Origin: a virus
IMG/VR virus record: IMGVR_UViG_3300045988_119033
Reading direction: 5' to 3' (one strand)
DNA: 64,000 nucleotides
Made by a program: the position numbers and the translations under genes. This document shows positions 1 to 64,000 of this stretch, one piece after another. Below the pieces are notes generated by a model. It was not told the origin of the DNA. It saw only the letters and a program-made list of their open reading frames with translations, and ran no database searches. Positions within the stretch are counted from its first letter, which is position 1. Each line of letters opens with the position of its first letter.

Positions 1-57
1 CCAGTTCCTTTAATAACTGGTATTGTAGAGGACTATATATATAAAGAATTAGAAGAC

Positions 58-3000
58 ATGGAGCACGTGTCTACCGACTATTTATATACAACCGGAGGTG
101 AGAACCAAAATAAGTATTCTGTTCTATTCAATTATGATACAATGGATTCTTTATCTGAATGGATGGATAAAGCATTTTTTGGTGATAACGCGGGTGATGT
201 ATCCGGCGATGGCGAACGACATCTTTGTTCTGAATTTTATCCGTACTTACAGCCAGGAAGCATATTAAAGACCGTATCTGATGCTATATACGTTCTTGAT
301 ACTATGCCTTGTACATGTGGATGTTATATTGAAAATTATTGTTCGGATCCTACTGTTTCAAGGTCTGATTATAATAACTTTCAAAACAACAATTACATCC
401 TTGGAGGATATATTTTACATATAGATGGGTGGAGTCAAAAGATAAATGGAAAAGGTAATTGGAGGGCTGGTAGATCAACGAGTACGGTAATAAATGATCA
501 ATACCGGTCAAAGAACGGACCGAAATATTGCATTGAACAGTTCTGGCCTGATGCGTCCAACAAGCTCCAGGATATGATATACAAAAATTCGGACACCGGA
601 ATACCTGAAACCGATTGGGAATTTGAGGGATATGCAAATAATGCCACATTCGAAAATCCTACTGGAGATAAACTTAATATAGGATTTGCTTCTGAGTTTG
701 TAGTTCGTAAGTTCGTGAGGAATGTAATGACCAATGCCAGGTTTATTAGAATCAATAGACCGGAGGAATGGGATATAGAAGGATATAAGGAAGAAAATAA
801 GGTCCTTTATCTTGAAGCCCTTGGGAAGATAGATGGTATAATGGATGCTGTGTCTACCAATTACGTTCGTGTTTCTTTTTGGAAGGATATAGAGACATGG
901 AATCCACTTGGCACAATACCGGTAGATTTCGATAGGCCTGAACATGCTTCAGGACATTCGGTTATTATTAATATAGCAAGACCTGCATGGGGAACTATAG
1001 ATGATAAATTCTTTAAAGAAACGATAAAGCAAAATTATTTTTATGTAACAATAGAATCGCCGGTTGTAGCTGTTCCTTGGATAATGACATTCAGGAAAAT
1101 ACAATTCTGTGAATATAAGAATAAGGATACTCCAGACGAGGAGGAGGAACCAAGCAAGAAGCCGTCTCGTGCTATTTTAGGCGTTTCTTTTGTTACAGGT
1201 AAAACTATATATCCGTATATTTTTGGTATAAGAGAAAAGGAGGTAAATAAGATTGATTTGTCTGTGGATTCTATAACACTTAGATCAACTGTCTTATTTG
1301 CATCAAAATGTCAGACATGTGGAGATAGGCCCATCAATTGCAAGCCTCGTCCTTATAAATACGGGGATTTTGCATATTGGGAATCATCTGAGAAATATCC
1401 TGCTAATTTTGAACTTTATGATAGTAGCAGGATGAAAATAGACACAGGCAGATCTTATGATGATCCAAAAAAAACAGAAGCTTATTCTAATATTATGAAT
1501 AAGTTAACAGAATATTATGGTGCTCCTTTGTCAGACAAAAATGGATTATCTTATTTCAAGGGTCATTCTTATGGAGGGATAGATACTTCTACCATATTTT
1601 GTCAACAACCTATACGTCATTACCGGTTCCCAGATAATAAGCATATACCGTTCATGAACAGTGACGAACGTGGATATGACATAGCTTCTGAAATATATCC
1701 GGTAGGTATTATGGTAGATGAGAATACCATACAAGTGTTTTTGGATTTTGCAGTGGATTCTGGTTTGATTACGCAACAACAAAGAGACACGATTGTAGGA
1801 TATGAACTGTATCGTGGAGATAGGAGACTAAATAGGTCGGTTGTGGCTTCAGGATTAGCCTATGATATGCTTAGATACATAGGAGACGATGGTAATGTGA
1901 ATATCTATCCTAATTATCCATATAATGACCTGTCACAAGATCAATATAATTATACGTCTGGCAAAAGAGACGAGTTTATATCTCATCCTTTCGACAAAGG
2001 AGGAAACGTGTGGTATTCATTCTGTTCACCTGATATTTATTTCAACAAGCCAGAACTTCCAAATGAAGTATGTATAGACGGGTTTCAAAGAGGAATGTCT
2101 GTGGGCAGTTTCGTACCTGTAGAAGATCATCCAAAATGGACTATCTTAGGTCCTGCCGCATACACGATGGCTGCGTCGCTTGCCGCAGTTGAATCAAGTG
2201 CCACAATAGCGGCTATGATAGCAGAAGAGCTTCAGATAAGGGCGCAGTCTGGATACATAGGAGGGTCGGCCGGTCTTACCGGAGGAGGATTCCTGACTAA
2301 TTTAAGTGTGGCCATGCTGTTTTCTTCAATGGTGTCAACCATCAGCCAGACTCTTGCTAAAGGCCCGATATTGTACGGTAAATATCGTTATGATTGGCTT
2401 AATACGTTTATAAACAATGGACCAAGACGTAATCATGCATGGTATTATACTTCTGTGGGATTATATAATTCAATGATAGGCATAACAGATCAGGATAAGT
2501 ATGAACGAAATTTTGCCCGTGGTTTATCTTCTGTTAAGTACATTAAGTCTGGCGTATATCCGATGATGGATGCCAGTATGTCTTCTAAATGGGGAACCGG
2601 TAGAAATGATAATGAGGGACGTTTCTTATTCGTTAATAATATAGATCGTGAATCTTCGTTATTTTTATCATTTGGTGATCCAGGTGAAAAAGGAGATGGT
2701 AAATCGAAATATTTATTGGAATATCCGAACTATGTTTACAATTACGACAGTAGCCGCATAGATGATTCGGTTATTGCTGGAAGTGATGTTGTAGCAGGAA
2801 GAACATTCGAGCAATCCAAAACAGTATCGTACATCTGTTCTCCGTATATGAGACTTATGCGATATAGGCCGGATCAATATGGACAGATAGAAGATATAAA
2901 ATGGATTTCCATAGGTGGATGTGGATTTTTCACTAATGAAAAGAAACTGATGTTCGGTGGCGATACGGTAATAACAAGATTCTCATTAAAAAGAAAATTC

Positions 3001-4932
3001 CCTGTTTTTTATAATAGCGCTTTTGGTATTGGAGACATGATACCATTCCCATACATGGATTACAGAAATGTAGGGTATCCAAGATATTTTGTTAATTATG
3101 ATACTGGAGAAGACGCTCTTGAGACAATAGATAACGAACGTTTCAATAGCTGGACATCATCTAATAAAGGAAGATACGCTTTTTATCCAAACAGGAAGAG
3201 CTTATACGAATTAAATGGTGACACATCCGGCAGGTACGTTAATGGAAGATTTTATACATGGTTCTATGGCATTCCTCAGTTCCTTGTAGAGTCTGAAATA
3301 AATTGTAATTTCAGATTAGAGGGCCCTCAGCCTTATGAATTATTCTATCCAAAAGTAGGAGATTTTGTTTGGTGGACACAAGAAAAGAACGTATCTATCC
3401 ATAGGGATAATGATTACAAGATAAGTCCTATCTATTCGTCGAGGATGACACTAACACCAAATGTATTGCCGGCAACGTACGAACGACGTTTTTATGACTG
3501 TGCTTACCAACGTCCTAATGGTGTTATATGGAGTAGGGCTGATGTATCTGAAAACAGTCAAACAGATCCGTGGCTGACGTACAAGCCTATGGACTATCAT
3601 GAGTTCCCAACCAACAACGGGAAGCTTATTCACATGAAGCGTATTGAATCCGATCAGATTCTTGTTAGATTCGAGGATCAGGTTTCGCTCCATAACGCCA
3701 TAGACGTAATCAAGGAGCGTACCTCCCCAGGGCGGGCTGAGATGGGCACCGGCGGTCTGTTCGCGTCCCGGCCTCTGGAGTACAACACGACCGACCTTGG
3801 CTATTCTGGAACCCAGAGTACTGAAATAATTAGTTCAGAATTTGGTCACTTCTGGGTGGATACTAAAAGAGCACAGGTGTTCATGACCGATCCAAATGGA
3901 CGCAATCTTAAGGAACTTAGTGTAGGTATCAGACATTGGCTTAAGCGTCATCTTCCGTTTAAGATCCTTAGATACGGAATAACTAATATCTTAACCGGTA
4001 CAGAGATGACAGAAGAAGATACAGACAATAAATTTATCGGTCTTGGTCTGTCTCTTGGATGGGATAACAGGTATAAGAGGGTACTTATCACGAAAAAAGA
4101 TTATATACCTGTTAAGAACCCGGCATATTATAAATATGATGGTGGAAGGTTCTTGTACAATGAAACAGAGGTGCTGTCAAACGATAAGAAAATATCTTTA
4201 AAAGACGAACAGTATTTCAAGGACGTGTCGTTCACTATCGGATATTCGTGTCTGAAACAAGAATGGATTTCTTATTATTCATTCTGTCCTGACTATTATA
4301 TAGAACAGCAACAATATTTCCAGACAGGAATAAACTTCCCGGCATCGGATGAAGAAGGTGGCTTATGGAGCCATTTGCTGACGAATAAGAGCTTTCAGAC
4401 ATTTTACGGAGCAACATATCCATTTATATTAGAAGTGCCGATAAAAGAGAAATATAACGGTTCTACGCTGGCTTCTGTTGAGTATGAGCTTGATGCGAGG
4501 AAATACGTCGATGATGTGAATTACACTCTTGACAGGAAAGTAGGTTTAGATACGATAACTATCTACAACGACACAAACAACTCAGGCGAAATTCATCTTG
4601 TTCCAGAAAAAAAGAATAATTTAGCGCAGCGTATATCGTATCCGAAGATCGTAGGCGACCATACTGAGATTCTGGATACCGAGGTATATAGAAGACATAA
4701 GTTAAACGACTTCTTTAATAGGGTTGACGATGACCGATCTGAAACACCTATCTGGATCAAGGACGATAACGATATAAATAAGTCGGTTAATCCTGATGCT
4801 CTTAATTTTAGACGGTCATGGCTTGATAGGTTAAGAGGAAGTTGGATGCTGATGAGGATAAAGAAAGTAATTAGCAACCGGAAGATTATATTCCAGTGGT
4901 TGATTTCTGAAGATAAGATTAAGAATAGATGA
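58..4932 (+). CDS. Giant virion-associated protein (1624 aa), possibly a tail fibre/spike-like structural protein; function not recognisable
   Basis: Uninterrupted 4.9 kb ORF in the plus-strand structural block, followed immediately by a Gly-rich fibre-like gene. No motif recognised. Confidence 0.45.
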   Translation: MEHVSTDYLYTTGGENQNKYSVLFNYDTMDSLSEWMDKAFFGDNAGDVSGDGERHLCSEFYPYLQPGSILKTVSDAIYVLDTMPCTCGCYIENYCSDPTVSRSDYNNFQNNNYILGGYILHIDGWSQKINGKGNWRAGRSTSTVINDQYRSKNGPKYCIEQFWPDASNKLQDMIYKNSDTGIPETDWEFEGYANNATFENPTGDKLNIGFASEFVVRKFVRNVMTNARFIRINRPEEWDIEGYKEENKVLYLEALGKIDGIMDAVSTNYVRVSFWKDIETWNPLGTIPVDFDRPEHASGHSVIINIARPAWGTIDDKFFKETIKQNYFYVTIESPVVAVPWIMTFRKIQFCEYKNKDTPDEEEEPSKKPSRAILGVSFVTGKTIYPYIFGIREKEVNKIDLSVDSITLRSTVLFASKCQTCGDRPINCKPRPYKYGDFAYWESSEKYPANFELYDSSRMKIDTGRSYDDPKKTEAYSNIMNKLTEYYGAPLSDKNGLSYFKGHSYGGIDTSTIFCQQPIRHYRFPDNKHIPFMNSDERGYDIASEIYPVGIMVDENTIQVFLDFAVDSGLITQQQRDTIVGYELYRGDRRLNRSVVASGLAYDMLRYIGDDGNVNIYPNYPYNDLSQDQYNYTSGKRDEFISHPFDKGGNVWYSFCSPDIYFNKPELPNEVCIDGFQRGMSVGSFVPVEDHPKWTILGPAAYTMAASLAAVESSATIAAMIAEELQIRAQSGYIGGSAGLTGGGFLTNLSVAMLFSSMVSTISQTLAKGPILYGKYRYDWLNTFINNGPRRNHAWYYTSVGLYNSMIGITDQDKYERNFARGLSSVKYIKSGVYPMMDASMSSKWGTGRNDNEGRFLFVNNIDRESSLFLSFGDPGEKGDGKSKYLLEYPNYVYNYDSSRIDDSVIAGSDVVAGRTFEQSKTVSYICSPYMRLMRYRPDQYGQIEDIKWISIGGCGFFTNEKKLMFGGDTVITRFSLKRKFPVFYNSAFGIGDMIPFPYMDYRNVGYPRYFVNYDTGEDALETIDNERFNSWTSSNKGRYAFYPNRKSLYELNGDTSGRYVNGRFYTWFYGIPQFLVESEINCNFRLEGPQPYELFYPKVGDFVWWTQEKNVSIHRDNDYKISPIYSSRMTLTPNVLPATYERRFYDCAYQRPNGVIWSRADVSENSQTDPWLTYKPMDYHEFPTNNGKLIHMKRIESDQILVRFEDQVSLHNAIDVIKERTSPGRAEMGTGGLFASRPLEYNTTDLGYSGTQSTEIISSEFGHFWVDTKRAQVFMTDPNGRNLKELSVGIRHWLKRHLPFKILRYGITNILTGTEMTEEDTDNKFIGLGLSLGWDNRYKRVLITKKDYIPVKNPAYYKYDGGRFLYNETEVLSNDKKISLKDEQYFKDVSFTIGYSCLKQEWISYYSFCPDYYIEQQQYFQTGINFPASDEEGGLWSHLLTNKSFQTFYGATYPFILEVPIKEKYNGSTLASVEYELDARKYVDDVNYTLDRKVGLDTITIYNDTNNSGEIHLVPEKKNNLAQRISYPKIVGDHTEILDTEVYRRHKLNDFFNRVDDDRSETPIWIKDDNDINKSVNPDALNFRRSWLDRLRGSWMLMRIKKVISNRKIIFQWLISEDKIKNR

Positions 4933-4933
4933 C

Positions 4934-5827
4934 ATGAGAAGAAGGTTTGAGGCATATAAACAACAACCAAAATTGGTGAAATTAATGGGTAATCTAGGGG
5001 TAGATCAGAATTATACGATAGAAAAAGGATATCGTTATTTTGATTTACTTGTAGTTGGAGGTGGCGGCGGAGGTGGCACAAACAGTGGTGGCGGTGGAGC
5101 TTCTGGAACAATAGCATTTGCTCGTAATATAAAAATCTCTTTGCTACCGAAAACTTTGACTTGTAAAATTGCAAAGCCTGTAAATGCACAAACTGATGGG
5201 GATAGTACAACTCTTGAAATAAACGGGGATACGATAATCTGTGCTGGAGGGCAAAGAGGTAATAGTGAGGGAGCAGGAGGGCTTGGTAATGGCTCTAAAA
5301 TACCAGACAGTATATATACCATTCTATCAAAGTTGGTAGAAAACCCATCTTCCGATATCGCGATTTGTAATAATGGTGGAGGCTCTCCTGGTTATTGGAA
5401 TGGTTCTTACGGTTATGCTGGTGGTTCAGGCGCATCTATGTCGGGTAATGGAAATTCATCGTCAGGAATGACCGGTGGAAACAGTGTAAGTAATGCAGAT
5501 GGTATGGGCGGTTATAAAGGTGGAAATAGTCAATCTTATCAAGGTGGTACAGGATATAAATATAACAATGTACTTATTCCTATTGGCCTATTTGGAGGAG
5601 GTGGAACTTCGGGGAAAGGCTCGAACGGATCTGGTTCGGATGGATCTGGAGCAGGTGGTGGGGCGGCAGGTCTTGAATCAGGTGGAAATGGTGGAAATTC
5701 AGGGTCAAGCAATCCTACGAATGGCGGAAATGGTGGCATTGGAGCTGGTGGCGGAGGAGGTGGTGGTCTGTCACGTAAAGGAGGAAAAGGAGGACAGGGT
5801 ATAATTTGTTTATATTATCATAATTGA
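4934..5827 (+). CDS. Glycine-rich collagen-like fibre protein with N-terminal MRRRFE motif
   Basis: Poly-Gly/GGxGG runs throughout. The start codon sits 1 nt after the upstream stop. The N-terminus MRRRFE is shared with the ORF at 42978 and is near-identical to the ORF at 25412. Antisense Pro-rich ORFs here are mirror artefacts. Confidence 0.5.
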   Translation: MRRRFEAYKQQPKLVKLMGNLGVDQNYTIEKGYRYFDLLVVGGGGGGGTNSGGGGASGTIAFARNIKISLLPKTLTCKIAKPVNAQTDGDSTTLEINGDTIICAGGQRGNSEGAGGLGNGSKIPDSIYTILSKLVENPSSDIAICNNGGGSPGYWNGSYGYAGGSGASMSGNGNSSSGMTGGNSVSNADGMGGYKGGNSQSYQGGTGYKYNNVLIPIGLFGGGGTSGKGSNGSGSDGSGAGGGAAGLESGGNGGNSGSSNPTNGGNGGIGAGGGGGGGLSRKGGKGGQGIICLYYHN

Positions 5828-5863
5828 TTTATTTATTCAAATTAATGTATTTTTAAATATTTT

Positions 5864-5896
5864 AATTTGATAATTAGATTTTAGTCTTTATATTTG
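5864..5896 (+). promoter_or_regulatory. Candidate Bacteroidetes-type promoter (-33 TTTG / -7 TATATTTG) driving the tRNA-like array
   Basis: TTTG at 5864-5867 and TATATTTG at 5889-5896, about 21 nt apart. This matches the Bacteroidetes sigma-A consensus TTTG-N19-21-TAnnTTTG. Confidence 0.4.
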
Positions 5897-5927
5897 CATC
5901 GTAATCAAGAGAGATTATGATATAAGA

Positions 5928-6017
5928 CAGTGGTGATGGAAGGTGATACTTCGGTTTGTGTCATAGGTTCGAGTCCTATATTTTTCATGCAAGAAAAATT
6001 AGATCAGTTGGTAGATC
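5928..6017 (+). ncRNA. tRNA-like element with permuted-looking order: T-arm plus 3' acceptor-like strand, then 5' acceptor-like strand plus D-arm
   Basis: T-arm ATAGG-TTCGAGT-CCTAT at 5963-5979, followed by ATTTTTC at 5980-5986. After a 6-nt spacer, GAAAAAT at 5993-5999 is its exact complement, then TA, then D-arm GATC-AGTTGGTA-GATC at 6002-6017. No anticodon arm found. Confidence 0.3.
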
Positions 6018-6099
6018 AAAACTTCCTTTCATATCAAAACACATTCCAGGTTTTCCCTGTTTTAATAAAATATACAGATGGTGAGGAGTTCGGTTACTT

Positions 6100-6172
6100 C
6101 GAAAATTAGCATAGTGGATAATGCGGTATTCTGTAAAAATACTTTTCATTGGTTCGAATCCAATATTTTCAT
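6100..6172 (+). tRNA. tRNA, anticodon GUA (Tyr-type), class I cloverleaf with a C1:A72 mismatch
   Basis: Hand-folded. Acceptor CGAAAAT/ATTTTCA (6 of 7 pairs); D-stem GCAT/ATGC with loop AGTGGATA; anticodon stem GTATT/AATAC with loop CTGTAAA; 5-nt variable loop; T-arm ATTGG-TTCGAAT-CCAAT; discriminator T. Confidence 0.55.
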
Positions 6173-6247
6173 TTTAATCATCCGGCTCCGTTTTTCCTCT
6201 GTTTGAAATATATAAAAACTAATGAGTGGTGATGGGGTTAGTTACTT

Positions 6248-6320
6248 CGAATTTAGCTCAGATGGATAGAGCGATACTCTTTTAAAGTATAGGTCAATGG
6301 TTCAAATCCATTATTTCATT
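6248..6320 (+). ncRNA. tRNA-like element (anticodon-loop UUU, Lys-type) with a degenerate acceptor stem; possible Y-RNA-like module
   Basis: D-arm GCTC-AGATGGATA-GAGC; anticodon stem ATACT/AGTAT with loop CTTTTAA; T-arm AATGG-TTCAAAT-CCATT. The acceptor strands do not pair (at best 4 of 7). A possible closing helix joins AATGAG(T)GG at 6221-6229 with CCCTCATT at 6343-6350. Confidence 0.4.
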
Positions 6321-6378
6321 GTTTACACTAACTTCAGCTTTTCCCTCATTGAGTATTCATTTTGATATATTTTTTTCA

Positions 6379-6409
6379 AGCAGTGGTAGTAATATCACTG
6401 CTTTTTTTG
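6379..6409 (+). terminator. Rho-independent terminator ending the tRNA-like array
   Basis: Stem AGCAGTG/CACTGCT with a 10-nt loop, followed by TTTTTTTGT. Confidence 0.6.
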
Positions 6410-6434
6410 TATAACACTTTAAAGAAAACAACAA

Positions 6435-8069
6435 ATGGGAAAGTTTAACAAAAAGGATGAAGGTGTTAAACCTACGATCGTGAATCACATGGGAGAGAAG
6501 GCGTATAAGCCTAACGCAGAAGAAGAGTTGGTATCTACGGTAATGACTACCATGTTATCTGATTCTTATTATGAGAAAGAAAAAGATAAAGTAGAAAGAA
6601 TTAAGAGCCTTATGGATCAAATAGATCCGTATTTCGCAGCACAAACAGCATTGTATGTCAGGAAAGAAGGAAAGCTTAGGTCAGTAACGCATCTTATGGC
6701 TTCTGTCCTTGCCAGCAAAGCATCGGGTAAGGAATGGGCTTCAAGGTTCTATAACAAGATCGTTATGCGTCCTGATGATATGAGCGAAATCCTTGGCTGT
6801 TATGCGGCTCTTAACGACAAAAATCCAAAGAAGTTAAGAGGAATATCCAGCGCTATTAAGAAAGGATTTAAGACGGCTTTGGAAGGTCTTGATCCGTATC
6901 GGATTGATAAGTATAAGATGGACAGTAGGGTCATTACTATGGTTGACTTAGTAAACTTATTTCACCCTAAAGGCAATCAGGCTAACAAAACGGCTTTCCA
7001 GTACCTTATAGAAGGTAGGTCTTTGTCTGGATTATACGAAAGCAAGATTCTTGAAAAAGAAATGTCTAAAGCCGGACAGGATAAGAAAGATAATAAGGAA
7101 AAGAAAGAAGCTTTAGGTGACGCTATTCGGGACGTGGTTTCTAATGTAAAAGGTATGCCTATTTTTAATATGGTTCGTAACCTTGTAAACATAATCAAAT
7201 ACGCACCTGATCAAATAGATGAAGTTTGTAGGCAGCTTACAATAGAAGAGAAGGTGCTTAATTCGAAGATGCTTCCTTTCCGTTTTGCTTCAGCTTTCAA
7301 AGAGGTTGAAAATATGGGCACTGATGGTTCCGATAACGATATTGTATTTGAGTCGGATAAAAAACGAGCTAAATTAACAGCGCGTAATAAATATAAGATT
7401 TTAGATGCGTTGGAGAAAGCCATAACCATCTCCTGCAAGAACTTGCCGGTATTGGAGGGGCGGTCGGCTATCCTGATTGACCACTCTGGCTCTGTACGTG
7501 GAGATATGGGAGGATCTTCTGAAGTGTCTGCCTTTAGCAAAACAAATACGGCTGTCATTGGTAACTTGTTTGGCTGTATGATTGCTTCTGTGCTTCCTGA
7601 CGTATTTATTGGTATGTTTGGTGACAAACTTATCAATTACGAATATGATAGAAGCAGAGGTGTTTTATGGAACAACAAAAAATCTTTTACTGCCGGAGGA
7701 GAATGCGGTGGTGCTACTGAAAACGGTCTTTTTGCATTCTTGGAAAAGTGCATCAAAGATAAGATAAAAGTAGATAACTTGTACGTTATTTCAGATATGC
7801 AGATAGGAGATGGCGAATCTATTGTATGGGAAAAAAGTTCCAATTATGAATATGGTAAATTCGCTGAACTTTTGAAAAAGTTCAAGAAAGTGAATCCAAA
7901 TTGCAAAATCGTTTCTATTTCTATTCAAGGATATGGAAGTGAGATGTTTTACAGAGGATCTAATATCTTGAACATAGCTGGCTGGTCAGAATCTATCTTC
8001 GATGTTATTAACAGCAAGTTCTGCGGATATAAGAATATGATTGAGGAAATTAAGAAAATAAAAATATAA
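6435..8069 (+). CDS. rsr: Ro60/Rsr orthologue (TROVE domain plus C-terminal vWA domain with a DxSGS MIDAS motif)
   Basis: 544 aa, the size of Ro60. The N-terminal TROVE-like stretch (SDSYYEKEK ... FAAQTALYVRKEG) aligns by eye to Ro60. The C-terminal vWA region carries ILIDHSGSV (DxSGS), AGGECG and LYVISDMQ in the order of the Ro60 vWA domain. Confidence 0.7.
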   Translation: MGKFNKKDEGVKPTIVNHMGEKAYKPNAEEELVSTVMTTMLSDSYYEKEKDKVERIKSLMDQIDPYFAAQTALYVRKEGKLRSVTHLMASVLASKASGKEWASRFYNKIVMRPDDMSEILGCYAALNDKNPKKLRGISSAIKKGFKTALEGLDPYRIDKYKMDSRVITMVDLVNLFHPKGNQANKTAFQYLIEGRSLSGLYESKILEKEMSKAGQDKKDNKEKKEALGDAIRDVVSNVKGMPIFNMVRNLVNIIKYAPDQIDEVCRQLTIEEKVLNSKMLPFRFASAFKEVENMGTDGSDNDIVFESDKKRAKLTARNKYKILDALEKAITISCKNLPVLEGRSAILIDHSGSVRGDMGGSSEVSAFSKTNTAVIGNLFGCMIASVLPDVFIGMFGDKLINYEYDRSRGVLWNNKKSFTAGGECGGATENGLFAFLEKCIKDKIKVDNLYVISDMQIGDGESIVWEKSSNYEYGKFAELLKKFKKVNPNCKIVSISIQGYGSEMFYRGSNILNIAGWSESIFDVINSKFCGYKNMIEEIKKIKI

Positions 8070-8128
8070 TCATTGATTTTGCTTCAAATGTAATTTCCAT
8101 AGTAAAAAAGTTTTAGCTTTAAAGGTAT

Positions 8129-8167
8129 AGCCGAAGAAGTACGTGAGTATATCTTCGGCTTTTTTTA
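8129..8167 (+). terminator. Rho-independent terminator after rsr
   Basis: Stem AGCCGAAGA/TCTTCGGCT with a 14-nt loop, followed by a T7 run. Confidence 0.7.
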
Positions 8168-8169
8168 TT

Positions 8170-8177
8170 TACCTTTG
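8170..8177 (+). promoter_or_regulatory. Bacteroidetes-type -7 box TACCTTTG
   Basis: TAnnTTTG motif 18 nt upstream of the ATG at 8195. Confidence 0.4.
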
Positions 8178-8194
8178 TTAAAAAACAGTTTGTT

Positions 8195-8608
8195 ATGAAA
8201 CAAGTATTATATAAAAATGATATATACCCCTATAATGTAAGGGTATTGCTTGGAGCAGATGAAGAGTATATAGTTAAGACGTTCGCCAACCTGGAAGTAG
8301 AAGATCAGAGCTGGGAGGGGTGGACTGATGATTATGGTGGCAGAACTATTTTCGTAGGAAACCGAACCAATCACAGGAAAGAAATATGTTTCTTATTTCA
8401 TTCGCTGTCTGATATGGATGTTAGAACCATAGGACACGAATGCCTGCACGGTCTTTCTATTTATTGTAAGTATCTTAATATGGATTACGGTTTTGAAGTC
8501 GGAGGAGATGAGCATGCCGCCTGTCTGATGGGATGGTTAGTTGATAAGGTTTGTGGTGCTTACCACAAATTTAAGAAGGAGGAAGAAAAAAATGGCAAAG
8601 AAGACTAA
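8195..8608 (+). CDS. Small HExxH zinc-metallopeptidase-like protein (137 aa)
   Basis: The only recognisable feature is GHECLHG (HExxH). Its own promoter and terminator context lies between rsr and the tail lysin gene. Confidence 0.4.
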   Translation: MKQVLYKNDIYPYNVRVLLGADEEYIVKTFANLEVEDQSWEGWTDDYGGRTIFVGNRTNHRKEICFLFHSLSDMDVRTIGHECLHGLSIYCKYLNMDYGFEVGGDEHAACLMGWLVDKVCGAYHKFKKEEEKNGKED

Positions 8609-10994
8609 AAATTATGTAAGAGACAAACAACCAAAAACATTATGGAGTAAAATTGGTCCGTTTGTAAAACTTAGAGAATATCTGGCATCTAATATAACAC
8701 CTGACGTGTATGCTAATGAAAGAGGATTAAAAACCAAAATAATGGAATTTTTTGGTCAAGATGTTCCGAAAGCCAATGTAGATGATTTTAGTCAGAATCT
8801 TTGGTTTAGATTCTTAAACCAACCAAATAATCTGAAAGAAGAAAATGGGATTGTCAGAATACCAGACAATATCAAATCCATTATATCTGACAGGATAAAT
8901 GGTGGGTGGGAGAAAATGGCTAAAAAATATGGAAGGGAGCTTGATTCCTTAGATAATAAGATAATTGATGGAAAAGTTGCAGGCAAGGACGTATCTGATT
9001 TGGAGGAGTTAAGGGATGTAACAAGTAGGAAACTTGGAATGGTAGAAGAGGGTATAGATCTCTTAAAAAAAGCCAGAACCGGGGAACATCAGGTATTTAA
9101 CGAATATAATTTTATACCGGATGCTTACGGAGATTTAAATGATTTATCAGGCTTATCAAGTTTTACCATGTACCGTGATGATAGAGGTAGGATGGTTGTG
9201 AAAGATAAGTACGATTTTTATAGAAGCGATCAACCTTTTGGTGTTGGGGTTGTTACTAAGACTCTTGATACAATAGGATATCCTTTTGAAATAAGGGATT
9301 ATGTAGAAGATAAAATCCCATACGAAGAGAATGATCCAAACAAGATCCTGTTTAGATCCATTATTGATTCAAAGAATGATTTGGATAAAAGGATGGAGAT
9401 AAGATCCAAAAAACAAGGAGGGGATTCTTCTAAGCCGGAAATAGATTGGGATTTATTCAAATCCAAATATGAAAATATGAAGCGTGTGGGTAAGGGTAAG
9501 CATCGTACTATGGACGTAGAAGGGATGAATATGATCTATGATGCTTTATATGATAAAGGTTTTAATCAACGCCAGATAGAAGCCGTACTTGGAAATATTA
9601 TTGAAGAATCTGGTGGAAACCCCTACGCTGTATCTGAGGATGGAAAATTTAGGGGACTTTTTCAAGAATATTACAAAAGATATCCGCCAAAAGAGTTTGA
9701 AAGAGATAAAGAGAGATTTAAGAGCGATAAGCGTGGATATATCAACTATATGATAGACAGATTTTATGATCATGTTCAAGATGCTGGGAAGTATAGTATA
9801 AAAGATACTAAATACAAAAAAGCTATTCATGCAGTAAACGAATTTATGTCAGAAGATCCAGATACGGATTATTCGTATCCACTTGTATATGCTTTTGAAG
9901 CTCCATCAGATAAAGAAGGAACTTATAAAAACAGAAAGAGCGTATCAAATTTGATAAGTCAATCTTATGTTTTGGATAATGTTGATAAAAATGATAATAC
10001 TATTGTTGATGCTATTCTTGGAATAAAAAATGATCTTGAGCTACAAGACTCTATTTCCACTACAAGAGGTGAAGCCTTTAAAGAAGCCAGGAAAAGAGGT
10101 CTTAAGGAATTTACATGGAATGGAAAGAGATACAATACCAACATCAAGAAGGAAGGTGGCGTAGTTGGCAAGCAGCGTGAAGCATATGAATACTTTACTA
10201 ATAAGCGCGGCATGTCCAAGATACAGGCGCTCGCCATCATAGGTAACCTCATGGCTGAATCTGGCCTTAAAGATGACATATACGGAGACAACAGAACATC
10301 ATACGGCATACAGCAATGGCACAACGAACGCATGGATAAGCTATTCAAGCACGCCAAAAAGAAAGGACATTCTACACCCACATTCAAAGACCAACTTGAG
10401 TTCTTGGCTGACGAATACGAAGGGAAAACCGGATATTCTAATTTCTTATACACAAGAAAAGGAAAAGAAGGACCAGGGTATTACAACTACAGCCGGCAGG
10501 ATTTTATGAACGCCGATAACCTTAAGGATGCTGTAGTAGCTTGGAACCAAGGAGCAGGACGTCCTCATAAGAGTGTTATAAGAAATGATGATCGTTATGA
10601 CTATGCTATGGAAGTTGCTAAAAATCTTGGTTTGGAAATTGAAGAAAATTCCGTATCTTTGTATGGTCAAATGGGATTCGGAGATGATGGAGAAATAGCA
10701 GCATCGGTAACACTTCCAGAGGTAGAAGTGGCAGCCGCCCTCCCTAACCCGGAAGCCCAGTCCCAGGAGAGACAGTCCGAGGAAGAGAGATTCCGTACAT
10801 GGACTGAAACGTATGGTAAAGACATCGTAAATCATTTACTGACGTTAGACGGGAAAAAGGATGGTGATGACAGTGATTACAGCATGATGTATAGACAGCA
10901 TCAAAAAGAAAGCGAAGAGGATAAGAAAATGGCTTTGATTAATGCCGTGCTTCCCAATATACAACTTCGCATTAAAGGCGTCACTGATAATTAG
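8592..10994 (+). CDS. Tail-associated peptidoglycan hydrolase with two phage-tail-lysozyme-like domains
   Basis: Two copies of the GNxxxESG motif: LGNIIEESGGNPY, and IGNLMAESG followed by YGIQQW. The start is revised to the ATG at 8592, which is preceded by the SD-like AAGGAGG at 8576-8582. The track start at 8541 overlaps the previous gene. Confidence 0.6.
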   Translation: MAKKTKNYVRDKQPKTLWSKIGPFVKLREYLASNITPDVYANERGLKTKIMEFFGQDVPKANVDDFSQNLWFRFLNQPNNLKEENGIVRIPDNIKSIISDRINGGWEKMAKKYGRELDSLDNKIIDGKVAGKDVSDLEELRDVTSRKLGMVEEGIDLLKKARTGEHQVFNEYNFIPDAYGDLNDLSGLSSFTMYRDDRGRMVVKDKYDFYRSDQPFGVGVVTKTLDTIGYPFEIRDYVEDKIPYEENDPNKILFRSIIDSKNDLDKRMEIRSKKQGGDSSKPEIDWDLFKSKYENMKRVGKGKHRTMDVEGMNMIYDALYDKGFNQRQIEAVLGNIIEESGGNPYAVSEDGKFRGLFQEYYKRYPPKEFERDKERFKSDKRGYINYMIDRFYDHVQDAGKYSIKDTKYKKAIHAVNEFMSEDPDTDYSYPLVYAFEAPSDKEGTYKNRKSVSNLISQSYVLDNVDKNDNTIVDAILGIKNDLELQDSISTTRGEAFKEARKRGLKEFTWNGKRYNTNIKKEGGVVGKQREAYEYFTNKRGMSKIQALAIIGNLMAESGLKDDIYGDNRTSYGIQQWHNERMDKLFKHAKKKGHSTPTFKDQLEFLADEYEGKTGYSNFLYTRKGKEGPGYYNYSRQDFMNADNLKDAVVAWNQGAGRPHKSVIRNDDRYDYAMEVAKNLGLEIEENSVSLYGQMGFGDDGEIAASVTLPEVEVAAALPNPEAQSQERQSEEERFRTWTETYGKDIVNHLLTLDGKKDGDDSDYSMMYRQHQKESEEDKKMALINAVLPNIQLRIKGVTDN

Positions 10995-11030
10995 AACAAG
11001 ATTGTTTTATTTCTCATATTAATAAAGCGA

Positions 11031-11101
11031 AGCCGGATTTGAGACTCGTTATGCGTATAACGAAGGTTGAAGAACGATATCAAGATAATCCGGCTTTTTT
11101 G
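11031..11101 (+). terminator. Rho-independent terminator with a large structured loop, after the lysin gene
   Basis: AAGCCGGATT at 11031-11040 pairs with AATCCGGCTT at 11088-11097, followed by TTTTT. The loop contains an internal hairpin CGTTAT-GCGT-ATAACG. Confidence 0.55.
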
Positions 11102-11255
11102 TGCGATTTAGTGAAGGATGGAACTATCATCGCCTTGGTTGGACGGAACAGACCTACGTACTTTCACTGTCCTGACGGGCATGGGCGCTCGTCTCGCCTA
11201 CTCCCTGCCTAATTCTCCACTGGCTACCTAATATAACTATTAACGTCACTCCATC

Positions 11256-11280
11256 ACCTATCTCCCTTCAGTCGATAGGT
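11256..11280 (+). repeat. Hairpin 1 of a three-member family with conserved loop TCCCTTCRGTC (C-UUCR-G core) and a variable stem
   Basis: Stem ACCTATC/GATAGGT with loop TCCCTTCAGTC. Confidence 0.5.
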
Positions 11281-11313
11281 TCAGTCGTTTTTAAATATTA
11301 TAAGTTCTTTCGC

Positions 11314-11334
11314 ATCGTTCCCTTCGGTCACGAT
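11314..11334 (+). repeat. Hairpin 2 of the same family
   Basis: Stem ATCGT/ACGAT with loop TCCCTTCGGTC (C-UUCG-G tetraloop core). Confidence 0.5.
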
Positions 11335-11405
11335 ACTCAATCTTTTCACACAATTAGGCAAACAATACAATAGACGGAAAAAGTAATTTGTCAATCCGTT
11401 CACTC

Positions 11406-11430
11406 ACTTAACTCCCTTCGGTCGTTAAGT
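11406..11430 (+). repeat. Hairpin 3 of the same family
   Basis: Stem ACTTAAC/GTTAAGT with loop TCCCTTCGGTC. Confidence 0.5.
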
Positions 11431-11653
11431 TCATTCACTGCAAACAATTATATGAATAAATGGTAAAGTATATAAAATAATATAAATAATATAATGAGTA
11501 AGATCATTGAAAATGGTCTTAATATTAAGGAAAACGGAGACTATTAATAGGCGTAGTTTTAATTCAAGATTTGATGTCCCACCTCTGACGGTCAGTCGGT
11601 TACGTTTCGAGCCGTTCTTTTGTCTCTTATCTAAACCGTCATAAAATAAAAAA

Positions 11654-11688
11654 CCTTGTATCCTATTTCTCTCAAACCGGATACAAGG
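11654..11688 (+). other. 10-bp hairpin CCTTGTATCC/GGATACAAGG (15-nt loop) followed by a T-rich tract; possible terminator at the end of the 660-bp intergenic region
   Basis: Perfect 10-bp inverted repeat. It overlaps the first codons of track ORF 11656, which argues for the downstream ATG as the true start. Confidence 0.4.
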
Positions 11689-11712
11689 CCGTGCATTTTC
11701 TTATTTGAACAT

Positions 11713-12771
11713 ATGATGAAAAATCATATCTTTGCACTAAAGAACATAATTATGGAGACAAAGTTAATCGAAATAATAGATCCTCACAAGTTACACGACG
11801 AACTCTTTAAGAAAGAGCAAGTCTCTCCGATAGAAGTTATTTACAATAGTTTCAGTAATTTAGGGTACAATGTGGTACGCCGCCCAGCTGGTCAATGTTT
11901 AGGAAATTTGAGATATTTTAACCTGTTTTACGATAAGAATACTCATCATTTTTATCAGAAGGATAAGAAGTTGAGATATTGTAGTAATTTTCTGATATCC
12001 GATTATTGGAAAGATAGGGTGAGGTGTTTTATAGTTTGGAATTTTGGTTTTGGGAGATTCTTCCCGTACAATGACTTCATAGAGGCTATGGTCTATGACT
12101 ATCTCCGATATGGGAGGAAGTCAGTTCCTTATCTTAAGAGTGTGCAAGAAGCTGAAGAAAAGTGTGTAAGGTTCTACATTAGATCTCAAATAGATATGCT
12201 TCGTAAGGAAGGATATGCTGCATACCGGGCTAAGTTCAAGGAAGAATGTCCTCAGTATTTTATCGGAGACGATAGGACGGTGTTCAGATGTCTTGACAGC
12301 TCTTTAAAAAGAGAAGAGAAGATTGCCGCATGCGTAGCTCACAAAAGAGCTTTAAAAGAGGTGGTTATAACTTCTTTTATTAACCATCTCAAGAAACATC
12401 CTACCACCTTGTATTCCTGGTTTTCATCAGAGGTAGACAGCGAAGGGAAGAACAGGCTTTGTTTATCTGATAAGGCTGTTTCTTATTTAAACAAAAGATT
12501 GGTTCGCAATGGGTTAAAGGTTCTTTCAGCATCATATCTTTTTAGACTATTTAGGAAAATGGTCAAGAATTTGTTTGGCTCCAATGTTAGGTCGTTCTTG
12601 AATAGCTGTCTGATGTCTGTTTCAACAGAAGAGGTTTTAACCAAATCTATGAAGAAAATAGTTTCCAAGACGGTGCTGTTTTTGTACAAGAGAGTGCTTA
12701 AGAACTATCGTATGGCATGCGGTCTTAAGTACGACCCTGATTCGGGTGGTTTGTCTGCCGTACATGATTGA
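11713..12771 (+). CDS. Hypothetical protein (353 aa from the revised start)
   Basis: Long ORF. The start is moved to the in-frame ATG at 11713 because the annotated start lies inside a stable hairpin. No recognisable domain. Confidence 0.5.
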   Translation: MMKNHIFALKNIIMETKLIEIIDPHKLHDELFKKEQVSPIEVIYNSFSNLGYNVVRRPAGQCLGNLRYFNLFYDKNTHHFYQKDKKLRYCSNFLISDYWKDRVRCFIVWNFGFGRFFPYNDFIEAMVYDYLRYGRKSVPYLKSVQEAEEKCVRFYIRSQIDMLRKEGYAAYRAKFKEECPQYFIGDDRTVFRCLDSSLKREEKIAACVAHKRALKEVVITSFINHLKKHPTTLYSWFSSEVDSEGKNRLCLSDKAVSYLNKRLVRNGLKVLSASYLFRLFRKMVKNLFGSNVRSFLNSCLMSVSTEEVLTKSMKKIVSKTVLFLYKRVLKNYRMACGLKYDPDSGGLSAVHD

Positions 12772-12817
12772 TTTTTAAACGTATCCCATAACGTTGGATT
12801 TTCTCGTTTGTTTCTCT

Positions 12818-12825
12818 TATCTTTG
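12818..12825 (+). promoter_or_regulatory. -7 box TATCTTTG upstream of ORF 12841
   Basis: TAnnTTTG motif 15 nt before the ATG. Confidence 0.35.
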
Positions 12826-12840
12826 TGAAAAAAGATAAGT

Positions 12841-15672
12841 ATGAAATTACGAATCATAAAAAATCGTCCGGTATTCGCTCCTGGTGGTAGTGTTCAGGAT
12901 AAAAAACAGGATATTAATGTATCCTCTACTCAGCCTATTCTTGATTATGGAACACCTGTTAATAAATGGGGTAAATCTGATATTCAGAATATATATATGC
13001 CTTATGATGTGACTTTAGAAGCAGAGGAGGGGGAGATAAATCCATTTAGCAATATGCCTACATCTGATCCATTCTTTGAAAATCATGATGCAGGATATGC
13101 AGGATATCTTGCTGATAATAGGAGCATGGTTAAAAACGTAGAGAAATCAGTTGTTAATAATGCAATGAATGTAGGTGGCTCTGATGCTGATTCTTCTAAA
13201 GAAAAGCGATCACAAGATGGAAATCCTTTGGATCCTATGACTGCTCCTTATTATTCTTCTGATCTTGCTGGTAGGTCCCAGATGTTTGGTGCGAGTTTGG
13301 GAAGAATAAGGGCTGGAAACAAAACCGGTGCTAACATAGCGGAGGCGGCTTTATCCGGTCTTAGTCTTGGGATGGGTCTTACCCGTAATATTATGGGGGC
13401 TTCTTCTGAGGCTTATGCCGCCAGTAGAGACGAACAAGCGGCAAGAGAGAAACTTGCCGAGAATCGCCGTCAGCAGTTTATCCGATGGGAGCGTGAAGGG
13501 GGAGGTATTAATCTTGGAAATGGTCAGAGAATAGATACGTCTGATATGACAGGGGAATATATTTATCCTCTTCCTAAATCTATGGAGGATAATGCCAATG
13601 TTGAGATAGAAAAAGGAGAATATGTTTCGACTCCGGATGATGTTGGCCCTATGGAGGCAAAAGGTAGCAGGCATGAAGACGGCGGCACTCCTGTTGATTT
13701 ACCCGAAGCTCATATTATTTCAGATTACCGTACTATCGATGATGATTTTGCCTCTTACATAAGGGAAAATTATGGCATTAGAGCTACGGAAAAAGATACG
13801 TATGCTACGCTTCTTGATAGGTACAAGAAAAAAATAGGATTGTCTGAAAAGTATGATGATCAGGAACGTGTTTTCAAGAGGTTGGAAAAGAATAAGGATG
13901 TTAAGGATAAAAACACTTCTGAGTTAAATAAGTCCATTCTTTCTAAGTACGTAAATGATAATCAAAAGGAAATAGACGAACTTGAGGCGCAATTCAGGTC
14001 TTTTGCTGACATCGTTTATAACAAGCAAGAGGAATCCAAGCGCCAAGAAAAGATAGATGCTTTCTTTAGAGATGGCGGAAAAGTTGATTTAAATGCTGTG
14101 AGAAAACAAGCTAAGGCTCTTAACGTATCTGAATCTGATGCTAAAAATTGGATATATGATGAGTATGTAAAGAGAGTTAGGAAAATGGCTGAAGGCGGTC
14201 CTACCAAGGAACAGATAGAGTGGGGTAAGAAAGTACAGCAGCTTTTAATGAAGCAGTTTGGACGTACTCTTAATATGTCTATAGTAGATGTTGCGGACAG
14301 AGAGCAGATTCTTAATCCTGATTCTGGTGTAAATTCTAATCAAAATCTGCAACATAGAAGTAGTGCCGGTTATGGTAGGGTAAATAACAAGGCTATTTCT
14401 AATTTGCTTGATATTAACCGTTGGGCTAATAAATACAATACGGATGGTGATTTTAATACAGAAGGATTCCAGACTGGATACAATAGCCAACTAAATAGCC
14501 TATGGGCTTTGGCGGAATCAGGTGCTATAGCCAATGCCGAAAAAGCCAAGAAATTTAGAGACGAATACGGATTTTGGGGAGAAGATGCTGGTAAGTACGA
14601 CCAAGGAAGTAAATCGGCATATAACTCATTTGCCGTAGATGACAAATTTGGACAAACTACGGCAACCAGATCATTTTATGGATTGGATGTAGTTACTCCT
14701 GAACAAAAAAGATTGTTGAACGAAAAAGGAATAAAAAATTATGTTGACTTATTTGGTGATAAATCTGATGCAGCTAAGAAGATTCTGGGTGCCGATTATA
14801 ATAAGTTTGCTGCTTTAAAAGATAGTGGTTTGATGTCGGAAATGGACTTTGTTTTAGAAGCCGTAAACCCAGCATCAAAACCTATAGAAGCTGAACCTGT
14901 AGGAACCGGTTCTAAATCTCCCAACCCAGGTTCTCCGGGCAGGATAGAAGTGAAGGAAGAAAATCCTGTTATTAATACTACTGTAGAAACGGATGTAGAT
15001 GAAGAGGATGATACAAACAGAAGCAAGGGCATGGGCCCTGCTTTATCAGGTCCTATATTCCCTGAGATGTTGAGGATGCTTGATACCGGATTAGAGATAG
15101 AGGGACTGGAAAGGCATCAGGCTCCGAGAATAGACCCGGTTCTGCAATCTGCTGATCAGTATATCAACGAGCTTAACCGTGCGACATCGGCTCAGTTGGA
15201 CGCAATAGGTGACGTGCCCGACTCCCAGCGTTCCGCTATTCTGGCTAATATGAACGCCATAGCTGGAAGCAATATAGCCAAGTACATTAACGAAGTAAAT
15301 TTCAATAACGCAAGGCAAATAAACGAAGCTGATAGATTTAACGAAATGGCTTATGTTCAAACAGATGATAAGAACATAGCGGAAAGGCAACGTTATGAAT
15401 CCGGATTATTGAAGGCTATGGCTATAAGGGATGAAAATCTTGCTCGTTATTATGACAGTATAAACAGCGAGATACAGAATAAGTTTAATGTTAGAACTTC
15501 ATTGAACACCATAGCTTCCATAGCTCCGAATATGAGAATGCTTCCAAGTGGTCAAATTATTTACGTTCAAGGTGATCAGGATGTGATGAATATGGGTGAT
15601 TATTCCACACCTTACTTGAGAAGTTTAAATGAAGAAGATGATGAAACTAAAAGAAGAAGGAGGACCAAATAG
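12841..15672 (+). CDS. Large virion protein (943 aa), function unknown
   Basis: Long ORF in the structural block with Gly/Ala-rich and charged coiled-coil-like segments. Confidence 0.5.
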   Translation: MKLRIIKNRPVFAPGGSVQDKKQDINVSSTQPILDYGTPVNKWGKSDIQNIYMPYDVTLEAEEGEINPFSNMPTSDPFFENHDAGYAGYLADNRSMVKNVEKSVVNNAMNVGGSDADSSKEKRSQDGNPLDPMTAPYYSSDLAGRSQMFGASLGRIRAGNKTGANIAEAALSGLSLGMGLTRNIMGASSEAYAASRDEQAAREKLAENRRQQFIRWEREGGGINLGNGQRIDTSDMTGEYIYPLPKSMEDNANVEIEKGEYVSTPDDVGPMEAKGSRHEDGGTPVDLPEAHIISDYRTIDDDFASYIRENYGIRATEKDTYATLLDRYKKKIGLSEKYDDQERVFKRLEKNKDVKDKNTSELNKSILSKYVNDNQKEIDELEAQFRSFADIVYNKQEESKRQEKIDAFFRDGGKVDLNAVRKQAKALNVSESDAKNWIYDEYVKRVRKMAEGGPTKEQIEWGKKVQQLLMKQFGRTLNMSIVDVADREQILNPDSGVNSNQNLQHRSSAGYGRVNNKAISNLLDINRWANKYNTDGDFNTEGFQTGYNSQLNSLWALAESGAIANAEKAKKFRDEYGFWGEDAGKYDQGSKSAYNSFAVDDKFGQTTATRSFYGLDVVTPEQKRLLNEKGIKNYVDLFGDKSDAAKKILGADYNKFAALKDSGLMSEMDFVLEAVNPASKPIEAEPVGTGSKSPNPGSPGRIEVKEENPVINTTVETDVDEEDDTNRSKGMGPALSGPIFPEMLRMLDTGLEIEGLERHQAPRIDPVLQSADQYINELNRATSAQLDAIGDVPDSQRSAILANMNAIAGSNIAKYINEVNFNNARQINEADRFNEMAYVQTDDKNIAERQRYESGLLKAMAIRDENLARYYDSINSEIQNKFNVRTSLNTIASIAPNMRMLPSGQIIYVQGDQDVMNMGDYSTPYLRSLNEEDDETKRRRRTK

Positions 15673-18600
15673 TGGCTTCACAGTATAGTATTTTAAGGCA
15701 ATATGCCCCGTATGTTAGTCCTTACAACATAGATCTTGTTAAGGACGTTATGATGTACAAACAGCAGAAGGTTGATGCTGCTCGTGAAAAGATCTATACC
15801 CAGGTAGATTATCTTATGGGTCAAGAGATAGATAAGCCTGAAGCCCGCGCTTATATGGAAGATAAGATGTCAGGTGTGATTGCTAACATCAATCAAAAAT
15901 TCAAAGGCGTGGATCTTTCTTCTGATGGTGTTACGAGAGCCATACAAGGAGAGATTAGCTCGGTGTTGGATGATACGGTCATTAACGCGATTGCCGGCAC
16001 AAAAGAAGGCAAGAGAATGCATAAAATTATCTCTGATTTACAAATAAATAATCCAGAACTTTATTCTGCTGCGAATGCTTATGTGGCTTTAAAGCCGTAT
16101 AATGAATGGGTAAATGATGGAAAGGCTGGTTCCCGTCTTGCTCCTCTTCAATATACTCCTTATACTGATTATAATAAGGAATTAAAAGATAGGATAGATT
16201 TTATAAGTAAGCTTCATAAAGGAGCTAAAGTTCAGATTCCTATTCTTGACAAGGATGGTCATCCTACTGGGGCAGTACAAGAAGTAACTAAGGATATGCT
16301 TACTCCTGAACAGATAGCTTCTTTTGCATTGTCAGGGTTATCAGATAAAGCAAGGCAGCAGATGCAGGTGGAGGCTATTTACATGGTAGACTCTAATCCA
16401 TCTTTATATTCGTATAATTCTGTTCTTGGTTTTATGGATAAGCAGATAAGTGATAAGCAGAAGTATGTTGATGCTCTTACCGCCGATCTTTCTGGTTTGG
16501 GTTCTGATCCTGCAAAGAAAGAAATGGTTGAAAATGAAATAAAGAGAGCCAAATCTGAAATAGCTTCCATGAAATCTGAATTTAGTAGAATAGATGAAAG
16601 GACTTATGATCCGTATCTTGGAGCTATGAAGGTTATTGAAAATAATTTTATTAATAATGCTGCTGCTTCATATGCTTATGATAATTCGTCTTTCATAATC
16701 AAAGCCGATGAGCTTTACTGGAAAACCAAAGAATATAATCAGAGGGAAAGATTAGCTAATTTGAATTTCGAAAAATGGAAGATGGAATTTGAATACGAAA
16801 GAAATAAGGATATTGCAGAGTTTGAATATGATAAGAATAAGGATGAAGCCAGATTTGGATTAGACGAAGAACGTCTGAAGATGCAGAATAGGCTTAATGA
16901 AGCCAAAATAGCAAAACTTATGTCTTCTGGTGCAGGAGCGGCAGGCGGCAGAGCTGGAAGCCGAGCCATGCAGGTGGGCGTCGGCATAAATTCTGGTGGA
17001 ACTATTTCAGCTAATCCTATTGAAACGAAAAATATTAGCATATCAGAAGAAACTCATAAGAAGTTTAATAAGGCATACACGGATCTTGTGACATCCGGAA
17101 GTAGATTATCTACGGCGCTTGGCGCTGAAAACATGAAAAATATTCAAGCTGCCATATCAAGAAATATGACGGATGAAACATCAGGATACAAGTATCTTAT
17201 GGATGAAGAAAAACTCCTTAAGTATATAAAGGATAATGGAGGTCTCTCTAATGATATGTTTGATAAGCTACCTATGGCAGAGAGAAAAGCTGCCACAGAC
17301 GCTTATATGCAGCTTAATAGTGCTGTAGACAAGATGGATATAGAGAATGATAGAATTAAGAAGGAGAATAAGATTTATGATAATATTGTATCTGAAATAG
17401 CAAATGCGATCGTGCAGAAGGAAGGAGGTGAACCCGAAGAATATATAGCCTATGCTACGGCGTTATCTCTTAATGATATTTTAAGAAAAAATAGAGGTAC
17501 AGTCGGCGATGTAGAATCTGGAATAAGATATTATGAAAAAGGATTTTCACCTGCTGATGTAGCTACTATAAGAAAGAGGGTGAAAAATGATGGCATTGAT
17601 TTATCTAAAGTATTTGAGAGGGATAGCAAAAGTGGCAGGGATTTCTTAAAAAAATACGATGATGTAAAAAATAGTTTCTCCTCGGATGGTGACGAAAAGG
17701 TGTTTTTTGATGCACTGTATTCTATTAGCGGAATGGAGGGCGTTGGAGATTATGCGGTAAGTGATATTAATATAGCTAATCAAATAACTAAGGTTCAGGA
17801 TGATGGTATAAATGAGATACGTAAAGAATATCTCGAATTGTATTCTCCTAACACAGTAACATATTCAACTAAATTAACCTCTAAGGAGGCTGGTTATAGA
17901 GAGATGGGTGTTCTCAGGGATCTATTTACTAAAAAAATGGCAGAGCATCCTGTTGGTAAATCTAAATCATCATCGGCAACTATTGAATCATTTTCTTTGA
18001 CAGAATCGGGAATAGCCGACAATGGAGAGAAGACTTACAGTTTGGTTGCTAATCATACTGGTGAAAGAGAGGAAATAGATATTGTTGAGGTATCTGAAAC
18101 AGAGTTGATAAATAATGGCATAGATCCTGGTATTAATACTCCTTCCGTCGATATAGGTGGATATGAAAGTGGTATTATAAGACCTACATTTGGAAGTGAT
18201 ACCAATATGTGGTATCCGAAGATGCTTGAAAATTCAGATATATCACCCGCTTATGCTTCTGTATCTTCAATGATGAAAGTGTTATCAGATATGATAAATG
18301 AATCTGGTAATAATTTAGATGATATGCCAGAACAAAAGGTTTGGCTTCTTAATGCAGCTAAAGATATATTGGATAACAGTGGAAAGCTTGGTGTAAAGGT
18401 TGAAGGTTATGATCCTAAGACAAGTTACGGTTATGGATATGAGACAAGGCTTTATCTTATGGAGAATGGTAAACCTGAGTTAATAGATTCGTTTGATACT
18501 CCTAATGTATGGTTTGCGGATAATGTGTCTAAAGAACTTGCTGTTGCGCCTCAGAAAAAAATAGTTGATTTTGTTGTGGCAGCCATAACAGAAGAGATTA

Positions 18601-18698
18601 AGGATATGGTGGCGGCAAAAGAAAGGGGTGATTTACCTACGTCTTTGAATAAAAACGGCAAGTTGATGAAGTTGTTGAATAGTGTAAATAGGGAATAA
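15672..18698 (+). CDS. Large virion protein (1008 aa), function unknown
   Basis: Long ORF. The putative GTG start overlaps the upstream stop by 1 nt; alternative internal ATG starts are possible. Confidence 0.5.
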   Translation: MASQYSILRQYAPYVSPYNIDLVKDVMMYKQQKVDAAREKIYTQVDYLMGQEIDKPEARAYMEDKMSGVIANINQKFKGVDLSSDGVTRAIQGEISSVLDDTVINAIAGTKEGKRMHKIISDLQINNPELYSAANAYVALKPYNEWVNDGKAGSRLAPLQYTPYTDYNKELKDRIDFISKLHKGAKVQIPILDKDGHPTGAVQEVTKDMLTPEQIASFALSGLSDKARQQMQVEAIYMVDSNPSLYSYNSVLGFMDKQISDKQKYVDALTADLSGLGSDPAKKEMVENEIKRAKSEIASMKSEFSRIDERTYDPYLGAMKVIENNFINNAAASYAYDNSSFIIKADELYWKTKEYNQRERLANLNFEKWKMEFEYERNKDIAEFEYDKNKDEARFGLDEERLKMQNRLNEAKIAKLMSSGAGAAGGRAGSRAMQVGVGINSGGTISANPIETKNISISEETHKKFNKAYTDLVTSGSRLSTALGAENMKNIQAAISRNMTDETSGYKYLMDEEKLLKYIKDNGGLSNDMFDKLPMAERKAATDAYMQLNSAVDKMDIENDRIKKENKIYDNIVSEIANAIVQKEGGEPEEYIAYATALSLNDILRKNRGTVGDVESGIRYYEKGFSPADVATIRKRVKNDGIDLSKVFERDSKSGRDFLKKYDDVKNSFSSDGDEKVFFDALYSISGMEGVGDYAVSDINIANQITKVQDDGINEIRKEYLELYSPNTVTYSTKLTSKEAGYREMGVLRDLFTKKMAEHPVGKSKSSSATIESFSLTESGIADNGEKTYSLVANHTGEREEIDIVEVSETELINNGIDPGINTPSVDIGGYESGIIRPTFGSDTNMWYPKMLENSDISPAYASVSSMMKVLSDMINESGNNLDDMPEQKVWLLNAAKDILDNSGKLGVKVEGYDPKTSYGYGYETRLYLMENGKPELIDSFDTPNVWFADNVSKELAVAPQKKIVDFVVAAITEEIKDMVAAKERGDLPTSLNKNGKLMKLLNSVNRE

Positions 18699-18701
18699 TA
18701 T

Positions 18702-21700
18702 ATGGAAAATGAGGAACAGACATTGGTAGAGAAATCAGGTTTCTTACCATCTACTGGATTAAGAGGGTATAATGCCGGAGTTCCTACGCGATATGAAGAA
18801 GAATCTTCTCTTATTGAGGGAGCAAAAAGAGAGATGGAGAGGATGAAAGTAGGATCATACACTCCCCCAGTATCAGCCATAAATCCTGATGATGATTCAG
18901 AAAAAGGATCTGATATTAGCGGAATAGATACTTCTTTTGATGTAGACACATCTTTTTCTGGATTAAAATCGGCTCTGAATGGTGGAGATGACCCAAGAAA
19001 GAAGAAAGAGGAATCTTATAATAAGTTAAATTCCATGATAAAATCTATTCAAGATAAATCAAGGAATACTTATTCTGGTAAACAAACGTCTTATGGTGAG
19101 GTTATAGCTGGTAATCAACAGTCATCTGCTGCTGATTTTGGTGTATTTGGTAAAGGAAGAACTATTAAGTTAGATGAAGCATATGACTTTTTATCCGATG
19201 GAAACATCGGTCTTGCAAAGTTTAAAAGTTATATGCCAGGAAGGGATAATGAAGATTATTACGGAAGAAGGCAAACTACTTGGAATAAGGCTGTTAATGG
19301 CATAGGAAAGCTTGTAACAAAAACAGCATTATATGGTGTATCAGGAGTAGTAGGTATTATCCCGGCTGCGTATAATCTTATAAAGACTGGTACGTTATCT
19401 TCTGCATTTGACAATGATTTTACACGGACCATAAATGATATAGATGAAAGAATAAACCACTCTCTTCCTCATTATTATACAAGAGAAGAGCGTGATATGG
19501 GATTTTTGCAGAGTCTTGGAACTGCAAATTTTATTTTTAATGATGTTATTGGAAATGGTCTATCGTTTACGACAGGAGCTATTCTGTCTGCCTACCTTAC
19601 AGGTGGGATGGGTGTGTCAAGTCTTGGAGCTGTTGGCGCTAAAGTAGGGATGAAAGTGGCCGGCAAGATGGCAGCATCTAAGATTGCAGCAAGTGCTGTA
19701 AAATCCGCTTTTGGAGCGTATAGAGCAGGAGCGATGTACGGCAGAGCTATCGGCAATATGGCCAAGGTAGGAGTAAATACGTTCGTGGGAGCCGGCTGGG
19801 AGTCTGCTGTGGAAGCTCAGTCCTTCATGAAAGACTCTGAAAGTAAATACAAAGAATATTTTAAAAATATGTATGGTCGGAATCCTAATCAGTCCGAGAT
19901 GGCTGAATTTAAGAGTTCTATTTCCGATACAGCAAACAGCATATTTTTAGCCAATATGGGTATAGTTGGATTATCCAATTATCTCCTTCTGGGAAAATAT
20001 CTTGGAGTAGACACTGGTTTTGCTTCTAAATACATACCTGGATTAAAGGGTGTATCAGATACATATAGAGGATCAAAGAGTTTTATAGATCGTTATTTGT
20101 TTGGATTAGGAACTAAGAAGGTAGCGGGTGATGCTGGAAGGTTACAGACATTAAAAGCAAATTTATTCCAGAAATCCTTAGCTACTGTCTGGAATGTGTC
20201 TAAAAGGCCCATATCTGAAGGCGTATGGGAGGAAGGCATGCAAGGTGTTGCTCAGCGCATGGGGGAAGATTTTATTAGATCAAGATATGATAAGACGTAT
20301 CTTGATGCCACATCTTCTATAGTTGATTCTTTTTCTAAGGCTATAGCTGAACAATTTACAACCAAAGAAGGATTGAAAGAGATTGGCATAGGAGCCCTAA
20401 TTGGTGGTTTATTTGGAGCCAGAAATGGTGCTTTTGGTTTATATGAAAGAAGAAATAAAGAGCGTACTATTAATACCGATGTTGAGAAATTTAATAGCAA
20501 TAATGCCTTTACTTCTCAATCCGTAAAAGACTCTATGCGAAATTTAGCCGAATTTAATGCTCAAATGAATGATCCTGAATCAGATTATTATTCTAAATTT
20601 GAATTATCTGATAGAATGGGAATGTTAGAGGATACGGCTAACAATTTCAGGTCAATGGTTAAAAGCCTTGACGAAGGTGAGCTGGCTTCTGAAATGAAAG
20701 TAGATGAAGAAACTGTCAAAAAATATAAGGAAGATATTATAAAAGATTTTGATAAGAAGTTGGCCAATTATAAAAAAGCTTCTTCTTTTGCTGAGGCTAT
20801 TACTGCTGAGACTTCATCTGATCTTTATCGATCTAATGTTGCTAATGCTGTGTTTAAGGGGTTGGATGCAGAGGATATAGCAATGGAAGCATCAAATGAT
20901 ATTGCTGATTATGTAAATGACAATAATTTTTTTGATGATATAAATACGTTTTATTCATTATCAAGTCAAGCTTTTGATACAGCTAATCAGTTAAGGGAAT
21001 TGCGTAATGAGATCAATGATCTGAATGCTGAAATAGAGAGGTTGGCTACAACTCCGAGAAGAGTAGAGGATGGCAATGATACCGAAGCAGAGGCTATAAA
21101 ACAAAAAACTATTAAATACGATAATCTTAATAAGGAATATAGAAGGTTGTCAGAAGAACTTCTTAGTAGTTATAAAGAAGTATTTTATTCTTTTGATCCT
21201 GGAGTATTAGCTCTTGAGTTGTTTAAATCTGAAACGATAACTGCTGAAGATATATTGAAGGCTTATGACTCTGTAGCTTCTTTAAGTACTTATATTGAGA
21301 ATAATAAAGGAAAGAAAGAAGCAGAGGATTTAAGAAATATGGTTGTGAAATATCAGCAAGCCATTACCCAATATAAGGTTTTACGGTCATTTATGAACTC
21401 CATACAGGATAAGAAATTCATGAGACATGATTTTTCTTTATTTTCTAAGTTCTTAAATGATATGGTATCTTCTAATACTGAATCTATAGAAAGTGATCGT
21501 TTTTATCAGACAGAGGGTAATAATGTCAGTTTGGATGAAAAAATAGATGAACTTCTGAATAATGGAGAAATAAATTTAGATGAAGCATTTACCATGAAAG
21601 TATTTGGTCATCTAAACGATGGTATAACTCAGAAGCCGAAAGAGGATATATTGTCTGATTTTGATTATGAGTTGGCAATGAAAGATCTTTTGTCTGCACC

Positions 21701-24700
21701 TATAGAGGTTAGAGAACGTATCGTAGATAAGATATATACAGGTAATCAAGATCTTTTATCTCCAAGGGAGAAGGAGATATATGAAAAGTATAAACAGGAT
21801 ATTGATGATTATATATCATATCTTGGTGATAGTCCGGCTAAGATGATAAAAGATTTATCGGATAAAGTTAAGAGACTTACTGAACCTCGATCTGTGTATG
21901 AGGATAATAAGATCATTATTGATATGGCTAAATCCAATTTAGAACCAGATCAAAGGAAGGAACTTGATGATGCTATTTCTTCGTATGTGGATATAATGAA
22001 CAGACGGGACAAAGGGGAGAAAGTTGATGAAGATAAGCTTGCTGATTCAGTATTTACCATAGAAGATCTTGGTCAGGCTGGAAACATCACGGATCTCCTT
22101 CCTTATATCGAACAAAACAGGATTATTGACAAAGGTCGTATTTCTGAATCTACGTTGAGTAATTTTGGGGAAGATGATGCTAATATAGATTCTCTTGTAA
22201 ATGAGTTAGATGAATCCGATAATACGCTGGGAGCTAACATAGATAGTGCCCAGAATCCAGAGACGTTGATGGTAAGAAGAATATCCAACGATGGCAATGA
22301 AAGGTATGAAATTGCGGGTCTTAGAGCCGATAAATTTATATCTTCAATAAAATCATTGGTTCCTATTCAAATAAGTTCTGAAACGAACGCTAATGGCACT
22401 AAAAGGTATTCTCTTAACATAGGTGGAGAAACGGCTACTATAATTGAACTTCCTTATCATGCGAGATGGTCTATAGACAAAGAATCGGCTCGTGTTCTTA
22501 ACCGTTACACAGATGTGTCTATTCAGGACGTGGGTAATTCCTATTCTTTGGTTTATAAGCGTCTTGATTCAGATGAGTTGGTTCCGTACAGAACAGGTGT
22601 TGGATTCGGGGAGAATGAAGTAGATAAAATAGACCAAGAAGCATTATCTTCTTTGAAAAAAGGAGATAAGGTTAATCTTGAGATAGATGTCAATGATACT
22701 TATAATCAGTCTCTTTTTACCGAATATGATAACGCTGTTCAGTCCGGAGATAGAAATAAAATAGAATCTGCCGAAAATAAGTTGGTATCCAATATGGTTA
22801 TCAAGGTCATGAGTGGAAACAGATTCGTTTCTGTTGTAAAAGCTGACACGGGTGGCATAGATGGTATAAGTAAAATAAGGAGAACGGCCTTTAATAAGTG
22901 GAAGAAGGATGCTGGTCGGTCGGCCACCATCAACGTCGGCACACATGTTGTTGCCCAGACCCTTCCCGGAAGACCGGTGTTTAACATGAGAGTAAATGGA
23001 CAAGGATATGGACAGGTAGAGAATCTTCCTATTACCGAAAAAGGAGCTGAAAAAGTATCTGATGTGGGGTATGTCTTAAACGGCAAAGTCGCGCTTAAGA
23101 ACGGTTCTAAATACACAGGATTCCCATTTGCTTATTCTATATTAAACGATAAGAAAAACAATTACAAAAATGTAAGAGTTCCGGTAGTCGTTATCAAGGG
23201 TAAAAATGGTCTTAATTATCTTTTCCCTGTTAGTCTACGTTCTGTAGAATCAGAGGAAGGAAATAAATGGATGTCTTTTATAGATATGTTGCTTGAATCT
23301 GGTGATTCTGAATTGCTACAGATAGGTCAAGATGACATACAAGATCTCAATGCGTATCTAACCAAGTTAGGCCTTGATCCGGCTTCATATCAGGTATCGT
23401 ATTTGAATCCTGTTTCAGGGCTTAGGAAAGCTCGTGAGGCTATAGAAAAATTATCTACGGTCCCTGATGTTGTTAAGTGGGTAGAAGATGGAAGTAGGAG
23501 TGTGAAAGATATTGTGACGTCTGAAGTAGAATCTGGAATAGATTTCGAAGGTGAGATGTTTGTTGCTCCTAAGATCAGGATTCAGTTTGGTAAATCATCT
23601 TCCAGACCCAAATCACTTATAGAGGATGAACTTCCTTTCTCCGATGAGGGTAAGACCATTACTTCTAAAGAAGACGTGGATGTTTATGAAGAGGAAACGC
23701 CAGAGGAAGAGCCTGTCCAGGCGACTCAGCCGACGCCATCAACTCAGCCGGCTCCTGCGGCACAAGCTGCGCAGTCTTTACCTGGCAAGAAGCGTACCTC
23801 CAGAAAAAACTTCTCTCTTATGTTAAACGAAATAGAATCTCATATAGAAAAAGAAGGATTGCCGCCTTATGCTAATATTTTTGATTTTATAGCAAGGAAG
23901 ATTGTAGGAGGCGATTTGAGGTTTCTTCGTGAGAGAGGTAATCCAAAAAGTCTTAAAGAGGAAATGGGATTAGAACCTAAAGGAACAGTAGGTGATAAAA
24001 TATCCACTCCTTCCAGTAAAGGTGGTAAGACTTTAGAAGAATACGTTTCTTGGCTTCGTTCTCAAACAGATCAGGTAGTAGCGGATTATGTTAGTCCAAG
24101 ATCTGACGAACAAATTATATCAGAGTTGAAAAACTTTTTGAAATATATTAATTTTGTTCCAAGCAAGGCTTTGAATTATTCTCTTAGAGTCAATGGCATG
24201 GATACCCTAAAAGAATATGGCACAAAAGAGGAAGTAGAAAAAATGGAATCTGACATCAATAGTTTGGTTTCTGAAGTTTTGTCTACGGTGGATAACCAAA
24301 CTGTAGAAGATGTTTCTACTGCAATAGAATCAAACAACTTGCCTGCCATATGGGGGCCCGTGGAAAGTCTTGATATGACAAACGAGGAAAAAATAGAGTT
24401 TTTGAATAACGTAGCAGATTTCCTTAGTGGCATTCCAGAGTATGATGCTGTTGTGGAGTCTATAGAGTCAGAATCAGATAATATTTTAAATGATGGGAAA
24501 GAAGGAAGTGCAGAAGGCGGTGCAGTACGCACTGAGGAAGATGGTGATAAAAAGGGAGATGGAGAAGGCAAAGGACAATCCAGAACAAATGTCGAAGTTG
24601 AAGGAAATGTCGAATTACCTGGATCTGAAGAAGGAAGAGTAGATAACTATAGGAAGAACGGAGATAAGTTCTCTGACATTGCTGAAGTTACTTTATGGCT

Positions 24701-25418
24701 ACTTAGAAGGGCTGCCGGCATAACCTCTATCCCGGAAGGAGAAGAGGTTTATGTAGAGGGAGATGAGGTTAATAGTATTATGACCGATATGGAATCAAGG
24801 TATGGTATAGACACCATCAATCACTCGCATACGACTAAGGCTATAAGGGATCTTAACGGCGTATCAGGTTATAAAGTAGAATACGGCTTAACCTTTTTGA
24901 CATACGATCCTTTTATTAGAATATCCAATCTAAGGAAAGGATCTAAGGCTGCGAAAGACGAACCTCGTATATCCGAAGAGTCGCTTACTCACATATCAAG
25001 GGTGACAACCCCTTATTTCCTGTACGGCGGCGATGAAGCATATACATCTGTTCCGGCTAAGGTAGAACCTATACCGGAGAAGATAATGGGTCGTAATGGC
25101 ATTAAATTTGGTATGAGTGTAGTCGAGCTAACCAAATTAGGATACAAAAAAGCTGGTGGAAACTGGATATATAAATTCTATATGAACTCAGGTGTGTATG
25201 ATTTGTATAATATCAGTACCGGTGAAGCGTTTAGGGCAAAACCGGATCTTGGAGTTAAGATAAGTTCCAGCGCATTCATCCGTTCTTTATCTCAATCTGG
25301 TAGAAAAATACAAAATATGATGAGTAACATGAGCCAGGAAGAGATAGATAGAAATAAGAATCTTGTAGAAGGTTCTGATAATTCAGATTCGATAAATGAG
25401 TTAAATAAGGAGTGTTGA
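18702..25418 (+). CDS. Giant virion protein (2238 aa) with glycine-zipper/TM-like segments; tape-measure- or ejection-protein-like
   Basis: 6.7 kb ORF. Residues around 210-350 are rich in small-residue hydrophobic repeats such as GVSGVVGIIPAAY and GAVGAKVGMKVAGKMAASKIAASAV. It has long coiled-coil-like regions and a Pro/Ala/Gln-rich linker near the C-terminus. Confidence 0.5.
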   Translation: MENEEQTLVEKSGFLPSTGLRGYNAGVPTRYEEESSLIEGAKREMERMKVGSYTPPVSAINPDDDSEKGSDISGIDTSFDVDTSFSGLKSALNGGDDPRKKKEESYNKLNSMIKSIQDKSRNTYSGKQTSYGEVIAGNQQSSAADFGVFGKGRTIKLDEAYDFLSDGNIGLAKFKSYMPGRDNEDYYGRRQTTWNKAVNGIGKLVTKTALYGVSGVVGIIPAAYNLIKTGTLSSAFDNDFTRTINDIDERINHSLPHYYTREERDMGFLQSLGTANFIFNDVIGNGLSFTTGAILSAYLTGGMGVSSLGAVGAKVGMKVAGKMAASKIAASAVKSAFGAYRAGAMYGRAIGNMAKVGVNTFVGAGWESAVEAQSFMKDSESKYKEYFKNMYGRNPNQSEMAEFKSSISDTANSIFLANMGIVGLSNYLLLGKYLGVDTGFASKYIPGLKGVSDTYRGSKSFIDRYLFGLGTKKVAGDAGRLQTLKANLFQKSLATVWNVSKRPISEGVWEEGMQGVAQRMGEDFIRSRYDKTYLDATSSIVDSFSKAIAEQFTTKEGLKEIGIGALIGGLFGARNGAFGLYERRNKERTINTDVEKFNSNNAFTSQSVKDSMRNLAEFNAQMNDPESDYYSKFELSDRMGMLEDTANNFRSMVKSLDEGELASEMKVDEETVKKYKEDIIKDFDKKLANYKKASSFAEAITAETSSDLYRSNVANAVFKGLDAEDIAMEASNDIADYVNDNNFFDDINTFYSLSSQAFDTANQLRELRNEINDLNAEIERLATTPRRVEDGNDTEAEAIKQKTIKYDNLNKEYRRLSEELLSSYKEVFYSFDPGVLALELFKSETITAEDILKAYDSVASLSTYIENNKGKKEAEDLRNMVVKYQQAITQYKVLRSFMNSIQDKKFMRHDFSLFSKFLNDMVSSNTESIESDRFYQTEGNNVSLDEKIDELLNNGEINLDEAFTMKVFGHLNDGITQKPKEDILSDFDYELAMKDLLSAPIEVRERIVDKIYTGNQDLLSPREKEIYEKYKQDIDDYISYLGDSPAKMIKDLSDKVKRLTEPRSVYEDNKIIIDMAKSNLEPDQRKELDDAISSYVDIMNRRDKGEKVDEDKLADSVFTIEDLGQAGNITDLLPYIEQNRIIDKGRISESTLSNFGEDDANIDSLVNELDESDNTLGANIDSAQNPETLMVRRISNDGNERYEIAGLRADKFISSIKSLVPIQISSETNANGTKRYSLNIGGETATIIELPYHARWSIDKESARVLNRYTDVSIQDVGNSYSLVYKRLDSDELVPYRTGVGFGENEVDKIDQEALSSLKKGDKVNLEIDVNDTYNQSLFTEYDNAVQSGDRNKIESAENKLVSNMVIKVMSGNRFVSVVKADTGGIDGISKIRRTAFNKWKKDAGRSATINVGTHVVAQTLPGRPVFNMRVNGQGYGQVENLPITEKGAEKVSDVGYVLNGKVALKNGSKYTGFPFAYSILNDKKNNYKNVRVPVVVIKGKNGLNYLFPVSLRSVESEEGNKWMSFIDMLLESGDSELLQIGQDDIQDLNAYLTKLGLDPASYQVSYLNPVSGLRKAREAIEKLSTVPDVVKWVEDGSRSVKDIVTSEVESGIDFEGEMFVAPKIRIQFGKSSSRPKSLIEDELPFSDEGKTITSKEDVDVYEEETPEEEPVQATQPTPSTQPAPAAQAAQSLPGKKRTSRKNFSLMLNEIESHIEKEGLPPYANIFDFIARKIVGGDLRFLRERGNPKSLKEEMGLEPKGTVGDKISTPSSKGGKTLEEYVSWLRSQTDQVVADYVSPRSDEQIISELKNFLKYINFVPSKALNYSLRVNGMDTLKEYGTKEEVEKMESDINSLVSEVLSTVDNQTVEDVSTAIESNNLPAIWGPVESLDMTNEEKIEFLNNVADFLSGIPEYDAVVESIESESDNILNDGKEGSAEGGAVRTEEDGDKKGDGEGKGQSRTNVEVEGNVELPGSEEGRVDNYRKNGDKFSDIAEVTLWLLRRAAGITSIPEGEEVYVEGDEVNSIMTDMESRYGIDTINHSHTTKAIRDLNGVSGYKVEYGLTFLTYDPFIRISNLRKGSKAAKDEPRISEESLTHISRVTTPYFLYGGDEAYTSVPAKVEPIPEKIMGRNGIKFGMSVVELTKLGYKKAGGNWIYKFYMNSGVYDLYNISTGEAFRAKPDLGVKISSSAFIRSLSQSGRKIQNMMSNMSQEEIDRNKNLVEGSDNSDSINELNKEC

Positions 25419-25951
25419 GTATAAGAAGGAGATTTTTTAATGCTGCGGATAATTTTGTGGGAGGATGTTATAATAAGTTATCTAATGAAGATATAAAAAG
25501 GCTTGGAGGAAAAAGACCTTATGTATGTCAGTTTAATAAAATTCATATACATATAGGGCCTGTATTAAAAGATTATGATTCCGAAGAAAGTTATATAATG
25601 TTTAATAGTGATTGGAATCATGGTGGTTATGAATCTAAGGTTTATCATCATAGCAATAATGGCATTTTTATATTAGGTGAAAACAAAATTGGTAATATAG
25701 AAGATCATATACAGGATCTAACATATTGGTACGAATATGATCCAAACATTAATGAAAATTATTGTTATTGTTATTATGAAGCTGATAACAGCGGAAATGC
25801 TATTAAGTTGAGCCGTGAGTTTGGTGATGTTTGCACTGTTTTTAATATTCCCAGTTTGAAAGTTACTACTCTTCGTGATGGCGGTTTGAGTTTCCCAGAG
25901 ATTTATATAGAAGGAGTTTGGGATTCGTTATTGTATAAGTCGGTTTTATAA
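25412..25951 (+). CDS. Hypothetical protein with an RRRFF N-terminal motif (start uncertain: GTG 25412, TTG 25415 or ATA 25421)
   Basis: ORF overlapping the stop of the giant gene. The codon at 25421-25423 is ATA where homologous ORFs 4934 and 42978 have ATG (ATAAGAAGGAGATTTTTT versus ATGAGAAGAAGGTTTGAG). Confidence 0.4.
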   Translation: MLSIRRRFFNAADNFVGGCYNKLSNEDIKRLGGKRPYVCQFNKIHIHIGPVLKDYDSEESYIMFNSDWNHGGYESKVYHHSNNGIFILGENKIGNIEDHIQDLTYWYEYDPNINENYCYCYYEADNSGNAIKLSREFGDVCTVFNIPSLKVTTLRDGGLSFPEIYIEGVWDSLLYKSVL

Positions 25952-25952
25952 T

Positions 25953-25960
25953 TAACTTTG
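25953..25960 (+). promoter_or_regulatory. -7 box TAACTTTG upstream of ORF 25978
   Basis: TAnnTTTG motif 17 nt before the ATG. Confidence 0.35.
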
Positions 25961-25977
25961 CAAAAAAGTTAATTATT

Positions 25978-28236
25978 ATGGGTGTCAAATGTCAGATAGA
26001 AAAAAAGGAAAATGAAATAAAACGGGTTAAGGCTCCTAACGGGGAGCCTTCCGTTCTTTACGAAAGTGCTTTAAAGGTATTAGGAAACAGTGAGCGGGCT
26101 CTTCAGGTATGGGCTAAGGCTTACACTCCTGGTTTTTTGTCGTATTACGGTCATTGGAATAACCCGGCTCCAGGGGAGATGTTTAATACCGATCCCAATG
26201 GCGAACCTCTTTTAGAAGACGTGCTGTCGTATATGAAGCGTCAGACTTATTTTGCTGATCCTTTAACGGCTCAGGACATTAAGGATGTAAGGGATTTCCT
26301 TTTGTCTACTCATTATTTTTTCAATGCGTCTTCATTGTCTAATGCTATCCTCTTCGATTTTTATGTAGATGGCAGTTTGATACTGAATGAGCAGAAATTA
26401 AGGAGATCCGGTTTGTATGATGAAACAGAGATAAGTCGTATCTTATCCGATCCTTCTGTTTTAAATGAGGTTTCGACTTCCATGAGAAAGTTAATAGATT
26501 GTTCTATTAACGAACATGATAGGGAAAAGGATAATTATTTTATGTCTGTTGACTATCAGTATGGTCCTATTGTTTACAAGGAGGGAGTGTTTAACCAATT
26601 TGGTAAAAAAGTGCCATATAATCCTTCTGAGCTTTATTATGCTATGCGTAAAACAGTAGCCGGCATAAAAAACTTTTCTGAATTTTCATCTGCTTTTGAA
26701 TCGTTGAGAAACTCATATCCTGAACTGGTTGAGAAATTCGTTTCTGATAAAGAATTTGCCGAATCTATGTTTGATGAGTTTTCATCTACGAATAAGATTC
26801 CGGTAATAAACATAGAAGGGGATGATATGGTAGAAGGCAAGAGAAGATCTTTGTCTAAGCTACAAGATCTTTCTTATTACAATTCCGGCAAAATAGAGTT
26901 CCTAAGAGCTCGTATATCAGCTTATTTACATAGGGTTAATGCCGACACCGAATCCGATTTAAGAAGCATGATATGGGATATAGAAGAGGCTTGTACGTGG
27001 TTTGGCATAGATATAATAGGGACATCGGAAACTTATGATGGCACAGAAGAATCTTTGAATAAGATAGATAATTTGATGCTGGATCTTGATATTTATGTGG
27101 CCAGGCACAATGATGTAAATTATGCTCCTACGTTGGCATCTTCTATTGATGATGTTCTTGGTGATAGTACAGACTATTATTTTGGATTATTGCCGGAGTA
27201 TATGGATAATTTGAATATCGTTTATTCTGAATCCAATATAGACCCAGTAGAAGCATTTGAGAAACATTCATTGCTTAAGGTAGGAGATAATCTATATCAA
27301 AGGATCAGCAAAGATGATCTTAACGAGATGTATCAAATATCAACAGTATTAGCCAAGCACAACCTAACTCATTTTTCTACTAAAATATATCCTGAATCTT
27401 GTTTTAAGAACGGCGTTTTGGATAAAGAGAAAGTACGGAACGTAGATAATAATACGCTCATGGATTCCATTAAAAAATACGTCAGATCGTTCATGGATTC
27501 TCAAAACACAGAGGACATGATAATGACCAGGATGGCGTTTGGGCACCCGGCGGTACTTGACATTTCTTACGCGGATATGGATCGGGAGTATAGTCGATAC
27601 ATGAACAAAAAACAAGATAGCGAAAACCCATTATCCTTATTCGATTTATACCAATCTTACCTTGACAACAAACTCCATAAAACAAAATTATATGATAATG
27701 CCTATAAGTATCTTGACTTCAAACCTGGTCCATCTTTGGGCCTTATTTCTGATGATCCTGATATTCTGAAATCAATAGAATTATCTTTATCTGGAAAAGA
27801 CAGGTTGATGTTGTTTGATTATAGCATGACCAGCACCGATCCTTCTTTATCAAAATTGTTTTATTTGGATAGGTATGACCCTTCGTATGCCGATAATGAT
27901 TTTGAACATTATTTTTACACCAGGCACCCGTATCTGTTAAAAGAAAAATCGGGTCCTAATATCGTAGAGCAAGATGGTGTTATAACAGCCGAAGGTATTT
28001 ATGATAATTTTATAAGAGTAGGTAATAAGATATGGTCTAAAGTAAGCGAAAGTAGTTCCGGCTCTATCTACCAAAATCTGACAGGAACCGAATCGGAGGT
28101 GAAATACGATTCTACTCAGAAGGTTAAGACGGTAGAAACCGATTACGCTCCATACCAAAACAGATCTGGCCTGACGCAAGATATGATCGTAAGCAAGTCT
28201 GAATTGGATGATCTTAATAAATTGGAATGCAGGTAA
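25978..28236 (+). CDS. Large virion protein (752 aa), function unknown
   Basis: Long ORF followed by a terminator at 28282-28310. Confidence 0.5.
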   Translation: MGVKCQIEKKENEIKRVKAPNGEPSVLYESALKVLGNSERALQVWAKAYTPGFLSYYGHWNNPAPGEMFNTDPNGEPLLEDVLSYMKRQTYFADPLTAQDIKDVRDFLLSTHYFFNASSLSNAILFDFYVDGSLILNEQKLRRSGLYDETEISRILSDPSVLNEVSTSMRKLIDCSINEHDREKDNYFMSVDYQYGPIVYKEGVFNQFGKKVPYNPSELYYAMRKTVAGIKNFSEFSSAFESLRNSYPELVEKFVSDKEFAESMFDEFSSTNKIPVINIEGDDMVEGKRRSLSKLQDLSYYNSGKIEFLRARISAYLHRVNADTESDLRSMIWDIEEACTWFGIDIIGTSETYDGTEESLNKIDNLMLDLDIYVARHNDVNYAPTLASSIDDVLGDSTDYYFGLLPEYMDNLNIVYSESNIDPVEAFEKHSLLKVGDNLYQRISKDDLNEMYQISTVLAKHNLTHFSTKIYPESCFKNGVLDKEKVRNVDNNTLMDSIKKYVRSFMDSQNTEDMIMTRMAFGHPAVLDISYADMDREYSRYMNKKQDSENPLSLFDLYQSYLDNKLHKTKLYDNAYKYLDFKPGPSLGLISDDPDILKSIELSLSGKDRLMLFDYSMTSTDPSLSKLFYLDRYDPSYADNDFEHYFYTRHPYLLKEKSGPNIVEQDGVITAEGIYDNFIRVGNKIWSKVSESSSGSIYQNLTGTESEVKYDSTQKVKTVETDYAPYQNRSGLTQDMIVSKSELDDLNKLECR

Positions 28237-28281
28237 TTTTTGTGTACATATATATAGTTTTTTCATAGTTATAATTTGGGA

Positions 28282-28310
28282 AGTGAGGCTTGTGAAAGTC
28301 TCACTTTTCT
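28282..28310 (+). terminator. Rho-independent terminator
   Basis: Stem AGTGAG/CTCACT with a 12-nt loop, followed by TTTTCT. Confidence 0.55.
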
Positions 28311-28459
28311 CATATATGTACGTATATCAATAACATACAAGAAAAGTTAGATTTTCGTTGTTTATGAATTATTTTTATTAAGTTTGCAATATTAGTTTCA
28401 GGAAGGGATTATAGAAAATAGGGAAGGTAAGAACAGAACGTAACTAATAACGGTAGGAA

Positions 28460-28657
28460 ATGAGAATCAGTACCATCAAACGTAATAACAGCATTCATCT
28501 TATGTATAAAAACATTATGAATGATTTAGGTCAATTAAGAACTGTAGTTTCAAAATCCTATATTTATAATCTGATACGAAATCAAACCGGATTAAGTATC
28601 AGAACTATATCCCATGTCTTGAATCACACGAAAGAACAGGATACAGATTCTTTGTGA
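28460..28657 (+). CDS. Small protein (65 aa) with a LacI-type helix-turn-helix signature
   Basis: TGLSIRTISHVLNH resembles the LacI-family HTH consensus (GVSxxTVSRVLN). It sits alone in a 750-bp otherwise non-coding region that contains palindromes. Confidence 0.35.
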   Translation: MRISTIKRNNSIHLMYKNIMNDLGQLRTVVSKSYIYNLIRNQTGLSIRTISHVLNHTKEQDTDSL

Positions 28658-28740
28658 AAACCATACATTTTCATACATTTGTGTGTTCTTTAGTTTTTAG
28701 ATTTAAGTTTTTCATGGTATTAGTTTAGATTAGTGTAGAT

Positions 28741-28775
28741 CAGGGTTCGCAGTGATGCGGGCCCTGGTTTGTTTT
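28741..28775 (+). terminator. GC-rich hairpin followed by GTTTGTTTT; likely terminator of the small HTH gene
   Basis: CAGGG...CCCTG outer stem with inner CGCA/TGCG pairing, followed by a T-rich run. Confidence 0.45.
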
Positions 28776-28823
28776 ACAGTGCTTTACCCAAAATGGGAAA
28801 GGCAAAAGTTTATGATTATCAGG

Positions 28824-28846
28824 TTTTCCCCTTAAATGGGGGAAAA
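28824..28846. promoter_or_regulatory. Near-perfect 23-bp palindrome TTTTCCCC-TTAAAT-GGGGGAAAA; candidate operator
   Basis: Inverted repeat with an AT-rich centre. A related shorter CCCAAAATGGG lies at about 28786-28796. Confidence 0.4.
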
Positions 28847-28944
28847 TTAATTATTGTGTATTATACTTCCGTTTTTGCTGAAAATACTTCTCTTCTATAG
28901 GAAACAAACACACCTGTATTCCACCCTGCAATCATGATCTTTGT

Positions 28945-28963
28945 TACGTGCTTCATGCACGTA
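28945..28963. promoter_or_regulatory. Perfect palindrome TACGTGC-TTCA-TGCACGTA about 30 nt upstream of the ATG at 28991; candidate operator
   Basis: Perfect 7 to 8-bp inverted repeat with a 4-nt spacer, overlapping the likely promoter region of the island's first gene. Confidence 0.4.
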
Positions 28964-28990
28964 TGTTTAACAATTAAATACTATAAAATT

Positions 28991-29998
28991 ATGGGTGGTG
29001 ATAAAATCGTCCTTTTAGATGGAGCCGGGGCTAACGGTGGTGGTGCAGCCACTAACGGTCTTCTTTCAATGATTCCCGGCATGTTTGCTAATTTGATAGG
29101 TGGTAATAAAATGGATCCGAATCTGGTGGCGGCTTTGATGAACGGTCGTAATAACCAGGACGGTTTCGGTGGGGCTAACGGTTGGTGGCTCTGGATAATT
29201 GTTTTGTTCTGGCTGTGGGGTGGACGCGGCTTCGGTAACGGTTTTGGAAATGGTGGTGATTGTTGCGCCAATGGTTTACCCGCTCAGTTGAATAACGATT
29301 ACGGTCGTGAGCTTCTGATGCAGGCAATTCAAGGTAATCGTAGCGCTATAGATCAGATCGCTTCTGCTTTGAACTGTTCTACTACTCAACTTCAGAACGC
29401 TATCTGCAACGTACAGGGTGCTATTGATAAAGTAGCTGGTCAGGTAGGTATGACTTCTCAGGCTGTTATCAACGCAGTTCAACAACAAGGTTGTGAAATC
29501 GGAAATCAAATCAGCTCTTGCTGCTGCAATCTGAGTTCGTTGATCAATCAAAGCACTTGCCAGACTCAGGGAATGATTACTCAGCAAGGTTTTGATAACC
29601 AGCTTCGCACGTTGGAACAAACCAATATCTTGCAGAACGGTCTCAACCAAGGTCTGGCTAACAATCGTGAGCAAGCTACAAGCCAATTCAATATCTTGTC
29701 TGCGAAACTTGACGCTCAAACCGTTATGATCAACGACAAATTCTGTCAGTTGGAAATGAGGGAGATGCAGAACACTATTGCTCAACTTCGTGAAGAAAAA
29801 GCGGCTTTGACAGCTTCGGCATTATCTCAGCAACAGACCCAGAATATCGTTGGTCAATTACGTCCTTGTCCGGTTCCTGCTTATCCCTCTTGTTCTCCTT
29901 ATCAGTCCTATACTTGGGGACAGGTATTCGGAGGAGGTTGCTGCAATAACGGATGTGGATGTAACAACGGATGTTGCAATAACAACGCTGCTGTCTGA
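28991..29998 (+). CDS. Q/N/G-rich low-complexity protein with a Trp-rich hydrophobic segment and a Cys-rich C-terminus
   Basis: GAGANGGGAATNG; the hydrophobic stretch WWLWIIVLFWLW; long Gln/Asn-rich heptad-like repeats; C-terminal GGGCCNNGCGCNNGCCNNN. The start is revised to the ATG at 28991. Antisense ORFs 29276-29785 and 29775-30431 are judged to be artefacts. Confidence 0.5.
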   Translation: MGGDKIVLLDGAGANGGGAATNGLLSMIPGMFANLIGGNKMDPNLVAALMNGRNNQDGFGGANGWWLWIIVLFWLWGGRGFGNGFGNGGDCCANGLPAQLNNDYGRELLMQAIQGNRSAIDQIASALNCSTTQLQNAICNVQGAIDKVAGQVGMTSQAVINAVQQQGCEIGNQISSCCCNLSSLINQSTCQTQGMITQQGFDNQLRTLEQTNILQNGLNQGLANNREQATSQFNILSAKLDAQTVMINDKFCQLEMREMQNTIAQLREEKAALTASALSQQQTQNIVGQLRPCPVPAYPSCSPYQSYTWGQVFGGGCCNNGCGCNNGCCNNNAAV

Positions 29999-30021
29999 TT
30001 TTATTAAGAGAGGAGGCTAAT

Positions 30022-30435
30022 ATGGCTTGTGTTTCTAAAATAGGATCGTTGTATGAGATGGTTACGAAGAATGTTATTGTCAGTACGACAAATACAATCT
30101 TCGGTATTAACCCACGGGCTTGGATCGCCCTTCCGTGTGAGGGTCTTATCCTTCTTAAGATAAGGCAAGTAGTCCCCACAGCCGGAAGTGCTCTACCGGT
30201 ACAGATTGCGGTCCCGGCAAACAGCACAGTTTCAACAGTAGGAGCCGACACCTGTTGCCCGGTTACGGGAGTGAATGTCGTGAACCCTATTAACGTAGCT
30301 GTCACGGGTGATGCTATGGTAAATGGCACAGAACGCCTTCTGTACTTCAATAAAGTTCGTGGCGTGTTAAGATTAATGGATTGCTGTGTTCCAGTAGCGG
30401 CAGCCCAGGCGTCTGAAACTAAGGTAAGCAAATGA
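30022..30435 (+). CDS. Hypothetical protein (137 aa), Val/Thr/Cys-rich
   Basis: Plus-strand ORF consistent with the flow of neighbouring genes. No domain recognised. Confidence 0.4.
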   Translation: MACVSKIGSLYEMVTKNVIVSTTNTIFGINPRAWIALPCEGLILLKIRQVVPTAGSALPVQIAVPANSTVSTVGADTCCPVTGVNVVNPINVAVTGDAMVNGTERLLYFNKVRGVLRLMDCCVPVAAAQASETKVSK

Positions 30436-30506
30436 TTTTTAGTAGGGTGATAAACCTGGTCATAGGGACTATCACCCTATTTTTCTAACAGATAAATATT
30501 TCGGTC

Positions 30507-30995
30507 ATGTTTTCAGATTTAAAGAAAGGGTTTCAGGTACATACCCTTGATACTAATACAGTACCTAAATACGAATTGGGAAGAGTGGTAGCCGTATCGG
30601 AACCAAGATACCTTCCTCCGCAGCCTGGACAATACCAGACCATGCAGACGCGCGTGGTGGATCTTACAGTGGAGCTTACAGGAGAAACCAAGACCTATAC
30701 AGTTCCCGAATCTCAGAATGTGGCTAAAGCAATGGGAATAACATTGTCTACAAGCATAGATCCTATTATGAATGAATTGAATGCTATAAAAAACACCAGT
30801 CAGGAAATAATAGATAGCGTAGATACTCATCGTGCAAAGATCGAAGCTTGTGAATCCATATTGGAAGAAGTTAACCCAGCATTTAAACAGACAAGAGAGC
30901 AAGATCGTAAAATAGCTGGTATAGAAAATAAGGTCAATGATCTTACTGATTCATTTGAAGATTTAAAGAAGTTGATTGTAGAACGTTTGAAATAA
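30507..30995 (+). CDS. Hypothetical protein (162 aa) with a C-terminal coiled-coil
   Basis: ORF with a beta-rich N-terminal half and a helical charged C-terminus. Confidence 0.45.
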   Translation: MFSDLKKGFQVHTLDTNTVPKYELGRVVAVSEPRYLPPQPGQYQTMQTRVVDLTVELTGETKTYTVPESQNVAKAMGITLSTSIDPIMNELNAIKNTSQEIIDSVDTHRAKIEACESILEEVNPAFKQTREQDRKIAGIENKVNDLTDSFEDLKKLIVERLK

Positions 30996-31002
30996 GTATA
31001 AT

Positions 31003-31374
31003 ATGATAGTATATGATTTAAATTCAGGACAAAGAGAATATCCTGGATATGACGAGATAGAAGATAGACGAGGCAGAGGTCGTAGTCGTCGTTCTGATGG
31101 GACGTACATGGGTTACGGACATGGATTCCTTCCTCCTTATGACCATTATGGTATGCATGAAAAAATGAAAGAGATGGAAGAACGTGAAAACGAGTTGGAA
31201 GAAAGAGAAAGAAGACTCGAAGAACGCGAACGCCGTCATGAAATGGAGGACCGGGAATACCGGAGGATGGGTTACGAATCTTACCCGACCGATTATTATG
31301 GAGACGACAGATACTACGGTGATGGTCCCCAGATGCGTAGAGGTAGGGGAAGAGGTCGTGGTCGTTCTTATTGA
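31003..31374 (+). CDS. RG/RGG-, Tyr- and Glu/Arg-rich low-complexity protein (123 aa)
   Basis: RGRGRSRRS ... ERERRLEERERRHE ... DYYGDDRYYGDG ... RRGRGRGRGRSY. Ends at a TGA that is in frame with ORF 31468. Confidence 0.5.
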   Translation: MIVYDLNSGQREYPGYDEIEDRRGRGRSRRSDGTYMGYGHGFLPPYDHYGMHEKMKEMEERENELEERERRLEERERRHEMEDREYRRMGYESYPTDYYGDDRYYGDGPQMRRGRGRGRGRSY

Positions 31375-31467
31375 GGAGCAGACGCAGAGGATCCAGCTTA
31401 TCAGAAATATGTAGACACTTACGGCTATCATTTCTCTAATGAACTTGCTGACGAAGCGGTTAAGAAA

Positions 31468-31761
31468 ATGGTTAACGTCGATGGATCTAAAAGGATCTGG
31501 AAGCAGTCGGAGATAAAAGATATTTTTGAAAAGTGCGGAGCGAAGAAGCCGGATAAAGCGACATGGGGCGATGTCCAATATGTCTTTGCAATGTACTATT
31601 CGGATGGCTTCCCGAAGATCTTCAAATGTGAGAACGAGCTGGTGAAAGCTACGTTAATGTATTTGAATGATCCGGATGCCCCCGAAGGAGTAGCCTTTAT
31701 AAGATGGCTTGCCGTGCAAGATTACCTCGGCGAAAAAATAAGCTGGAAGGATCTGACCTGA
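31468..31761 (+). CDS. Hypothetical protein (97 aa). Same frame as the RG-rich gene, separated from it by a single TGA and 31 sense codons
   Basis: First ATG at 31468. The in-frame upstream stretch GADAEDPAYQKYVDTYGYHFSNELADEAVKK has no start codon. Confidence 0.4.
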   Translation: MVNVDGSKRIWKQSEIKDIFEKCGAKKPDKATWGDVQYVFAMYYSDGFPKIFKCENELVKATLMYLNDPDAPEGVAFIRWLAVQDYLGEKISWKDLT

Positions 31762-31867
31762 GATCCAGACCCAAGTCCTTCCGGCGGTGCGGGAGCCATA
31801 GTAAAAAATATGATTCCCGCATTCCCGTTTTTCCCGAAAGGGAATAAAAAGAATAAAAAATATGATA

Positions 31868-31909
31868 CCGGTCGGCGGGCAATAGAATACCCGTGGCCGG
31901 TTTGTTTTT
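31868..31909 (+). terminator. GC-rich hairpin followed by a TTTGTTTTT terminator
   Basis: CCGGTCGGCGGG...CCCGTGGCCGG imperfect stem with a T-run. Confidence 0.45.
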
Positions 31910-31921
31910 ATAGCATTTTTT

Positions 31922-32104
31922 TTGGACATGAATACAGCGCATGAATCTAAGTCGAATAAGACTCTTTTGCATATAATAGGAGAACTAATAGGTGTGCCAA
32001 ATACGGTTATAGATACGGCATTGCACGATCTGAAAGACAAAATAGATAAAGATCCTCAATATAAAGACATTAAAAAATGGCTTGAGTCTTTGCCTAAGAT
32101 CTGA
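31922..32104 (+). CDS. Small hypothetical protein (60 aa)
   Basis: ORF bracketed by two terminators. Confidence 0.3.
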   Translation: MDMNTAHESKSNKTLLHIIGELIGVPNTVIDTALHDLKDKIDKDPQYKDIKKWLESLPKI

Positions 32105-32125
32105 CTATGTTTTATGCTTGATACC

Positions 32126-32160
32126 AAACCCGATATACTTTAACGTATCGGGTTTTTATT
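32126..32160 (+). terminator. Rho-independent terminator
   Basis: 10-bp stem AAACCCGATA/TATCGGGTTT, followed by TTTATTTT. Confidence 0.65.
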
Positions 32161-32234
32161 TTAATATACATTGTATTATTTTAAATCAAATTGATTTATA
32201 TATATCTTACTTTTGTTGAAAAAAATAAGATATA

Positions 32235-32461
32235 TGGAAAATAAAGAAGATTACATTGGGTACGAAGATCAAGAGCTGTGTAACCAATATTACAAAGAGG
32301 CGGAGGCCATAAGACAAAAGCAGGACTGGCCTCGGCTTAGGGCTGTCGCTGCTCCGGCAAAGGGAACGCCATCGCCCGGCTGGGGTCAGCTTGGACGTGG
32401 AAACGATGTCCGTGTTAAGTACGTTAGCATCAATTCGGGATTGGGAGGAGACAGGTTATGA
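32235..32461 (+). CDS. Small hypothetical protein (75 aa from the revised start)
   Basis: A -7-like box TACTTTTG at 32203-32210 favours the ATG at 32235 over the one at 32213. The stop overlaps the next start (ATGA). Confidence 0.4.
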
Positions 32462-32676
32462 CAGTAGAAGAATTGGCTAACAAAAGATACGGTGGTGAGT
32501 TTGTTTTCATGTTTGGTCATCTTGAAGGTAGAACAAGATTCGTTTTTGAATGCTTTGATCCCAGGCCTGATCACGAAGGTAAAAATACCTATATGGTTTC
32601 TTATTTTGAGAAGGAACTTCATAGAAGAGATGTGGTAGATGTACCGTATTATATGAATGTTTCAGCGAAATCATGA
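32458..32676 (+). CDS. Small hypothetical protein (72 aa)
   Basis: Translationally coupled (ATGA overlaps at both ends). Confidence 0.45.
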   Translation: MTVEELANKRYGGEFVFMFGHLEGRTRFVFECFDPRPDHEGKNTYMVSYFEKELHRRDVVDVPYYMNVSAKS

Positions 32677-32876
32677 AAACACTACTTTTAAACGTACCTT
32701 CTTTCTCTGGTAAGATAGTTTCTCCTACCTGGATTAAAGCCGTAAGAGATTTCCAATCCAGATCGAAGGCAGAAAGAGACTCGTATTGTTCGATTTATGG
32801 ATGCACAGGAGGGTGTAACTTGTGTGATGATATAAGTAAATATAGGATTTCAGAACAATTAAAATATTATAGATAA
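32673..32876 (+). CDS. Small Cys-containing hypothetical protein (67 aa)
   Basis: Overlapping-stop coupling with its neighbours. Confidence 0.45.
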   Translation: MKTLLLNVPSFSGKIVSPTWIKAVRDFQSRSKAERDSYCSIYGCTGGCNLCDDISKYRISEQLKYYR

Positions 32877-32877
32877 T

Positions 32878-33513
32878 ATGGTTAGAATCGCATATTTCGG
32901 AACCAATGGCTGCCCTGGTCATCACGTTATTCCAATACGAGGTAAATTTACGGAAGAGGATGTTAAGGTAATAGAATCTGTAGATTGTGATGATTTCTAT
33001 AAGGTGTTTGATGTCATGCGTTTTAAGATAGCTGAGTTTAAAGGATGGACGATATTGGGAATCCCGGCAAGCTTAGACGATCATAGACCTGGAAGCAAAA
33101 CCGTTATCTTCATAGAGGGTAAAGCTAACGAAGCTGACTTTATGGAAGTCATACAAGAGTATTCTTTTCTTAAAAATAAGGTAAAGAAACTTGCCGAATT
33201 GTATCATGATGGAGAATGGCTTGCGACTGGTAAATTGAATCAAGATCCGCCTACTAACGAGGAGCGGTTTCAATTTACGTTAGACAAGGATGATATTATT
33301 AACATGATTAGGGGAGTCGATTTAGATCCTTATTCTGATGTGGCGAATGAAATGGAGAAAATTGGATTGGGGAAATCATCTGATTCTTCATATGATGGTC
33401 CCATATGGTCTTGGTTTGCTAACAAAGTAGATCTTTTGCAGAAGAATAATGTATGGGATGTTTTTTCTGCTAAGTTCTTATGGGATTTGTATTGTAGGAT
33501 AAAGAAAGTATAG
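32878..33513 (+). CDS. Hypothetical protein (211 aa)
   Basis: ORF starting 2 nt after the upstream stop. No domain recognised. Confidence 0.5.
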   Translation: MVRIAYFGTNGCPGHHVIPIRGKFTEEDVKVIESVDCDDFYKVFDVMRFKIAEFKGWTILGIPASLDDHRPGSKTVIFIEGKANEADFMEVIQEYSFLKNKVKKLAELYHDGEWLATGKLNQDPPTNEERFQFTLDKDDIINMIRGVDLDPYSDVANEMEKIGLGKSSDSSYDGPIWSWFANKVDLLQKNNVWDVFSAKFLWDLYCRIKKV

Positions 33514-33524
33514 TAACAATTAAT

Positions 33525-34295
33525 TTGAAACAAATTATGGAATTAAAAGATTTTAAAGATGTAGTTAGAGCAATGACAAAAGAAGAGTTCGAATCAGCAA
33601 TCAACGAAGATATTAAATTCGTTGAAAGATTTAAGCATTTTTTTAAACATGATGATGTTGCGAGGATAATAGAACACGTAAAGTCAGTGTTAGAAGCATC
33701 AGTGGACTACTGCTATCCGAATCATCCTGAACCTAAAGCAGAACCTGGAGACATGGGAGAGGTTTCTGATGGATACCATACTTTCAATGAATTGTATCGG
33801 TACCGCATGTTGTATAACGCCGCCTTTTTTAATCTATTAGCCAGAAATGGACAGGTTGAAGTTTGCAAATCAAGAAAGCACAGCGATGGAGAAAAATGTT
33901 TCGGTTCTGATGACTGGTTTATTGTGATGGCGATCCTGCCTACCGGTCAGGTATCTAATCACTATAAAAGCAAATACTGGGATTTGTTTGATGTTCCTGA
34001 AAGAGAAACCGCTTTCGAATACGATGGCCATACACCAAATGAAGCTGCTGATAGGATAGAAAAGTACCTTAAGTTGCCTTGTTACGGTATGACGTTTGAA
34101 AAGGCTTTGGAATCACTCAAATTGGGTCACAAGATAAAGAGAACTGATTGGGGTGGAAAGTATATCCAGATGTTTGTTTCGTATTCTAACATAATTTTAT
34201 TAATGGTAGATACAGATCAAAAGTCGACAACAGAATGGATCCCTTCTTATAACGATATAGTGTCTAACGACTGGATAGTATTACAATTACAATGA
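33525..34295 (+). CDS. Two-domain protein: unknown N-terminal domain plus a C-terminal DUF2829-like domain
   Basis: The C-terminus MTFEKALESLKLGHKIKRTDWGGKYI ... WIPSYNDIVSNDWIVLQ fits the remembered DUF2829 pattern (MxFxEALxxLKxGKKVxRxGWxGK ... W.P...DLL..DW). Confidence 0.5.
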   Translation: MKQIMELKDFKDVVRAMTKEEFESAINEDIKFVERFKHFFKHDDVARIIEHVKSVLEASVDYCYPNHPEPKAEPGDMGEVSDGYHTFNELYRYRMLYNAAFFNLLARNGQVEVCKSRKHSDGEKCFGSDDWFIVMAILPTGQVSNHYKSKYWDLFDVPERETAFEYDGHTPNEAADRIEKYLKLPCYGMTFEKALESLKLGHKIKRTDWGGKYIQMFVSYSNIILLMVDTDQKSTTEWIPSYNDIVSNDWIVLQLQ

Positions 34296-34567
34296 GTTTA
34301 TTTGTATGTTCAAAGTGTGGCTGTATAGATAATACAGCCACATCATGTTACTGGGCTCTTATAAGACCTTGTAAGAATCGTATTTACGATAAGTCGCTAA
34401 AGGGATATGAAGGCAAGCCTCTTTGTTCTGAATGTGCCGCTATTGAATATAGTAAGGGAGACGAAGTGGTGGTAGTTCCTGGAACGTGGCACGGTAAGTT
34501 CAAGAAAGAATGGCCTACTGAAGAAGAAAAGAAGCATATTGGTAAAAATGGTATTTTAAATTATTGA
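34292..34567 (+). CDS. Zinc-ribbon protein (91 aa)
   Basis: CxxC ... C ... C and CxxC spacing. Start overlaps the upstream stop. Confidence 0.45.
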   Translation: MSLFVCSKCGCIDNTATSCYWALIRPCKNRIYDKSLKGYEGKPLCSECAAIEYSKGDEVVVVPGTWHGKFKKEWPTEEEKKHIGKNGILNY

Positions 34568-34570
34568 TTT

Positions 34571-34876
34571 ATGTGTGATAAGGAAATTGTTATATGCGCA
34601 GCTATCTGGGTTCAAGATTACAAGAATAAGCCTCACGGTCCAATAAATATACCATCCGGAACCGTATTTTGTGGATTGAGACATTGTTCTATCATTTCTC
34701 AGTTTGCAGCTTATGGTATTGCCCATAAAAACCGTAGTATTCAAGGATTTTTGACAAGCAAGAACCGGTTTCTAACAAGAGAGGAAGCATCTGAACTTGT
34801 TAGAAACAATAATCAAGAAATGGTAGTAGATAGGAATGCCATTAGAGAACAATTGTATTCGGAAGATTTATATTAA
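34571..34876 (+). CDS. Hypothetical protein (101 aa)
   Basis: ORF in the coupled operon. Confidence 0.45.
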   Translation: MCDKEIVICAAIWVQDYKNKPHGPINIPSGTVFCGLRHCSIISQFAAYGIAHKNRSIQGFLTSKNRFLTREEASELVRNNNQEMVVDRNAIREQLYSEDLY

Positions 34877-34892
34877 CTAAAAACAAAATAAT

Positions 34893-35249
34893 ATGGGATT
34901 TAGAATCAGAAAGTCAATCTTTTATGATATGATGGACGGCAATCAGTTAGAGTACGAATCTGACAACAAGAATTTAGATCATATCACATTTAAAGGTGAT
35001 GGCAAAGAATCTTTTTCATTTAACAGAGTTCTTGTTGAAAATTTAATTGAGACATTTGAGACCATGCAGGATATATACTCCGATAATTATAGGCTTAAGG
35101 TTTATACTGGTAATTGCATAATTCAATTGAACGCAAATCCAAAGGACCCCAGTAAATCCTTTTTTGACGTATATGATAGAGATGAGATGAAATTGATATA
35201 CGGAATAAAGATCAGTATTCTGAAAGAAATGTTTGGCATATGCATATGA
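34893..35249 (+). CDS. Hypothetical protein (118 aa)
   Basis: ORF in the operon. Confidence 0.45.
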   Translation: MGFRIRKSIFYDMMDGNQLEYESDNKNLDHITFKGDGKESFSFNRVLVENLIETFETMQDIYSDNYRLKVYTGNCIIQLNANPKDPSKSFFDVYDRDEMKLIYGIKISILKEMFGICI

Positions 35250-35569
35250 TTACTAAACAAGATATACAAGCAGCAGCATCGTATATTTTCCGAAGCAGTT
35301 TTGTCTCAGAAAACCAGGCAAGGAAAGTAACGATAAGAGCCGGTAATAAAGCTACCAAGAACCTTGTCAAGACCTTCAGAGGAAAGTTGTTCAAGAAGGC
35401 TTTTGGAAGAGCTCGTAGAGGAAAGGATATCAGTTCTTTTGAAAGACAAGAAAAAGAAAGTGGTTTTAATTTCCTTTACAATCTTAATAATGGTCGTATG
35501 CGAAGCGGTCATATTATAATAGACGGAATTGGTCTGTTTAAACAAATAATCTATGAAGTTCAACATTAA
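35240..35569 (+). CDS. Basic hypothetical protein (109 aa)
   Basis: Lys/Arg-rich ORF overlapping its neighbours. Confidence 0.4.
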   Translation: MHMITKQDIQAAASYIFRSSFVSENQARKVTIRAGNKATKNLVKTFRGKLFKKAFGRARRGKDISSFERQEKESGFNFLYNLNNGRMRSGHIIIDGIGLFKQIIYEVQH

Positions 35570-35735
35570 AGGTAAAAAAGCTGATATTCGTTTAGGCAGA
35601 GGTCTGGCGAATCAGATTAAAATAAACAAAACCATCCCAACGTCTCATAAACCAAAAGAAGAACGTAGAATGATGTTTATTTGTGGTGATGATATTGCTT
35701 CTCTTATAAAGCGGTTTGAAAACGAATCAAAGTAA
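35553..35735 (+). CDS. Small basic protein (60 aa)
   Basis: ORF followed by a strong terminator. Confidence 0.3.
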   Translation: MKFNIKGKKADIRLGRGLANQIKINKTIPTSHKPKEERRMMFICGDDIASLIKRFENESK

Positions 35736-35741
35736 AAAAAG

Positions 35742-35771
35742 GTCGGACATGTATCTTGTCCGACTTTTTTT
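35742..35771 (+). terminator. Rho-independent terminator
   Basis: Stem GTCGGACA/TGTCCGAC with loop TGTATCT, followed by a T7 run. Confidence 0.7.
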
Positions 35772-35784
35772 ATATATTTGCGCT

Positions 35785-36108
35785 ATGGCAAGAGGTTATT
35801 ATTGGATACCACAAACAGATGAAACGTTAAATGGCATAAGCTATTACGTGGCTAAGGTAGTAGGAGATATCACATTTGATACCAAACGAAAAAGAATCGT
35901 ATTTCAAGCTGATAGATATTTCCCTGTAGGATCTGTTTTCCATTTTACACACAATTGCTTCAATTATATCATAACTTGCCGACTTCGCAAGCCAGGGCTT
36001 TGGTTTGAAGCCAGGAGAGAAGATTCGGGCCCTATTTGCCCTGAAGATATTGAACGTTTTGAATCGGGAAGGTTTATTCATAGAAATGGGTACAAATACA
36101 ATGCATAA
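35785..36108 (+). CDS. Hypothetical protein (107 aa from the revised start)
   Basis: The track start at 35716 lies upstream of, and would read through, the terminator hairpin; the ATG at 35785 is preferred. Confidence 0.4.
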   Translation: MARGYYWIPQTDETLNGISYYVAKVVGDITFDTKRKRIVFQADRYFPVGSVFHFTHNCFNYIITCRLRKPGLWFEARREDSGPICPEDIERFESGRFIHRNGYKYNA

Positions 36109-36159
36109 GCGTAACTTGACGATTTGCGTCAGATTATAATTTTTTTTCATATTATTTTT

Positions 36160-36198
36160 AAGCCATCAGACTGAGAAGTTAGATGGCTTAATTTTTTA
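36160..36198 (+). terminator. Rho-independent terminator closing the small-gene island
   Basis: Stem AAGCCATC/GATGGCTT with a 14-nt loop, followed by AATTTTTTAT. Confidence 0.6.
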
Positions 36199-36217
36199 TG
36201 ATATGCTTGATTTTTGG

Positions 36218-36225
36218 CTACCTTT
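36218..36225 (+). promoter_or_regulatory. -7 box TACCTTTG upstream of the 2138-aa gene
   Basis: TAnnTTTG motif about 25 nt before the ATG at 36250. The octamer is identical to the one at 8170. Confidence 0.4.
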
Positions 36226-36249
36226 GTCTCATAACAAAAATGTTTTATC

Positions 36250-39200
36250 ATGGTATCAACGTGTATTATTAAAAGAGATAATAAAAAGAAAGTTGTTTCT
36301 GTCTCTACCAGATCAGGGGACAGGTCTATGTTATTCGATAAGATAGCATCTATTCCTCTTATGGAAAATAGGGAACGGGCTACTACTGTTTTTAAAACCG
36401 TATTTTCTAATAAGTTCTTAAAGGCTTTTGGTGACTGGAGAAGGAATGTGCCTATCAACAAACAGGCTTACAATAAGGTAAAATCTAACATCGGCCTTAT
36501 TCCAGAGACCTATAGAGAAAGGGTGCTGGATAAGGCTTCTAAGATGAGTAACCCTATTCTTGTGTCGAAATCAGATGCACCTTATGGGATTCAAGAATCA
36601 GGCTTTGGATTCTATAGCCAAGATCTGGGTGATAATATTATGTTGGTGGATGCTATGGTTCCGTCAAGTATCTCCGTGCCGGAAGAACCAGGAATAGACT
36701 CAGGGCAGTATCTACAAGATGCTATATCTTCGGACTTCACTCCCGTATCTATGGTACAGGATAATGATGTTAATTATATGGTTATAAAAGACGGTCTTAA
36801 GATATTTAGTCCAGAAGAGCTACCAGAAACAGATTCTAATCCTGTGGGTGTAACGTATCAGACTGGAGAACCTCGTTTGTTTTTTATGAATGATCGTAAT
36901 CAATTATTTGAAGATTACGGAGAAGCTCTTCGCTCTGGCGGGAATGATATCAGAATAGGATTCTTATCTGGCACCGTTCAAGAATCTGCCTGGGATGGCG
37001 TGGCAGACATTACTTACAAGGCTGGAAAGTATGTCCTTAACAACCCCAAATCTTTTATACCTGTTATGACCGCCTCTGCTTCCACTTCTTTATCAACAAA
37101 AGGTGGGATAATAAACTACCTTATAAAGAAAGGTCTTTTGTCAGGATCCAAGATATTCGATCCGGAAACAAGAAGCTATTATCTTACAGGAGAAGGACAT
37201 GCAGGACAAATTAGACTTTTCAATTCAGCCTTAGCTTATACCGAACTTCGTAATCATTTCAGTTCTGATGTTTCCATGAATGATCAAGGCATGATAACCA
37301 TAAATTCATTGGATAATAGTAAGGTGACTATGAGACTCGCCACCGGAGGAACAGAAAGAGTTAGCAAGGAGCAGATAAAGAGCGATCTTAAGTCTGGAAG
37401 ATACAATGAATTGGATGCTAAATACGATCACTTTGATGCGCTTGTAGTTTCATTTATATTAGAAGACAATGATCTTTATGCTGATACTAAAGCTAAGATA
37501 GTATCGGATTATAGCCAAGAGGAACGTAATCAACGAAATTCTATTGTTGAGATACTGAAAACGCTGGGCGTTAGTGTCGTTGGCATGACCGATTATATAG
37601 AGAAGTACCAAACTAAATACGGACACGAACCTTCTGCTAAAGCATTGGCGGATATTGCCAATAACGTAATAGCAGTCGGTGAAGATGCTACTTTGTCTGA
37701 CTTAGTAGAAGAAACAGCCCACTTCCTTGTAGAGGCGTACAGAGATCAGAATGCTGTTGAATCTGTTTTGCAAGACGTAGAAGGCACTGAAGAATGGAAT
37801 CAGTATGCAAATCAGTATTATAATACATACGGTAAGGTATATGAAGGAACTGAACTTGACAATGTAGTTAGGAAAGAAATTCTTGGAAAGATCCTTGCCA
37901 GGGAGATGCAGGACAGAACGGCGCCCATAGAGCCCACCTCCTTCCTGGGACGCGTCCGGCAGCTTCTCTCTGGAATCGTAAACTGGCTTAAATCAGCTTT
38001 ATCTACCCAAAGACAAGATTTGAATAACGTTATTAAAAACATTCGTGATCTTGCTATTACCGACATAGATAAAGGATTTGATACTTCTCTTTTAAAGGAT
38101 AATGATTTTACATTATACTCTCTTTCCTCTATGAACAAGAACAAGTTTCTTGAGTCTAAGATCAGGGCATTGAGAAAAACATTGAGAGACTTACGTCAGA
38201 TAAGCTCTGATAGGGCTGTAACTACATCTATGACCCTTGCTCAACTTAAGACCATAGAAGATAAGATAAATAAGGTAGAGACCGAAATAGACAAAAATGA
38301 GATGGCGGCTGCCATGAATAGCATGATCTCCACAGCCGAAGCTCAGGTCAGATACTTAAGCAATGTAGTAAATACTATCCTTCATGGTGATACCAAAGAC
38401 GGTAAACTTCATTTCAATACCAATGATCGAAAGAACGTAGATATTATCAACAATCAGGTTCTTCCGATCATGAACGATCTTCGAGGATATATCCGTAACA
38501 GAAGTACCGAATTTGACGAACGTGAAAAGCAAGATTATACAAATAGGATCAATACCGTCATTGCCGACATCAATGGTATTCAGTCTGATATTAAATCAGT
38601 ACAAGATCTTGATGAAAGTACGTTGCTTGACAAGTTAATGAACGAACTTCATGTGCCGGCAGATAAGGTAAAGAAAGTAAAAGAGTTCTTTGATAAAGTC
38701 CAACACGATGTGTCCTGGATAAGTAGGTGGTTTGGTATATTAGAACATTCTTCCAGCCCGTTTAATAACGCTCTTGGAGCTATGATTGCCAAAGACAATT
38801 ATAATGCGATGGTGAATGCCCAGCCAGCCATATCCGACTTCCTGGCATATGCGAAAAAACATGGTTTCAATAAATCTGAATTTGAAAAACTGCTTCAGAA
38901 AGTAGACGGCAAGACTTCTAATTATCTTCGTAGTGCTCTTGATATGGCTAAATACGATCGTAATAAGAAGCTGGCGCAGATGCGAGCGTTTGCAACTGCC
39001 ATGAACATAGAGATATCAGAAGAAGAAATCAATGATGTGGTTGACAATAACCGTAATTATGTGTTTAAAAGAGAAGTAGTTGACAAGGACGGAAATACGG
39101 TTACTGAGAACGCTAAATTCAAACCTTCTTCTGATAGGGTTAATACCGACATCTTTACCATCGAGCAGGAAAGGATTTATACAGAACAGATGGAGAAGTG

Positions 39201-42200
39201 GGATGCTGAAAATTCAGAACTGGAATTTAGTGAAAGTTATGCCACAAGAATGGAATCCATATACAAAAAGGCTGAAGAAGAATTGGGGTATCCGGTTTCT
39301 CAAACAACTAAAGAATATCTTAATGCTCTTTCCCGGCAAAAACGGATATTGAGGCAACCTTTTATTGATAGCAATGGTAATTTTGATGAAGTTGCTTACT
39401 TCAAGAGCAGTAATTATGAAGAAGAAGGACTGCTTCGTAAACAACGTAAGGAAGCAGCTTCAGAATACATATATGTAGGAACCAGAAGAGTCGATAAAAC
39501 CGGTGATCAACTCAAGATGGCTAAAGAAATACAAGCTATAAATGAAGTATGGAGAAAAGAATCAAATAATGTTACTAATGCCGTATCAGAATCATTTTTG
39601 GAAAGATTGAGAACGATTCAGCGTGAGTCTGGAGGGGAGGCTGCACTGAGAACGCTTATGTTAGGAGGACACCTGGCTTTTAATGATCAGTTTTGGAATG
39701 ATATAGAGTCAGATCAGTCGGCACGCACCGAATCAAACAACAAGGCTTCGTATCTTAAAATGGCGCATGATATCATTAATTCTACGACAAGTGATAGAGA
39801 TGCGACAGACGTAGAAGCTATTGTGAAAGATATAGAAAAAAACAGGGCTATCATCAAGGAAATAATTGGGAATAACCGCGATGTGGCTGATATCGGAGAA
39901 ATCAATGAAGCGACATTTACCTCATCTGAAAGAGATGCTTTTAGGGCTGCATCTGAAGCTATTGAAACCGACTACGCTATTTTAATAGATTATGCTAAGA
40001 TGGTGGGTCTTGAAGATATTGATAAATACCTTACTAAAAGCAGTAAGGCTGAAAACGAAGTCAATCAATCTTATTTAAATGCTCTTGCTGACTCCAAGGA
40101 AGTGGAATGGAAGTTTGTGCAACGTCATACTACGGCAAAGAAAGCAAAAAGGATTCAAGCCTTAAGGGATAAACTATTTAAGGCTGCTGATAACCGATAT
40201 TTGTTTACTGTATCTGAAACCAACTACTTGTCAGAAAAGCTTGGAATAAGCAAAGAATTAGACGGTAGAGATTTTAGGAATGCTGTCAATACTAAGATGG
40301 CCAGCTTGTTTTTAAATAACACAAGAGAATCAGGTATAGAAGAGGCTAATGCTATTGTTAATGAATTTGCCAGAAGTCAAGTCTTTTCATATTACAAACG
40401 CATGGCTCCTACCGGATATGCGGCTATGCTTGGTAAAATAGGTCGAGGTGAGATAGACGTGGCACAGATGGTTAAAGACGTACAGAACGGGACATCCACA
40501 CAAGATTATGGTATGAATATATCGTACCTGTCTTTCGACCCTGCAAGAGCGTGGGTGGCTGAATCTGAAGCTGAAAATAGCGGTCGTAACCCAGATTATG
40601 TAAAAGATCATGGGTATGGTTATCGTATGCCCAAGAAGAGCCTGTATCGTGATGAATCGTATTTCAATGACTTCGGCATTAGATATGATGCTGATGGTAA
40701 TGAGATTGCTACTAAAAACGTAGAGCAATGGAATATGATTCAAAAACTTAAGGAAATAAAAAGACAATCCCTTTCCTTATACAAAGAGCAGAGCCCCAAT
40801 TTGTATGCTATTCCACAGATATCCAAACAAGATATAGAACGTATGGAGGGATTGGGTATCAACTTCAAAAATACGGTTCGTAATTTTGTATCAGATCTCT
40901 GTCTGGACAGAGTAGACGATTCTCTATACGGTAAAACCAGACAAGGGGAAGTATATGATCCAGAAGATAGGATTAGGTCTATACCTAAATACTACATATA
41001 TGAATTAGAGAACCAAGATGACGTATCTCATGATTTTGGTTATTCTTATTCGATGCTTATGATGCAATCATCGTTATACAACGAAAAGCAGAAGTCTATA
41101 GAGCTTGCCCAAGGACTGGAGCAGATGTTACTGAATAAGCAATTTGAAGGCGGTAAGAAAGCTGAGGCAACTCAAGCATACCAGATGTTTAGAGACTTCT
41201 TTAATGACCATTATTATGGCATTAGGATGAACACCAAGAAACTTACGGTTAACATCGGTGGATACACGATAGATCTTACAAGAATTATGATGGCCGTTGA
41301 AAGGTTTATGTCGGTCATGAACTTAGCGCTGTCCCCGTTTGTGGCAGCTACCGGCGCTCTGACAGGTCATATTAACCTCATCATGGAATCTGCCGTAGGA
41401 CAATATATAAGCAAAGATTCCCTTAAATATGCATCGGCTGAGTTTTCACGTCTTGCGCCATCTTGTATAGCAGAAACCGGAGACATAGATAGAAAAAGCA
41501 AATTATATGCCATAGGTGAGAGAATGGGGATATTCAATATCCGAAATCGTATGTATGGTGCCGGATATAATAGGGTGGCCCGGACCTTAATGCGTTCACC
41601 GATGTATGCTTTTATGGAAATCATGAACTACCCTCTTGATCCGCAGGTTATGATCGCTACTATGGATAACGTTCGTTATTACAAAGGTCGGTTCTACACG
41701 TTCCAGGATTTCAAGATGGAAAAAGAACGTGGTAAAGAACAGAGCACCATAAAAAGAGAATGGGATGCATTAAAAGATCGTACTTTATGGAGTATGGCAG
41801 ATGTCGTAGACGGCAAGGTGGTTGTGAAACCAGGATCGGGTGTTACTGTTGAGGAGGTTGAAACTCAGATGGCTATAACCCGAAATCAGGTTCGTAGCCT
41901 GTCTCAGATATGTAACGGATCTTTGAATGAAGAAAACCGGACCGCCGCATCCCGCAACTGGATAGCCAGGTTCATGACTGCCCACCGAGGATGGCTGGTG
42001 CTGGCGGCTCAACGTCTGTGGAAAAGAAGGGGATTCAATTTCCAGACAATGCAAGAAGAGGAAGGGCTGTCAATTACGTTAAAGAATATGATAGCTAAAA
42101 CATTTAGCTTAGCTTCCGAGCCTGGTATGAAAAATATCATAGATGCCTGGAACGAAAATAAAGATAAGATGGGTGAGGTGGAAAAGACTAATCTTAAACG

Positions 42201-42666
42201 CCTCAGTGTTTATGCCGGCACGTTCCTCATCATGCAGGCCGTGTCTATGCTTCTTGCCGGATGGCGTGATGATGATGAAAACGAGGAAAGCTGGCTTACT
42301 CAATTCGGATCTTATGTAGGATTTAGAACCATAAATGAAATAGCTTCACAGATGCCGTTTATTATGGAGCTTAATGTGGTGGATATCATTAATGACCCAT
42401 TTGTCATGGGACGGAAACTGAAGGATCTCACCGATCTCAGGAACTACTCACTTGATAAAGTAACATCTGGTACATATAAAGGTGAGTCTAAGTTATTTAG
42501 ACAACTCGCTAAACAGACGTTTATCAAACAATGGTATAACATTAAGACGCCGGAAGACGTAGCACGTGCCTATAACTGGTGGCAGCAGACGAACAACAAG
42601 TCAATGATGTTTTTCATCGGTGCCACTCCTGATTCAGAAGGAGACGATGATGTGAGCTACAAGTAG
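36250..42666 (+). CDS. Giant virion protein (2138 aa), function unknown
   Basis: 6.4 kb uninterrupted ORF. Largely alpha-helical and charged with no canonical catalytic motif. A clear terminator follows. Confidence 0.55.
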   Translation: MVSTCIIKRDNKKKVVSVSTRSGDRSMLFDKIASIPLMENRERATTVFKTVFSNKFLKAFGDWRRNVPINKQAYNKVKSNIGLIPETYRERVLDKASKMSNPILVSKSDAPYGIQESGFGFYSQDLGDNIMLVDAMVPSSISVPEEPGIDSGQYLQDAISSDFTPVSMVQDNDVNYMVIKDGLKIFSPEELPETDSNPVGVTYQTGEPRLFFMNDRNQLFEDYGEALRSGGNDIRIGFLSGTVQESAWDGVADITYKAGKYVLNNPKSFIPVMTASASTSLSTKGGIINYLIKKGLLSGSKIFDPETRSYYLTGEGHAGQIRLFNSALAYTELRNHFSSDVSMNDQGMITINSLDNSKVTMRLATGGTERVSKEQIKSDLKSGRYNELDAKYDHFDALVVSFILEDNDLYADTKAKIVSDYSQEERNQRNSIVEILKTLGVSVVGMTDYIEKYQTKYGHEPSAKALADIANNVIAVGEDATLSDLVEETAHFLVEAYRDQNAVESVLQDVEGTEEWNQYANQYYNTYGKVYEGTELDNVVRKEILGKILAREMQDRTAPIEPTSFLGRVRQLLSGIVNWLKSALSTQRQDLNNVIKNIRDLAITDIDKGFDTSLLKDNDFTLYSLSSMNKNKFLESKIRALRKTLRDLRQISSDRAVTTSMTLAQLKTIEDKINKVETEIDKNEMAAAMNSMISTAEAQVRYLSNVVNTILHGDTKDGKLHFNTNDRKNVDIINNQVLPIMNDLRGYIRNRSTEFDEREKQDYTNRINTVIADINGIQSDIKSVQDLDESTLLDKLMNELHVPADKVKKVKEFFDKVQHDVSWISRWFGILEHSSSPFNNALGAMIAKDNYNAMVNAQPAISDFLAYAKKHGFNKSEFEKLLQKVDGKTSNYLRSALDMAKYDRNKKLAQMRAFATAMNIEISEEEINDVVDNNRNYVFKREVVDKDGNTVTENAKFKPSSDRVNTDIFTIEQERIYTEQMEKWDAENSELEFSESYATRMESIYKKAEEELGYPVSQTTKEYLNALSRQKRILRQPFIDSNGNFDEVAYFKSSNYEEEGLLRKQRKEAASEYIYVGTRRVDKTGDQLKMAKEIQAINEVWRKESNNVTNAVSESFLERLRTIQRESGGEAALRTLMLGGHLAFNDQFWNDIESDQSARTESNNKASYLKMAHDIINSTTSDRDATDVEAIVKDIEKNRAIIKEIIGNNRDVADIGEINEATFTSSERDAFRAASEAIETDYAILIDYAKMVGLEDIDKYLTKSSKAENEVNQSYLNALADSKEVEWKFVQRHTTAKKAKRIQALRDKLFKAADNRYLFTVSETNYLSEKLGISKELDGRDFRNAVNTKMASLFLNNTRESGIEEANAIVNEFARSQVFSYYKRMAPTGYAAMLGKIGRGEIDVAQMVKDVQNGTSTQDYGMNISYLSFDPARAWVAESEAENSGRNPDYVKDHGYGYRMPKKSLYRDESYFNDFGIRYDADGNEIATKNVEQWNMIQKLKEIKRQSLSLYKEQSPNLYAIPQISKQDIERMEGLGINFKNTVRNFVSDLCLDRVDDSLYGKTRQGEVYDPEDRIRSIPKYYIYELENQDDVSHDFGYSYSMLMMQSSLYNEKQKSIELAQGLEQMLLNKQFEGGKKAEATQAYQMFRDFFNDHYYGIRMNTKKLTVNIGGYTIDLTRIMMAVERFMSVMNLALSPFVAATGALTGHINLIMESAVGQYISKDSLKYASAEFSRLAPSCIAETGDIDRKSKLYAIGERMGIFNIRNRMYGAGYNRVARTLMRSPMYAFMEIMNYPLDPQVMIATMDNVRYYKGRFYTFQDFKMEKERGKEQSTIKREWDALKDRTLWSMADVVDGKVVVKPGSGVTVEEVETQMAITRNQVRSLSQICNGSLNEENRTAASRNWIARFMTAHRGWLVLAAQRLWKRRGFNFQTMQEEEGLSITLKNMIAKTFSLASEPGMKNIIDAWNENKDKMGEVEKTNLKRLSVYAGTFLIMQAVSMLLAGWRDDDENEESWLTQFGSYVGFRTINEIASQMPFIMELNVVDIINDPFVMGRKLKDLTDLRNYSLDKVTSGTYKGESKLFRQLAKQTFIKQWYNIKTPEDVARAYNWWQQTNNKSMMFFIGATPDSEGDDDVSYK

Positions 42667-42804
42667 ACGAAGAATATTGGGCTTATATTACTACAATATG
42701 GCTCTAATATGCTATCTTAGCATTGTCAAAGAGTAGACTATACGTTTTTTTGTTCTTACTTTAAAGGTTATGTAGGTTTAATTTTTTCTGAAATTGTTTT
42801 CTTA

Positions 42805-42847
42805 CCAGTTCTCAGTCAGCGATGATAGAGAACTGGTTTCTTTTGTT
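42805..42847 (+). terminator. Rho-independent terminator after the 2138-aa gene
   Basis: 9-bp stem CCAGTTCTC/GAGAACTGG, followed by TTTCTTTTGTT. Confidence 0.65.
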
Positions 42848-42977
42848 ATGAAAAAAAATGCTATCTTGCAAAAAATAAGGTGATTATATACAACTTTACA
42901 CCATATTTTATAGATACTATACATATAATAAAGACAATAAGTGATTTTGTTGCACCTGATACTTACTTAAAAGGAAT

Positions 42978-43712
42978 ATGAGAAGAAGATTTGAAACATC
43001 ATTAAAAATATATGAATATCAAATAGTTAGCAACTGTATAGGGGGGGGGGTAATCATTGATGATGAAATAGTCGGTACCGTTCCACAAAGTGGTGTATTT
43101 ACCTTTCTTTCTATAAAACAACGTCTGGGTTCTATAAGTATCCAAGGAGGAGTCCCATCTAATACAAAAGAGACTATCAGCGAACAAACAGAATCTACGA
43201 AAGAGCTTGTAGAGAAGGATGACATTAAACTTATTATAGGTAGAGTAGAATCTCCTTCTTTAGGTTTTTTGATACGTCTTTATTTGCCTGACCAGTTTAC
43301 AGTGAGAGAACAAGAAAAGAAATATGTAACATATCGTGAAATACTATATACTGCTCCTGGTAAAAAATACAATGTAAACAATGATAATCCTATTGTAATG
43401 AATTACACCAGTGAGCAACATGAGTACCCAGATACGATAATAGGAGATCCTGTAGATAAGGTCTACGAAACTGGCTCAGATACATCATGGAGTTGCGAAC
43501 TTGTTGAAACTAATATCGAACCAGAGCCTTCTCCTACATCTTTTCAATATTTGACCCTAACATCAATAGTCAGACCTATTATAACCAGGTTGGGTCAAGG
43601 CACTTTATATGCCACCTATTCCGCTCATATAAAACTTGAATTATATTCTAAAACACATGGAAGTATAGGTGAATATGTGGTAACATCGGAGACAGTTACG
43701 TTCGACAATTAA
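42978..43712 (+). CDS. Hypothetical protein (244 aa) with an MRRRFE N-terminus and an in-frame G10 homopolymer
   Basis: The N-terminus is identical to ORF 4934. G10 at 43041-43050 encodes GGG within codons 22-24. Last plus-strand gene before the convergent junction. Confidence 0.5.
   Translation: MRRRFETSLKIYEYQIVSNCIGGGVIIDDEIVGTVPQSGVFTFLSIKQRLGSISIQGGVPSNTKETISEQTESTKELVEKDDIKLIIGRVESPSLGFLIRLYLPDQFTVREQEKKYVTYREILYTAPGKKYNVNNDNPIVMNYTSEQHEYPDTIIGDPVDKVYETGSDTSWSCELVETNIEPEPSPTSFQYLTLTSIVRPIITRLGQGTLYATYSAHIKLELYSKTHGSIGEYVVTSETVTFDN
43041..43050 (+). repeat. Homopolymeric G10 tract inside the coding sequence
   Basis: Ten consecutive G in a roughly 35% GC genome. Confidence 0.8.
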
Positions 43713-43717
43713 AACAA

Positions 43718-43756
43718 TTCTGCATATAGACTCTATACTATCGTCTATATGCAGAA
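43718..43756. terminator. Bidirectional terminator at the junction of the convergent plus and minus modules
   Basis: Perfect 14-bp inverted repeat TTCTGCATATAGAC/GTCTATATGCAGAA with an 11-nt loop. TTGTTTT follows on the minus strand. Confidence 0.65.
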
Positions 43757-43770
43757 TTGCATATAACTTC

Positions 43771-43989
43771 CTAAAGTAATAGCGGATCTATATATGCATT
43801 ACCTCGTAATACGGATAAAGAATCATTTTTGTCTTTAATTATTAATGCTACACCTCTACCTTTAAATATAAATTCTTTTTGTGTATCATTATTTAGAAAT
43901 TGCTTAAATTCTTCTATTTCTTTATCAGAAGGTCTAAACTCTTTTGCAAATACATAAACTTTTTGTTCGAATGTTAACTTTTCGTTCAT
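43771..43989 (-). CDS. Small hypothetical protein (72 aa from the revised start MNEKLTFEQK...)
   Basis: The revised start at 43987-43989 sits directly downstream (minus sense) of a conserved 25-nt element also found before ORF 44494-44649. Confidence 0.4.
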   Translation of the reverse strand: MNEKLTFEQKVYVFAKEFRPSDKEIEEFKQFLNNDTQKEFIFKGRGVALIIKDKNDSLSVLRGNAYIDPLLL

Positions 43990-44020
43990 AACTCTAATTT
44001 TTAAAAGTGAATAATTAATT
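43990..44020 (-). promoter_or_regulatory. Conserved upstream element (plus-strand sequence TAAT TTTTAAAAGTGAATAATTAATT), copy 1
   Basis: Identical over about 24 nt to 44650-44680. It ends 6 to 7 nt before the ATG of a small minus-strand gene. Confidence 0.45.
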
Positions 44021-44311
44021 AAGGTTGCCAAAAGAAAGGAAAATAAGTTCTTTAATACAAGCTTTTGGTATGGTCATTATACCAGAAGCTTGTTCTAATG
44101 TATTGGAATTACCAACAGCATAATGACCAGCTACAGATATAGATCTTTCATTTTCATGTACAACAATACCATAGCTCTCTATTTCTGATATATCTGTTTC
44201 GTAATCCTCCAGATCTACCCATGTTCTTTCTGATAGGTTGGAATCTATCCACTTAACTAATACCCGCTTGTTTAAAAGCGATTCTTTTCTTTTATTTCTA
44301 CTCTTTTTCAT
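44015..44311 (-). CDS. Hypothetical protein (98 aa)
   Basis: ORF. Its stop lies inside conserved element copy 1. Confidence 0.4.
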   Translation of the reverse strand: MKKSRNKRKESLLNKRVLVKWIDSNLSERTWVDLEDYETDISEIESYGIVVHENERSISVAGHYAVGNSNTLEQASGIMTIPKACIKELIFLSFGNLN

Positions 44312-44344
44312 AACTTGTTATATTGATTTTTTAGTAAACGAAAA

Positions 44345-44374
44345 GAGATTGTGCCAGCATTTTGACACAATCTC
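44345..44374 (-). terminator. Hairpin GAGATTGTG/CACAATCTC, followed on the minus strand by a T-rich run
   Basis: 9-bp stem with a 12-nt loop. TTTTCGTTT follows in the minus sense. Confidence 0.45.
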
Positions 44375-44493
44375 AATTATATGAGAATAATACTAAGAAA
44401 AGGTGTAAAGTGGTATATAATTACCATTTAGAATAAATGAGATTTTAAACATCCCTAACGCTTATCCTTCTCAAAACATTTCATTGGATATCG

Positions 44494-44649
44494 CTATGAT
44501 GTTGCTTTCTTTGCGATTAGATCATTGATAGAATCAAGCAGTTTTCGGTCGTGAGGAGAATCGTAATTTTTAAGTTTTTCCTTACAAATTTCTCTCATTT
44601 TGATAAGACGATTCAATTCTTGTTGTCCATTTTCTTTTGATGTTTTCAT
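44494..44649 (-). CDS. Small hypothetical protein (51 aa), not in the supplied ORF track
   Basis: Manual translation of the minus strand: MKTSKENGQQELNRLIKMREICKEKLKNYDSPHDRKLLDSINDLIAKKATS. Preceded by conserved element copy 2. Confidence 0.35.
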   Translation of the reverse strand: MKTSKENGQQELNRLIKMREICKEKLKNYDSPHDRKLLDSINDLIAKKATS

Positions 44650-44680
44650 AATTGTAACTTTTAAAAGTGAATAATTAATT
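44650..44680 (-). promoter_or_regulatory. Conserved upstream element, copy 2
   Basis: AATTGTAACTTTTAAAAGTGAATAATTAATT, to be compared with copy 1. Confidence 0.45.
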
Positions 44681-44683
44681 GAT

Positions 44684-45163
44684 TTATAAAAAATGTACCC
44701 TATCCGTAAAAACTAAACCAACGCCATTCATAATATATCCTACTACAGGAGCTTTGTCAAATTCCTCCTTCGTAGCCCAAGTAGCATTATCAGGCATCAG
44801 ATCCTTAAATGCATCCGAAACATCACCCTGACACCAGCAATTGTTTGATGCAACAATACCCTTCCCTTCGATATTGACATACATTTTTCTTCCACCGCAT
44901 CCAAGGCTATTCCATCCTCTTGGTACGTTTTCTACCATAGGCTTAAGCACCCAGCTTTCACCGTCTATCCTAATCCATCCAGGATCGTCTTTGTGCTTGT
45001 CGTACATATTTTGCCAAAAAGAGCATTCGTAGCACCATCCCTTGTCTTCCATGATAGTTCTTATCTCACACCTTTCAAATCCATCTGCATCCATCGTGTG
45101 CGGAGAATGAGGCTGGTGAGGGGTGCCACATTTTGGGCATACGAGTTTTAAATTCTTTTCCAT
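44684..45163 (-). CDS. Cys/Trp-rich hypothetical protein (159 aa)
   Basis: ORF with multiple CxxC pairs (CPKCG, CYEC, CWCQ). Confidence 0.45.
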   Translation of the reverse strand: MEKNLKLVCPKCGTPHQPHSPHTMDADGFERCEIRTIMEDKGWCYECSFWQNMYDKHKDDPGWIRIDGESWVLKPMVENVPRGWNSLGCGGRKMYVNIEGKGIVASNNCWCQGDVSDAFKDLMPDNATWATKEEFDKAPVVGYIMNGVGLVFTDRVHFL

Positions 45164-45175
45164 ATTATTTCACTT

Positions 45176-46520
45176 TTACGATCTTTAACAAATCCCCTGC
45201 TTTTAAGCAGGGGATCAATGATTCTTTTATTCATATATGTATTTTTAAATAATTGATTCTGATATATGCCAAAAAGTTATTATTATATTTGTATCATAAA
45301 TGTGGTTAAAAATGATTTCATACAAATATAACATATATTATTCAAAGAAAACGAAGTATCTTGTCAAGATACTTCGCGAATGCTGTTTTGTATGGAATCA
45401 TGCTTTAGCTCTACAACGTAGGTATTACAAACTGTTTGGGAAATATATCTCAGTTGGCAAGATGCAAAAACATTTCTCTAAAAGAATTAAGAGAAATCTT
45501 CTTCATTCCCAAACAACACAAGAAATTATTCAAAGGTTAGATTCAGCATACAATCGCTTCTTCAAGAAGTTGGCTAAACGACCTCCTAAGTTTAAATCAC
45601 CGGAGAAATTCAATTCTTTTGTATTCAAACAAGGAGGGTTTACCCTGAATGGAAATTGTCTAACAATTAACAAAGGAAAGAAACATTTTAAGTTTTCATA
45701 CAGTAGACCTTATGAAGGTAATGTTAAACAAATTAGAATAGTTAGAGAAACCTGTTCCCGTTTTAGTTTGATTATAGTTACAGACCATAATCCTGTAAAC
45801 TCTTATAGAAAGACACATGATGGTGCATCTATCGGATTGGATTTTGGTCTGAAAACTTATCTAACTAAAAGTGATGGTAGCAAAATCGATTCTCCATTAT
45901 TCCTCAAACAATATCAAAACAAGATTAGAAAACTAAACAAACGGTTTTCTAATGCAAAGAAAGGATCCAATAATAAAAGAAGGAGACTGTTTGAACTACA
46001 ACAAGCGTATCGTAAAATAAACAATCTTCGATCAGACTTTCAATGGAAATTAGCTCATGATTTGTGTAAACAATATGATTATATTTTTATTGAAGATCTA
46101 AACATTGAAGGAATGAAACGTTTGTGGGGAAAGAAAGTTTCTGATCTCAGTCATTCTTCTTTTATTGACAAACTTACATATATTGCTTCAAAGTATGGAG
46201 TGATAGTACATAAGATTGACAAATGGTATCCTTCTTCCAAAACTTGTGAATGTGGCTGCATTAATAAAGGACTGTCGTTACGCGACCGCACGTGGGTATG
46301 CCCGTCGTGCGGCGCGGTCAACGACCGTGATGTTCTTGCATCCCGTAATATACTTCGGAAGGGCATTTCCGAATTGGAGAGTAAGAGTAATTCCAACGAT
46401 AGTAATGTCGGGGTTTCTTGCGTTTGTATCCAAGAATCCCATTTGCTTTAGCGATGGGAGTATGTCAAGATCTTAATAGAATCTCCGATATTGTATTCCC
46501 CTTGGTATCCAACGAATTTT
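45176..46520 (+). mobile_element. Putative IS200/IS605-family element carrying tnpB only (IS1341-like); boundaries approximate
   Basis: TTAC at 45176-45179 followed 12 nt later by the subterminal hairpin ATCCCCTGC-TTTTAA-GCAGGGGAT (45192-45215). The 3' 100 nt of tnpB is GC-rich and hairpin-forming. No tnpA in the window. Confidence 0.45.
45300..46451 (+). CDS. tnpB: TnpB (IS200/IS605 OrfB-family RNA-guided endonuclease)
   Basis: The N-terminus YKYNIYYSKKTKYLVKILRECCFVWNHALALQRRYYKLFGKYIS matches the TnpB consensus. The C-terminus has a RuvC-like IFIEDLNIEG and a CxxC...CxxC zinc finger, CECGCINKG...WVCPSCGAVNDRDVLASRNI. Confidence 0.85.
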   Translation: MWLKMISYKYNIYYSKKTKYLVKILRECCFVWNHALALQRRYYKLFGKYISVGKMQKHFSKRIKRNLLHSQTTQEIIQRLDSAYNRFFKKLAKRPPKFKSPEKFNSFVFKQGGFTLNGNCLTINKGKKHFKFSYSRPYEGNVKQIRIVRETCSRFSLIIVTDHNPVNSYRKTHDGASIGLDFGLKTYLTKSDGSKIDSPLFLKQYQNKIRKLNKRFSNAKKGSNNKRRRLFELQQAYRKINNLRSDFQWKLAHDLCKQYDYIFIEDLNIEGMKRLWGKKVSDLSHSSFIDKLTYIASKYGVIVHKIDKWYPSSKTCECGCINKGLSLRDRTWVCPSCGAVNDRDVLASRNILRKGISELESKSNSNDSNVGVSCVCIQESHLL

Positions 46521-46687
46521 ATAAATCTATTACTGTTAAATATTGAAAATCTTCCGTCTTCACCATAATACATTATACATCCACCATCTAAAGGACGTAG
46601 ATCATATATAACCCATCCGTCATTAACCCGAATATCATGCGAACATGATGATAACACAAGTGCCATCAATAAAACAAAATACCTCAT
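46448..46687 (-). CDS. Small lipoprotein (79 aa; signal peptide with lipobox LSSC)
   Basis: MRYFVLLMALVLSSCSHD. Convergent with tnpB, overlapping its stop by 4 nt. Confidence 0.5.
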   Translation of the reverse strand: MRYFVLLMALVLSSCSHDIRVNDGWVIYDLRPLDGGCIMYYGEDGRFSIFNSNRFIKFVGYQGEYNIGDSIKILTYSHR

Positions 46688-46694
46688 ATTATTT

Positions 46695-46886
46695 TCAGCA
46701 TAAAAATTTGTAACCTGGTTTTACGGCCTCTGCTTCTTCTCTCGTATCAAACATTAAGGTAGTGACAGCTCCTATGCCTTCACAAACGTAAGATACTTTC
46801 ACCCACCACCTAAAAATCCCAGAGCCGTAATCATCATAGTACGGCTCAGAAAGAACCTCTTCTACGTACCCATCTAAGTAATTCAT
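46695..46886 (-). CDS. Small hypothetical protein (63 aa)
   Basis: ORF in the minus operon. Confidence 0.35.
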   Translation of the reverse strand: MNYLDGYVEEVLSEPYYDDYGSGIFRWWVKVSYVCEGIGAVTTLMFDTREEAEAVKPGYKFLC

Positions 46887-47599
46887 GATCGTTCCTCCTT
46901 GTTTTTAGGTTCTGCCTCTTCGAGTATGCTGATCACCTTGTCAACAATATCCGAATCAGACATTTTCTCAATAAAAACATCCATTGCCTTAGTTATGTCA
47001 TTGGCTTCTTTTTCTTCAAGAGCTATTTCTCCACCGGTAATAGCATCAGATAATAATGTAGATAAGTGTCTTATCTTATCAATGCTCATAAACGTAAATG
47101 GATTACCACCCAAGCCTCCACCCATTTCTTTCATGATCTGATATCCACCTGAGATAAGTCTGCCTGATGTCGTGGCCAAGGAGGATACGATTAGGGACAG
47201 TACCGCCGCTTCCGTCCGCTCCTCGGACACACCCCTCGACCACACGGCTGCCCTTATAGCGCCGGCCAGATCGTCTATGTATGGCATGAGGCAATCTTCC
47301 ATCGCTTGTGTTATATCAGCTATAACCTCACTACGCTCTTTATTTATGTAGTAGATAGAAGCATTGTACCTCTTTATCTCTTTGTCCATATCATTTAAAA
47401 GACGCTTGATATTGTGCTTATACATAGGACTGGTTTTAATTACTTCCTTTAGCTTAAGAATGTAATTATAAGCCTGGTCGTTTACGAACAACGTCATGGT
47501 CTCAACCGTTGAATGAAGTGTGTTAAGACTGTTAAGAATCTTATCGAAATTGTTTATCAAATAAGCTCTTCTGGCTTTTGCTGCGTAGTTAATCATCAC
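46883..47599 (-). CDS. Hypothetical protein (238 aa)
   Basis: ORF; no domain recognised. Confidence 0.5.
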   Translation of the reverse strand: MMINYAAKARRAYLINNFDKILNSLNTLHSTVETMTLFVNDQAYNYILKLKEVIKTSPMYKHNIKRLLNDMDKEIKRYNASIYYINKERSEVIADITQAMEDCLMPYIDDLAGAIRAAVWSRGVSEERTEAAVLSLIVSSLATTSGRLISGGYQIMKEMGGGLGGNPFTFMSIDKIRHLSTLLSDAITGGEIALEEKEANDITKAMDVFIEKMSDSDIVDKVISILEEAEPKNKEERS

Positions 47600-47873
47600 A
47601 TTCGAATTTTAGATTTTCAAGTTCATTCAATTGTTTCTTAGTCAATTCGATCAGGTACGTTCTCCGTTCCTCTGCATGTTTTAAAGCTTCTTCTTTGCTC
47701 TCAAAAGCATCCCTTCCTATTTCATAAGGAGTGATCCTATCAGGAATGTCGGCTAACAAAAGACCACCATACTCTTCTATTTTAGCTTTTACTTTTCTTA
47801 TTATACCGTCTCTCATGCACGCATCTGTAATCCATATAAACCTATCACATTCTTCTAATTCCCTTTCGTACAA
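47589..47873 (-). CDS. Hypothetical protein (94 aa)
   Basis: ORF. Confidence 0.4.
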   Translation of the reverse strand: MYERELEECDRFIWITDACMRDGIIRKVKAKIEEYGGLLLADIPDRITPYEIGRDAFESKEEALKHAEERRTYLIELTKKQLNELENLKFECDD

Positions 47874-47927
47874 TTCATACCATTCTGGTTTAGGAAATCT
47901 TAATGTAAATCTAATCTCGGTATCTTT

Positions 47928-48119
47928 TTATAAGACATTAATATCATACGCCTCCGGCCACAGCTCTTTTATACTGTTCTCGTCTTCAGCATATGCTACC
48001 AATACAAATGAATTACTGGATTCTGCACTACACCAATATGGATATTTTATAGGCCATTTGACTGGACGGTAATCATTGTTACAGTCATCCTTTCTAATGT
48101 AAAATCTTGCTTTAATCAT
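47928..48119 (-). CDS. Small hypothetical protein (63 aa)
   Basis: ORF. Confidence 0.3.
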   Translation of the reverse strand: MIKARFYIRKDDCNNDYRPVKWPIKYPYWCSAESSNSFVLVAYAEDENSIKELWPEAYDINVL

Positions 48120-48120
48120 G

Positions 48121-48429
48121 TTATTCTACTTTTTTGATTTCGCTTAAATCGTCTTCATGCACCAAATAAGATCCTCTTCCCGGTCTTCCTTCTTTATTAA
48201 CTTCCTGGATTGTAAATATAACTGTTCCAGGACTCATGATTTGCACGCTCTTAAAAAAACCAACAAGAGGCTCTTTCGAACGTTTGTAAAAAACGCTCAC
48301 TTTATCTCCCTTCTTTAACCCATAAACAGAATCGAAATACTCTTTTTTGATTCTATCAATATTGTCTTTATGATTTCTTATAGCACGAAGCTCTTTTTCC
48401 CATAAATAATTTAGCTGTTCTTTTGTCAT
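48121..48429 (-). CDS. Hypothetical protein (102 aa)
   Basis: ORF coupled to its downstream neighbour. Confidence 0.4.
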   Translation of the reverse strand: MTKEQLNYLWEKELRAIRNHKDNIDRIKKEYFDSVYGLKKGDKVSVFYKRSKEPLVGFFKSVQIMSPGTVIFTIQEVNKEGRPGRGSYLVHEDDLSEIKKVE

Positions 48430-48992
48430 TTCTTTTCCTCCTTACTTAAAGGCATTAACCCTTTTCCGTGCTTGTCATACCACAGCATAGCTATACAGTT
48501 CCATGCACATTGTGCAAGATGAAAACATCCTGTATCGGAATCCACTCTTTCCCCTTTCATGTATTCCATTAGGTGTCTAAACATTGCAGCTCGATACCGT
48601 TCAAATCCGTCGTCAAGATTCTGCCAATTATTAGACCCATATTTCTTGGCTCCGGCATGATAGACTCTTACAATGTCTTCAATCTCTTCCATCGGAAGCA
48701 AATCCCATCGTAGTTTGTCGTCAATGATGTCATTTTTCACTGATTTTATTGAAGTACTTTTTTCTGGATCTCCTATACGAATAAGTTCCATAATGTCTGT
48801 TTCTATAATAATTGCGTCTCCATTGTAATAAACTTCAGCAAACTTGTCATTTTCTTTTATGTTTGTTGCTGAAGTCACTAAAGATCCTTTGTATATTATA
48901 GTGTTTTTATTTATCTTATCATCTTTCAGTGTTTGAAAAATAGATCCTTTTGGATAAAGGATGTTTTTAGTATTATTGTCCATTTTTTCCAT
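48426..48992 (-). CDS. Protein resembling the N-terminal domain of phage dATP/dGTP diphosphohydrolases (tentative)
   Basis: VYHAGAKKYGSNNW ... HLAQCAWNCIAMLWY is reminiscent of the GAxKY...NW signature. Memory-based, not verified. Confidence 0.3.
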   Translation of the reverse strand: MEKMDNNTKNILYPKGSIFQTLKDDKINKNTIIYKGSLVTSATNIKENDKFAEVYYNGDAIIIETDIMELIRIGDPEKSTSIKSVKNDIIDDKLRWDLLPMEEIEDIVRVYHAGAKKYGSNNWQNLDDGFERYRAAMFRHLMEYMKGERVDSDTGCFHLAQCAWNCIAMLWYDKHGKGLMPLSKEEKK

Positions 48993-49036
48993 CGTTTTAT
49001 CGTTGTTTTAATCAATTAGTATAATGATATAGTCCA

Positions 49037-49384
49037 TTATTTTTCTTCTTCGCCTATAAAGCGATCAAATTCTTCTCCGCTCATAACAATGCGGTTAATG
49101 ATAATTATGCCGTTATCGCTATAATCACCACTTTTAACTCCCATATCATCAAGCTCCTTCTTTAATTCTTCAAATGTGGGACCTGTCTTGCTTTTAAAAA
49201 ATAAAGTAGCATGTACAACCTTTCCGTTGTTTAGTTTTACTCTCACGGTATAGACATATCCTTTTTCCTCTTCATCCTTTTTGTTGACACCATCAAGGAT
49301 GCTATTTATCATGTTCTTATCCTCACGTGATAGGTTAGATATGGCTATTCTGCCCTTTAACCTAAATATTTCGTTTTCGTTCAT
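49037..49384 (-). CDS. Hypothetical protein (115 aa)
   Basis: ORF. Confidence 0.4.
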   Translation of the reverse strand: MNENEIFRLKGRIAISNLSREDKNMINSILDGVNKKDEEEKGYVYTVRVKLNNGKVVHATLFFKSKTGPTFEELKKELDDMGVKSGDYSDNGIIIINRIVMSGEEFDRFIGEEEK

Positions 49385-49668
49385 AACCTTCCATTTTTGT
49401 TGTTTTCAAAATATTGTCTTACGACTTCTATAGCCTTATCATCATCAAAAGCCTCTTCAAACTCCGTATAGAACCTATCTCGTTCCATGCAGAACGTGTT
49501 CTTCCCTTCTGGTATAGGACGGAATACAACCACCCTCTCTTTGTCGTGATTGGTTCCTATTATGTTATTATCTAAGATAATAGAATACCTTCTTGAACTC
49601 TTGTTGATAACAACATCATGTTGAAGACCATACAATTTAAGTATTTCCCTTAATTCATTTGTTTCCAT
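49381..49668 (-). CDS. Hypothetical protein (95 aa)
   Basis: ORF. Confidence 0.4.
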   Translation of the reverse strand: METNELREILKLYGLQHDVVINKSSRRYSIILDNNIIGTNHDKERVVVFRPIPEGKNTFCMERDRFYTEFEEAFDDDKAIEVVRQYFENNKNGRL

Positions 49669-50025
49669 TTATATTATTCCTTCCAAATTTACTTTAATAG
49701 AACCATTTATAGTTTTAATGCTCCCATCTATGGTTGAAATCACATCATCTAAATCATTTATAATACCTTCCATGTCATCAACCACCTCCTCCATATAAGT
49801 TACAGCCTGATCTGATTCCCAATATCTTTCTGAGTCTTGTAACGATTCAGGTATATTATCTCTCGCCTCAGTCTCTTCGTCTAAAATCATATCAACATCA
49901 TCTTTGGCTGAATTTATGTTGTGCTTCAACTCTGACAACTTTGATTTGATGTATTCAAAATCCGTTTTATACTTATCTACGTTTTTAATAACACCCAATA
50001 TTTTTTTTCTTCTCTTGTCGTTCAT
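49669..50025 (-). CDS. Hypothetical protein (118 aa)
   Basis: ORF. Confidence 0.4.
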   Translation of the reverse strand: MNDKRRKKILGVIKNVDKYKTDFEYIKSKLSELKHNINSAKDDVDMILDEETEARDNIPESLQDSERYWESDQAVTYMEEVVDDMEGIINDLDDVISTIDGSIKTINGSIKVNLEGII

Positions 50026-51443
50026 GCCTTTATTCTATTATAATATTCGATAATCTTTTCTTTTCTATCTCCTGGTTTTACTGCCATATTCTCAGCCAAG
50101 AACCTAAAATACGACACCGGTATGTCCTTGAATCTAATCCCTTCATATTTACCAAACCACATTATTATACTGTCAAGATCGTCTTCTCTCCTACCATCTC
50201 CATTCACAGATTTAAGCGAGGCTGCCCGGCGAAGGATCTCGTCTTTGGTAATAATATCACCCATCCTTATATTGGACAGAAGTTGATCTCCGGCAAACAT
50301 ACACCAGCCCTTAGAAGGGAATTGTTCGATTGTCAAGTCTTCTATCCGACCGAAACGCCTCATGTTGTCGCAGCAATCAACTATCAGCGCCTCTTTCTTG
50401 TCAGGATGGATGCGGACGGCGCGGCCTAATATTTGGTAATATGTTGAATATGAGAATGTTGGGCGACCAAACATCACGCAATCAAGTTCAGGGAAATCAA
50501 ATCCGGTAGCAAGCGTTGAATAATTAAAAACCACCTTCAACTTACCTTCTTTGAAATCTGATATGATTTGCTCTCTTTTCTTTTTGGTTGTTAGCGATGT
50601 TACGACACCGGTTATGGCTCCCATCCTGGCATTCATGAACTCTGATATTCTATTACATGATTCGATAGAATCCATACAAACCAAAATGGCCTTACGTTCG
50701 TTCATAAGTTGAAGAAGGCGCTTGTAGATAGAGTTGTTTAAGCCGTTTCGTACAATACTTTCTTTAATAGATTCATTGGTATATTCGGCTCCGGTACTGT
50801 TTAACATCAGCGCCGATTCATCAAACGACCATCGTTCGTACTTAAGTGGACACCAAAAACCTTGAGAAGTTAGCTCTTGTATTTGAGTCACATGAACTAT
50901 TTTCTTGAAGAAGTTATGTTCGTCTTTCGTCAGCATATTAAGTTTGCTGTAGTTTCCTTCCAGCATGGAACTATAGGTTCGGAGGCGGCAGGGAGTGGCG
51001 GTGAAGCCCAGCACCTTCGCCTCTGGGAACCTGTTCATAAACTCCATAAATTCAGAACCTTCTTCAGGAGAATACCCGCTATGCACCTCATCTATCAATA
51101 ATGTGTCTATCCCTATATCTTTCAACCTTGCTACGTCTTTCTTTATGCTTTTAAGTGTAGCATAAGTCATAGCCGATAACTCTTTTTTTTTACATGAAGC
51201 AGAATATATGGTAGGTTTAGAACCGAATGATACAGCCTTCGCATAATTCTGCTCCAGAATCTCTTTAGATGGCTGTAATACAAGGATAGGTCTTTTTAAT
51301 TCATGAGCTATCTTGCTAATTATCAAAGACTTCCCCGCTGCACACGGCAAGACTTCTATGCCAGGCTTCTTGGATCTTCCTGTAAGGAACTTAAGCCCGG
51401 CATCTACTGCCTCTTTTTGGTAAGGTCTAAGTTCAAAGCCCAT
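50022..51443 (-). CDS. Superfamily-2 DEAD/DEAH-type helicase (ResIII-like)
   Basis: Walker A PCAAGKS, motif II LLIDEVH, motif III GFTATP, motif VI QILGRAVR. Confidence 0.8.
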   Translation of the reverse strand: MGFELRPYQKEAVDAGLKFLTGRSKKPGIEVLPCAAGKSLIISKIAHELKRPILVLQPSKEILEQNYAKAVSFGSKPTIYSASCKKKELSAMTYATLKSIKKDVARLKDIGIDTLLIDEVHSGYSPEEGSEFMEFMNRFPEAKVLGFTATPCRLRTYSSMLEGNYSKLNMLTKDEHNFFKKIVHVTQIQELTSQGFWCPLKYERWSFDESALMLNSTGAEYTNESIKESIVRNGLNNSIYKRLLQLMNERKAILVCMDSIESCNRISEFMNARMGAITGVVTSLTTKKKREQIISDFKEGKLKVVFNYSTLATGFDFPELDCVMFGRPTFSYSTYYQILGRAVRIHPDKKEALIVDCCDNMRRFGRIEDLTIEQFPSKGWCMFAGDQLLSNIRMGDIITKDEILRRAASLKSVNGDGRREDDLDSIIMWFGKYEGIRFKDIPVSYFRFLAENMAVKPGDRKEKIIEYYNRIKA

Positions 51444-51819
51444 CGCAATCTATTTTACTGTTTTTTGAAAGTTCTATTATCGCCTCTTTCAACATCTCCC
51501 TTGCTTTATCTTCGTTATCTTCAAACAGGCATACACTGCATGTGGCACCTTTGGAAGGGTAGTCTCTGTAAGCTTCTGCTCTTTCTGCTACGTACTCACA
51601 ACAGTAGTCGTGACTCATGTTTTTTGCTATACTTATAAAATGATCTTCTCCTTCCATCAACACACAGTATTCAGCATCGTTTTCGCATATAATAACGCCT
51701 TTGTATTTTTTTATGGATAGCACTTTATTTCCAAAAAGTCCAATATAGACCCATATATCTTTCCCTGCATTTTTGTAAAAATTATCCATCTCTTCTTTGA
51801 TTGTAACTTTCTTTTCCAT
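51433..51819 (-). CDS. Hypothetical protein (128 aa), Cys-containing
   Basis: ORF. Confidence 0.4.
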   Translation of the reverse strand: MEKKVTIKEEMDNFYKNAGKDIWVYIGLFGNKVLSIKKYKGVIICENDAEYCVLMEGEDHFISIAKNMSHDYCCEYVAERAEAYRDYPSKGATCSVCLFEDNEDKAREMLKEAIIELSKNSKIDCDGL

Positions 51820-51825
51820 AACCCC

Positions 51826-52140
51826 TTATTTTATATCAGTAATTAAAACATATCTTTCGACAATATCTTCAAGCTCCATAGAACATAACAAACTTGGGCT
51901 TTTTCCGTACTCGTACAGAGCGTACCCTTCCTTTATATCTAATATCTTGATTATATGCTTGCCTCTTTCAAATGGATCCATGAAGTAGCCTTTGTATTCG
52001 TATCTTTGACCTACTTTTATTTTGTCGGTTTTCTTCTTCATCTTATACCGATCTATCACTATGCTTATTTTTATAAGAATCGTTACAAACAGGTATAATA
52101 ATAAAAAGACCGCTGCTCCTGTTATCAATGCTTCTTTCAT
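51826..52140 (-). CDS. Small membrane protein (104 aa; N-terminal TM helix)
   Basis: AVFLLLYLFVTILIKISIVI. Confidence 0.4.
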   Translation of the reverse strand: MKEALITGAAVFLLLYLFVTILIKISIVIDRYKMKKKTDKIKVGQRYEYKGYFMDPFERGKHIIKILDIKEGYALYEYGKSPSLLCSMELEDIVERYVLITDIK

Positions 52141-52306
52141 TGTATTTATTTTAAATAGTTAAACCAAATAGCCTCAAGTTTCTCCTGGAACTCAAACGCC
52201 TTTTTAAAATTTCCGCACCGTACCGCCACGTTCCTCATCTCTTCAAGATATATAACTTCCGGATCTTGCCGGTATTTTGTTCTTAACTTTTGAACGTCCT
52301 CGTATT

Positions 52307-53326
52307 TCATCGTTTTATCTTTTTAGACGGATCCCAATCTGAAGAGAAAGGGCATTCGTTTTTGTTATGTAATCCAAAGTCACAATAATAACACAGTGCC
52401 GACGGGCAGGGCAGCTTGTTTTGCGAAACATGCTGGCTTAGGGTGGCACGCCGCTTGCTATATCTGGCCCCTTCTGCTCCCTGGATGTATGCTTGAAATG
52501 CTTTTACACTATTATCTTCAAAATCATACATTTTAGATAAAGTGTCATTTAGCATCTCTATAGATTTTGTTTTACGTTCCTCATCTACCTTAACCTTTTG
52601 GTACTGCCTGGTTCTGGTAAAGAAATAGATGTTCATATCTGGTAGAACCCCACCATATCTTCTATAGATGTAAAACGAATATATAGGATGCTGTAAATTT
52701 GTTTCCAGCTTCTTAGAATCAAAAACCTTATTTCCCGATTTCCAATCTATGACATAATGATGGATCACTCCTTTGCTTTTTATAGCCAGATGAAGGTCTA
52801 CCGACCCCACTATATACACATGAGTATGAACGGTCCCATTTATATCAACTGGCTTAGGAAGACGGTACGGCAGCACAAAATCTTCTTCGACTCCAACTAT
52901 AGCGCCGTGTCTGATAAGTTTCTCGCAGGGATTAAGATCACTATCAGCTATCATAAACCTATTGCCGTCTTTTTTGAACAGATCCACAATCCAAGCAAGA
53001 AGCTCTCCAGATTGCTTCATGGCTATCATCATATTTTCCGGTGATTGCCAAGGTATGTCTTCTTGGTAAGCATAGTAACTTATAGCTTCCCCCAGGTCTT
53101 TGCCAGAAGGCTGTCTTCCGTTCTTGAAGAAGTATTCCAGTGTCTTATGAATAACCGTACCATAAGACGTAGCTTCTTGTTTTTCCGTAGACCTTTTGCC
53201 CTCCACGTAAGTTTTATACCATTTCATTGGACAAGTAAGAAACGTATCTATCTGGGAATAAGATATGGCAAGACGTTTCACACCATTAAACTCCTTATAT
53301 AGCAAATGCGTTTCCGGGACCATCAT
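52307..53326 (-). CDS. Cas4/RecB-like PD-(D/E)xK nuclease with a C-terminal Cys cluster
   Basis: The N-terminus YSQIDTFLTCPMKWY is typical of the PDDEXK_1 family. The C-terminus has CPSALCYYC...ECPF. Confidence 0.55.
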   Translation of the reverse strand: MMVPETHLLYKEFNGVKRLAISYSQIDTFLTCPMKWYKTYVEGKRSTEKQEATSYGTVIHKTLEYFFKNGRQPSGKDLGEAISYYAYQEDIPWQSPENMMIAMKQSGELLAWIVDLFKKDGNRFMIADSDLNPCEKLIRHGAIVGVEEDFVLPYRLPKPVDINGTVHTHVYIVGSVDLHLAIKSKGVIHHYVIDWKSGNKVFDSKKLETNLQHPIYSFYIYRRYGGVLPDMNIYFFTRTRQYQKVKVDEERKTKSIEMLNDTLSKMYDFEDNSVKAFQAYIQGAEGARYSKRRATLSQHVSQNKLPCPSALCYYCDFGLHNKNECPFSSDWDPSKKIKR

Positions 53327-53682
53327 AAGTCATTGTCTTTAAATCCTTCCGGGTAATATACGACATACTTCTTACCGTCTTCTGGTGTCATGGCAAACTG
53401 CATGTAGTTATTACGATTACGATGCTTGCCATCCAATCCTCGTTTCCAATACAGGATACCGTCTATATCCACATAAGATCGGCCGCGGTCGGCTCTAACC
53501 ACGTCCGTGTGTAGCAGATACCCGTCGGAAGACACAATCCACACTTTATCCCCTTTGCTTAAATAAGATATTCTTTTTCTTACAACAACCCTTTTCTTAT
53601 TATCCAATACAAATTCCTCGTCAGTCATACTCTTCATCCTCCTCTTCTTCTGTTTCAAAATCAATTCCATAATACTGATCAT
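53323..53682 (-). CDS. Hypothetical protein (119 aa)
   Basis: ORF. Confidence 0.4.
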   Translation of the reverse strand: MISIMELILKQKKRRMKSMTDEEFVLDNKKRVVVRKRISYLSKGDKVWIVSSDGYLLHTDVVRADRGRSYVDIDGILYWKRGLDGKHRNRNNYMQFAMTPEDGKKYVVYYPEGFKDNDL

Positions 53683-53835
53683 AATGCTTGGTCAGTTCTT
53701 CTGGTTCTAAATCTTGTCCAAAATCCATGTTAAAAATATCGTAATTAGTAAAGCACTGTTCCTGCCGGCAGGAAATCTATGAATGCTGCTTTTATTTCTT
53801 CAATTAGGCCCAAGTGTAACCTTGGGCCATTGTAT

Positions 53836-55536
53836 TTATTTTTTGTCATCTCCTTTTAGCTTCTTTAAAGTATCTGCAATCGGAAGCTGATCAATGACTC
53901 CCAATGCCGGAGCGACGGTCTTAACAACATTGTTAAGGAAATTACCGGTACTGTTCTGACCGCCGTCAAATACCGTGATATTTCCGAGGTTAATGTGCTC
54001 AAATGCCTTAACCTGTTCTCCAGCAATTTCTTTCCACTGATTAACCATCTTGTACTGGATGGCTATCTGAGGATTGGATTCTGCTGCTTCCACCATAGCC
54101 TTAAATCCCTCTGCTTCTGCCATCAACGACTTTTTCTTACCTTCGGCTTCTGCTTCCAACTTCATCTTAATAGCCTTTGCTTCGGCTTCTGCTTTTGCCA
54201 AATTGGCTGCTGCTTCAGCGGCAGCCCGGCGTTTAATCTTTTCTGCTTCAGCATCAGCTTGCAAAATAGCTTCTTGCTTCTGGGTTTCAGCCGGCACAAT
54301 CTTTTCAGCTCGAAGCGCAGCTTGAACTTTCTCAGCCTTAGCCTCTTCCACTTCTTTATCAGCAAGCTCTTTTGCCGTTTTTACAGCCGCTTCCGACTTA
54401 ACCCTCTCTTCTCCAGCCTTCTTTTCTGATTGAGCTTTGATAACCTGTAATTCTGATTCTGATATAGCAACCTCTTTCTGGGCATTGTTATAACCCACAG
54501 ATGCGTTTTTCTCAGCTTCAGCTTTCTTGATCTGAGCTTCGGAATCTTGGATTGCTATAGCTGCTTGTTTATCAGCCTCAGCCTTATTCTTTCCGACTTC
54601 TTCCATTCTTTCAGCCTCAGCTTTGTTTACCTCAAGTTCTGCCTTAGATCTTGCAATCGCCGATTCTTTGTCAGCCAAAGTCTTTGCAATAACCGCAGCC
54701 CTATCTCTATCGGCTTGAGCTACACCGATCTGTTTTTCTTTATCGGTTAAAGCCAAAGCTACTTCTTTTTCTTTCTTTGTTTCAGCTACTACCGTTTCCT
54801 TTTCTTTTTCAGTATAGGCAATTTGAATCTCTTGCTCTTTTTGGGTATTAGCTACAGCCGTTTCTTTTTCCTTTTGCTGTACAGCAATCTTAATAGCACC
54901 CAGCTTTTCCTGTTCTTCGATATTAGCCTGTGCTTCGTTCAGGGCCTTACTTTCAGCTTCTTTGCCAAGATTCATGATATAGCCGGCTTCGTCTCTGATG
55001 TCACTGATGTTGATATTTAGGAGGTAAAGGCCTAACTTATTAAGTTCGTTATCAATGTTTTTTCTTGCCTTATCCAAAAACTCATCCCTGTCAGAATTAA
55101 GTTTTTCAATCGTCATTTCAGCAATGATCAAACGCATTTGGCCATAAACGATATCCGTAATAAGATTTTCAGTAGATTCAGTATCCATCCCCAAAAGCCT
55201 TTCTGCTGCATTCTGCATAATTTCAGGATTTGTGCTGATTGCTACTGTAATAGTAGTAGGTACATCCACTCTGATATTTTGAGACGACAAAGCACCGGTG
55301 AGCCTACAATCTATTTGCATAGGCTCCATAGACAAAATATCATAGCTTTGAATAATAGGCAAGACGAATGCCGCTCCACCATGATATAATTTCGCCGATT
55401 TCTTTTCCCCACCTGTCTTACCATAAACGACCAAGACTTGATTAGGCTTACATCTACGATACCTTGATAAGACTCCGATGATTGTCAAAATAATCACTAC
55501 AGCTAAAATAGCTGACACGTACATGATTGTTGTCAT
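53836..55536 (-). CDS. floT: Flotillin (FloT/YuaG-like SPFH/band-7 protein with EA-repeat coiled coil)
   Basis: N-terminal TM helix, then an SPFH core (KPNQVLVVYGKTGG, GGAAFVLPIIQSYDILS, ISDIRDEAGYIMNLGKEAESKA) that aligns closely with B. subtilis FloT. Long Glu/Ala/Lys-rich repeats follow. Confidence 0.8.
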   Translation of the reverse strand: MTTIMYVSAILAVVIILTIIGVLSRYRRCKPNQVLVVYGKTGGEKKSAKLYHGGAAFVLPIIQSYDILSMEPMQIDCRLTGALSSQNIRVDVPTTITVAISTNPEIMQNAAERLLGMDTESTENLITDIVYGQMRLIIAEMTIEKLNSDRDEFLDKARKNIDNELNKLGLYLLNINISDIRDEAGYIMNLGKEAESKALNEAQANIEEQEKLGAIKIAVQQKEKETAVANTQKEQEIQIAYTEKEKETVVAETKKEKEVALALTDKEKQIGVAQADRDRAAVIAKTLADKESAIARSKAELEVNKAEAERMEEVGKNKAEADKQAAIAIQDSEAQIKKAEAEKNASVGYNNAQKEVAISESELQVIKAQSEKKAGEERVKSEAAVKTAKELADKEVEEAKAEKVQAALRAEKIVPAETQKQEAILQADAEAEKIKRRAAAEAAANLAKAEAEAKAIKMKLEAEAEGKKKSLMAEAEGFKAMVEAAESNPQIAIQYKMVNQWKEIAGEQVKAFEHINLGNITVFDGGQNSTGNFLNNVVKTVAPALGVIDQLPIADTLKKLKGDDKK

Positions 55537-55567
55537 AACTTTTAAAATTTAATTGTTGATAAAAAAA

Positions 55568-56062
55568 TTAGATACTTAATTCTCCTTCTTCGTATTTTAT
55601 ATTCACCTTGTCACCGTTTTTGTAATTTTTTCCAGACAAGCACCTCACTCTCATCTGTTCCTGTCTTCCATTTTTAGAAATATTTACCATATAATGATTC
55701 TTACCTGATCTAAATACTATCTCCACCTCTCTGCCATTTAAATCTTCCGGACATTCGTACACCATTTCTTGTTTTAACTTAAGAAGTAACTTATATACGT
55801 AAAACAAAACGATAAAGAAAAATGACCCTATTACGACCCCTACTAAATGGGAACCCGAAAAGTATGTGGTCCAGCTATATCCAAGAATAAAATGTGTTAT
55901 GCCCTTGAATGATATGATGTCCGACAAAGACATGCTTAAATCAGAAGCGCTGTTAATGTCAATATCCGTATCCAGATCAGATCCTAATATCGATAACAAA
56001 AACTGTATAACAAAAGCAAATGACGCTATTAAAGCCATGCATAAAATTATATCACTTCCCAT
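55568..56062 (-). CDS. NfeD-family membrane protein (flotillin partner; TM helices plus C-terminal OB-fold)
   Basis: Three hydrophobic helices followed by the beta-rich GREVEIVF...GDKVNIKYEEGELSI. Sits immediately upstream of the flotillin gene, as in the floT-nfeD and yqiK-yqiJ operons. Confidence 0.6.
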   Translation of the reverse strand: MGSDIILCMALIASFAFVIQFLLSILGSDLDTDIDINSASDLSMSLSDIISFKGITHFILGYSWTTYFSGSHLVGVVIGSFFFIVLFYVYKLLLKLKQEMVYECPEDLNGREVEIVFRSGKNHYMVNISKNGRQEQMRVRCLSGKNYKNGDKVNIKYEEGELSI

Positions 56063-56303
56063 ATCCTTCTGTTATTATTTTGTAAACAAGATCAGTCATT
56101 TCTTTGATGGATTCTGTATAATAATCAATAATAACAATATTGAATTTTTGTTCCACCATCACATCAAGCTCAACTTTATCAATAGAATCTAATCCAAGTT
56201 CTTCAAACGACACATCTTCTTCATGAATCATATCCATTTCCGAATGAAGAAACTGAGTAATAATCATATCCTCTATGATCTTTCTGATTTCTACTTTTTC
56301 CAT
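56052..56303 (-). CDS. acpP: Acyl carrier protein
   Basis: 83 aa. SFEELGLDSIDKVEL aligns with the ACP phosphopantetheine-attachment motif (DSL) and helix II. Confidence 0.7.
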   Translation of the reverse strand: MEKVEIRKIIEDMIITQFLHSEMDMIHEEDVSFEELGLDSIDKVELDVMVEQKFNIVIIDYYTESIKEMTDLVYKIITEGYGK

Positions 56304-57004
56304 TGCTTTCTAATTTTATTAAATAAATACGTTTTTATGTTTTTCAACCTCTCTTTGTCTGTTTCCGAACTTCCGGTAAACAAATAATCCGGATTTCCTT
56401 TAGCCGGCGGCGTAGGCAATTTAGATACGGCAAACAACCAATCCATTTCCTTATTCTTCTTAGACTCCAAATAAGGCTCGGTAGCGATCTTAAATTTTTC
56501 AGCTATTAAGTCAAAGAGCTTTGAGTTTTTAAGGTTCATATGGACTGAAAAAGCCTGAGAAGGCGGTTTCCATATGAAGTTACATAAGCTCATTGTGTAA
56601 TCTCCTGACTCTGCTATATAAGATTCTGTTACCTGAAGTATGACCTCTTTCTTAAATGAGGTGTTACCCATAAACCAACACAATCTGGATTCCGCTTCTT
56701 TTCTGCTGACACCTATGTCTTTTGAATATGATTCGTACATTCCTATCATAATCTTCAACGTTTCCAGAACCTCGTCCGTCATTTCCGGTGTCTCTATATA
56801 ATTCACAAAAGACGTTCCTTTGTTGGTTAATCTCATCACGCCTGATTTTAATTTCTCAACCAGGCCAAGCTCTATATACCTCCCAGCATCTTCTTCCGGC
56901 ATGGCTTCGATCATAACCGAATCCTTCTGTCTTATGGCAAGAAGATTAGCGAGATCATTAGGAGTCATGTCTGATGCTGCAAGTTGTCTGAAATTGATGT
57001 ACAT
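56291..57004 (-). CDS. Hypothetical protein (237 aa) in the same operon as the ACP
   Basis: ORF overlapping the ACP start. Confidence 0.45.
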   Translation of the reverse strand: MYINFRQLAASDMTPNDLANLLAIRQKDSVMIEAMPEEDAGRYIELGLVEKLKSGVMRLTNKGTSFVNYIETPEMTDEVLETLKIMIGMYESYSKDIGVSRKEAESRLCWFMGNTSFKKEVILQVTESYIAESGDYTMSLCNFIWKPPSQAFSVHMNLKNSKLFDLIAEKFKIATEPYLESKKNKEMDWLFAVSKLPTPPAKGNPDYLFTGSSETDKERLKNIKTYLFNKIRKQWKK

Positions 57005-57006
57005 GC

Positions 57007-57213
57007 CTAATCAGCTTTAATAAAAATAACATCCTTGTTATCCTCCCTCTCCGCGTGATTACACGGACCTGCAACCACACCCACTGCCCCGCATGTAAAG
57101 TAATTAAATATACATCCTTCACATCCTGCATCTGGTGCCGTAGGTTCTACGCATTTTAATCTCACAAGTCCGGCATCAAACACTTCTCCTATTTTAAATT
57201 CCTTCTTTTCCAT
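57007..57213 (-). CDS. Small Cys-rich protein (68 aa)
   Basis: Five Cys: CVEP...CEGC...C...C. Confidence 0.4.
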   Translation of the reverse strand: MEKKEFKIGEVFDAGLVRLKCVEPTAPDAGCEGCIFNYFTCGAVGVVAGPCNHAEREDNKDVIFIKAD

Positions 57214-57228
57214 ATTTCCTCCTTGTTT

Positions 57229-57831
57229 TTAACTGTTGTATCCTTCTTTGATAATCGAATTTCTACCGGTAGATACCGACTGTCGAAGATCGTCATGTAC
57301 AGAATCTACCGTAGAATACTTGTTTCTGGTTGTAAAAATCACTTCCAGCATCTCCTTGTAATCACCTAAAGCCACTTCGTATCTTGGATCCACTTTGGCT
57401 TTTCTTTCAGCCTCGGCATTACTTTTAGCCAGCTCTCGGTCGAGAAGATCTTCTTTGATTCGGTCAGCAATCATATCAAGCTCTTTTTTGATTACTTCGC
57501 CGGCTGCCCGAAGTTGACCTTCTACGTCACCAAGCTGATCTTGGACGGTTCCTATTTCTTTCTTTAAACGATCGTATTCGTTAATCATACCCATATCACC
57601 TGCATAGCCGGAAAAGTCCTTGATTATTCTGGTTCCTTCTTTAAGGAGCTCAATAACTCGTCTTTTGCGTTCTCTGCTTATTAAAGACGGAAGACGATAA
57701 TTCATATCCGCCACCGCCTTGTCGTGTATGGAGTTGATTAAAAACATCTCTCTTTCATCCCCTGCGAACTCAGTAAGAACCAAAAGGAACTTACTTATCA
57801 GGTATTCGTTTTCTTCTACGGTAAGTCTCAT
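57229..57831 (-). CDS. Hypothetical coiled-coil protein (200 aa)
   Basis: ORF. Confidence 0.45.
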   Translation of the reverse strand: MRLTVEENEYLISKFLLVLTEFAGDEREMFLINSIHDKAVADMNYRLPSLISRERKRRVIELLKEGTRIIKDFSGYAGDMGMINEYDRLKKEIGTVQDQLGDVEGQLRAAGEVIKKELDMIADRIKEDLLDRELAKSNAEAERKAKVDPRYEVALGDYKEMLEVIFTTRNKYSTVDSVHDDLRQSVSTGRNSIIKEGYNS

Positions 57832-57844
57832 ACGTTTCTTTTTT

Positions 57845-58978
57845 TTAATATACTGACTGTTCTTCCTTTACCTCTTGTTCTTGATCTTGATTGTTCGTAA
57901 CGTCTTCCACAGTATAGAGCTTGGGCGGCGTCGGCGGCTGGTTGGGGTTCACGAACTTCGTCCCTCCCTCCCCGTACATCCATCCATGCCCCGGCAGGAT
58001 CTCTGGGTGGATTGTATTAGTAAGCTCTTCCATACTAACTTGCCTTACCTTCAGTATATGATGAAACACCAGTCCGGCTGTCCTGAATGATGTTTTGTTT
58101 TCAGTTTTAAACCGGTCAAGAGTCTGATACCAATCTTTCCCAAATATCATATACTTATCCAGTCCGTATCTGCGAGGATTATGCAAGCCTATCATTAACG
58201 TACATAACTGACCCAGCGTATCAGATTGGTAAAAATCAGAAAGACGCGGAGGCTGCTCTTGAGGGCTTTTTATCCTTCCTTCTATCTCTCTGTTGAATTG
58301 GGATATGATGAGGAAAAATATGTTTTTATATACTAATTTAGCCTCGTTCATAACCGCCACCAAATCATCTATAGCCGACTTAGGATCCAATCCCATTCTT
58401 TTTATCAAAGCAATATGATCGACTTTAAATATTATAAGACGTTTGTCTTTATGCTTAGTAGCTATATGATATACAGCCGCCTCAAACTCTTTTACCGTAC
58501 ACGGAGCGTCGATGTATATTATATTATTTCTGATTTCACCTTGAAGGATTTCAAACATCCTCATCTCTTCTACTGTATTAGAATCTTGCCTTCTTAATAT
58601 TTCAGGAGCCCGCTTTTTCATATCCTGACTCATTCTGCGAAGAAGAAGATCTTGAGGATTCATTTCGAACTCGCAATTGACAAGAAAATAATCTTCTGCT
58701 TGCGGGTTGATCATCGGATTCATCACATTTTCCAATATCTTTTGGGCCACATACGATTTACCTACAGATGGCCGGGCTCCTATGGCAATAGCGTGCTGAG
58801 GAAAAATACCTCCAAGCAAAGCCTCATCAATATAATCGTATCCGGTTTTAGCGGGGATAAGCTCTCCCCGCCTGTATTTCAAAATATTCTCATACGCCTC
58901 TTCCATAACCTGTTTAGAGGTCTTGAATATCCTTCTTATGTCTATCCTATTTGCTATCTCCTCGTGCATTTTTGTCAC
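57845..58978 (-). CDS. DnaB-like helicase, C-terminal (RecA-fold) domain
   Basis: Walker A GARPSVGKS and overall DnaB_C-like layout. At 377 aa it is too short to include the N-terminal DnaB domain. Confidence 0.6.
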   Translation of the reverse strand: MTKMHEEIANRIDIRRIFKTSKQVMEEAYENILKYRRGELIPAKTGYDYIDEALLGGIFPQHAIAIGARPSVGKSYVAQKILENVMNPMINPQAEDYFLVNCEFEMNPQDLLLRRMSQDMKKRAPEILRRQDSNTVEEMRMFEILQGEIRNNIIYIDAPCTVKEFEAAVYHIATKHKDKRLIIFKVDHIALIKRMGLDPKSAIDDLVAVMNEAKLVYKNIFFLIISQFNREIEGRIKSPQEQPPRLSDFYQSDTLGQLCTLMIGLHNPRRYGLDKYMIFGKDWYQTLDRFKTENKTSFRTAGLVFHHILKVRQVSMEELTNTIHPEILPGHGWMYGEGGTKFVNPNQPPTPPKLYTVEDVTNNQDQEQEVKEEQSVY

Positions 58979-59225
58979 CTTTTGTATCCGATTTGGATCC
59001 CCTATTAGCTTTTACTGATTTATACCTAAGACCGTTCTTGGTATGAGAACAATCCTTGCCTTTCCTCCAGCCCTTACCCTTCTTCTTGTCCGTTTCGTAG
59101 TTTTTACGACCAAGCTCCCGGCGTTTGGCTTTCTGTTCCGGTCTGGCATTTATCTCCTTGTCCTTTTTAGCCTTTTTCTTCCTGGCTTCGGGGTGAGTCC
59201 TGTAGTACTCTGTTGATCTGCCCAT
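58947..59225 (-). CDS. Highly basic small protein (92 aa)
   Basis: Lys/Arg-rich ORF. Confidence 0.35.
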   Translation of the reverse strand: MGRSTEYYRTHPEARKKKAKKDKEINARPEQKAKRRELGRKNYETDKKKGKGWRKGKDCSHTKNGLRYKSVKANRGSKSDTKGDKNARGDSK

Positions 59226-59277
59226 GTGCTTATATTTTTTTTGATTAATAATAGCACAAAGATAGGCAATTCGCGCC

Positions 59278-59844
59278 CTATTTCAACCTGCCGTAGCTCA
59301 TATCAGGATCACACCAGACATACCCGTCTTTCTCATCATGAAGATACTCAGGACATCCTCTACATGCGCTACTTCCTGACACTATTTGATTGTTTTTATT
59401 AGGGCACTTATCTCCGGGTTTATGCCATTCTATTCTCGAACCTGATCGTTCTTTGTTTACATGACAGAACTGAAAGACTTTTCCCATCGTCTTCTCGCCA
59501 AACATACCTATATGTGTGTACTCTTCCGGTATAGCGAGAAATTCAGATAAATCTTTATACATCCTTTCCCGTTCCTCCGGCGTAGACCATAGTCTGTCAA
59601 GTTCGGCATGGACTCTTATCTTAAGAGGCCTCAGTGATGGCCCCGCAAGCCGGCCTTTAGCTTTTCCCTTATTCGGCCCTGATTCATGAACACCGACATA
59701 AGCATTGCATGGTTTGCACATCATAACCATCCCTAAGCCTTTTCTGTTATATATTTTATCGGCATTGACCAGCTCAGTTTCTTTTCCGCAATAAGGACAA
59801 ATTTCGCCTCTTAAAACCCGTTGTTGGCGCTCATTAAGTTCCAT
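59278..59844 (-). CDS. Zinc-finger protein (188 aa)
   Basis: CPYCG ... CKPC and further Cys/His clusters. Confidence 0.45.
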   Translation of the reverse strand: MELNERQQRVLRGEICPYCGKETELVNADKIYNRKGLGMVMMCKPCNAYVGVHESGPNKGKAKGRLAGPSLRPLKIRVHAELDRLWSTPEERERMYKDLSEFLAIPEEYTHIGMFGEKTMGKVFQFCHVNKERSGSRIEWHKPGDKCPNKNNQIVSGSSACRGCPEYLHDEKDGYVWCDPDMSYGRLK

Positions 59845-60086
59845 ACCCTATTCTTTTGTTTTTCTTTAAACTTTTCATACAAACTGCTTTCAGTTTCCAT
59901 TTCTGAGATCTCTACCTCTACGTCCTCTCTTTTGAAAATTACTTTCTTGGCTGTCGGATACGCACATTTAGAGATACGAATAGCGTTACGAATAGCGTAA
60001 ACAAAATACGTTTCTGGTGACGATTCGATCACCACTACCTCATTTAAAGTGTTTTTGTAATTTTCCATATCATCTACTTGCTTCAA
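59811..60086 (-). CDS. Hypothetical protein (91 aa)
   Basis: ORF. Confidence 0.35.
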   Translation of the reverse strand: MKQVDDMENYKNTLNEVVVIESSPETYFVYAIRNAIRISKCAYPTAKKVIFKREDVEVEISEMETESSLYEKFKEKQKNRVWNLMSANNGF

Positions 60087-60420
60087 TTATATAACCCGGA
60101 TGATCTTCGCACGCCTCTTTATATTCGATAAGAAACTTAAGAAATGAATCATAAGACCCCCATCCATTTTCCGGCTCGTATTTCAAAAGACTTTTTCTCT
60201 TGGAGATCATAATACATATACCTTTTGTAAGTACATTCTTCATCTCATTGGTATATATTTCTCTATACAATTCTTCTGGTCTCCAAACATAATCGTACAG
60301 CGTTTCTTTATTTTCTGATACGAATATTCTTTGTGCCATCTTGTTCATGTTATGGGTGATGTTTGCAACCCATTCACGATCTTCTTCCTTCTTGTTCTTA
60401 ATATAAACATCCAGGCTCAT
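60070..60420 (-). CDS. Hypothetical protein (116 aa)
   Basis: ORF. Confidence 0.4.
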   Translation of the reverse strand: MSLDVYIKNKKEEDREWVANITHNMNKMAQRIFVSENKETLYDYVWRPEELYREIYTNEMKNVLTKGICIMISKRKSLLKYEPENGWGSYDSFLKFLIEYKEACEDHPGYIIEASR

Positions 60421-61411
60421 GATATTTTTCTTTTATTTTGTTGCTAATTATCAAATCTGCCACATCATCTCCGTCTCCTACATTTTCAACATTTTGAAGA
60501 TAGTCCGATACTTTTATCCTTGACTTCATCATCATCCCATCTATCTTTTTACTCCATGTCTCAAATGCTTGTCCTTTGTCCGGAAAAGCTACGGTCTTTC
60601 TATCTTTTAAAACATCTATCACTTCCGGCCTTAGATTCTGCAACCCACCGGTAGCTACAAATAACTCATCCGGTTTATTCACAGCGCATATAATAGCCGT
60701 CTTTTCTGATTCCACCAGATTAACCACCTTATCCGGATACTGGCTTAGAAGATGTTCTCCAAACAGGCATTGTCTAAACAAGAAGTCTCTTGCATGCAAC
60801 GAGTGATAAAACATAACATGAGGCCGCTCATTGTCACCGTCTTTTTCCTTCACTCTTTTTACATCAATCTCATTCCCCTGGCTGTCGGTCTTTATGTAAA
60901 AATCCATAATCTTGCCGGTTCTACATACAAAGTCCTTATCTATCTGCCAGAATATACAACACCCCTTCCATCCCCATAAGTCCATTGTTCCAACATGATA
61001 CCTTCTAAATACGTCAGATACCCTTTCTTTTCCCCATAGAGACGATAAAAATCTAAATACGGTGTTTCTATCGTCTGGAACTACAGTCCTCTCAAACTCG
61101 CTAAAAGGTATGTAATTTACAACGTCAGGATTTACAGGAGGACGATAAGCTCTTATGCACTTATTTCCCGAAATCCAAAGATCTTTGTCACCTACATCCT
61201 TGCCGGTAGGTCGTTTATCATAACCGCAAGTTCGTTCATGATCGCATCTTCCAAACTCATTGCCAACGACCTGACCGGTCGCCACATCAATATAAGGGGT
61301 AAGGCACCGGCTTTTCCCGCAAGCCGGGCAGGTTAGCTTCAGTCGGCTCCTGCCAGGCCTGCGGTCAAGTTGAAACCGAGGTACGTTTTCGTATTTTCTA
61401 AAATCAAGCAT
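60398..61411 (-). CDS. Putative DNA primase (N-terminal zinc ribbon plus TOPRIM-like domain)
   Basis: CPACGK...CDHERTC zinc-binding motif. VESEKTAIICAVNKPDELFVATGG...FPDKGQAFE resembles the TOPRIM Glu and Asp motifs. Confidence 0.45.
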   Translation of the reverse strand: MLDFRKYENVPRFQLDRRPGRSRLKLTCPACGKSRCLTPYIDVATGQVVGNEFGRCDHERTCGYDKRPTGKDVGDKDLWISGNKCIRAYRPPVNPDVVNYIPFSEFERTVVPDDRNTVFRFLSSLWGKERVSDVFRRYHVGTMDLWGWKGCCIFWQIDKDFVCRTGKIMDFYIKTDSQGNEIDVKRVKEKDGDNERPHVMFYHSLHARDFLFRQCLFGEHLLSQYPDKVVNLVESEKTAIICAVNKPDELFVATGGLQNLRPEVIDVLKDRKTVAFPDKGQAFETWSKKIDGMMMKSRIKVSDYLQNVENVGDGDDVADLIISNKIKEKYHEPGCLY

Positions 61412-61754
61412 TTTTAATTCCTCTCATTGCTTCTATGATTCTATCTGCTATAGTTATAGACCATGACACCACATCCGGTACATATACTCCGCAATCTATT
61501 TCACCTTTTCTATTTTGTGCTTTAATAAACTCAATAGAATAAGCCTTAACAAGATCGAATCTACGTTGCTCCCAGTCTACATCTTTGTTTTCATCATCCA
61601 CAGGAAGGGTATCGAGATAAAAATTTAAACTCTCACTTATCACACTCCCATTATTACCATAGAACTGTATTCTGTCATGGTCGCTTCTTGTAGTTGAGCT
61701 ACTAAAGGTGATTACGTCTATTATCTCTCCTGTTTTTCTAATTTTTCTCTTCAT
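61404..61754 (-). CDS. Hypothetical protein (116 aa)
   Basis: ORF. Confidence 0.4.
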   Translation of the reverse strand: MKRKIRKTGEIIDVITFSSSTTRSDHDRIQFYGNNGSVISESLNFYLDTLPVDDENKDVDWEQRRFDLVKAYSIEFIKAQNRKGEIDCGVYVPDVVSWSITIADRIIEAMRGIKNA

Positions 61755-61984
61755 ACTCTTCTTGTATTTCTGACCAGTATAGGCATTATTGTTTCAACGG
61801 TCTTGCCATATTTCTTATGAGATGCAAGTACGCATATTGCATATTTATCTCCTATTCTCAAATCTTTCGATAATCTTAATCTCGAACCCCTTTCGATATT
61901 AATAAAATAATCACCAAAAGGATTGATATGTATCGGTTTTACGATTTCCACATAATCTCCTTTAGGAATAACAATATCGCTCAT
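61751..61984 (-). CDS. Hypothetical protein (77 aa)
   Basis: ORF. Confidence 0.35.
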   Translation of the reverse strand: MSDIVIPKGDYVEIVKPIHINPFGDYFINIERGSRLRLSKDLRIGDKYAICVLASHKKYGKTVETIMPILVRNTRRV

Positions 61985-63309
61985 ATTACGAATCTTTTAG
62001 ACATTTCCTCTGCAATATCATATACAACAATATGATCCTCTTCATTGTACGGCTTATTGATATTCAACACTCCTTTTCTCACTTTGAACTTCTTATCTTT
62101 TCTAAGGTGATTCAACATACCTTGTTGGAACACACAGTCCGCCTTTTCAAGTGCCACACTGTCTTCTGTCCATTCTTTCAGCGTATATCCTTTACTGCTC
62201 GTGCTTTTTGGAGAAAAGTTCATAATACGTGCATCAATGCCATACCATGCTTTAACCATTCTTCTTTCAGCTTCCAATTGGAATGCATATGATTCCCATA
62301 TTCCTCCCGATTTAAAGTCAAGAATGACCACTTCTTCTTTTTCCACTTCTCTTACTTCCTTCTTCGGATCACCTTTTTTGAACTGTCCGGTAGCCCTTTG
62401 ATATACGGCTCCAAAATAACCTTCTTCTTTGTATTTGAATGTCATTTTAACCATCGCATCAATAGGTGTTGCTACAAGGTAATCCTCTAAAGAAAGGATT
62501 CTTTCTATCATCATCGGTTTCACCTTGTAATCAGAACAGAATTTGGCAAACTTCATGACCCTGACAATCATATCGTCAAGATCATCTATGCTATTAAAGA
62601 ACCGATCAAGATTTTTCTTAGATATCTTCAGCTTGCCTTCTTGCACTGTCTTAACTACAAAGCTTCGATTTAAGACCATATCTCTACCTGTTAGGTACAA
62701 TCCGTATAAGTAGTGCATGATCGTTCCCTTATCGGCTTCATACTGCGCTACCTCTTCTGGATTGCGACCAAGCATCTTCATCTCTTGTTTCCATTCCTGA
62801 AGTGCCGTCTTATCATCTACATACCCATCTTTGATTAAAGTTGTTACCGAAGCATATATCTTAGCCGTCCCATCATCCATCTTTCTTACATAAAAACGAT
62901 TATCGTCTAATGTCAATCTTACGAATTTGGGTGTCTCAATCTTCTTCAACTCATCACAGATATAAAACGGCTCTAACGTTTCCTGGTTTTCTGTAAACGG
63001 ATTCGAGTCTTCTTCTCCAGGGTTAGGAGCGGCTTCCTCCGCCGGAGCTTCCGGTTCCTCCTTCTGGGCCTGCTCTGGCTCAGAAGCCGGCTCTTCAACT
63101 ACTGGAACCTGTCCGCCTCTTTCTGCTATGTCTCTGTTCTTTATTAAAGACATAGCTTCCTTTTTTAATTGCTCCGGTGTTTGATTAGGATCTGATACTG
63201 ACATCACAACATCGTTCATTCTAAACAACGTATTTCCTTCTCCTTCCACCATAGGTACAAACCCTAAATCTATTAATATTTTAATCTTTTCTTCTATCAT
63301 ATCTATCAA
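61981..63309 (-). CDS. Possible PD-(D/E)xK-type nuclease with an acidic/Pro-rich N-terminal linker (tentative)
   Basis: GTIMHYLYG (G..hH), IDAMVKM and VVILDFKSG (hhDhK) followed by YAFQ, reminiscent of RecB-family motifs. Confidence 0.3.
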   Translation of the reverse strand: MIDMIEEKIKILIDLGFVPMVEGEGNTLFRMNDVVMSVSDPNQTPEQLKKEAMSLIKNRDIAERGGQVPVVEEPASEPEQAQKEEPEAPAEEAAPNPGEEDSNPFTENQETLEPFYICDELKKIETPKFVRLTLDDNRFYVRKMDDGTAKIYASVTTLIKDGYVDDKTALQEWKQEMKMLGRNPEEVAQYEADKGTIMHYLYGLYLTGRDMVLNRSFVVKTVQEGKLKISKKNLDRFFNSIDDLDDMIVRVMKFAKFCSDYKVKPMMIERILSLEDYLVATPIDAMVKMTFKYKEEGYFGAVYQRATGQFKKGDPKKEVREVEKEEVVILDFKSGGIWESYAFQLEAERRMVKAWYGIDARIMNFSPKSTSSKGYTLKEWTEDSVALEKADCVFQQGMLNHLRKDKKFKVRKGVLNINKPYNEEDHIVVYDIAEEMSKRFVI

Positions 63310-63799
63310 TTATTTCAATAATCAACCTACCTCTTTCCTTGATCATTCCTCTGCTTTCCATATCCAGTACCTTCTTTACCGCATACTTCCACACAAAAGG
63401 AAATTCTGTTTCAAGTTTATCAAATTCCATCCGGTCAAGATACATGTCGAATACCGTATGCTCCGATTCATGAAGGAAAACTATATTATCCCTGCAAGTA
63501 GCAACCGACTTATATATCCTTTTCGGAAGTATGTGACAGACGTTACATACTGTAGGAAAATGAATAGCTTTACCAGTCATAGACATTCGAATAGTATTCA
63601 ACTCCTCCAACATAAGACGAAAAAACCCGGATAAATCCGGGTTCTCTAACTTTTTCTTCTTGCTGCTGTTTTTAATGGATGTAATTCTGTCTTTTTTCTT
63701 CGGAGTCAACTCTTTGCTCCTGCAAGCCTGGCATAAGCCATGACTTCTTATCATCACTTTTCGTCCACATCTTTTGCAGACGTACAATTTCTTTTCCAC
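63281..63799 (-). CDS. Zinc-ribbon protein (172 aa)
   Basis: CKRCG...CQAC at the N-terminus; CNVCH and HESEH motifs. Confidence 0.4.
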   Translation of the reverse strand: MEKKLYVCKRCGRKVMIRSHGLCQACRSKELTPKKKDRITSIKNSSKKKKLENPDLSGFFRLMLEELNTIRMSMTGKAIHFPTVCNVCHILPKRIYKSVATCRDNIVFLHESEHTVFDMYLDRMEFDKLETEFPFVWKYAVKKVLDMESRGMIKERGRLIIEIIDRYDRRKD

Positions 63800-63984
63800 T
63801 TTTTATACTTCAATACAAGTGATATAATCGAAAAGGATACTGCCGTTAAAGATAACGTATATGGTACGTTCATTAACCATCTTGGCACTTCTTCTGTCTT
63901 GATCACTATCAGCAAAGTAGCACCTGCTACTACCAATAATACAATTGCCATCGCAAGTGCTACACGGGAAACAACATCACTCAT
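63754..63984 (-). CDS. Small membrane protein (76 aa, two TM helices)
   Basis: Hydrophobic helices ALAMAIVLLVVAGATLLIVI and LSLTAVSFSIISLVL. Confidence 0.35.
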   Translation of the reverse strand: MSDVVSRVALAMAIVLLVVAGATLLIVIKTEEVPRWLMNVPYTLSLTAVSFSIISLVLKYKKWKRNCTSAKDVDEK

Positions 63985-64000
63985 CAGTTTTCTTTTCTCC

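Follow-up and report, generated by a model that had tools for sequence, protein, structure and literature searches.

TnpB nucleases work with an omega RNA that takes its guide from the DNA flanking the element; in ISDra2, the target and TAM is TTGAT. IS608 (ISHp608, Helicobacter pylori) has the same left cleavage site (CL, TTAC), left guide (GL, AAAG, the family consensus), right guide (GR, GAAT), and right cleavage site (CR, TCAA) as the element described below, and likewise has subterminal hairpins, a right cleavage 10 nt 3' of the hairpin foot, tnpB on its right side, and insertion 3' of a tetranucleotide without duplication. Members of the IS1341 group, an ISfinder grouping, likewise carry tnpB alone and depend on a transposase in trans. 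TnpB "transposase" genes have been reported in epsilon crAss-like phages, including crAssE-Sib (Viruses 2024, PMC11054128), as gene annotation only and without ends, omega RNA, target sites, or tnpA-bearing relatives.

The window, by which we mean the whole 64,000-nt stretch of DNA that was analyzed (IMG/VR record IMGVR_UViG_3300045988_119033), contains a solo-tnpB element that was recently inserted at the tail of a small phage gene. The phage is an epsilon crAss-like one from the human gut, and the flanks in the window are 92-94% identical to crAssE-Sib. The observation of a solo tnpB element with IS200/605-type ends at TTAC, made in a preliminary description of the sequence, is confirmed, and the interpretation offered with it is supported, every main point having held on testing. 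We consider it very probable that this is a non-autonomous IS200/IS605 element with IS608-type ends and a 359-bp deletion of tnpA, which was inserted by a TnpA supplied in trans and acts through TnpB and an omega RNA. Its features are listed in Table 1.

Table 1. Coordinates of the element, its predicted signals and RNA helices, and the interrupted phage gene (positions in the window)
Feature	Position	Strand	Remarks
Target tetranucleotide TTAC and left cleavage site CL	45176..45179	+	Outside the element; presumed TAM for TnpB
Whole IS200/IS605-family element	45180..46468	+	1,289 bp; tnpB is the sole gene
Left guide tetranucleotide GL	45190..45193	+	The four bases directly 5' of hairpin foot; AAAT here, but usually AAAG in type-A copies
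Left subterminal hairpin IPL, ATCCCCTGC-TTTTAA-GCAGGGGAT	45192..45215	+	DNA fold
Dead remnant of tnpA 3' end	45215..45270	-	~18 codons (roughly 55 nt) with stops and a frameshift, then the 359-bp deletion junction
Likely tnpB promoter, TATATTTG	45284..45291	+	Matches TAnnTTTG; 21 nt upstream of the conserved ATG
tnpB coding sequence	45312..46451	+	379 aa from the conserved ATG; ORF open from ATG at 45300
GC-rich hairpin, helices H1 and H2	46282..46315	+	Possible 5' stem of omega RNA, in the zinc-finger coding region
Core omega-RNA scaffold, predicted	46354..46459	+	RNAalifold covariation
Helix H4	46354-61/46366-73	+	
Helix H5	46374-78/46429-33	+	
Helix H6	46381-87/46415-21	+	
Helix H7	46393-401/46406-13	+	
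Helix H8	46437-46/46451-59	+	
Right guide GR, GAAT	46434-46437	+	Conserved in nearly all copies
Right hairpin IPR, CCCAT...ATGGG	46438-46458	+	Right-end transposase signal
Right cleavage site CR, TCAA	46465-46468	+	10 nt 3' of hairpin foot; ends on the element's last base; conserved in nearly all copies
3' flank GATCTTAATAGAATCTCCGA, presumed omega-RNA guide	46469..46488	+	Same as the sequence after TTAC in unoccupied genomes
Lipoprotein-like phage ORF	46448..46687	-	79 aa, signal peptide ...LSSC; 3' end holds the element

The insertion site is unoccupied in 70 related IMG/VR phage contigs, where it reads TTTTAY followed by GATCTTAATAGAATCTCC, and is occupied in the window's own contig alone (71 genomes). 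Fifty of the empty contigs read TTAC followed by GATCTTAATAG, and 16 empty sites match the reconstructed pre-insertion sequence with identity over 46 nt. Comparison with crAssE-Sib and the 70 IMG/VR contigs shows no bases gained or lost between occupied and empty junctions, and a repeat search found neither terminal inverted repeats nor a target-site duplication at the element ends. With 70 sites empty, one occupied, and no target duplication, the insertion is thus lineage-specific and lies 3' of TTAC. The preliminary description had proposed this comparison with uninterrupted relatives, and had held that related phages carrying the same gene at the same locus with no IS ends would speak against an insertion; the opposite is seen.

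The edges of the element are defined by copies at different sites, among which similarity begins at GATCTTTAAC and stops at GTATGTCAA. The left boundary at TTAC (45176-45179), as first proposed, coincides with the junction with the empty site, and the left flank is conserved in every type-A copy; the right end, originally placed at 46520, is corrected to 46468, being fixed to a single base by copies at 39 different sites, each with a different sequence downstream of GTCAA. Of the first 18 nt at the left end, 13 agree with the target, GATCTT among them, and a degenerate target duplication or homing scar was considered here but rejected, because the same left-end sequence is present at eight other sites with unrelated flanks and is therefore element sequence, its likeness to the target being due to chance. 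Two further matches to the right-end motif, at L006 289-528 and at L077 4322-4561, fail to align and are likewise put down to chance.

Although the element was correctly placed next to a lipoprotein gene, it does not merely abut it but lies within its 3' end, with the last 8 codons of this lipoprotein-like ORF swapped for 6 codons from the element's right end; the predicted C terminus is ...GDSIKILTYSHR before the stop codon in the window and ...GDSIKIIKVKQYGK in crAssE-Sib. In crAssE-Sib, the lipoprotein-like gene runs into the start of the gene that follows, and the insertion has both changed the C terminus of a phage gene and separated a translationally coupled gene pair, which may carry a fitness cost. 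The proposed location between convergent modules is right as to convergence, as the plus- and minus-strand gene blocks meet at 43715-43770, but the element is ~1.4 kb inside the minus-strand block, in which tnpB is indeed the only plus-strand gene (the sole non-overlapping plus-strand ORF at 43771-64000). Neighboring ORFs have no Pfam matches except for a dATP/dGTP diphosphohydrolase (48426-48992).

The left subterminal hairpin, recognized at the outset from the sequence, is real, with a DNA fold of -11 kcal/mol (z = -5.4; none of 200 shuffles is as good), and both the type-A copies and L072, an autonomous relative, retain it. At the right end, GR GAAT pairs with CR TCAA, and the right hairpin (H8) has 6 compensatory pairs. 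The family includes more than 300 loci in IMG/VR at no fewer than 39 sites, and our family survey used 39 distinct insertion sites. The insertions have a uniform orientation, on the plus strand, at all sites, which may reflect a preference for the lagging-strand template. The flank is TTAC at all nine type-A sites and TTAT at all 25 type-B sites, and the last base of this flank changes in step with that of GL, with TTAC and AAAG combined at 7 sites and TTAT and AAAA at 24 (34 sites compared). The TTAC- and TTAT-flanked elements are not separate TnpB clades, and TnpB may recognize TTAY, or the element ends may recombine. The GL of the window copy, AAAT, has one mismatch, against the C of TTAC, so that TnpA-mediated excision of this copy may be impaired.

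As had been noted, there is no tnpA, either in the element or in the 64-kb window as searched by tblastn. The left end of the window copy, however, aligns with the left end and tnpA C terminus of L072 (element sizes, 1,289 versus 1,648 bp), and the remnant translates as ISESII(stop)KYIYE(stop), compared with ISESVIKKYIDDQKKY(stop) in L072. Both L072 and L003 carry a Y1 tnpA that is divergent from tnpB (Pfam Y1_Tnp, E about 1e-39); these are the 2 of 82 family copies with tnpA, which is absent from the other 80. Judged by these alignments, the element is a non-autonomous, 359-bp tnpA-deletion derivative of an IS605-type element. The IS1341-like label initially given to it describes its tnpB-only content well, but the element is not primordially tnpB-only; unlike in the IS1341 group, the loss of tnpA is visible here, and the remnant, the 359-bp deletion, and the full-length relatives in sibling phages make it a degenerate IS605-type element, not a separate lineage.

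The ORF at 45300-46451 was correctly identified as TnpB, with matches to NCBIfam guided_TnpB (E=1.7e-72; 244.9 bits, cutoff 100) and to Pfam OrfB_IS605 and Cas12f1-like_TNB. An IS607-type assignment is not obtained, the IS607_TnpB score being 119 bits against a cutoff of 350, and the transposase that accompanies TnpB in the relatives is of the Y1 type and no serine recombinase. The ATG at 45312, rather than that at 45300, is conserved as the start codon. Residues D181, E265, and D343 (numbered from the 45300 ATG) align with the RuvC motifs of ISDra2 TnpB, whose catalytic residues we take to be D191/E278/D361. The split RuvC-like motifs and C-terminal zinc finger reported from the first reading are both there, with an intact D-E-D triad, a CxxC...CxxC motif, and no inactivating RuvC substitutions. 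The likely promoter is the one occurrence of TAnnTTTG, reportedly the Bacteroidota -7 promoter motif described by Bayley et al. in 2000, on the plus strand of the element, and L002, L003, and L072 all retain the block TATATTTGT.

It is highly improbable that this protein is a domesticated, nuclease-dead regulator of the TldR type, or that the phage employs it as a miniature type V CRISPR effector. NCBIfam does give a weak secondary match to C2c8 of type V (E = 6e-15, well short of the cutoff), and some phages put TnpB beside CRISPR-like arrays (PMC11437467), but the intact triad and zinc finger, the absence of any CRISPR or repeat array within 43000-49000, and the transposon ends with their presence/absence polymorphism effectively refute both forms of this proposal.

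TnpB is under purifying selection, with a dN/dS of ~0.12 across the tnpB family, and 72 of 81 family copies retain the full 379-codon ORF, with premature stops or lost start codons in the other nine. The closest TnpB shares 92-93% protein identity with that of the window, and no donor copy is present among the sampled sequences. A copy with no tnpA and a mismatched AAAT guide could also be a stranded, immobile relic, with a TnpB that is intact through youth and has no ongoing function. The GL mismatch, the lack of tnpA in the window, and the nine disrupted copies fit such a relic, as does a copy common to six contigs, in which the left hairpin is degenerate and TCAT stands in place of TCAA. 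We nonetheless think this unlikely, because the family dN/dS and the conserved RNA pairing described below argue for selection for TnpB and omega RNA function, and because a second site with AAAT beside TTAC (L067/L068) indicates that AAAT copies either inserted at least twice or tolerate the mismatch.

An omega RNA overlapping the 3' end of tnpB had been anticipated, and this region has a conserved structure with strong covariation. RNAalifold with 18 relatives finds compensatory change in 29 of 51 pairs, and 93.4% of the alignment cells are paired, compared with 38-50% in slid controls; none of 500 shuffles reaches the observed values. Within codons 321-379, dS drops from 0.42 to 0.21, and an overlapping omega RNA would be expected to produce such a halving of synonymous change. 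The conserved structure takes in the last ~190 nt and covers the tnpB 3' end and the right end, as for omega RNA. The GC-rich, hairpin-prone character of the end of tnpB is also real, including the CCGCACG/CGTGCGG hairpin at 46282-46315, but it is not a property of the last 100 nt; the zone is at 46250-46400, 50-200 nt before the stop codon, with a GC content of 0.52-0.56 compared with ~0.3 elsewhere. This H1/H2 hairpin has a DNA fold of -17.6 kcal/mol (z = -4.5) and in the alignment has 88% of cells paired and 4 compensatory pairs, a weaker support than for H4-H8. Folding of the window's RNA as a single sequence gives an unremarkable z = -1.3, which says little by itself, and an Rfam scan of 44000-48000 at E <= 10 returned chance matches only, with no omega-RNA family.

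In the history that we favor, a Y1 (HUH) TnpA acting in trans, supplied either by the host or by an autonomous sibling element that a co-infecting phage carries, would have moved the element as single-stranded DNA and inserted it 3' of TTAC. The 379-aa TnpB nuclease would be expressed from the Bacteroidota-type promoter in the left end, and an omega RNA would be made, with a scaffold overlapping the last ~100-190 nt of tnpB together with the right end. Its guide would be read from the 3' flank, by analogy with other TnpB systems, being transcribed from the adjoining phage DNA from 46469 to about 46488; a flank that varies from site to site, and an empty allele made up of TTAC and this flank, are consistent with such a guide. 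The TnpB-omega RNA complex would then cut element-free copies of the locus with TTAC and a guide match, which could arise through excision or be present in a co-infecting sibling phage, and recombinational repair off the occupied genome would restore or spread the element. We infer RNA expression, cleavage, homing, the TnpA source, and the identity of the TAM, with TTAC proposed as the TAM from the transposase target alone.

A rival reading is that this TnpB lineage is a phage-resident, RNA-guided homing and competition system that persists by cutting unoccupied alleles, with homing between co-infecting phages now the main route of spread; empty sibling alleles would be cut and the element copied by recombination without TnpA, and competitors would also be penalized, as by the T4 Seg/Mob endonucleases. 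In 50 of the 70 sibling genomes, TTAC is followed by a perfect match to the presumed guide over 20 nt or more, and at least five sibling elements have an exact, unoccupied target in the window. Purifying selection acts on TnpB even though 80 of 82 copies have no tnpA, and the close TnpB lineage is found in viral contigs only, with bacterial genomes reaching just 55-63% identity. TnpA-independent, TnpB-dependent plasmid spread and homing into co-infecting phages have also been discussed (PMC13565253), and this "non-restorative" homing has so far been shown on plasmids and proposed for phages. We regard such a role as possible but doubtful, however, as the 39 sites with TnpA-type flank/guide covariation show that transposition made the new sites, and the insertion is a singleton among 71 genomes, with no visible sweep. 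Moreover, when near flanks, far flanks, and the element were compared at shared sites, same-site copies are 93-99% identical compared with 89-99% for near flanks, which resembles vertical descent but is confounded by mosaicism, the far flanks being mosaic or indel-rich. The commonest site (15 occupied contigs) was used to see whether empty alleles avoid the TAM of the resident element; the empty alleles are TTAC in 114 and TTAT in 5, and the occupied ones are TTAT, but the occupied genomes lack ~3 kb and therefore differ in their left flank, so that the two sets cannot be compared cleanly. If homing does predominate, the group would be a natural population for measuring the non-restorative process.

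This is, then, an ordinary IS605-family TnpB element that changes no concept, and its worth is as a clean natural example for which public data yield the guide and both ends, the unoccupied allele, a progenitor form that still bears tnpA, and sibling insertions by the dozen. That a phage-borne TnpB is present stands as described, but it is less notable than was suggested, as TnpBs of epsilon crAss-like phages were reported in 2024 (PMC11054128) and tblastn finds TnpB relatives in 422 phage records. CrAssE-Sib belongs to the same phage group, and one of its two TnpBs has 78% protein identity to that of the window and the same right end, although that copy occupies a different locus and crAssE-Sib has nothing inserted at the site used in the window. 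T-even SegF, SegB, and Mob offer a functional analogy only, as phage nuclease genes able to cut a co-infecting relative's lacking allele; with these, the protein recognizes the target, whereas here an RNA guide would do so and the gene has transposon ends. Many sibling phages have perfect targets for each other's guides, and the group could thus serve to test whether TnpB drives homing or competition between co-infecting phages.

Homology to ISDra2 TnpB (PDB 8BF8 / 8EXA / 8H1J) is full length (E about 3e-30), with shared RuvC D-E-D residues and zinc finger, and both elements have a structured RNA over the tnpB 3' end and right end, with a flank-read guide presumed here. They differ in target (TTGAT versus TTAC), in host (Deinococcus versus a phage of Bacteroidales), and in RNA sequence, which is unrelated and matches no Rfam model; the compact 379-aa TnpB and defined ~190-nt RNA make a candidate miniature editor from a Bacteroidales setting. 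Relative to IS608, tnpA is deleted here, GL is AAAT in the window copy, and the distance from CL to the hairpin foot is 14 nt rather than 19 nt; IS608 tnpA is co-directional with tnpB, whereas that of L072 and L003 is divergent, as in IS605, and the OrfB of Helicobacter phage ISHp608 is ~38% identical to the window TnpB. The pairing of TTAC with AAAG and TTAT with AAAA across the family is a natural repeat of the in vitro IS608 retargeting rule.

The flanks of the element are 92 to 94% identical to crAssE-Sib (OR575929), an epsilon crAss-like phage from the human gut that belongs to the proposed genus Epsilonunovirus (PMC11054128), and the window is contained in an 86-kb IMG/VR contig (3300045988_106885). 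The crAssE-Sib locus is uninterrupted, reading ...CACTTTTAT/GATCTTAATAGAATCTCC... with nothing intervening, and the window has a left junction at 45179/45180 (...CACTTTTAC/GATCTTTAAC...) and a right junction at 46468/46469 (...GAGTATGTCAA/GATCTTAATAGAATCTCC...), which replaces the right end at 46520 proposed in the preliminary description. In an IMG/VR scan, the uninterrupted site is present in 70 contigs (50 with TTAC, 20 with TTAT), 16 of which match the window's joined flanks exactly over 46 nt, and the closest empty genomes are ∼98% identical across the 2-kb right flank; the occupied right junction occurs only in the window's own contig. Neither terminal inverted repeats nor a target duplication was found at the element ends by repeat search and comparison of empty and occupied junctions. 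Because of the 70 empty contigs and the unique junction, the element is a lineage-specific 1,289-bp insertion 3' of TTAC without target duplication or terminal inverted repeats, as the earlier proposal of recent insertion at this tetranucleotide had it. It sits inside the 3' end of a lipoprotein-like gene rather than merely abutting it as first described, changing the C-terminus from ...IKVKQYGK(stop) to ...LTYSHR(stop) and parting this gene from the following one (in crAssE-Sib, the two overlap at the start of the second). The plus-strand structural genes stop at 43712, and the minus strand holds all of 43771-64000 with tnpB as the only exception, as had been noted. Since the two blocks converge at 43715-43770, the element lies ∼1.4 kb within the minus-strand block, and its earlier placement between the modules is excluded.

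Features of the window and left-end types of the family (slash, cleavage position)
Feature	Coordinates	Strand	Details
Module junction region	42878-44698		Zero similarity to the corresponding crAssE-Sib region
Inverted repeat	43715-43759		Perfect, 17 bp, 11-nt loop; at convergence of plus- and minus-strand gene blocks; probably a bidirectional terminator
Direct repeat	43985-44020 and 44645-44680		36 nt, 92% identical; at starts of two small minus-strand genes; perhaps a phage promoter or regulatory motif that occurs twice
Target	45176-45179		TTAC
TATATTTG motif	45284-45291	+	Fits the Bacteroidota -7 promoter consensus; conserved in several relatives
tnpB ORF	45300-46451	+	Open reading frame confirmed; start codon conserved among relatives is ATG at 45312, giving a 379-aa TnpB
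Second motif (TAnnTTTG)	45323-45330	-	Inside first tnpB codons, pointing leftwards; speculatively, might drive outward transcription to the displaced downstream phage gene 44684..45163
GC peak	46250-46400		0.52-0.56
GC-rich hairpin	46282-46315		Strong fold (z = -4.5), less covariation; may be the 5' stem of the omega RNA
Strongest-supported omega RNA helices	46354-46459		
Last helix	46437-46459		Also the right-end hairpin; tnpB stop codon in loop
Lipoprotein-like ORF	46448..46687	-	79 aa
Missing methyltransferase gene	48135-48285		DNA (cytosine-5)-methyltransferase gene of crAssE-Sib; compared with 5165-6443 of locus L001
Type A left end (window's type)			TTAC/GATCTTTAAC-AAAG-CCCCTGCTTTTAAGCAGGGG...; 9 sites, TTAC flank in 9/9
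Type B left end			TTAT/GATTATTTAACCAAC-AAAA-CCACC...GGTGG; 25 sites, TTAT flank in 25/25

The protein is matched over its whole length by the NCBIfam "RNA-guided endonuclease TnpB family" (E = 1.7e-72, 245 bits; cutoff 100), with further Pfam matches to OrfB_IS605 and the Cas12f1-like TNB zinc-ribbon domain. In a solved-structure search it aligns at full length with ISDra2 TnpB (8BF8, 8EXA, and 8H1J; E about 3e-30), and the RuvC acidic residues D181 (GLDFG), E265 (IEDLN), and D343 (NDRDV) align with the catalytic motifs of ISDra2; the zinc finger (CxxC...CxxC) is likewise intact, so the assignment made from motifs holds. The top match in that search is 9YYG, an "AI-designed RNA-guided nuclease" (E = 1.7e-38), which outscores the natural ISDra2 TnpB. 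A nuclease-dead regulator is effectively ruled out by the intact catalytic triad and a CRISPR effector by the absence of a repeat array within 43000-49000. The 379-codon ORF is intact in 72 of 81 family copies, and tnpB dN/dS is 0.12 (35 copies, each from a different site).

The predicted omega RNA was analyzed by aligning 18 relatives (55 to 100% TnpB identity) over their final 240 nt; the set included sequences of Alistipes and Cryptobacteroides MAGs and of a Parabacteroides phage. Of the 51 pairs that RNAalifold predicts, 29 show compensatory double changes (10 to 14 in controls with partners slid), and 93.4% of cells are paired (38 to 50% in slid controls); no shuffle out of 500 attained these values. 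A conserved structure overlapping the tnpB 3' end had been anticipated from its GC-rich, hairpin-prone sequence; the hairpin folds strongly, and the GC peak is placed as tabulated. Among the same 35 copies, synonymous divergence (dS) drops from 0.42 to 0.21 in the final 59 codons, in line with an additional constraint imposed by the RNA. No Rfam family matching the region was found. Going by published TnpB biology, the guide would be 46469 to about 46488, and TTAC would be the TAM.

No tnpA was found in the window by tblastn with ISHp608 OrfA, in agreement with the preliminary description, and the same search locates a divergently oriented tnpA immediately upstream of tnpB in two relatives, L072 (whose TnpB shares 91% identity with that of the window) and L003, both Pfam Y1_Tnp (E about 1e-39). 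The L072 element is 1,648 bp, and its left end (TTAC/GATCTTTAACAAAG...) is the same as the window's. The window left end aligns to that end and to the final ∼18 tnpA codons, now with stops and a frameshift, then skips 359 bp and resumes at the promoter-proximal block of tnpB. On this alignment the element demonstrably arose by deletion from an IS605-type element, so "IS1341-like" describes its tnpB-only gene content and not its origin.

Relatives are encoded at 326 IMG/VR loci, the best 80 of which (88 to 100% protein identity) are all on viral contigs (5.9 to 159 kb, mostly 75 to 160 kb), some with two copies. Similarity of all copies stops at ...GGAGTATGTCAA, the following 20 nt being site specific, and there are 39 distinct insertion sites among 82 loci. 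GAAT lies directly 5' of the right hairpin in nearly all copies, and most end in TCAA. In IS608, the signals are TTAC and TCAA at the left and right cleavage sites and AAAG and GAAT as guides, which lie 5' of each hairpin and base-pair with the cleavage sites, and the hairpin foot is 10 nt away from the point of right cleavage (PMC3201880, PMC5934647). The family signals and the 10-nt spacing are exactly those of IS608, consistent with the IS200/605-type left end first recognized beside TTAC. The C/G-to-T/A switch is matched in nature between flank and left guide, the covariation predicted by an IS608-type mechanism, and this sequence pattern shows that the sites were made by a Y1 transposase. 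In the window element itself the left guide reads AAAT, with one mismatch to TTAC, which is common to copies at one other site (L067/L068) and may lower its further mobility.

Six contigs (L008, L012, L022, L030, L033, and L055) share one site, with a degenerate left hairpin, a TCAT right end instead of TCAA, and a mostly intact tnpB, and this copy is probably immobilized and vertically inherited. L081 has an extra GTCAA after its right end, followed by a flank common to L064, L065, L079, and L082, a 5-nt end duplication. The most common insertion (L013 and 14 other loci, 15 contigs) abuts the equivalents of window positions 4930 on the left and 7953 on the right, and ∼3 kb (4931-7952; ORF 4934..5827 and most of 6435..8069) is thus missing beside it; either an IS-associated deletion or replacement of a variable region could account for this.

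The evidence best supports a non-autonomous IS605-family element encoding a predicted functional TnpB-omega RNA; TnpA supplied in trans would move the element, and TnpB-omega RNA would be directed at the element's own empty allele. Homing, by RNA-guided spread between co-infecting phages without TnpA, a concept already published (PMC13565253), seems to us rather unlikely, and several observations speak for it: perfect targets are present in many sibling phages, sibling elements in turn find perfect unoccupied targets in the window, few family members carry tnpA, and the close lineage was found in viral contigs only, with bacterial genomes reaching just 55 to 63% identity. Window sites at 7953, 8336, 8465, 28379, 33334, and 35106, all unoccupied and each preceded by TTAT or TTAC, match sibling-element guides exactly or within 1 nt. 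Counting 46469, where the window's element sits, all seven share the plus-strand orientation, perhaps because the single-strand transposase inserts into the lagging-strand template.

By tblastn, 422 phage records contain TnpB relatives, and a 2024 paper reported TnpB genes in some Epsilonunovirus genomes but did not analyze ends or RNA (PMC11054128). This phage group could serve as a natural setting in which to test TnpB homing between phages, and the element itself is a very well-resolved example of an already known kind.

Follow-up and report, generated by a model that had tools for sequence, protein, structure and literature searches.

Two adjacent genes in the DNA of an uncultured phage probably represent a complete host flotillin operon, comprising an NfeD-like protein with transmembrane (TM) and OB-fold parts followed by a flotillin of FloT architecture, that was captured by the phage and has since occupied a constant position within its replication block. 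During infection the pair would most likely serve to remodel or stabilise the inner membrane of the host, with a benefit that depends on conditions, which places it among accessory functions of host takeover as opposed to core replication or assembly. We hold this explanation as a whole with good, though not full, confidence. The analysis is based on a stretch of 64,000 nucleotides (IMG/VR record IMGVR_UViG_3300045988_119033), referred to below as the window, and the features discussed are collected in Table 1.

Table 1. Features of the flotillin region, in coordinates of the window.
Feature	Position	Strand	Description
Phage flotillin gene	53836..55536	(-)	566 aa plus stop codon; an ORF with exactly these coordinates
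Flotillin N-terminal hydrophobic membrane anchor, aa 1-29	55450..55536	(-)	Sequence read directly: MTTIMYVSAILAVVIILTIIGVLSRYRRCK
SPFH/Band_7 domain, aa 30-211	54904..55449	(-)	Pfam PF01145, E 2.5e-25
E/A/K-rich coiled-coil region, aa 212-449	54190..54903	(-)	Composition; length-polymorphic in natural populations
Flot C-terminal domain, aa 450-566	53839..54189	(-)	Pfam PF15975, E 1.6e-9
NfeD-like flotillin partner gene	55568..56062	(-)	164 aa plus stop codon; an ORF with exactly these coordinates; three TM helices, acidic DxDxDxD loop, C-terminal OB barrel
Partner OB-fold (NfeD-like) domain, aa 109-164	55571..55738	(-)	Predicted structure; structural and profile matches
Acyl carrier protein (ACP) gene	56052..56303	(-)	PP-binding, E 7.6e-5; phrog_5934; NCBIfam ACP models
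Perfect 8-bp GC-rich hairpin	53807..53828		8 nt downstream of the flotillin stop codon; lacks a U-tract

The larger gene encodes a flotillin-family protein

A sequence-only reading of the window, made without database searches, had taken the larger open reading frame (ORF) for a flotillin. This assignment was correct, as the membrane anchor, the SPFH/Band_7 domain, the E/A/K-rich coil and the Flot domain are all present. The 566-aa protein scored above the gathering cutoffs of two of the Pfam models that had been proposed as a check, with 90 bits for Band_7 (PF01145, cutoff 23.6, residues 30-211) and 38.3 bits for Flot (PF15975, cutoff 27, residues 450-559). By inspection of the sequence, residues 5-24 are uniformly hydrophobic and form the anchor. 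The coiled coil rich in E and A that had been pointed out corresponds to residues 212-449, where E, A, K and Q together account for 62% of the residues and a single proline occurs.

The resemblance to Bacillus subtilis FloT that had also been claimed holds for the architecture and not for orthology. The NCBIfam FloT equivalog model (NF058507) aligned to residues 9-276 with 148 bits, compared to a cutoff of 700, so the phage protein, judged by its sequence, is FloT-like in its architecture and a member of the flotillin family, but not an ortholog of FloT. The yuaF-floT operon of B. subtilis (NfeD2/YuaF plus FloT) is very distant in sequence, and the phage partner family differs from it in having conserved TM motifs of its own.

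The annotation as a flotillin is already found in GenBank and IMG, but the gene has never been discussed; for example, WOZ57345.1 of phage crAssE-Sib, annotated as a "flotillin family protein", is 95.9% identical to the phage flotillin. Our analysis therefore adds context to a known gene and does not describe a new kind of system. Searches of the literature for phage-encoded flotillin, for flotillin together with crAss, and for SPFH/NfeD proteins in phages found no study of this gene, nor did the searched literature yield a study of the function of flotillin or its operon in Bacteroidales. The nearest report concerns a phage that integrates into floA and is unrelated.

The pair derives from a Bacteroidales operon

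The earlier reading had suggested comparing the gene with flotillins of the host group, and an origin in the Bacteroidales was confirmed. The best 80 of 324 genome matches to the flotillin were all from Bacteroidales (62-67% identity), and in a neighbour-joining tree with one partial outgroup the phage clade forms a single long branch beside the Bacteroidales clade. Chromosomal operons of Bacteroides, Parabacteroides, Phocaeicola and Prevotella contain the same two genes in the same order, on the same strand and with the same domain architecture, with a gene for a small TM+OB protein ahead of one for a flotillin of ~524-612 aa. The gap between the two host genes is typically ~20-25 nt, while 31 nt separate the phage partner ORF from the flotillin gene downstream of it on the same strand.

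Host partners were recovered from the flanks of the loci found with the flotillin alignment, and the partner family was present directly upstream in 79 of these 80 loci, indicating that both genes were captured together as a complete host operon. Judged by the neighbour-joining tree, the capture was apparently single and ancient. The surroundings of the genes differ between phage and host: the two host loci examined lie among housekeeping genes (e.g., TruA, YbeY and MnmG), whereas the phage pair lies among replication genes and next to an ACP gene.

The phage flotillin has diverged to different degrees along its length. Identity to the host flotillins, which are 83-95% identical to each other across genera, is 59% in the anchor, ~80% in the SPFH domain (compared to 96-97% among host genera), 54-57% in the coil, where the phage protein has 33 extra residues, and 74-80% in the Flot C-terminal domain. 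The phage partner is 29-41% identical to the host partners. These values bear on an alternative in which the phage flotillin builds no separate scaffold and instead co-assembles with the rings of the host flotillin, hijacking or poisoning them in a dominant-negative or re-targeting manner. Such mixing would be helped by the fairly close relationship of the domains for SPFH packing and oligomerisation to their host counterparts, and every likely host genus has a flotillin operon of its own, which would bring the two proteins together in one membrane. However, the phage retains its own strongly diverged partner, and its coil has both diverged and gained an insertion. Since partner and coil have diverged, an orthogonal, self-contained pair fits better than mixing with host subunits, and we regard co-assembly as unlikely.

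The smaller gene encodes an NfeD-like flotillin partner

The ORF upstream of the flotillin gene had been read as its NfeD partner. What stands of this claim is that the protein is a TM+OB operon partner of the NfeD type; what does not is a match to the Pfam NfeD model. In the predicted structure (pLDDT 89 for the TM+OB model), N-terminal TM helices are followed by a C-terminal OB-type beta-barrel of the five- or six-stranded form, with six strands predicted within residues 112-163 at a pLDDT of ~97. The sharing of an operon with an SPFH gene, which serves as a criterion for short NfeD proteins, was seen in the window, in the Bacteroidales loci and in IMG/VR, where an intact partner is encoded directly upstream of flotillin in 80 of the 80 loci kept, as well as in a distant pair of such genes.

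Pfam NfeD (PF01957) did not match the 164-aa protein even at E<=10, and only 2 of the 83 members of the partner family matched it (best E 6e-5). The earlier reading had treated failure of this search as evidence against the assignment. As a refutation it is weak, however, because the canonical YuaF also falls below the cutoff of the model (18.8 bits, cutoff 29.1). The NCBIfam matches of the small ORF were all below threshold and no more than noise, and neither YqiJ_N (PF21001) nor YqiJ_OB (PF07290) was among the Pfam families matched by the 83 family members.

Profile and structure comparisons pointed towards NfeD. Using hhalign, the partner-family profile aligned to a YuaF mini-alignment over the whole OB domain (65 columns, E 1.2e-5) with a probability of 81%, the usual standard being 95%. 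The NfeD reference profile in this comparison was thin, as the search with the YuaF OB fragment yielded only six near-identical Bacillus fragments. When the 83-sequence family profile was run against 177,635 PDB sequences with hmmsearch, YuaF was the top match (E 0.032). This larger profile was needed to reach YuaF; Cas12f, which was the PDB match of a profile built from five close homologs, was rejected as a chance hit. In BFVD, a full-length homolog with 34% identity to the partner bears the UniProt name "NfeD-like C-terminal domain-containing protein", and the best structural match among NfeD domains is PDB 3cp0, entitled [quoted passage not shown].

On the strength of the structure, the YuaF profile match and the gene neighbourhood, the small ORF is an NfeD-like flotillin partner, with a probable but remote homology to NfeD. 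It could instead belong to a separate family of flotillin-associated membrane proteins of Bacteroidales, with a generic OB barrel that merely resembles NfeD. This is rather improbable given the hhalign match over the entire OB domain, the first rank of YuaF in the PDB, the NfeD-like name of a full-length homolog, the sub-cutoff score of YuaF itself, and the combination of short-NfeD topology and operon position. An arrangement of this kind is also seen in the yqiJ-yqiK operon of Escherichia coli, in which a small inner-membrane OB-domain protein is encoded 26 nt upstream of a 553-aa flotillin-family protein with Band_7 and Flot domains. The proteins themselves differ: YqiK and the phage flotillin share only 24% identity, and the phage partner, which matches neither YqiJ model, aligned to YqiJ with a hhalign probability of 1.2%.

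Purifying selection and natural alleles

Purifying selection on the pair is as strong as on the neighbouring replication genes, with dN/dS values of 0.045-0.071 for the flotillin and 0.031 for the partner, compared to 0.044 for DnaB and 0.046 for the exonuclease. Knocked-out alleles also circulate. An allele with nonsense and frameshift mutations is represented by a cluster of 348 member sequences on at least 14 contigs, and an in-frame deletion that fuses partner and flotillin was found in contigs from three sequencing runs (one recorded in 7 samples). In addition, the coil has in-frame internal deletions in metagenomic alleles; Tandem Repeats Finder detected no repeat array that would explain this length polymorphism.

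The earlier reading had suggested that the phage might reorganise the host membrane to support replication or assembly, or else to exclude superinfecting phages, possibilities between which the sequence itself does not discriminate. The circulation of knocked-out alleles means that the pair is not essential for propagation, which speaks against a platform that replication or assembly would require. The pair acts as a conditionally dispensable accessory function, the benefit of which is not universal.

A proposed role at the host inner membrane

In the mechanism that we propose, the pair would be transcribed together with the replication genes during lytic growth. This step draws on gene packing and the shared strand only, because no transcription unit could be defined: scans for sigma-70 promoters, for intrinsic terminators and for TAnnTTTG, the -7 motif of Bacteroides, gave no more matches than expected by chance. 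The N-terminal anchor of the flotillin would insert in the cytoplasmic membrane, the coil and the C-terminal domain would drive its oligomerisation into SPFH assemblies, and the co-diverged partner would dock by its cytoplasmic OB domain. The predicted outcome is that a membrane scaffold specified by the phage exists beside the host version already present in the cell.

A more far-reaching proposal, to which we assign only a small chance, is that a widespread group of human-gut phages assembles, in the inner membrane of Bacteroidales, a flotillin cage orthogonal to that of the host, with an NfeD-like adaptor dedicated to it and a coil whose length varies naturally. Such a cage might organise a membrane-bound infection compartment, or it might steer the decision between lysis and persistence by way of a membrane protease or membrane-stress response under its control.

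By analogy with HflK/C, which cage FtsH and set the stability of lambda CII, the pair might also act by regulating a membrane protease, and thereby tune lysis-lysogeny or persistence in phages that are possibly temperate. Established background for this idea is that lambda CII is under the control of HflK/C-FtsH, that FtsH of B. subtilis is flotillin-dependent, and that the earliest link made for NfeD proteins was to the regulation of membrane proteases, the activity named in the title of 3cp0. A repressor and anti-repressors have also been reported for the crAssE-Sib genus (PMC11054128). The phage protein is, however, of the flotillin type and not of the HflK/C type, its partner is the short form without a protease domain, and no protease, CII-like or CIII-like gene was identified adjoining the pair. 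We consider protease regulation as the main role to be very improbable.

Genomic position and occurrence among phages

The 6-kb stretch compared, positions 52000-58000 of the window, is collinear with the complete genome of crAssE-Sib (OR575929), with 93.4% identity over 98% of its length. crAssE-Sib is an epsilon crAss-like phage (PMC11054128). The pair is flanked on both sides by genes for a DnaB-like helicase, a PD-(D/E)XK exonuclease and an SF2 helicase, as anticipated by the claim that it sits in a phage replication module. The gene order is identical in a second phage lineage, where the flotillin is just 83% identical. The concern raised beforehand that the region might be flanking host DNA is answered by the similarity to crAssE-Sib and by the phage genes on either side. 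The broader notion that the genes are host DNA (a prophage flank or an assembly chimera) or a decaying, functionless passenger can draw on their plainly host-derived nature and on the disabled and deleted alleles, but it is effectively refuted by a location interior to a complete 151-kb phage genome between replication genes, by flotillin at the same position in at least 173 IMG/VR viral contigs, by an identity to any host gene of at most 67% and by dN/dS values (0.03-0.07) equal to those of essential phage genes.

The ACP gene shares 11 nt at its 3' end with the start of the partner gene, and it evolves unusually fast. We rejected it as a part of the module because the neighbouring genes examined at two host loci included no ACP gene and its evolution is unlike that of the pair.

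Flotillins had been described as no standard phage replication function, and the database searches agree: only 9 of 50,697 phage records matched the flotillin by tblastn, three of these being larger than 100 kb, and neither protein matched a PHROGs family. PADLOC likewise gave no defence-system match for either protein. Among cultured phages, Vibrio phage KIT04 (Demerecviridae, LC487410) has an annotated flotillin family protein that is 29% identical over the SPFH domain and part of the coil (query residues 26-342). In contrast to the pair described here, neither NfeD nor any other Pfam domain could be recognised in the 82-aa ORF upstream of it, and the Flot C-terminal domain was not detected. 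Since this phage and its host are unrelated to ours, its flotillin represents an independent acquisition.

Implications for crAss-like phages

Flotillin/NfeD operons, which are membrane-organising modules of cells, are nearly absent from phages. In the crAss-like phage lineage described here, which is abundant in the human gut, the pair is complete, its two members have diverged together, and strong purifying selection maintains it. The phage evidently profits from altering the organisation of the Bacteroidales inner membrane. The analysis also defines a previously unannotated partner family of Bacteroidales (407 cluster representatives) that is NfeD-like and is missed by the Pfam NfeD model, and the alleles found in nature, from intact through coil-shortened and truncated to deleted, constitute a ready genetic resource on scaffold function. 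If the orthogonal cage were real, no SPFH scaffold encoded by a phage would have had a defined role before it, and the carrier-state or persistent lifestyle under discussion for crAss-like phages could become easier to explain.

A phage-encoded flotillin and its small partner

The ORF call places both reading frames on the minus strand where a sequence-only reading had put them, with 31 nt between them. The larger encodes a flotillin, as had been proposed: both the Pfam Band_7/SPFH domain (residues 30-211, 90 bits against a gathering score of 23.6) and the flotillin C-terminal domain, Flot (residues 450-559, 38.3 bits against 27), were recovered, with a hydrophobic anchor at residues 5-24. The claimed EA-repeat coil was also found, since E, A, K and Q make up 62% of residues 212-449, which contain only one proline. 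The likeness to FloT is one of architecture. The match to the NCBIfam FloT equivalog spans residues 9-276 and scores 148 bits, below the cutoff of 700; the phage protein is a flotillin but not a FloT ortholog. Promoter and terminator scans around the cassette gave nothing assignable. A perfect 8-bp GC-rich hairpin (GGCCCAAG-gttaca-CTTGGGCC), which begins 8 nt past the flotillin stop and has no U-tract, might serve as a transcript end or stabiliser.

Coordinates of the features in the window
Feature	Position	Strand	Remarks
Hairpin	53807-53828		
Flotillin ORF	53836-55536	-	566 aa; ORF call
Flotillin coil (length-polymorphic)	54190-54903		within flotillin ORF
Partner ORF	55568-56062	-	164 aa; ORF call
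ACP gene	56052-56303	-	11-nt overlap with partner gene start
237-aa protein	56291-57004	-	between DnaB and ACP
200-aa protein	57229-57831	-	between DnaB and ACP

For the small ORF, which had been read as NfeD, the proposed check against Pfam NfeD (PF01957) gave no match at E≤10, either for the protein itself or for its close homologs, and searches of NCBIfam, PHROGs and PADLOC returned nothing meaningful. The Pfam check is a weak test, because YuaF, the canonical FloT partner and a structurally defined NfeD (P0311, Bacillus YuaF-type), itself scores 18.8 bits against a PF01957 cutoff of 29.1; short flotillin-associated NfeDs, including the Bacteroidales family, are therefore largely invisible to this model. 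An exhaustive profile search recovered that family as a coherent set of 407 cluster representatives, mostly ~160-180 aa long, with three motifs conserved among the closest members: QFxLS in TM1, a DxDxDxD acidic loop and SFKGxxHFxxG in TM2. Pfam NfeD matches 2 of the 83 members aligned from it at E≤0.01. An AlphaFold2 model built on this 83-sequence alignment (pLDDT 89.1; ~97 in the C-terminal domain) is confident and has three TM helices, with residues 112-163 forming a six-stranded barrel. Among 177,635 PDB sequences, YuaF is the top match of the family profile (E 0.032), and hhalign, run with that profile and a small alignment of YuaF, pairs 65 columns of the OB domain at 81% probability (E 1.2e-5). 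BFVD holds a full-length homolog from a gut virome, 34% identical, named 'NfeD-like C-terminal domain-containing protein'. Identity with YqiJ was rejected, since none of the YqiJ families of E. coli is matched. We conclude that the small ORF encodes an NfeD-like flotillin partner: the TM-plus-OB topology and operon role are borne out, while the Pfam assignment fell and homology to NfeD is probable only.

The pair lies in a phage replication block

The complete 151-kb human gut genome of crAssE-Sib (deposited as csAssE-Sib, OR575929), an epsilon crAss-like phage of the proposed genus Epsilonunovirus (PMC11054128), is 93.4% identical to window positions 52000-58000 over 98% of the length. Its record labels the flotillin counterpart (WOZ57345.1) 'flotillin family protein', the small-ORF counterpart 'transmembrane protein' and the gene directly upstream of the latter 'acyl carrier protein' (ACP); the text of the accompanying paper nowhere mentions flotillin, NfeD or membranes (PMC11054128). 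The pair is flanked on one side by a DnaB-like helicase, a DUF3268 zinc-finger protein and a primase, and on the other by a PD-(D/E)XK exonuclease and an SF2 helicase, all closely packed and sharing one strand, in agreement with its proposed location in a phage replication module. In IMG/VR, 173 viral contigs encode a flotillin relative, and all 80 loci kept (≥96% identical) have an intact same-strand partner ORF. On these grounds the cassette DNA is that of a phage, and not flanking host DNA, the possibility raised against the original reading.

A second phage lineage, with a flotillin about 83% identical, has the same gene order as the window: DnaB, 200-aa protein, 237-aa protein, ACP, partner, flotillin, exonuclease, helicase. 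The 237-aa and 200-aa proteins, which matched no Pfam or PHROG family, are both strongly constrained (dN/dS 0.02-0.07 for the former) and syntenic with the cassette in both lineages. The ACP keeps the phosphopantetheine-site motif DS(I/L). Its identity with the crAssE-Sib ACP is only 80.7% (dN/dS ~0.8), against 98-99.6% for the flanking genes, and falls to 39.8% in the second lineage; the gene is either fast-evolving or recombined.

Host origin of the operon

Across 185,579 species-representative genomes we found 324 flotillin relatives, the best 80 of which all belong to the Bacteroidales (Bacteroides, Parabacteroides, Phocaeicola, Prevotella and relatives) and are 62-67% identical to the phage flotillin over nearly its full length, which confirms the Bacteroidales origin that had been put forward for checking. 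At 79 of these 80 loci a partner-family member ends just upstream on the same strand, typically with a gap of ~20-25 nt, and at the other the contig stops 50 nt upstream of the flotillin, so that a complete upstream ORF is not callable. The phage thus took up an entire operon from the host. Gene neighbourhoods were examined at two host loci: housekeeping genes surround the operon, TruA and EamA at the first and YbeY and MnmG at the second, and neither locus has an ACP among them.

Flotillins of different host genera are 83-95% identical (96-97% in the SPFH domain). The two sampled phage lineages share 83.6% identity, against about 68% with every host, and a neighbour-joining tree places them together on a single long branch next to the Bacteroidales clade. 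The partner evolves faster than flotillin everywhere (Bacteroides versus Prevotella, 44%; phage versus host, 29-41%). Given the exact gene order shared with the second phage lineage, the comparison points to a single old acquisition followed by divergence within the phage, a dating based on a simple neighbour-joining tree.

Some Bacteroidaceae MAGs appear to contain two flotillin operons, canonical and divergent, ~73% identical (P. vulgatus-type loci L141-L147 and L154 versus L150 and L112). The divergent type is that of Phocaeicola vulgatus ATCC 8482; it adjoins ybeY and mnmG, and its partner protein has the top score against the family profile.

Selection and natural alleles

Relative to crAssE-Sib, dN/dS is 0.045 for flotillin and 0.031 for the partner, and flotillin gives 0.071 against the second lineage. 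These values equal those of DnaB (0.044) and the exonuclease (0.046), and both genes are therefore under strong purifying selection.

Altered alleles nevertheless occur in natural populations. Several different in-frame coil deletions in metagenomes (P0145, P0148, P0149, P0153, P0154, P0157) give alleles of ~460-490 aa versus 566 aa, and no DNA tandem repeat accounts for this length polymorphism. In a widespread disabled allele, CAA(Gln426)->TAA and a 1-nt deletion ~40 nt downstream (L173/L174/L175, positions 2501-4200, equivalent to the window's flotillin ORF) split flotillin into ORFs of 425 aa and 109-121 aa, leaving the partner gene intact; this allele was read on 14 contigs, in both ENA and JGI samples, and 348 sequences belong to its protein cluster. 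At least five different large deletions (P0033, P0020, P0027, P0028, P0031) join the partner's TM half, in frame, to the C-terminal domain of flotillin, so that the OB domain, SPFH domain and coil are lost. One of these (P0033; L169-L171) is present with normal flanks on contigs of three sequencing runs, one contig being recorded in 7 samples.

Such alleles, beside purifying selection, show that the pair is beneficial but conditionally dispensable, as accessory or host-takeover genes typically are. This is hard to square with an obligatory form of the replication or assembly platform that was among the roles first suggested.

Possible function and relation to known systems

The sequence shows that the replication gene block encodes both a membrane-anchored flotillin and its cognate TM-plus-OB partner. 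By analogy with established flotillin/SPFH biology, the phage flotillin would oligomerise at the inner membrane, on the cytoplasmic side, where the OB domain of the partner would dock to it. The phage protein may co-assemble with host flotillin, and so hijack it, as identity with the host protein is still 74-81% in the SPFH and C-terminal domains. However, the phage keeps its own partner, which has diverged strongly, and the flotillin coil carries a 33-residue insertion; these features favour a self-contained scaffold alongside the host's own. Candidate purposes of the pair are to stabilise the membrane or control its fluidity during infection, to organise a membrane-bound process, to exclude other phages and, after the HflK/C-FtsH-CII example, to control a membrane protease.

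The closest known system is the Bacteroidales chromosomal flotillin operon, on the function of which the searched literature contained no paper; B. subtilis yuaF-floT and E. coli yqiJ-yqiK have the same architecture. Flotillins are rare in phages: only 9 of 50,697 phage records match, several being short unannotated fragments, and Vibrio phage KIT04 carries an independent annotated phage flotillin. Several phage-collection records matching flotillin or partner look bacterial, inflating the phage-flotillin count: MT836799 (L002) has MurA-like and GNAT-like ORFs, judged by eye, and the others are 1.5-20 kb fragments labelled as 'phage' of Enterococcus and Listeria. The flotillin label itself is already in GenBank and IMG for this gene; what is new here is the identity of the partner, the capture of both genes from the host as one operon, the selection data and the natural knock-out alleles.

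What the first reader, a model, noticed from the sequence alone, without database searches (positions are those of the whole stretch)
56052..57213. Acyl carrier protein, a 68-aa Cys-rich peptide and an unknown 237-aa protein co-transcribed with the flotillin pair
ORF 56052-56303 has the ACP phosphopantetheine site (LGLDSIDKVEL). Upstream in the same overlapping operon are a 237-aa protein with no recognisable domain and a 68-aa peptide with five Cys. Phage-borne ACPs are rare. Coupling an ACP to a flotillin/NfeD pair hints at a lipid- or acyl-related membrane-remodelling cassette, or at acylation or other processing of the small Cys-rich peptide.
Basis: partly seen in the sequence, partly recalled or inferred. 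Interest (0 to 1): 0.6.

Follow-up and report, generated by a model that had tools for sequence, protein, structure and literature searches.

The report
Phage ACP-like gene in mosaic operon
The three genes are real, but they are independent add-ons and core replication genes packed together in a common human-gut crAss-like phage, not a lipid or peptide-acylation machine; the acyl-carrier-like protein evolves fast and a sister lineage has lost its cofactor-attachment serine, so it probably acts by binding host proteins.

Summary
Observation confirmed. All three ORFs exist at the stated coordinates. The 83-aa ORF passes Pfam PP-binding narrowly (23.3 bits, cutoff 20.8) and has LGLDS. The 68-aa ORF has five Cys. 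The 237-aa ORF has no Pfam hit. The window is ~95% identical to phage csAssE-Sib (151 kb, human gut), where the ACP and flotillin are already annotated.

The functional reading is not supported. Across related phages the backbone is DnaB, a 200-aa protein, [slot A], the 237-aa protein, [slot B], a 119-aa protein, a PD-(D/E)XK exonuclease. Slot B can be empty, or hold unrelated ORFs, or ACP + Dcm methylase, or ACP + NfeD-like + flotillin. Within this species, flotillin is cleanly deleted in 17 of 80 genomes while the ACP stays intact. The Cys peptide occurs only in this species. It is a Cys4 zinc-binding-type domain shared with unrelated Bacteroides phages. No PPTase or acyl enzyme was found.

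The 237-aa protein has an N-terminal MarR-like winged helix and belongs to a large phage family (phrog_32643) that stays next to DnaB-type helicases. The ACP is AcpP-derived and acidic. Its dN/dS is 0.48, against 0.01-0.09 for neighbours, with variation on helix II. A sister clade (23 clusters) has Asp or Asn instead of the acceptor Ser. Best guess, inferred: it modulates or decoys host ACP partners.

The parts
57845..58978 (-). DnaB-like replicative helicase. Core backbone gene and the upstream anchor of the block.
   Evidence: Pfam DnaB_C 8.9e-17 and PHROG 37407 2.6e-40. Present in nearly all related loci. dN/dS 0.06.
57229..57831 (-). Conserved 200-aa protein (cc200) with predicted coiled-coil character and unknown function. 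Core backbone gene that always sits between DnaB and the 237-aa gene.
   Evidence: No significant family hit. Homologs at 42-100% identity in 11 of 15 compared loci. dN/dS 0.01.
57007..57213 (-). 68-aa Cys-rich protein in accessory slot A. Small Cys4 (CxxC...C...C) zinc-binding-type domain that is hypervariable within the species.
   Evidence: Five Cys, of which C31, C34, C41 and C51 are invariant across homologs. Weak PHROG 33085 hit. Homologs in crAss-like phage cr108_1 (as the N-terminal domain of a 207-aa protein) and in B. thetaiotaomicron phages BT528P1 and BT498P1. Absent from L169, L088 and the other lineages. Nucleotide divergence 23% against a 2-6% background. dN/dS 0.49. At least two core allele types.
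56291..57004 (-). 237-aa core protein (p237). N-terminal MarR-like winged helix (about residues 1-90) plus an all-helical C-terminal domain. Member of a large phage family that stays linked to DnaB-type helicases. Candidate replisome organizer, helicase loader or early regulator.
56052..56303 (-). 83-aa AcpP-derived acyl-carrier-like protein, the first gene of accessory slot B. Acidic (pI 4.3), with Ser40 in LGLDS. Evolving fast on helix II and the following loop.
   Evidence: PP-binding 23.3 bits vs 20.8. PHROG 5934. Best NCBIfam matches are all AcpP models but below cutoff. Matches PDB ACPs. Ser is invariant in 41 full-length variants, with hot spots at positions 41, 43-45, 47-48 and 58-64. 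dN/dS 0.48 with dS equal to that of its neighbours. The sister clade has Asp or Asn at the Ser position.
55568..56062 (-). 164-aa membrane protein upstream of flotillin ('NfeD-like' by architecture and position only).
   Evidence: No NfeD hit in Pfam, NCBIfam, the PDB or PADLOC for this copy or the L169 copy. Found only where the ACP(Ser) + flotillin arrangement occurs. Retained when flotillin is deleted. dN/dS 0.07.
53836..55536 (-). 566-aa flotillin (SPFH/Band 7 + Flot). Lineage-specific and dispensable cargo.
   Evidence: Band_7 2.5e-25 and Flot 1.6e-9. Present only in the window species and L169. No tblastn hit in 17 of 80 same-species loci. Rare among deposited phages: csAssE-Sib, Vibrio phage KIT04 at 29% identity, and a few fragments.
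53735..55565 (.). About 1.83-kb presence/absence indel comprising the flotillin ORF and its 3' GC-rich hairpin (53807-53828). Junctions are A/T-rich.
   Evidence: Coverage drop from 78 to 60 loci. Gap of about 60 bp between the NfeD-like gene and p119 in flotillin-less loci. Junction alignments. Hairpin.
53323..53682 (-). 119-aa conserved protein (p119) of unknown function. Core gene immediately upstream of the exonuclease and the downstream boundary of slot B.
   Evidence: Homologs at 43-97% identity in 9 of 15 loci, always just upstream of PDDEXK. dN/dS 0.08.
52307..53326 (-). PD-(D/E)XK exonuclease. Core backbone gene.
   Evidence: Pfam PDDEXK_1 6.4e-21 and PHROG 69. Conserved in all lineages with enough flank.

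Best explanation
The region is not one functional cassette. It is a stretch of the early/replication transcription block of an abundant human-gut crAss-like phage (the csAssE-Sib species). Conserved replication genes are interleaved with two insertion slots for lineage-specific accessory genes. The core genes are DnaB, a 200-aa partner protein, the 237-aa winged-helix protein, a 119-aa protein and a PD-(D/E)XK exonuclease.

Shown:
- The 237-aa protein is a core, strongly constrained member of a large phage-only family that stays beside DnaB-type helicases.
- Slot A here holds a small Cys4 zinc-binding-type protein that is also found in unrelated Bacteroides phages.
- Slot B here holds an AcpP-derived carrier-like protein, then a membrane protein and a flotillin.
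- The flotillin is dispensable and is deleted in about a fifth of genomes.
- The ACP recurs with different cargo.
- A sister clade of the ACP has lost the acceptor serine.
- The ACP and the Cys protein change amino acids far faster than their neighbours.

Inferred:
- The 237-aa protein is a DNA-binding replication organizer, helicase-loading factor or early regulator.
- The ACP-like protein was captured from a type II fatty-acid-synthase AcpP. It now acts mainly through its partner-binding face (helix II) on host proteins that normally dock ACP, as a competing or decoy carrier used for host takeover or counter-defence.
- If it is phosphopantetheinylated at all in this species, the host AcpS must do it.
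- It does not feed acyl groups to the flotillin pair or to the Cys peptide.
For: Mosaic synteny. Slot B is:
- empty in L171 and L170;
- filled with unrelated ORFs in L089 and L090;
- ACP(Asp) + Dcm methylase in L088, L092, L094, L095 and L172;
- ACP(Ser) + NfeD-like + flotillin in the window, L001, L096 and L169.

Flotillin is cleanly deleted in 17 of 80 same-species loci with the ACP and the NfeD-like gene intact.

The Cys peptide is restricted to this species within the group but is shared with cr108_1 and B. thetaiotaomicron phages without ACP neighbours. Its four Cys are invariant.

No PPTase or acyl-enzyme domain occurs in the 46 other window ORFs, and none is annotated in the csAssE-Sib regions read.

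ACP origin and evolution:
- It is AcpP-type. The L169 copy passes TIGR00517 (74.3 vs 70.45), the window copy scores 29 bits and the Asp forms score 33-41 bits on TIGR00517.
- All 23 clusters of the sister clade carry D or N at the Ser position, yet score 34-41 bits on PP-binding.
- dN/dS is 0.48 for the ACP and 0.49 for Cys68, against 0.01-0.09 for seven neighbouring genes at similar dS.
- Variable sites cluster at Ser+1 and along helix II and the following loop, while LGLDS is invariant.
- The protein is acidic, pI 4.3.

Cellular ACP is a known interaction hub beyond lipid synthesis, for example with SpoT (PMC3340395) and MukB (PMC8602292).

p237:
- 285-member family;
- DnaB or DEAD helicase neighbours even in 20-30% identical relatives;
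- dN/dS 0.03.
Against: - No direct evidence shows what the ACP binds, or whether it is modified.
- Ser40 is invariant in this species, which fits a true holo-carrier as well as it fits a structural helix N-cap.
- Gene-wide dN/dS of 0.48 is below 1. It could reflect relaxed constraint rather than an arms race, and the pairwise method ignores recombination and shared ancestry.
- One ACP loop allele is enriched on flotillin-less genomes (7 of 9 against 7 of 62; nominal p 2e-5). This could reflect functional coupling rather than linkage.
- The ACP gene always overlaps the 3' end of the 237-aa gene, so a role with that protein is not excluded.
- Only about 13 independent lineages were sampled, and only 7-10 kb of flank was read, so partner genes elsewhere in those genomes would be missed.
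Confidence: 0.6

Rival explanations
1. ACP, the NfeD-like protein and flotillin form one lipid or membrane-remodelling cassette. The phage ACP supplies or channels acyl chains to build or modify membrane microdomains that are organised by the phage flotillin.
For: - The three genes are adjacent and overlapping in the window and in L169, a lineage whose p237 is 77% identical.
- No internal terminator was detected.
- One ACP loop allele is non-randomly associated with flotillin absence.
- Ser40 is conserved in exactly the lineages that carry flotillin.
Against: - Flotillin is deleted in 17 of 80 genomes with the ACP intact and still constrained.
- The ACP occurs with a methylase instead of flotillin in a sister lineage.
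- No acyl-handling enzyme was found.
- The evolutionary rates are discordant: ACP dN/dS 0.48 against 0.04 for flotillin and 0.07 for the NfeD-like gene.
- The NfeD identity itself is unsupported.
Confidence: 0.12
2. The ACP is a true holo-carrier auxiliary metabolic gene. After modification by the host AcpS it boosts or redirects host fatty-acid, phospholipid or lipid A synthesis during infection, independently of flotillin.
For: - It is AcpP-type by all best profile matches, and the L169 copy passes the AcpP equivalog cutoff.
- LGLDS with Ser is invariant in this species.
- Phage ACP modules have been proposed as AMGs elsewhere (PMC13573597).
Against: - The sister clade keeps the fold but has Asp or Asn at the attachment site in all 23 clusters, so the conserved family function cannot require the cofactor.
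- The window copy has drifted to 29 bits against a 70-bit AcpP cutoff.
- It varies most on the helix that FAS enzymes and AcpS recognise, which is unexpected for a carrier that must serve about 10 conserved host enzymes.
Confidence: 0.18
3. The ACP or associated chemistry modifies the 68-aa Cys-rich peptide, as in a lipopeptide or RiPP-like product.
For: The peptide is small and Cys-rich and lies about 0.7 kb from an ACP in the same orientation. Both genes are fast-evolving.
Against: - The peptide is absent from every other ACP-bearing lineage.
- Its homologs lie in phages with no ACP nearby, and once it is an N-terminal domain of a 207-aa protein.
- Four invariant Cys in a CxxC...C...C pattern with conserved flanking strands fit a structural zinc site, not a leader-core precursor.
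- No modifying enzyme was found.
- ACP and Cys alleles assort independently (p 0.09).
Confidence: 0.03
4. The ACP-like protein is an accessory subunit of the replication module. It binds the 237-aa winged-helix protein (or DnaB) as an acidic regulator, which would explain the constant gene overlap.
For: - In every ACP-bearing lineage the ACP start overlaps the 3' end of the 237-aa gene, whatever follows it.
- p237 is basic (pI 8.3) and the ACP is acidic (pI 4.3).
- Cellular ACP is known to act as a non-enzymatic partner of a DNA-organising ATPase, MukB (PMC8602292).
Against: - At least 7 sampled lineages with a conserved 237-aa protein have no ACP next to it.
- p237 is almost invariant (dN/dS 0.03) while the ACP's binding face varies, which is the opposite of co-evolving partners.
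- Gene overlap is the norm throughout this operon.
Confidence: 0.08
5. The ACP is a decaying passenger gene with no current function, and its high non-synonymous rate is simply relaxed constraint.
For: dN/dS is ten-fold above its neighbours. A few assemblies carry truncated or frameshifted copies. The profile score has eroded.
Against: - dN/dS is still well below 1.
- The ORF is intact at 83 aa in 41 distinct variants, with invariant LGLDS, helix I and MVEQK.
- The gene is retained across lineages whose 237-aa proteins are only 58-77% identical to the window's copy, and in a separate Asp clade that still scores 34-41 bits.
Confidence: 0.07

Closest known systems
Bacterial type II fatty-acid-synthase acyl carrier protein AcpP (Pfam PF00550 PP-binding; NCBIfam TIGR00517)
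   Same: Size (83 aa), acidity (pI 4.3) and an LGLDS motif with Ser at the start of helix II. The best profile and PDB matches are all AcpP-type or mitochondrial ACPs. The related L169 copy passes the AcpP equivalog cutoff.
   Different: - The window copy scores 29 bits against a 70.45 cutoff.
- It is encoded in a phage replication operon with no fab, pls or acpS genes.
- It has a high non-synonymous rate concentrated on the recognition helix.
- A sister clade lacks the acceptor Ser.
Phage-encoded ACPs (PHROG 5934; ACP modules reported in jumbophages, e.g. [quoted passage not shown]
   Same: A small stand-alone ACP-like gene in a Bacteroidota-infecting phage, annotated as an AMG or moron. PHROG 5934 match at 5e-8. 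The literature describes it only as a putative host-interface function.
   Different: Here it is a single copy in the replication block of a crAss-like phage, not in a 17-gene secreted or lipoprotein island. The Ser-less clade and the within-species diversification were not described in the papers I could read.
DnaD / SPP1 G38P-G39P / lambda O-type replisome organizers and helicase loaders
   Same: - The 237-aa protein has an N-terminal winged helix followed by a helical domain.
- It is encoded one gene away from a DnaB-type helicase.
- The synteny persists in distant relatives.
   Different: No sequence-profile match to DnaD, DnaB_2 or any named family. The fold scores are in the range of generic helical bundles. 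No iterons were found. The only significant viral structure match is an uncharacterized Cellulophaga phage phi14:2 protein.
Bacterial flotillin-NfeD operons (from my own knowledge: B. subtilis yuaF-floT and yqeZ-floA; not checked in the papers read here)
   Same: A membrane protein gene lies directly upstream of, and overlaps, an SPFH/flotillin gene. The flotillin has Band_7 + Flot domains.
   Different: The upstream protein matches no NfeD model. The pair is phage-borne. The flotillin half is presence/absence polymorphic while the upstream gene is kept.
Small Cys4 zinc-ribbon or zinc-knuckle proteins of phages (PHROG 33085, unknown function)
   Same: CxxC...C...C with four invariant Cys, about 65-70 aa, found among early genes of Bacteroides phages.
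   Different: No structure or metal-binding data exist. The core between the ligands is unusually variable within one phage species.

Membership tests
Acyl carrier protein (PP-binding, PF00550) | Profile match above the curated gathering score | tested here: met
   23.3 bits against 20.8, E 7.6e-5. The margin is small. PHROG 5934 at 5e-8.
Acyl carrier protein (PP-binding, PF00550) | Conserved Ser in a (D/G)xDS(L/I) motif at the N-terminus of helix II, the phosphopantetheine attachment site | tested here: met
   LGLDS with Ser40, invariant in 41 full-length variants of this species. It is NOT met in the sister clade, which has GFD[DN]LD or GFNDLD in all 23 clusters.
Acyl carrier protein (PP-binding, PF00550) | Actual 4'-phosphopantetheinylation and acyl loading | not testable with these tools
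   Needs intact-mass spectrometry or an in-vitro AcpS/Sfp assay.
Acyl carrier protein (PP-binding, PF00550) | Genomic association with a PPTase or ACP-dependent enzymes | tested here: not met
   The 46 other window ORFs have no ACPS, acyltransferase, AMP-binding, ketoacyl-synthase or thioesterase domain. None is annotated in the parts of csAssE-Sib that I read. Record positions 100001-107299 were not read, and about 60% of genes are hypothetical.
AcpP equivalog (NCBIfam TIGR00517 / NF002148) | Score above the equivalog cutoff | tested here: not met
   Window copy: 29.0 against 70.45. The L169 relative passes (74.3; NF002148 80.7 against 71). The Asp forms score 33-41 on TIGR00517.
NfeD (PF01957) | Profile match to the NfeD C-terminal OB-fold domain | tested here: not met
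   No hit at E <= 1 in Pfam for the window or L169 copies. None in NCBIfam, the PDB or PADLOC.
NfeD (PF01957) | Membrane protein encoded immediately upstream of an SPFH gene | tested here: met
   Hydrophobic N-terminal segments by eye. There is an 11-nt overlap with the ACP, and the gene ends 31 nt before the flotillin start. It is retained when flotillin is deleted. No structure was predicted.
Flotillin / SPFH | Band_7 (SPFH) domain plus a Flot C-terminal domain, with an N-terminal membrane anchor | tested here: met
   Band_7 2.5e-25 (90 bits against 23.6) and Flot 1.6e-9 (38.3 against 27).
DnaD-like replisome organizer / helicase loader | N-terminal winged-helix domain | tested here: met
DnaD-like replisome organizer / helicase loader | DnaD C-terminal (DnaB_2, PF07261) domain | tested here: inconclusive
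DnaD-like replisome organizer / helicase loader | Conserved linkage to the replicative helicase gene | tested here: met
   DnaB_C lies within 0.1-4 kb in L005, L088, L089, L090, L169, L170, L171, L172, L176, L177 and the window. L007 and L091 lack upstream flank.
DnaD-like replisome organizer / helicase loader | Iterons or an origin in or next to the gene | tested here: not met
   No repeat family in 56000-59500. The only repeats lie in the flotillin coiled coil.
RiPP / lipopeptide precursor (for the 68-aa ORF) | Conserved linkage to modifying enzymes; leader-core organisation | tested here: not met
   No modifying enzyme in the window. Homologs sit in unrelated contexts, and one is fused as an N-terminal domain. 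The conserved ends and four invariant Cys fit a folded zinc domain.

The most novel reading that the evidence does not exclude
The AcpP-derived protein is a phage counter-measure that mimics the host acyl carrier protein. By docking through helix II onto a host protein that normally reads ACP, it blocks or hijacks that protein. The target could be a lipid-synthesis enzyme, a stringent-response or chromosome-organising partner, or an ACP-dependent defence or toxin system. The Ser-less clade would be the fully committed decoy form. The within-species diversification of helix II would record an arms race with variable host targets. The neighbouring hypervariable Cys4 protein would be a second, independent host-interaction factor in the same early operon.
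Probability: 0.2. Interest if true: 0.7.

Novelty: new variant of a known kind. Interest (0 to 1): 0.4.

Why it matters
crAss-like phages are among the most abundant viruses of the human gut, and most of their early genes have no known function.

- **Negative result:** The ACP, the Cys peptide, the 237-aa protein and the flotillin pair are separable modules. This removes an attractive but unsupported 'lipid cassette' story.
- **237-aa protein:** It can now be placed in a large DnaB-linked winged-helix family (phrog_32643), which gives a testable replication or regulatory role for a core gene.
- **ACP:** An AcpP-derived protein diversifies on its recognition helix, and one lineage has dispensed with the cofactor serine. 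That is a concrete candidate for a protein-mimicry style of host takeover or anti-defence. If confirmed, it would add carrier-protein mimicry to the known phage repertoire.
- **Flotillin:** The clean presence/absence polymorphism gives a natural experiment on what a phage-borne SPFH scaffold contributes.

Tried and rejected
1. Single-cassette idea: rejected by the synteny and deletion data.
2. Sequence-based naming of the 237-aa protein led nowhere beyond a winged helix. I tried Pfam, PHROGs, NCBIfam, PADLOC, PDB profiles from three alignments, and transitive Pfam scans of 52 distant relatives.
4. NfeD identity: no support from any library.
5. Defence-system membership: no PADLOC hit for any of the seven proteins.
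6. Diversity from IMG/VR: the scans were swamped by one species. Queries with P0024, P0039 and alignment A8 returned nothing or failed.
7. Origin or iteron search near p237: negative.
8. Sigma-70 promoter scan: at chance level, 22 found against 22.4 expected. It is not informative for a phage with its own transcription apparatus.
9. Literature on csAssE-Sib, and on crAss with ACP or flotillin: nothing specific. I also found no citable open-access statement on apo-ACP toxicity, so that point stays as my own recollection (Keating, Carey and Cronan 1995) and is not used as evidence.
10. The DGR annotated in csAssE-Sib as a source of the ACP and Cys variability. Its annotated VR and TR lie in the tail-fibre region at 45.7-46.3 kb of the record, far from this block. 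I did not test this further.
11. Locating the Tad2-like ORF in the window: not found among the ten ORFs rescanned.


Full report
**What is there**

On the minus strand of the window lies a tightly packed run of genes:
- DnaB-like helicase, 57845-58978
- a 200-aa protein, 57229-57831
- the 68-aa Cys-rich ORF, 57007-57213
- the 237-aa ORF, 56291-57004
- the 83-aa ACP-like ORF, 56052-56303
- a 164-aa membrane protein, 55568-56062
- a 566-aa flotillin, 53836-55536
- a 119-aa protein, 53323-53682
- a PD-(D/E)XK exonuclease, 52307-53326

The genes overlap or abut: 13 nt between the 237-aa gene and the ACP, and 11 nt between the ACP and the membrane protein. No terminator-like site lies on the coding strand inside the block. 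Co-transcription is therefore plausible, though not demonstrated.

The ACP passes Pfam PP-binding narrowly (23.3 bits against 20.8) and PHROG 5934 'acyl carrier protein' at 5e-8. It aligns to solved ACPs over residues 5-78. The peptide has exactly five Cys. The 237-aa protein has no family hit.

The window is about 95% identical to phage csAssE-Sib (OR575929.1; 151 kb; human gut). In that record the ACP and flotillin are already annotated as such and the other two genes as hypothetical.

**Is it one cassette? Comparative test**

I collected the neighbourhood of 237-aa homologs across a range of divergence. The loci were L001 and L096 (98-100% identity), L169 (77%), L170 (63%), L088 and L092 (60%), L172, L094 and L095 (57-58%), L089 (57%), L171 (53%), L090 (44%), L091 (43%) and L005 and L007 (36-37%).

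A conserved backbone emerges: primase ... DnaB, the 200-aa protein, [slot A], the 237-aa protein, [slot B], the 119-aa protein, the PD-(D/E)XK exonuclease, ... a DEAD helicase.

Slot B varies by lineage:
- empty in L171 and L170;
- unrelated small ORFs in L089 and L090;
- an ACP-like gene plus a Dcm methylase in five loci (two radical-SAM genes follow after the 119-aa homolog);
- ACP + membrane protein + flotillin only in the window species and L169.

Slot A holds the Cys peptide only in the window species. L169, the nearest ACP + flotillin relative, has nothing there, and the methylase lineage has a 121-aa protein.

**Within-species evidence**

In 80 IMG/VR loci whose 237-aa protein is at least 98% identical to the window's, the flotillin gene is missing in 17. 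About 60 bp separates the membrane-protein gene from the 119-aa gene in those loci, and the ACP and membrane-protein genes remain intact. Junction alignments place the indel at about window 53735-55565. That span is the flotillin ORF plus its 3' hairpin, with A/T-rich ends. Flotillin is therefore dispensable cargo.

ACP and Cys-peptide allele types occur in all combinations (p about 0.09). One ACP loop allele is enriched on flotillin-less genomes (7 of 9 against 7 of 62), but every combination exists. The genes are also only about 0.5 kb apart, so linkage is a sufficient explanation.

These loci are metagenome assemblies, many from one dataset, and they are not independent samples. The p-values are nominal.

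**No partner enzymes**

A Pfam scan of the 46 other gene-like ORFs in the window found no PPTase, acyltransferase, acyl-ACP or AMP ligase, ketosynthase or thioesterase. None is annotated in the parts of csAssE-Sib that I read. Positions 100001-107299 were not read, and most genes there are 'hypothetical'. No protein of the block matches a PADLOC defence model.

**The ACP**

All best NCBIfam matches are AcpP-type models:
- the L169 copy passes the equivalog cutoff (TIGR00517 74.3 against 70.45; NF002148 80.7 against 71);
- the window copy has drifted to 29 bits;
- the methylase-lineage copies score 33-41 bits on TIGR00517.

This argues for capture of a type II FAS carrier protein followed by divergence.

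The methylase-lineage copies, and all 23 database clusters of that clade, have Asp or Asn at the acceptor position (GFDDLD, GFDNLD or GFNDLD) and never Ser. These proteins still score 34-41 bits on PP-binding, which is higher than the window copy. A conserved ACP fold that cannot carry the cofactor at the canonical site shows that the family can be maintained without carrier chemistry.

In the window species, Ser40 and LGLDS are invariant across 41 full-length variants. The residue after Ser takes six different amino acids, and further hot spots lie along helix II (43-45, 47-48) and the next loop (58-64).

Pairwise Nei-Gojobori estimates:

| Gene | dN/dS |
|---|---|
| ACP | 0.48 |
| Cys peptide | 0.49 |
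| DnaB | 0.06 |
| 200-aa protein | 0.01 |
| 237-aa protein | 0.03 |
| membrane protein | 0.07 |
| flotillin | 0.04 |
| 119-aa protein | 0.08 |
| exonuclease | 0.05 |

The ACP's dS (0.107) equals that of its neighbours. The excess is therefore non-synonymous change, not import of a distant allele. This pattern is compatible with diversifying selection on the partner-binding face or with partial relaxation of constraint; I could not separate the two.

Cellular ACP is a known hub that binds proteins outside lipid synthesis, such as SpoT (PMC3340395) and MukB (PMC8602292). That makes a binding or decoy role biologically reasonable. This step is inference.

**The Cys peptide**

Homologs occur in another crAss-like phage, cr108_1, as the N-terminal domain of a 207-aa protein. 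They also occur as 70-aa proteins in 38-kb B. thetaiotaomicron phages, among early genes with no ACP or flotillin nearby. Four Cys (CxxC...C...C) and the flanking motifs (GE.F, R.D..V.F) are invariant. The first Cys is not.

Within the species the ends are conserved, and the core between the ligands exists in at least two length and sequence types. Nucleotide divergence is 23% against a 2-6% background. This fits a small zinc-binding domain used as an independent host-interaction or regulatory factor. It does not fit a modified-peptide precursor.

**The 237-aa protein**

A profile search of 1.84 billion representatives finds 285 relatives, many of them 175-200-aa proteins covering profile positions 1-170. 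Of 52 sampled distant members, 38 match phrog_32643, whose function is unknown. Pfam recognises only winged-helix models. Two such distant relatives again lie beside DnaB_C or DEAD-type helicases. No relative occurs in 185,579 bacterial and archaeal species genomes. No iterons were found near the gene.

I conclude that it is a core, DNA-binding component of the replication or early module. A replisome organizer or helicase loader is my preferred guess, and an early transcription regulator is the main alternative.

**The flotillin pair**

The flotillin is a solid SPFH + Flot protein and is rare among deposited phages. The upstream membrane protein cannot be called NfeD on present evidence.

**Verdict**

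The proposed coupling (a lipid or acyl cassette, or acylation of the peptide) is contradicted by independent gain and loss of every component, by the absence of partner enzymes, and by a Ser-less ACP clade.

What remains of interest:
- an AcpP-derived protein that looks like a host-interaction factor;
- a second hypervariable small zinc-domain protein;
- a DnaB-linked winged-helix family;
- a polymorphic phage flotillin.

Overall this is a new variant of known kinds and of moderate interest.

Noticed in passing
window 53735-55565: The flotillin gene plus its 3' hairpin is a clean presence/absence polymorphism. It is absent in 17 of 80 near-identical genomes, while the upstream membrane-protein gene is kept.
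   Followed up: yes
window 51826-52140 (also 52146-52310 and 51433-51819): A 104-aa protein with a hydrophobic N-terminus is a third within-species hot spot: median 65% protein identity, 17% nucleotide divergence and dN/dS 0.42. The two flanking small genes show 14% nucleotide divergence. No family hit.
   Followed up: partly
L088 7929-10946; L172, L092, L094 and L095 at equivalent positions: The Ser-less ACP lineage carries a Dcm-type C5 methylase directly after the ACP, and two radical-SAM genes before the exonuclease. In L094 the methylase ORF is 635 aa and appears to be interrupted by an intein-like insert. I judged this by eye from the sequence and did not test it. The function of the radical-SAM pair is unknown.
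   Followed up: partly
L005 6142-8571; L089 10014-11837: The DEAD/ResIII helicases of related phages carry intein or homing-endonuclease signatures (Intein_splicing, LAGLIDADG, Hom_end_hint) in the precomputed Pfam hits.
   Followed up: no
window, one of the 46 ORFs scanned (coordinates not determined); L090 5643-5954: A Tad2-like (Thoeris anti-defence 2) domain (1.2e-11) and a weak Lar restriction-alleviation hit (9e-4) occur among the window ORFs. In L090 a Tad2-like gene sits between DnaB and the 200-aa gene, which shows that anti-defence genes do occupy slots in this operon. Ten candidate ORFs were rescanned without locating it.
   Followed up: partly
window 45300-46451 (+): A TnpB/OrfB_IS605-type ORF (383 aa) on the opposite strand sits inside the minus-strand early block. 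I assigned the two Pfam hits to this ORF by its length and strand; the batch output does not name the ORF. Related phages carry TnpB or IS200-type insertions at other positions in the same module (L089, L090, L170).
   Followed up: no
window 6435-8069 (+): A TROVE (Ro60-like) domain hit (2.6e-14) appears among the batch-scanned ORFs. I assign it to this 544-aa ORF because csAssE-Sib annotates an equally long 'Ro sixty-related protein' after two tRNA genes. This ORF was not scanned on its own.
   Followed up: no
window 60070-60420 vs L088 6615-6980: The 116-aa protein encoded next to the primase in the window appears, by eye, to be homologous to the 121-aa protein that occupies slot A (where the Cys peptide sits here) in the methylase lineage. 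If so, small genes have been shuffled within the module.
   Followed up: no
OR575929.1 45751-47816 (outside the window block): csAssE-Sib is annotated with a diversity-generating retroelement: a reverse transcriptase with VR, TR and IMH features targeting a tail-fibre gene. It is not adjacent to the hypervariable ACP and Cys genes, and I did not test it as a source of their variation.
   Followed up: no
window 54080-54630: Imperfect direct repeats of 16-40 nt lie inside the flotillin gene and correspond to its Ala/Glu/Lys-rich coiled-coil segment. This is also the most divergent part of the gene (8-12% nucleotide divergence).
   Followed up: no
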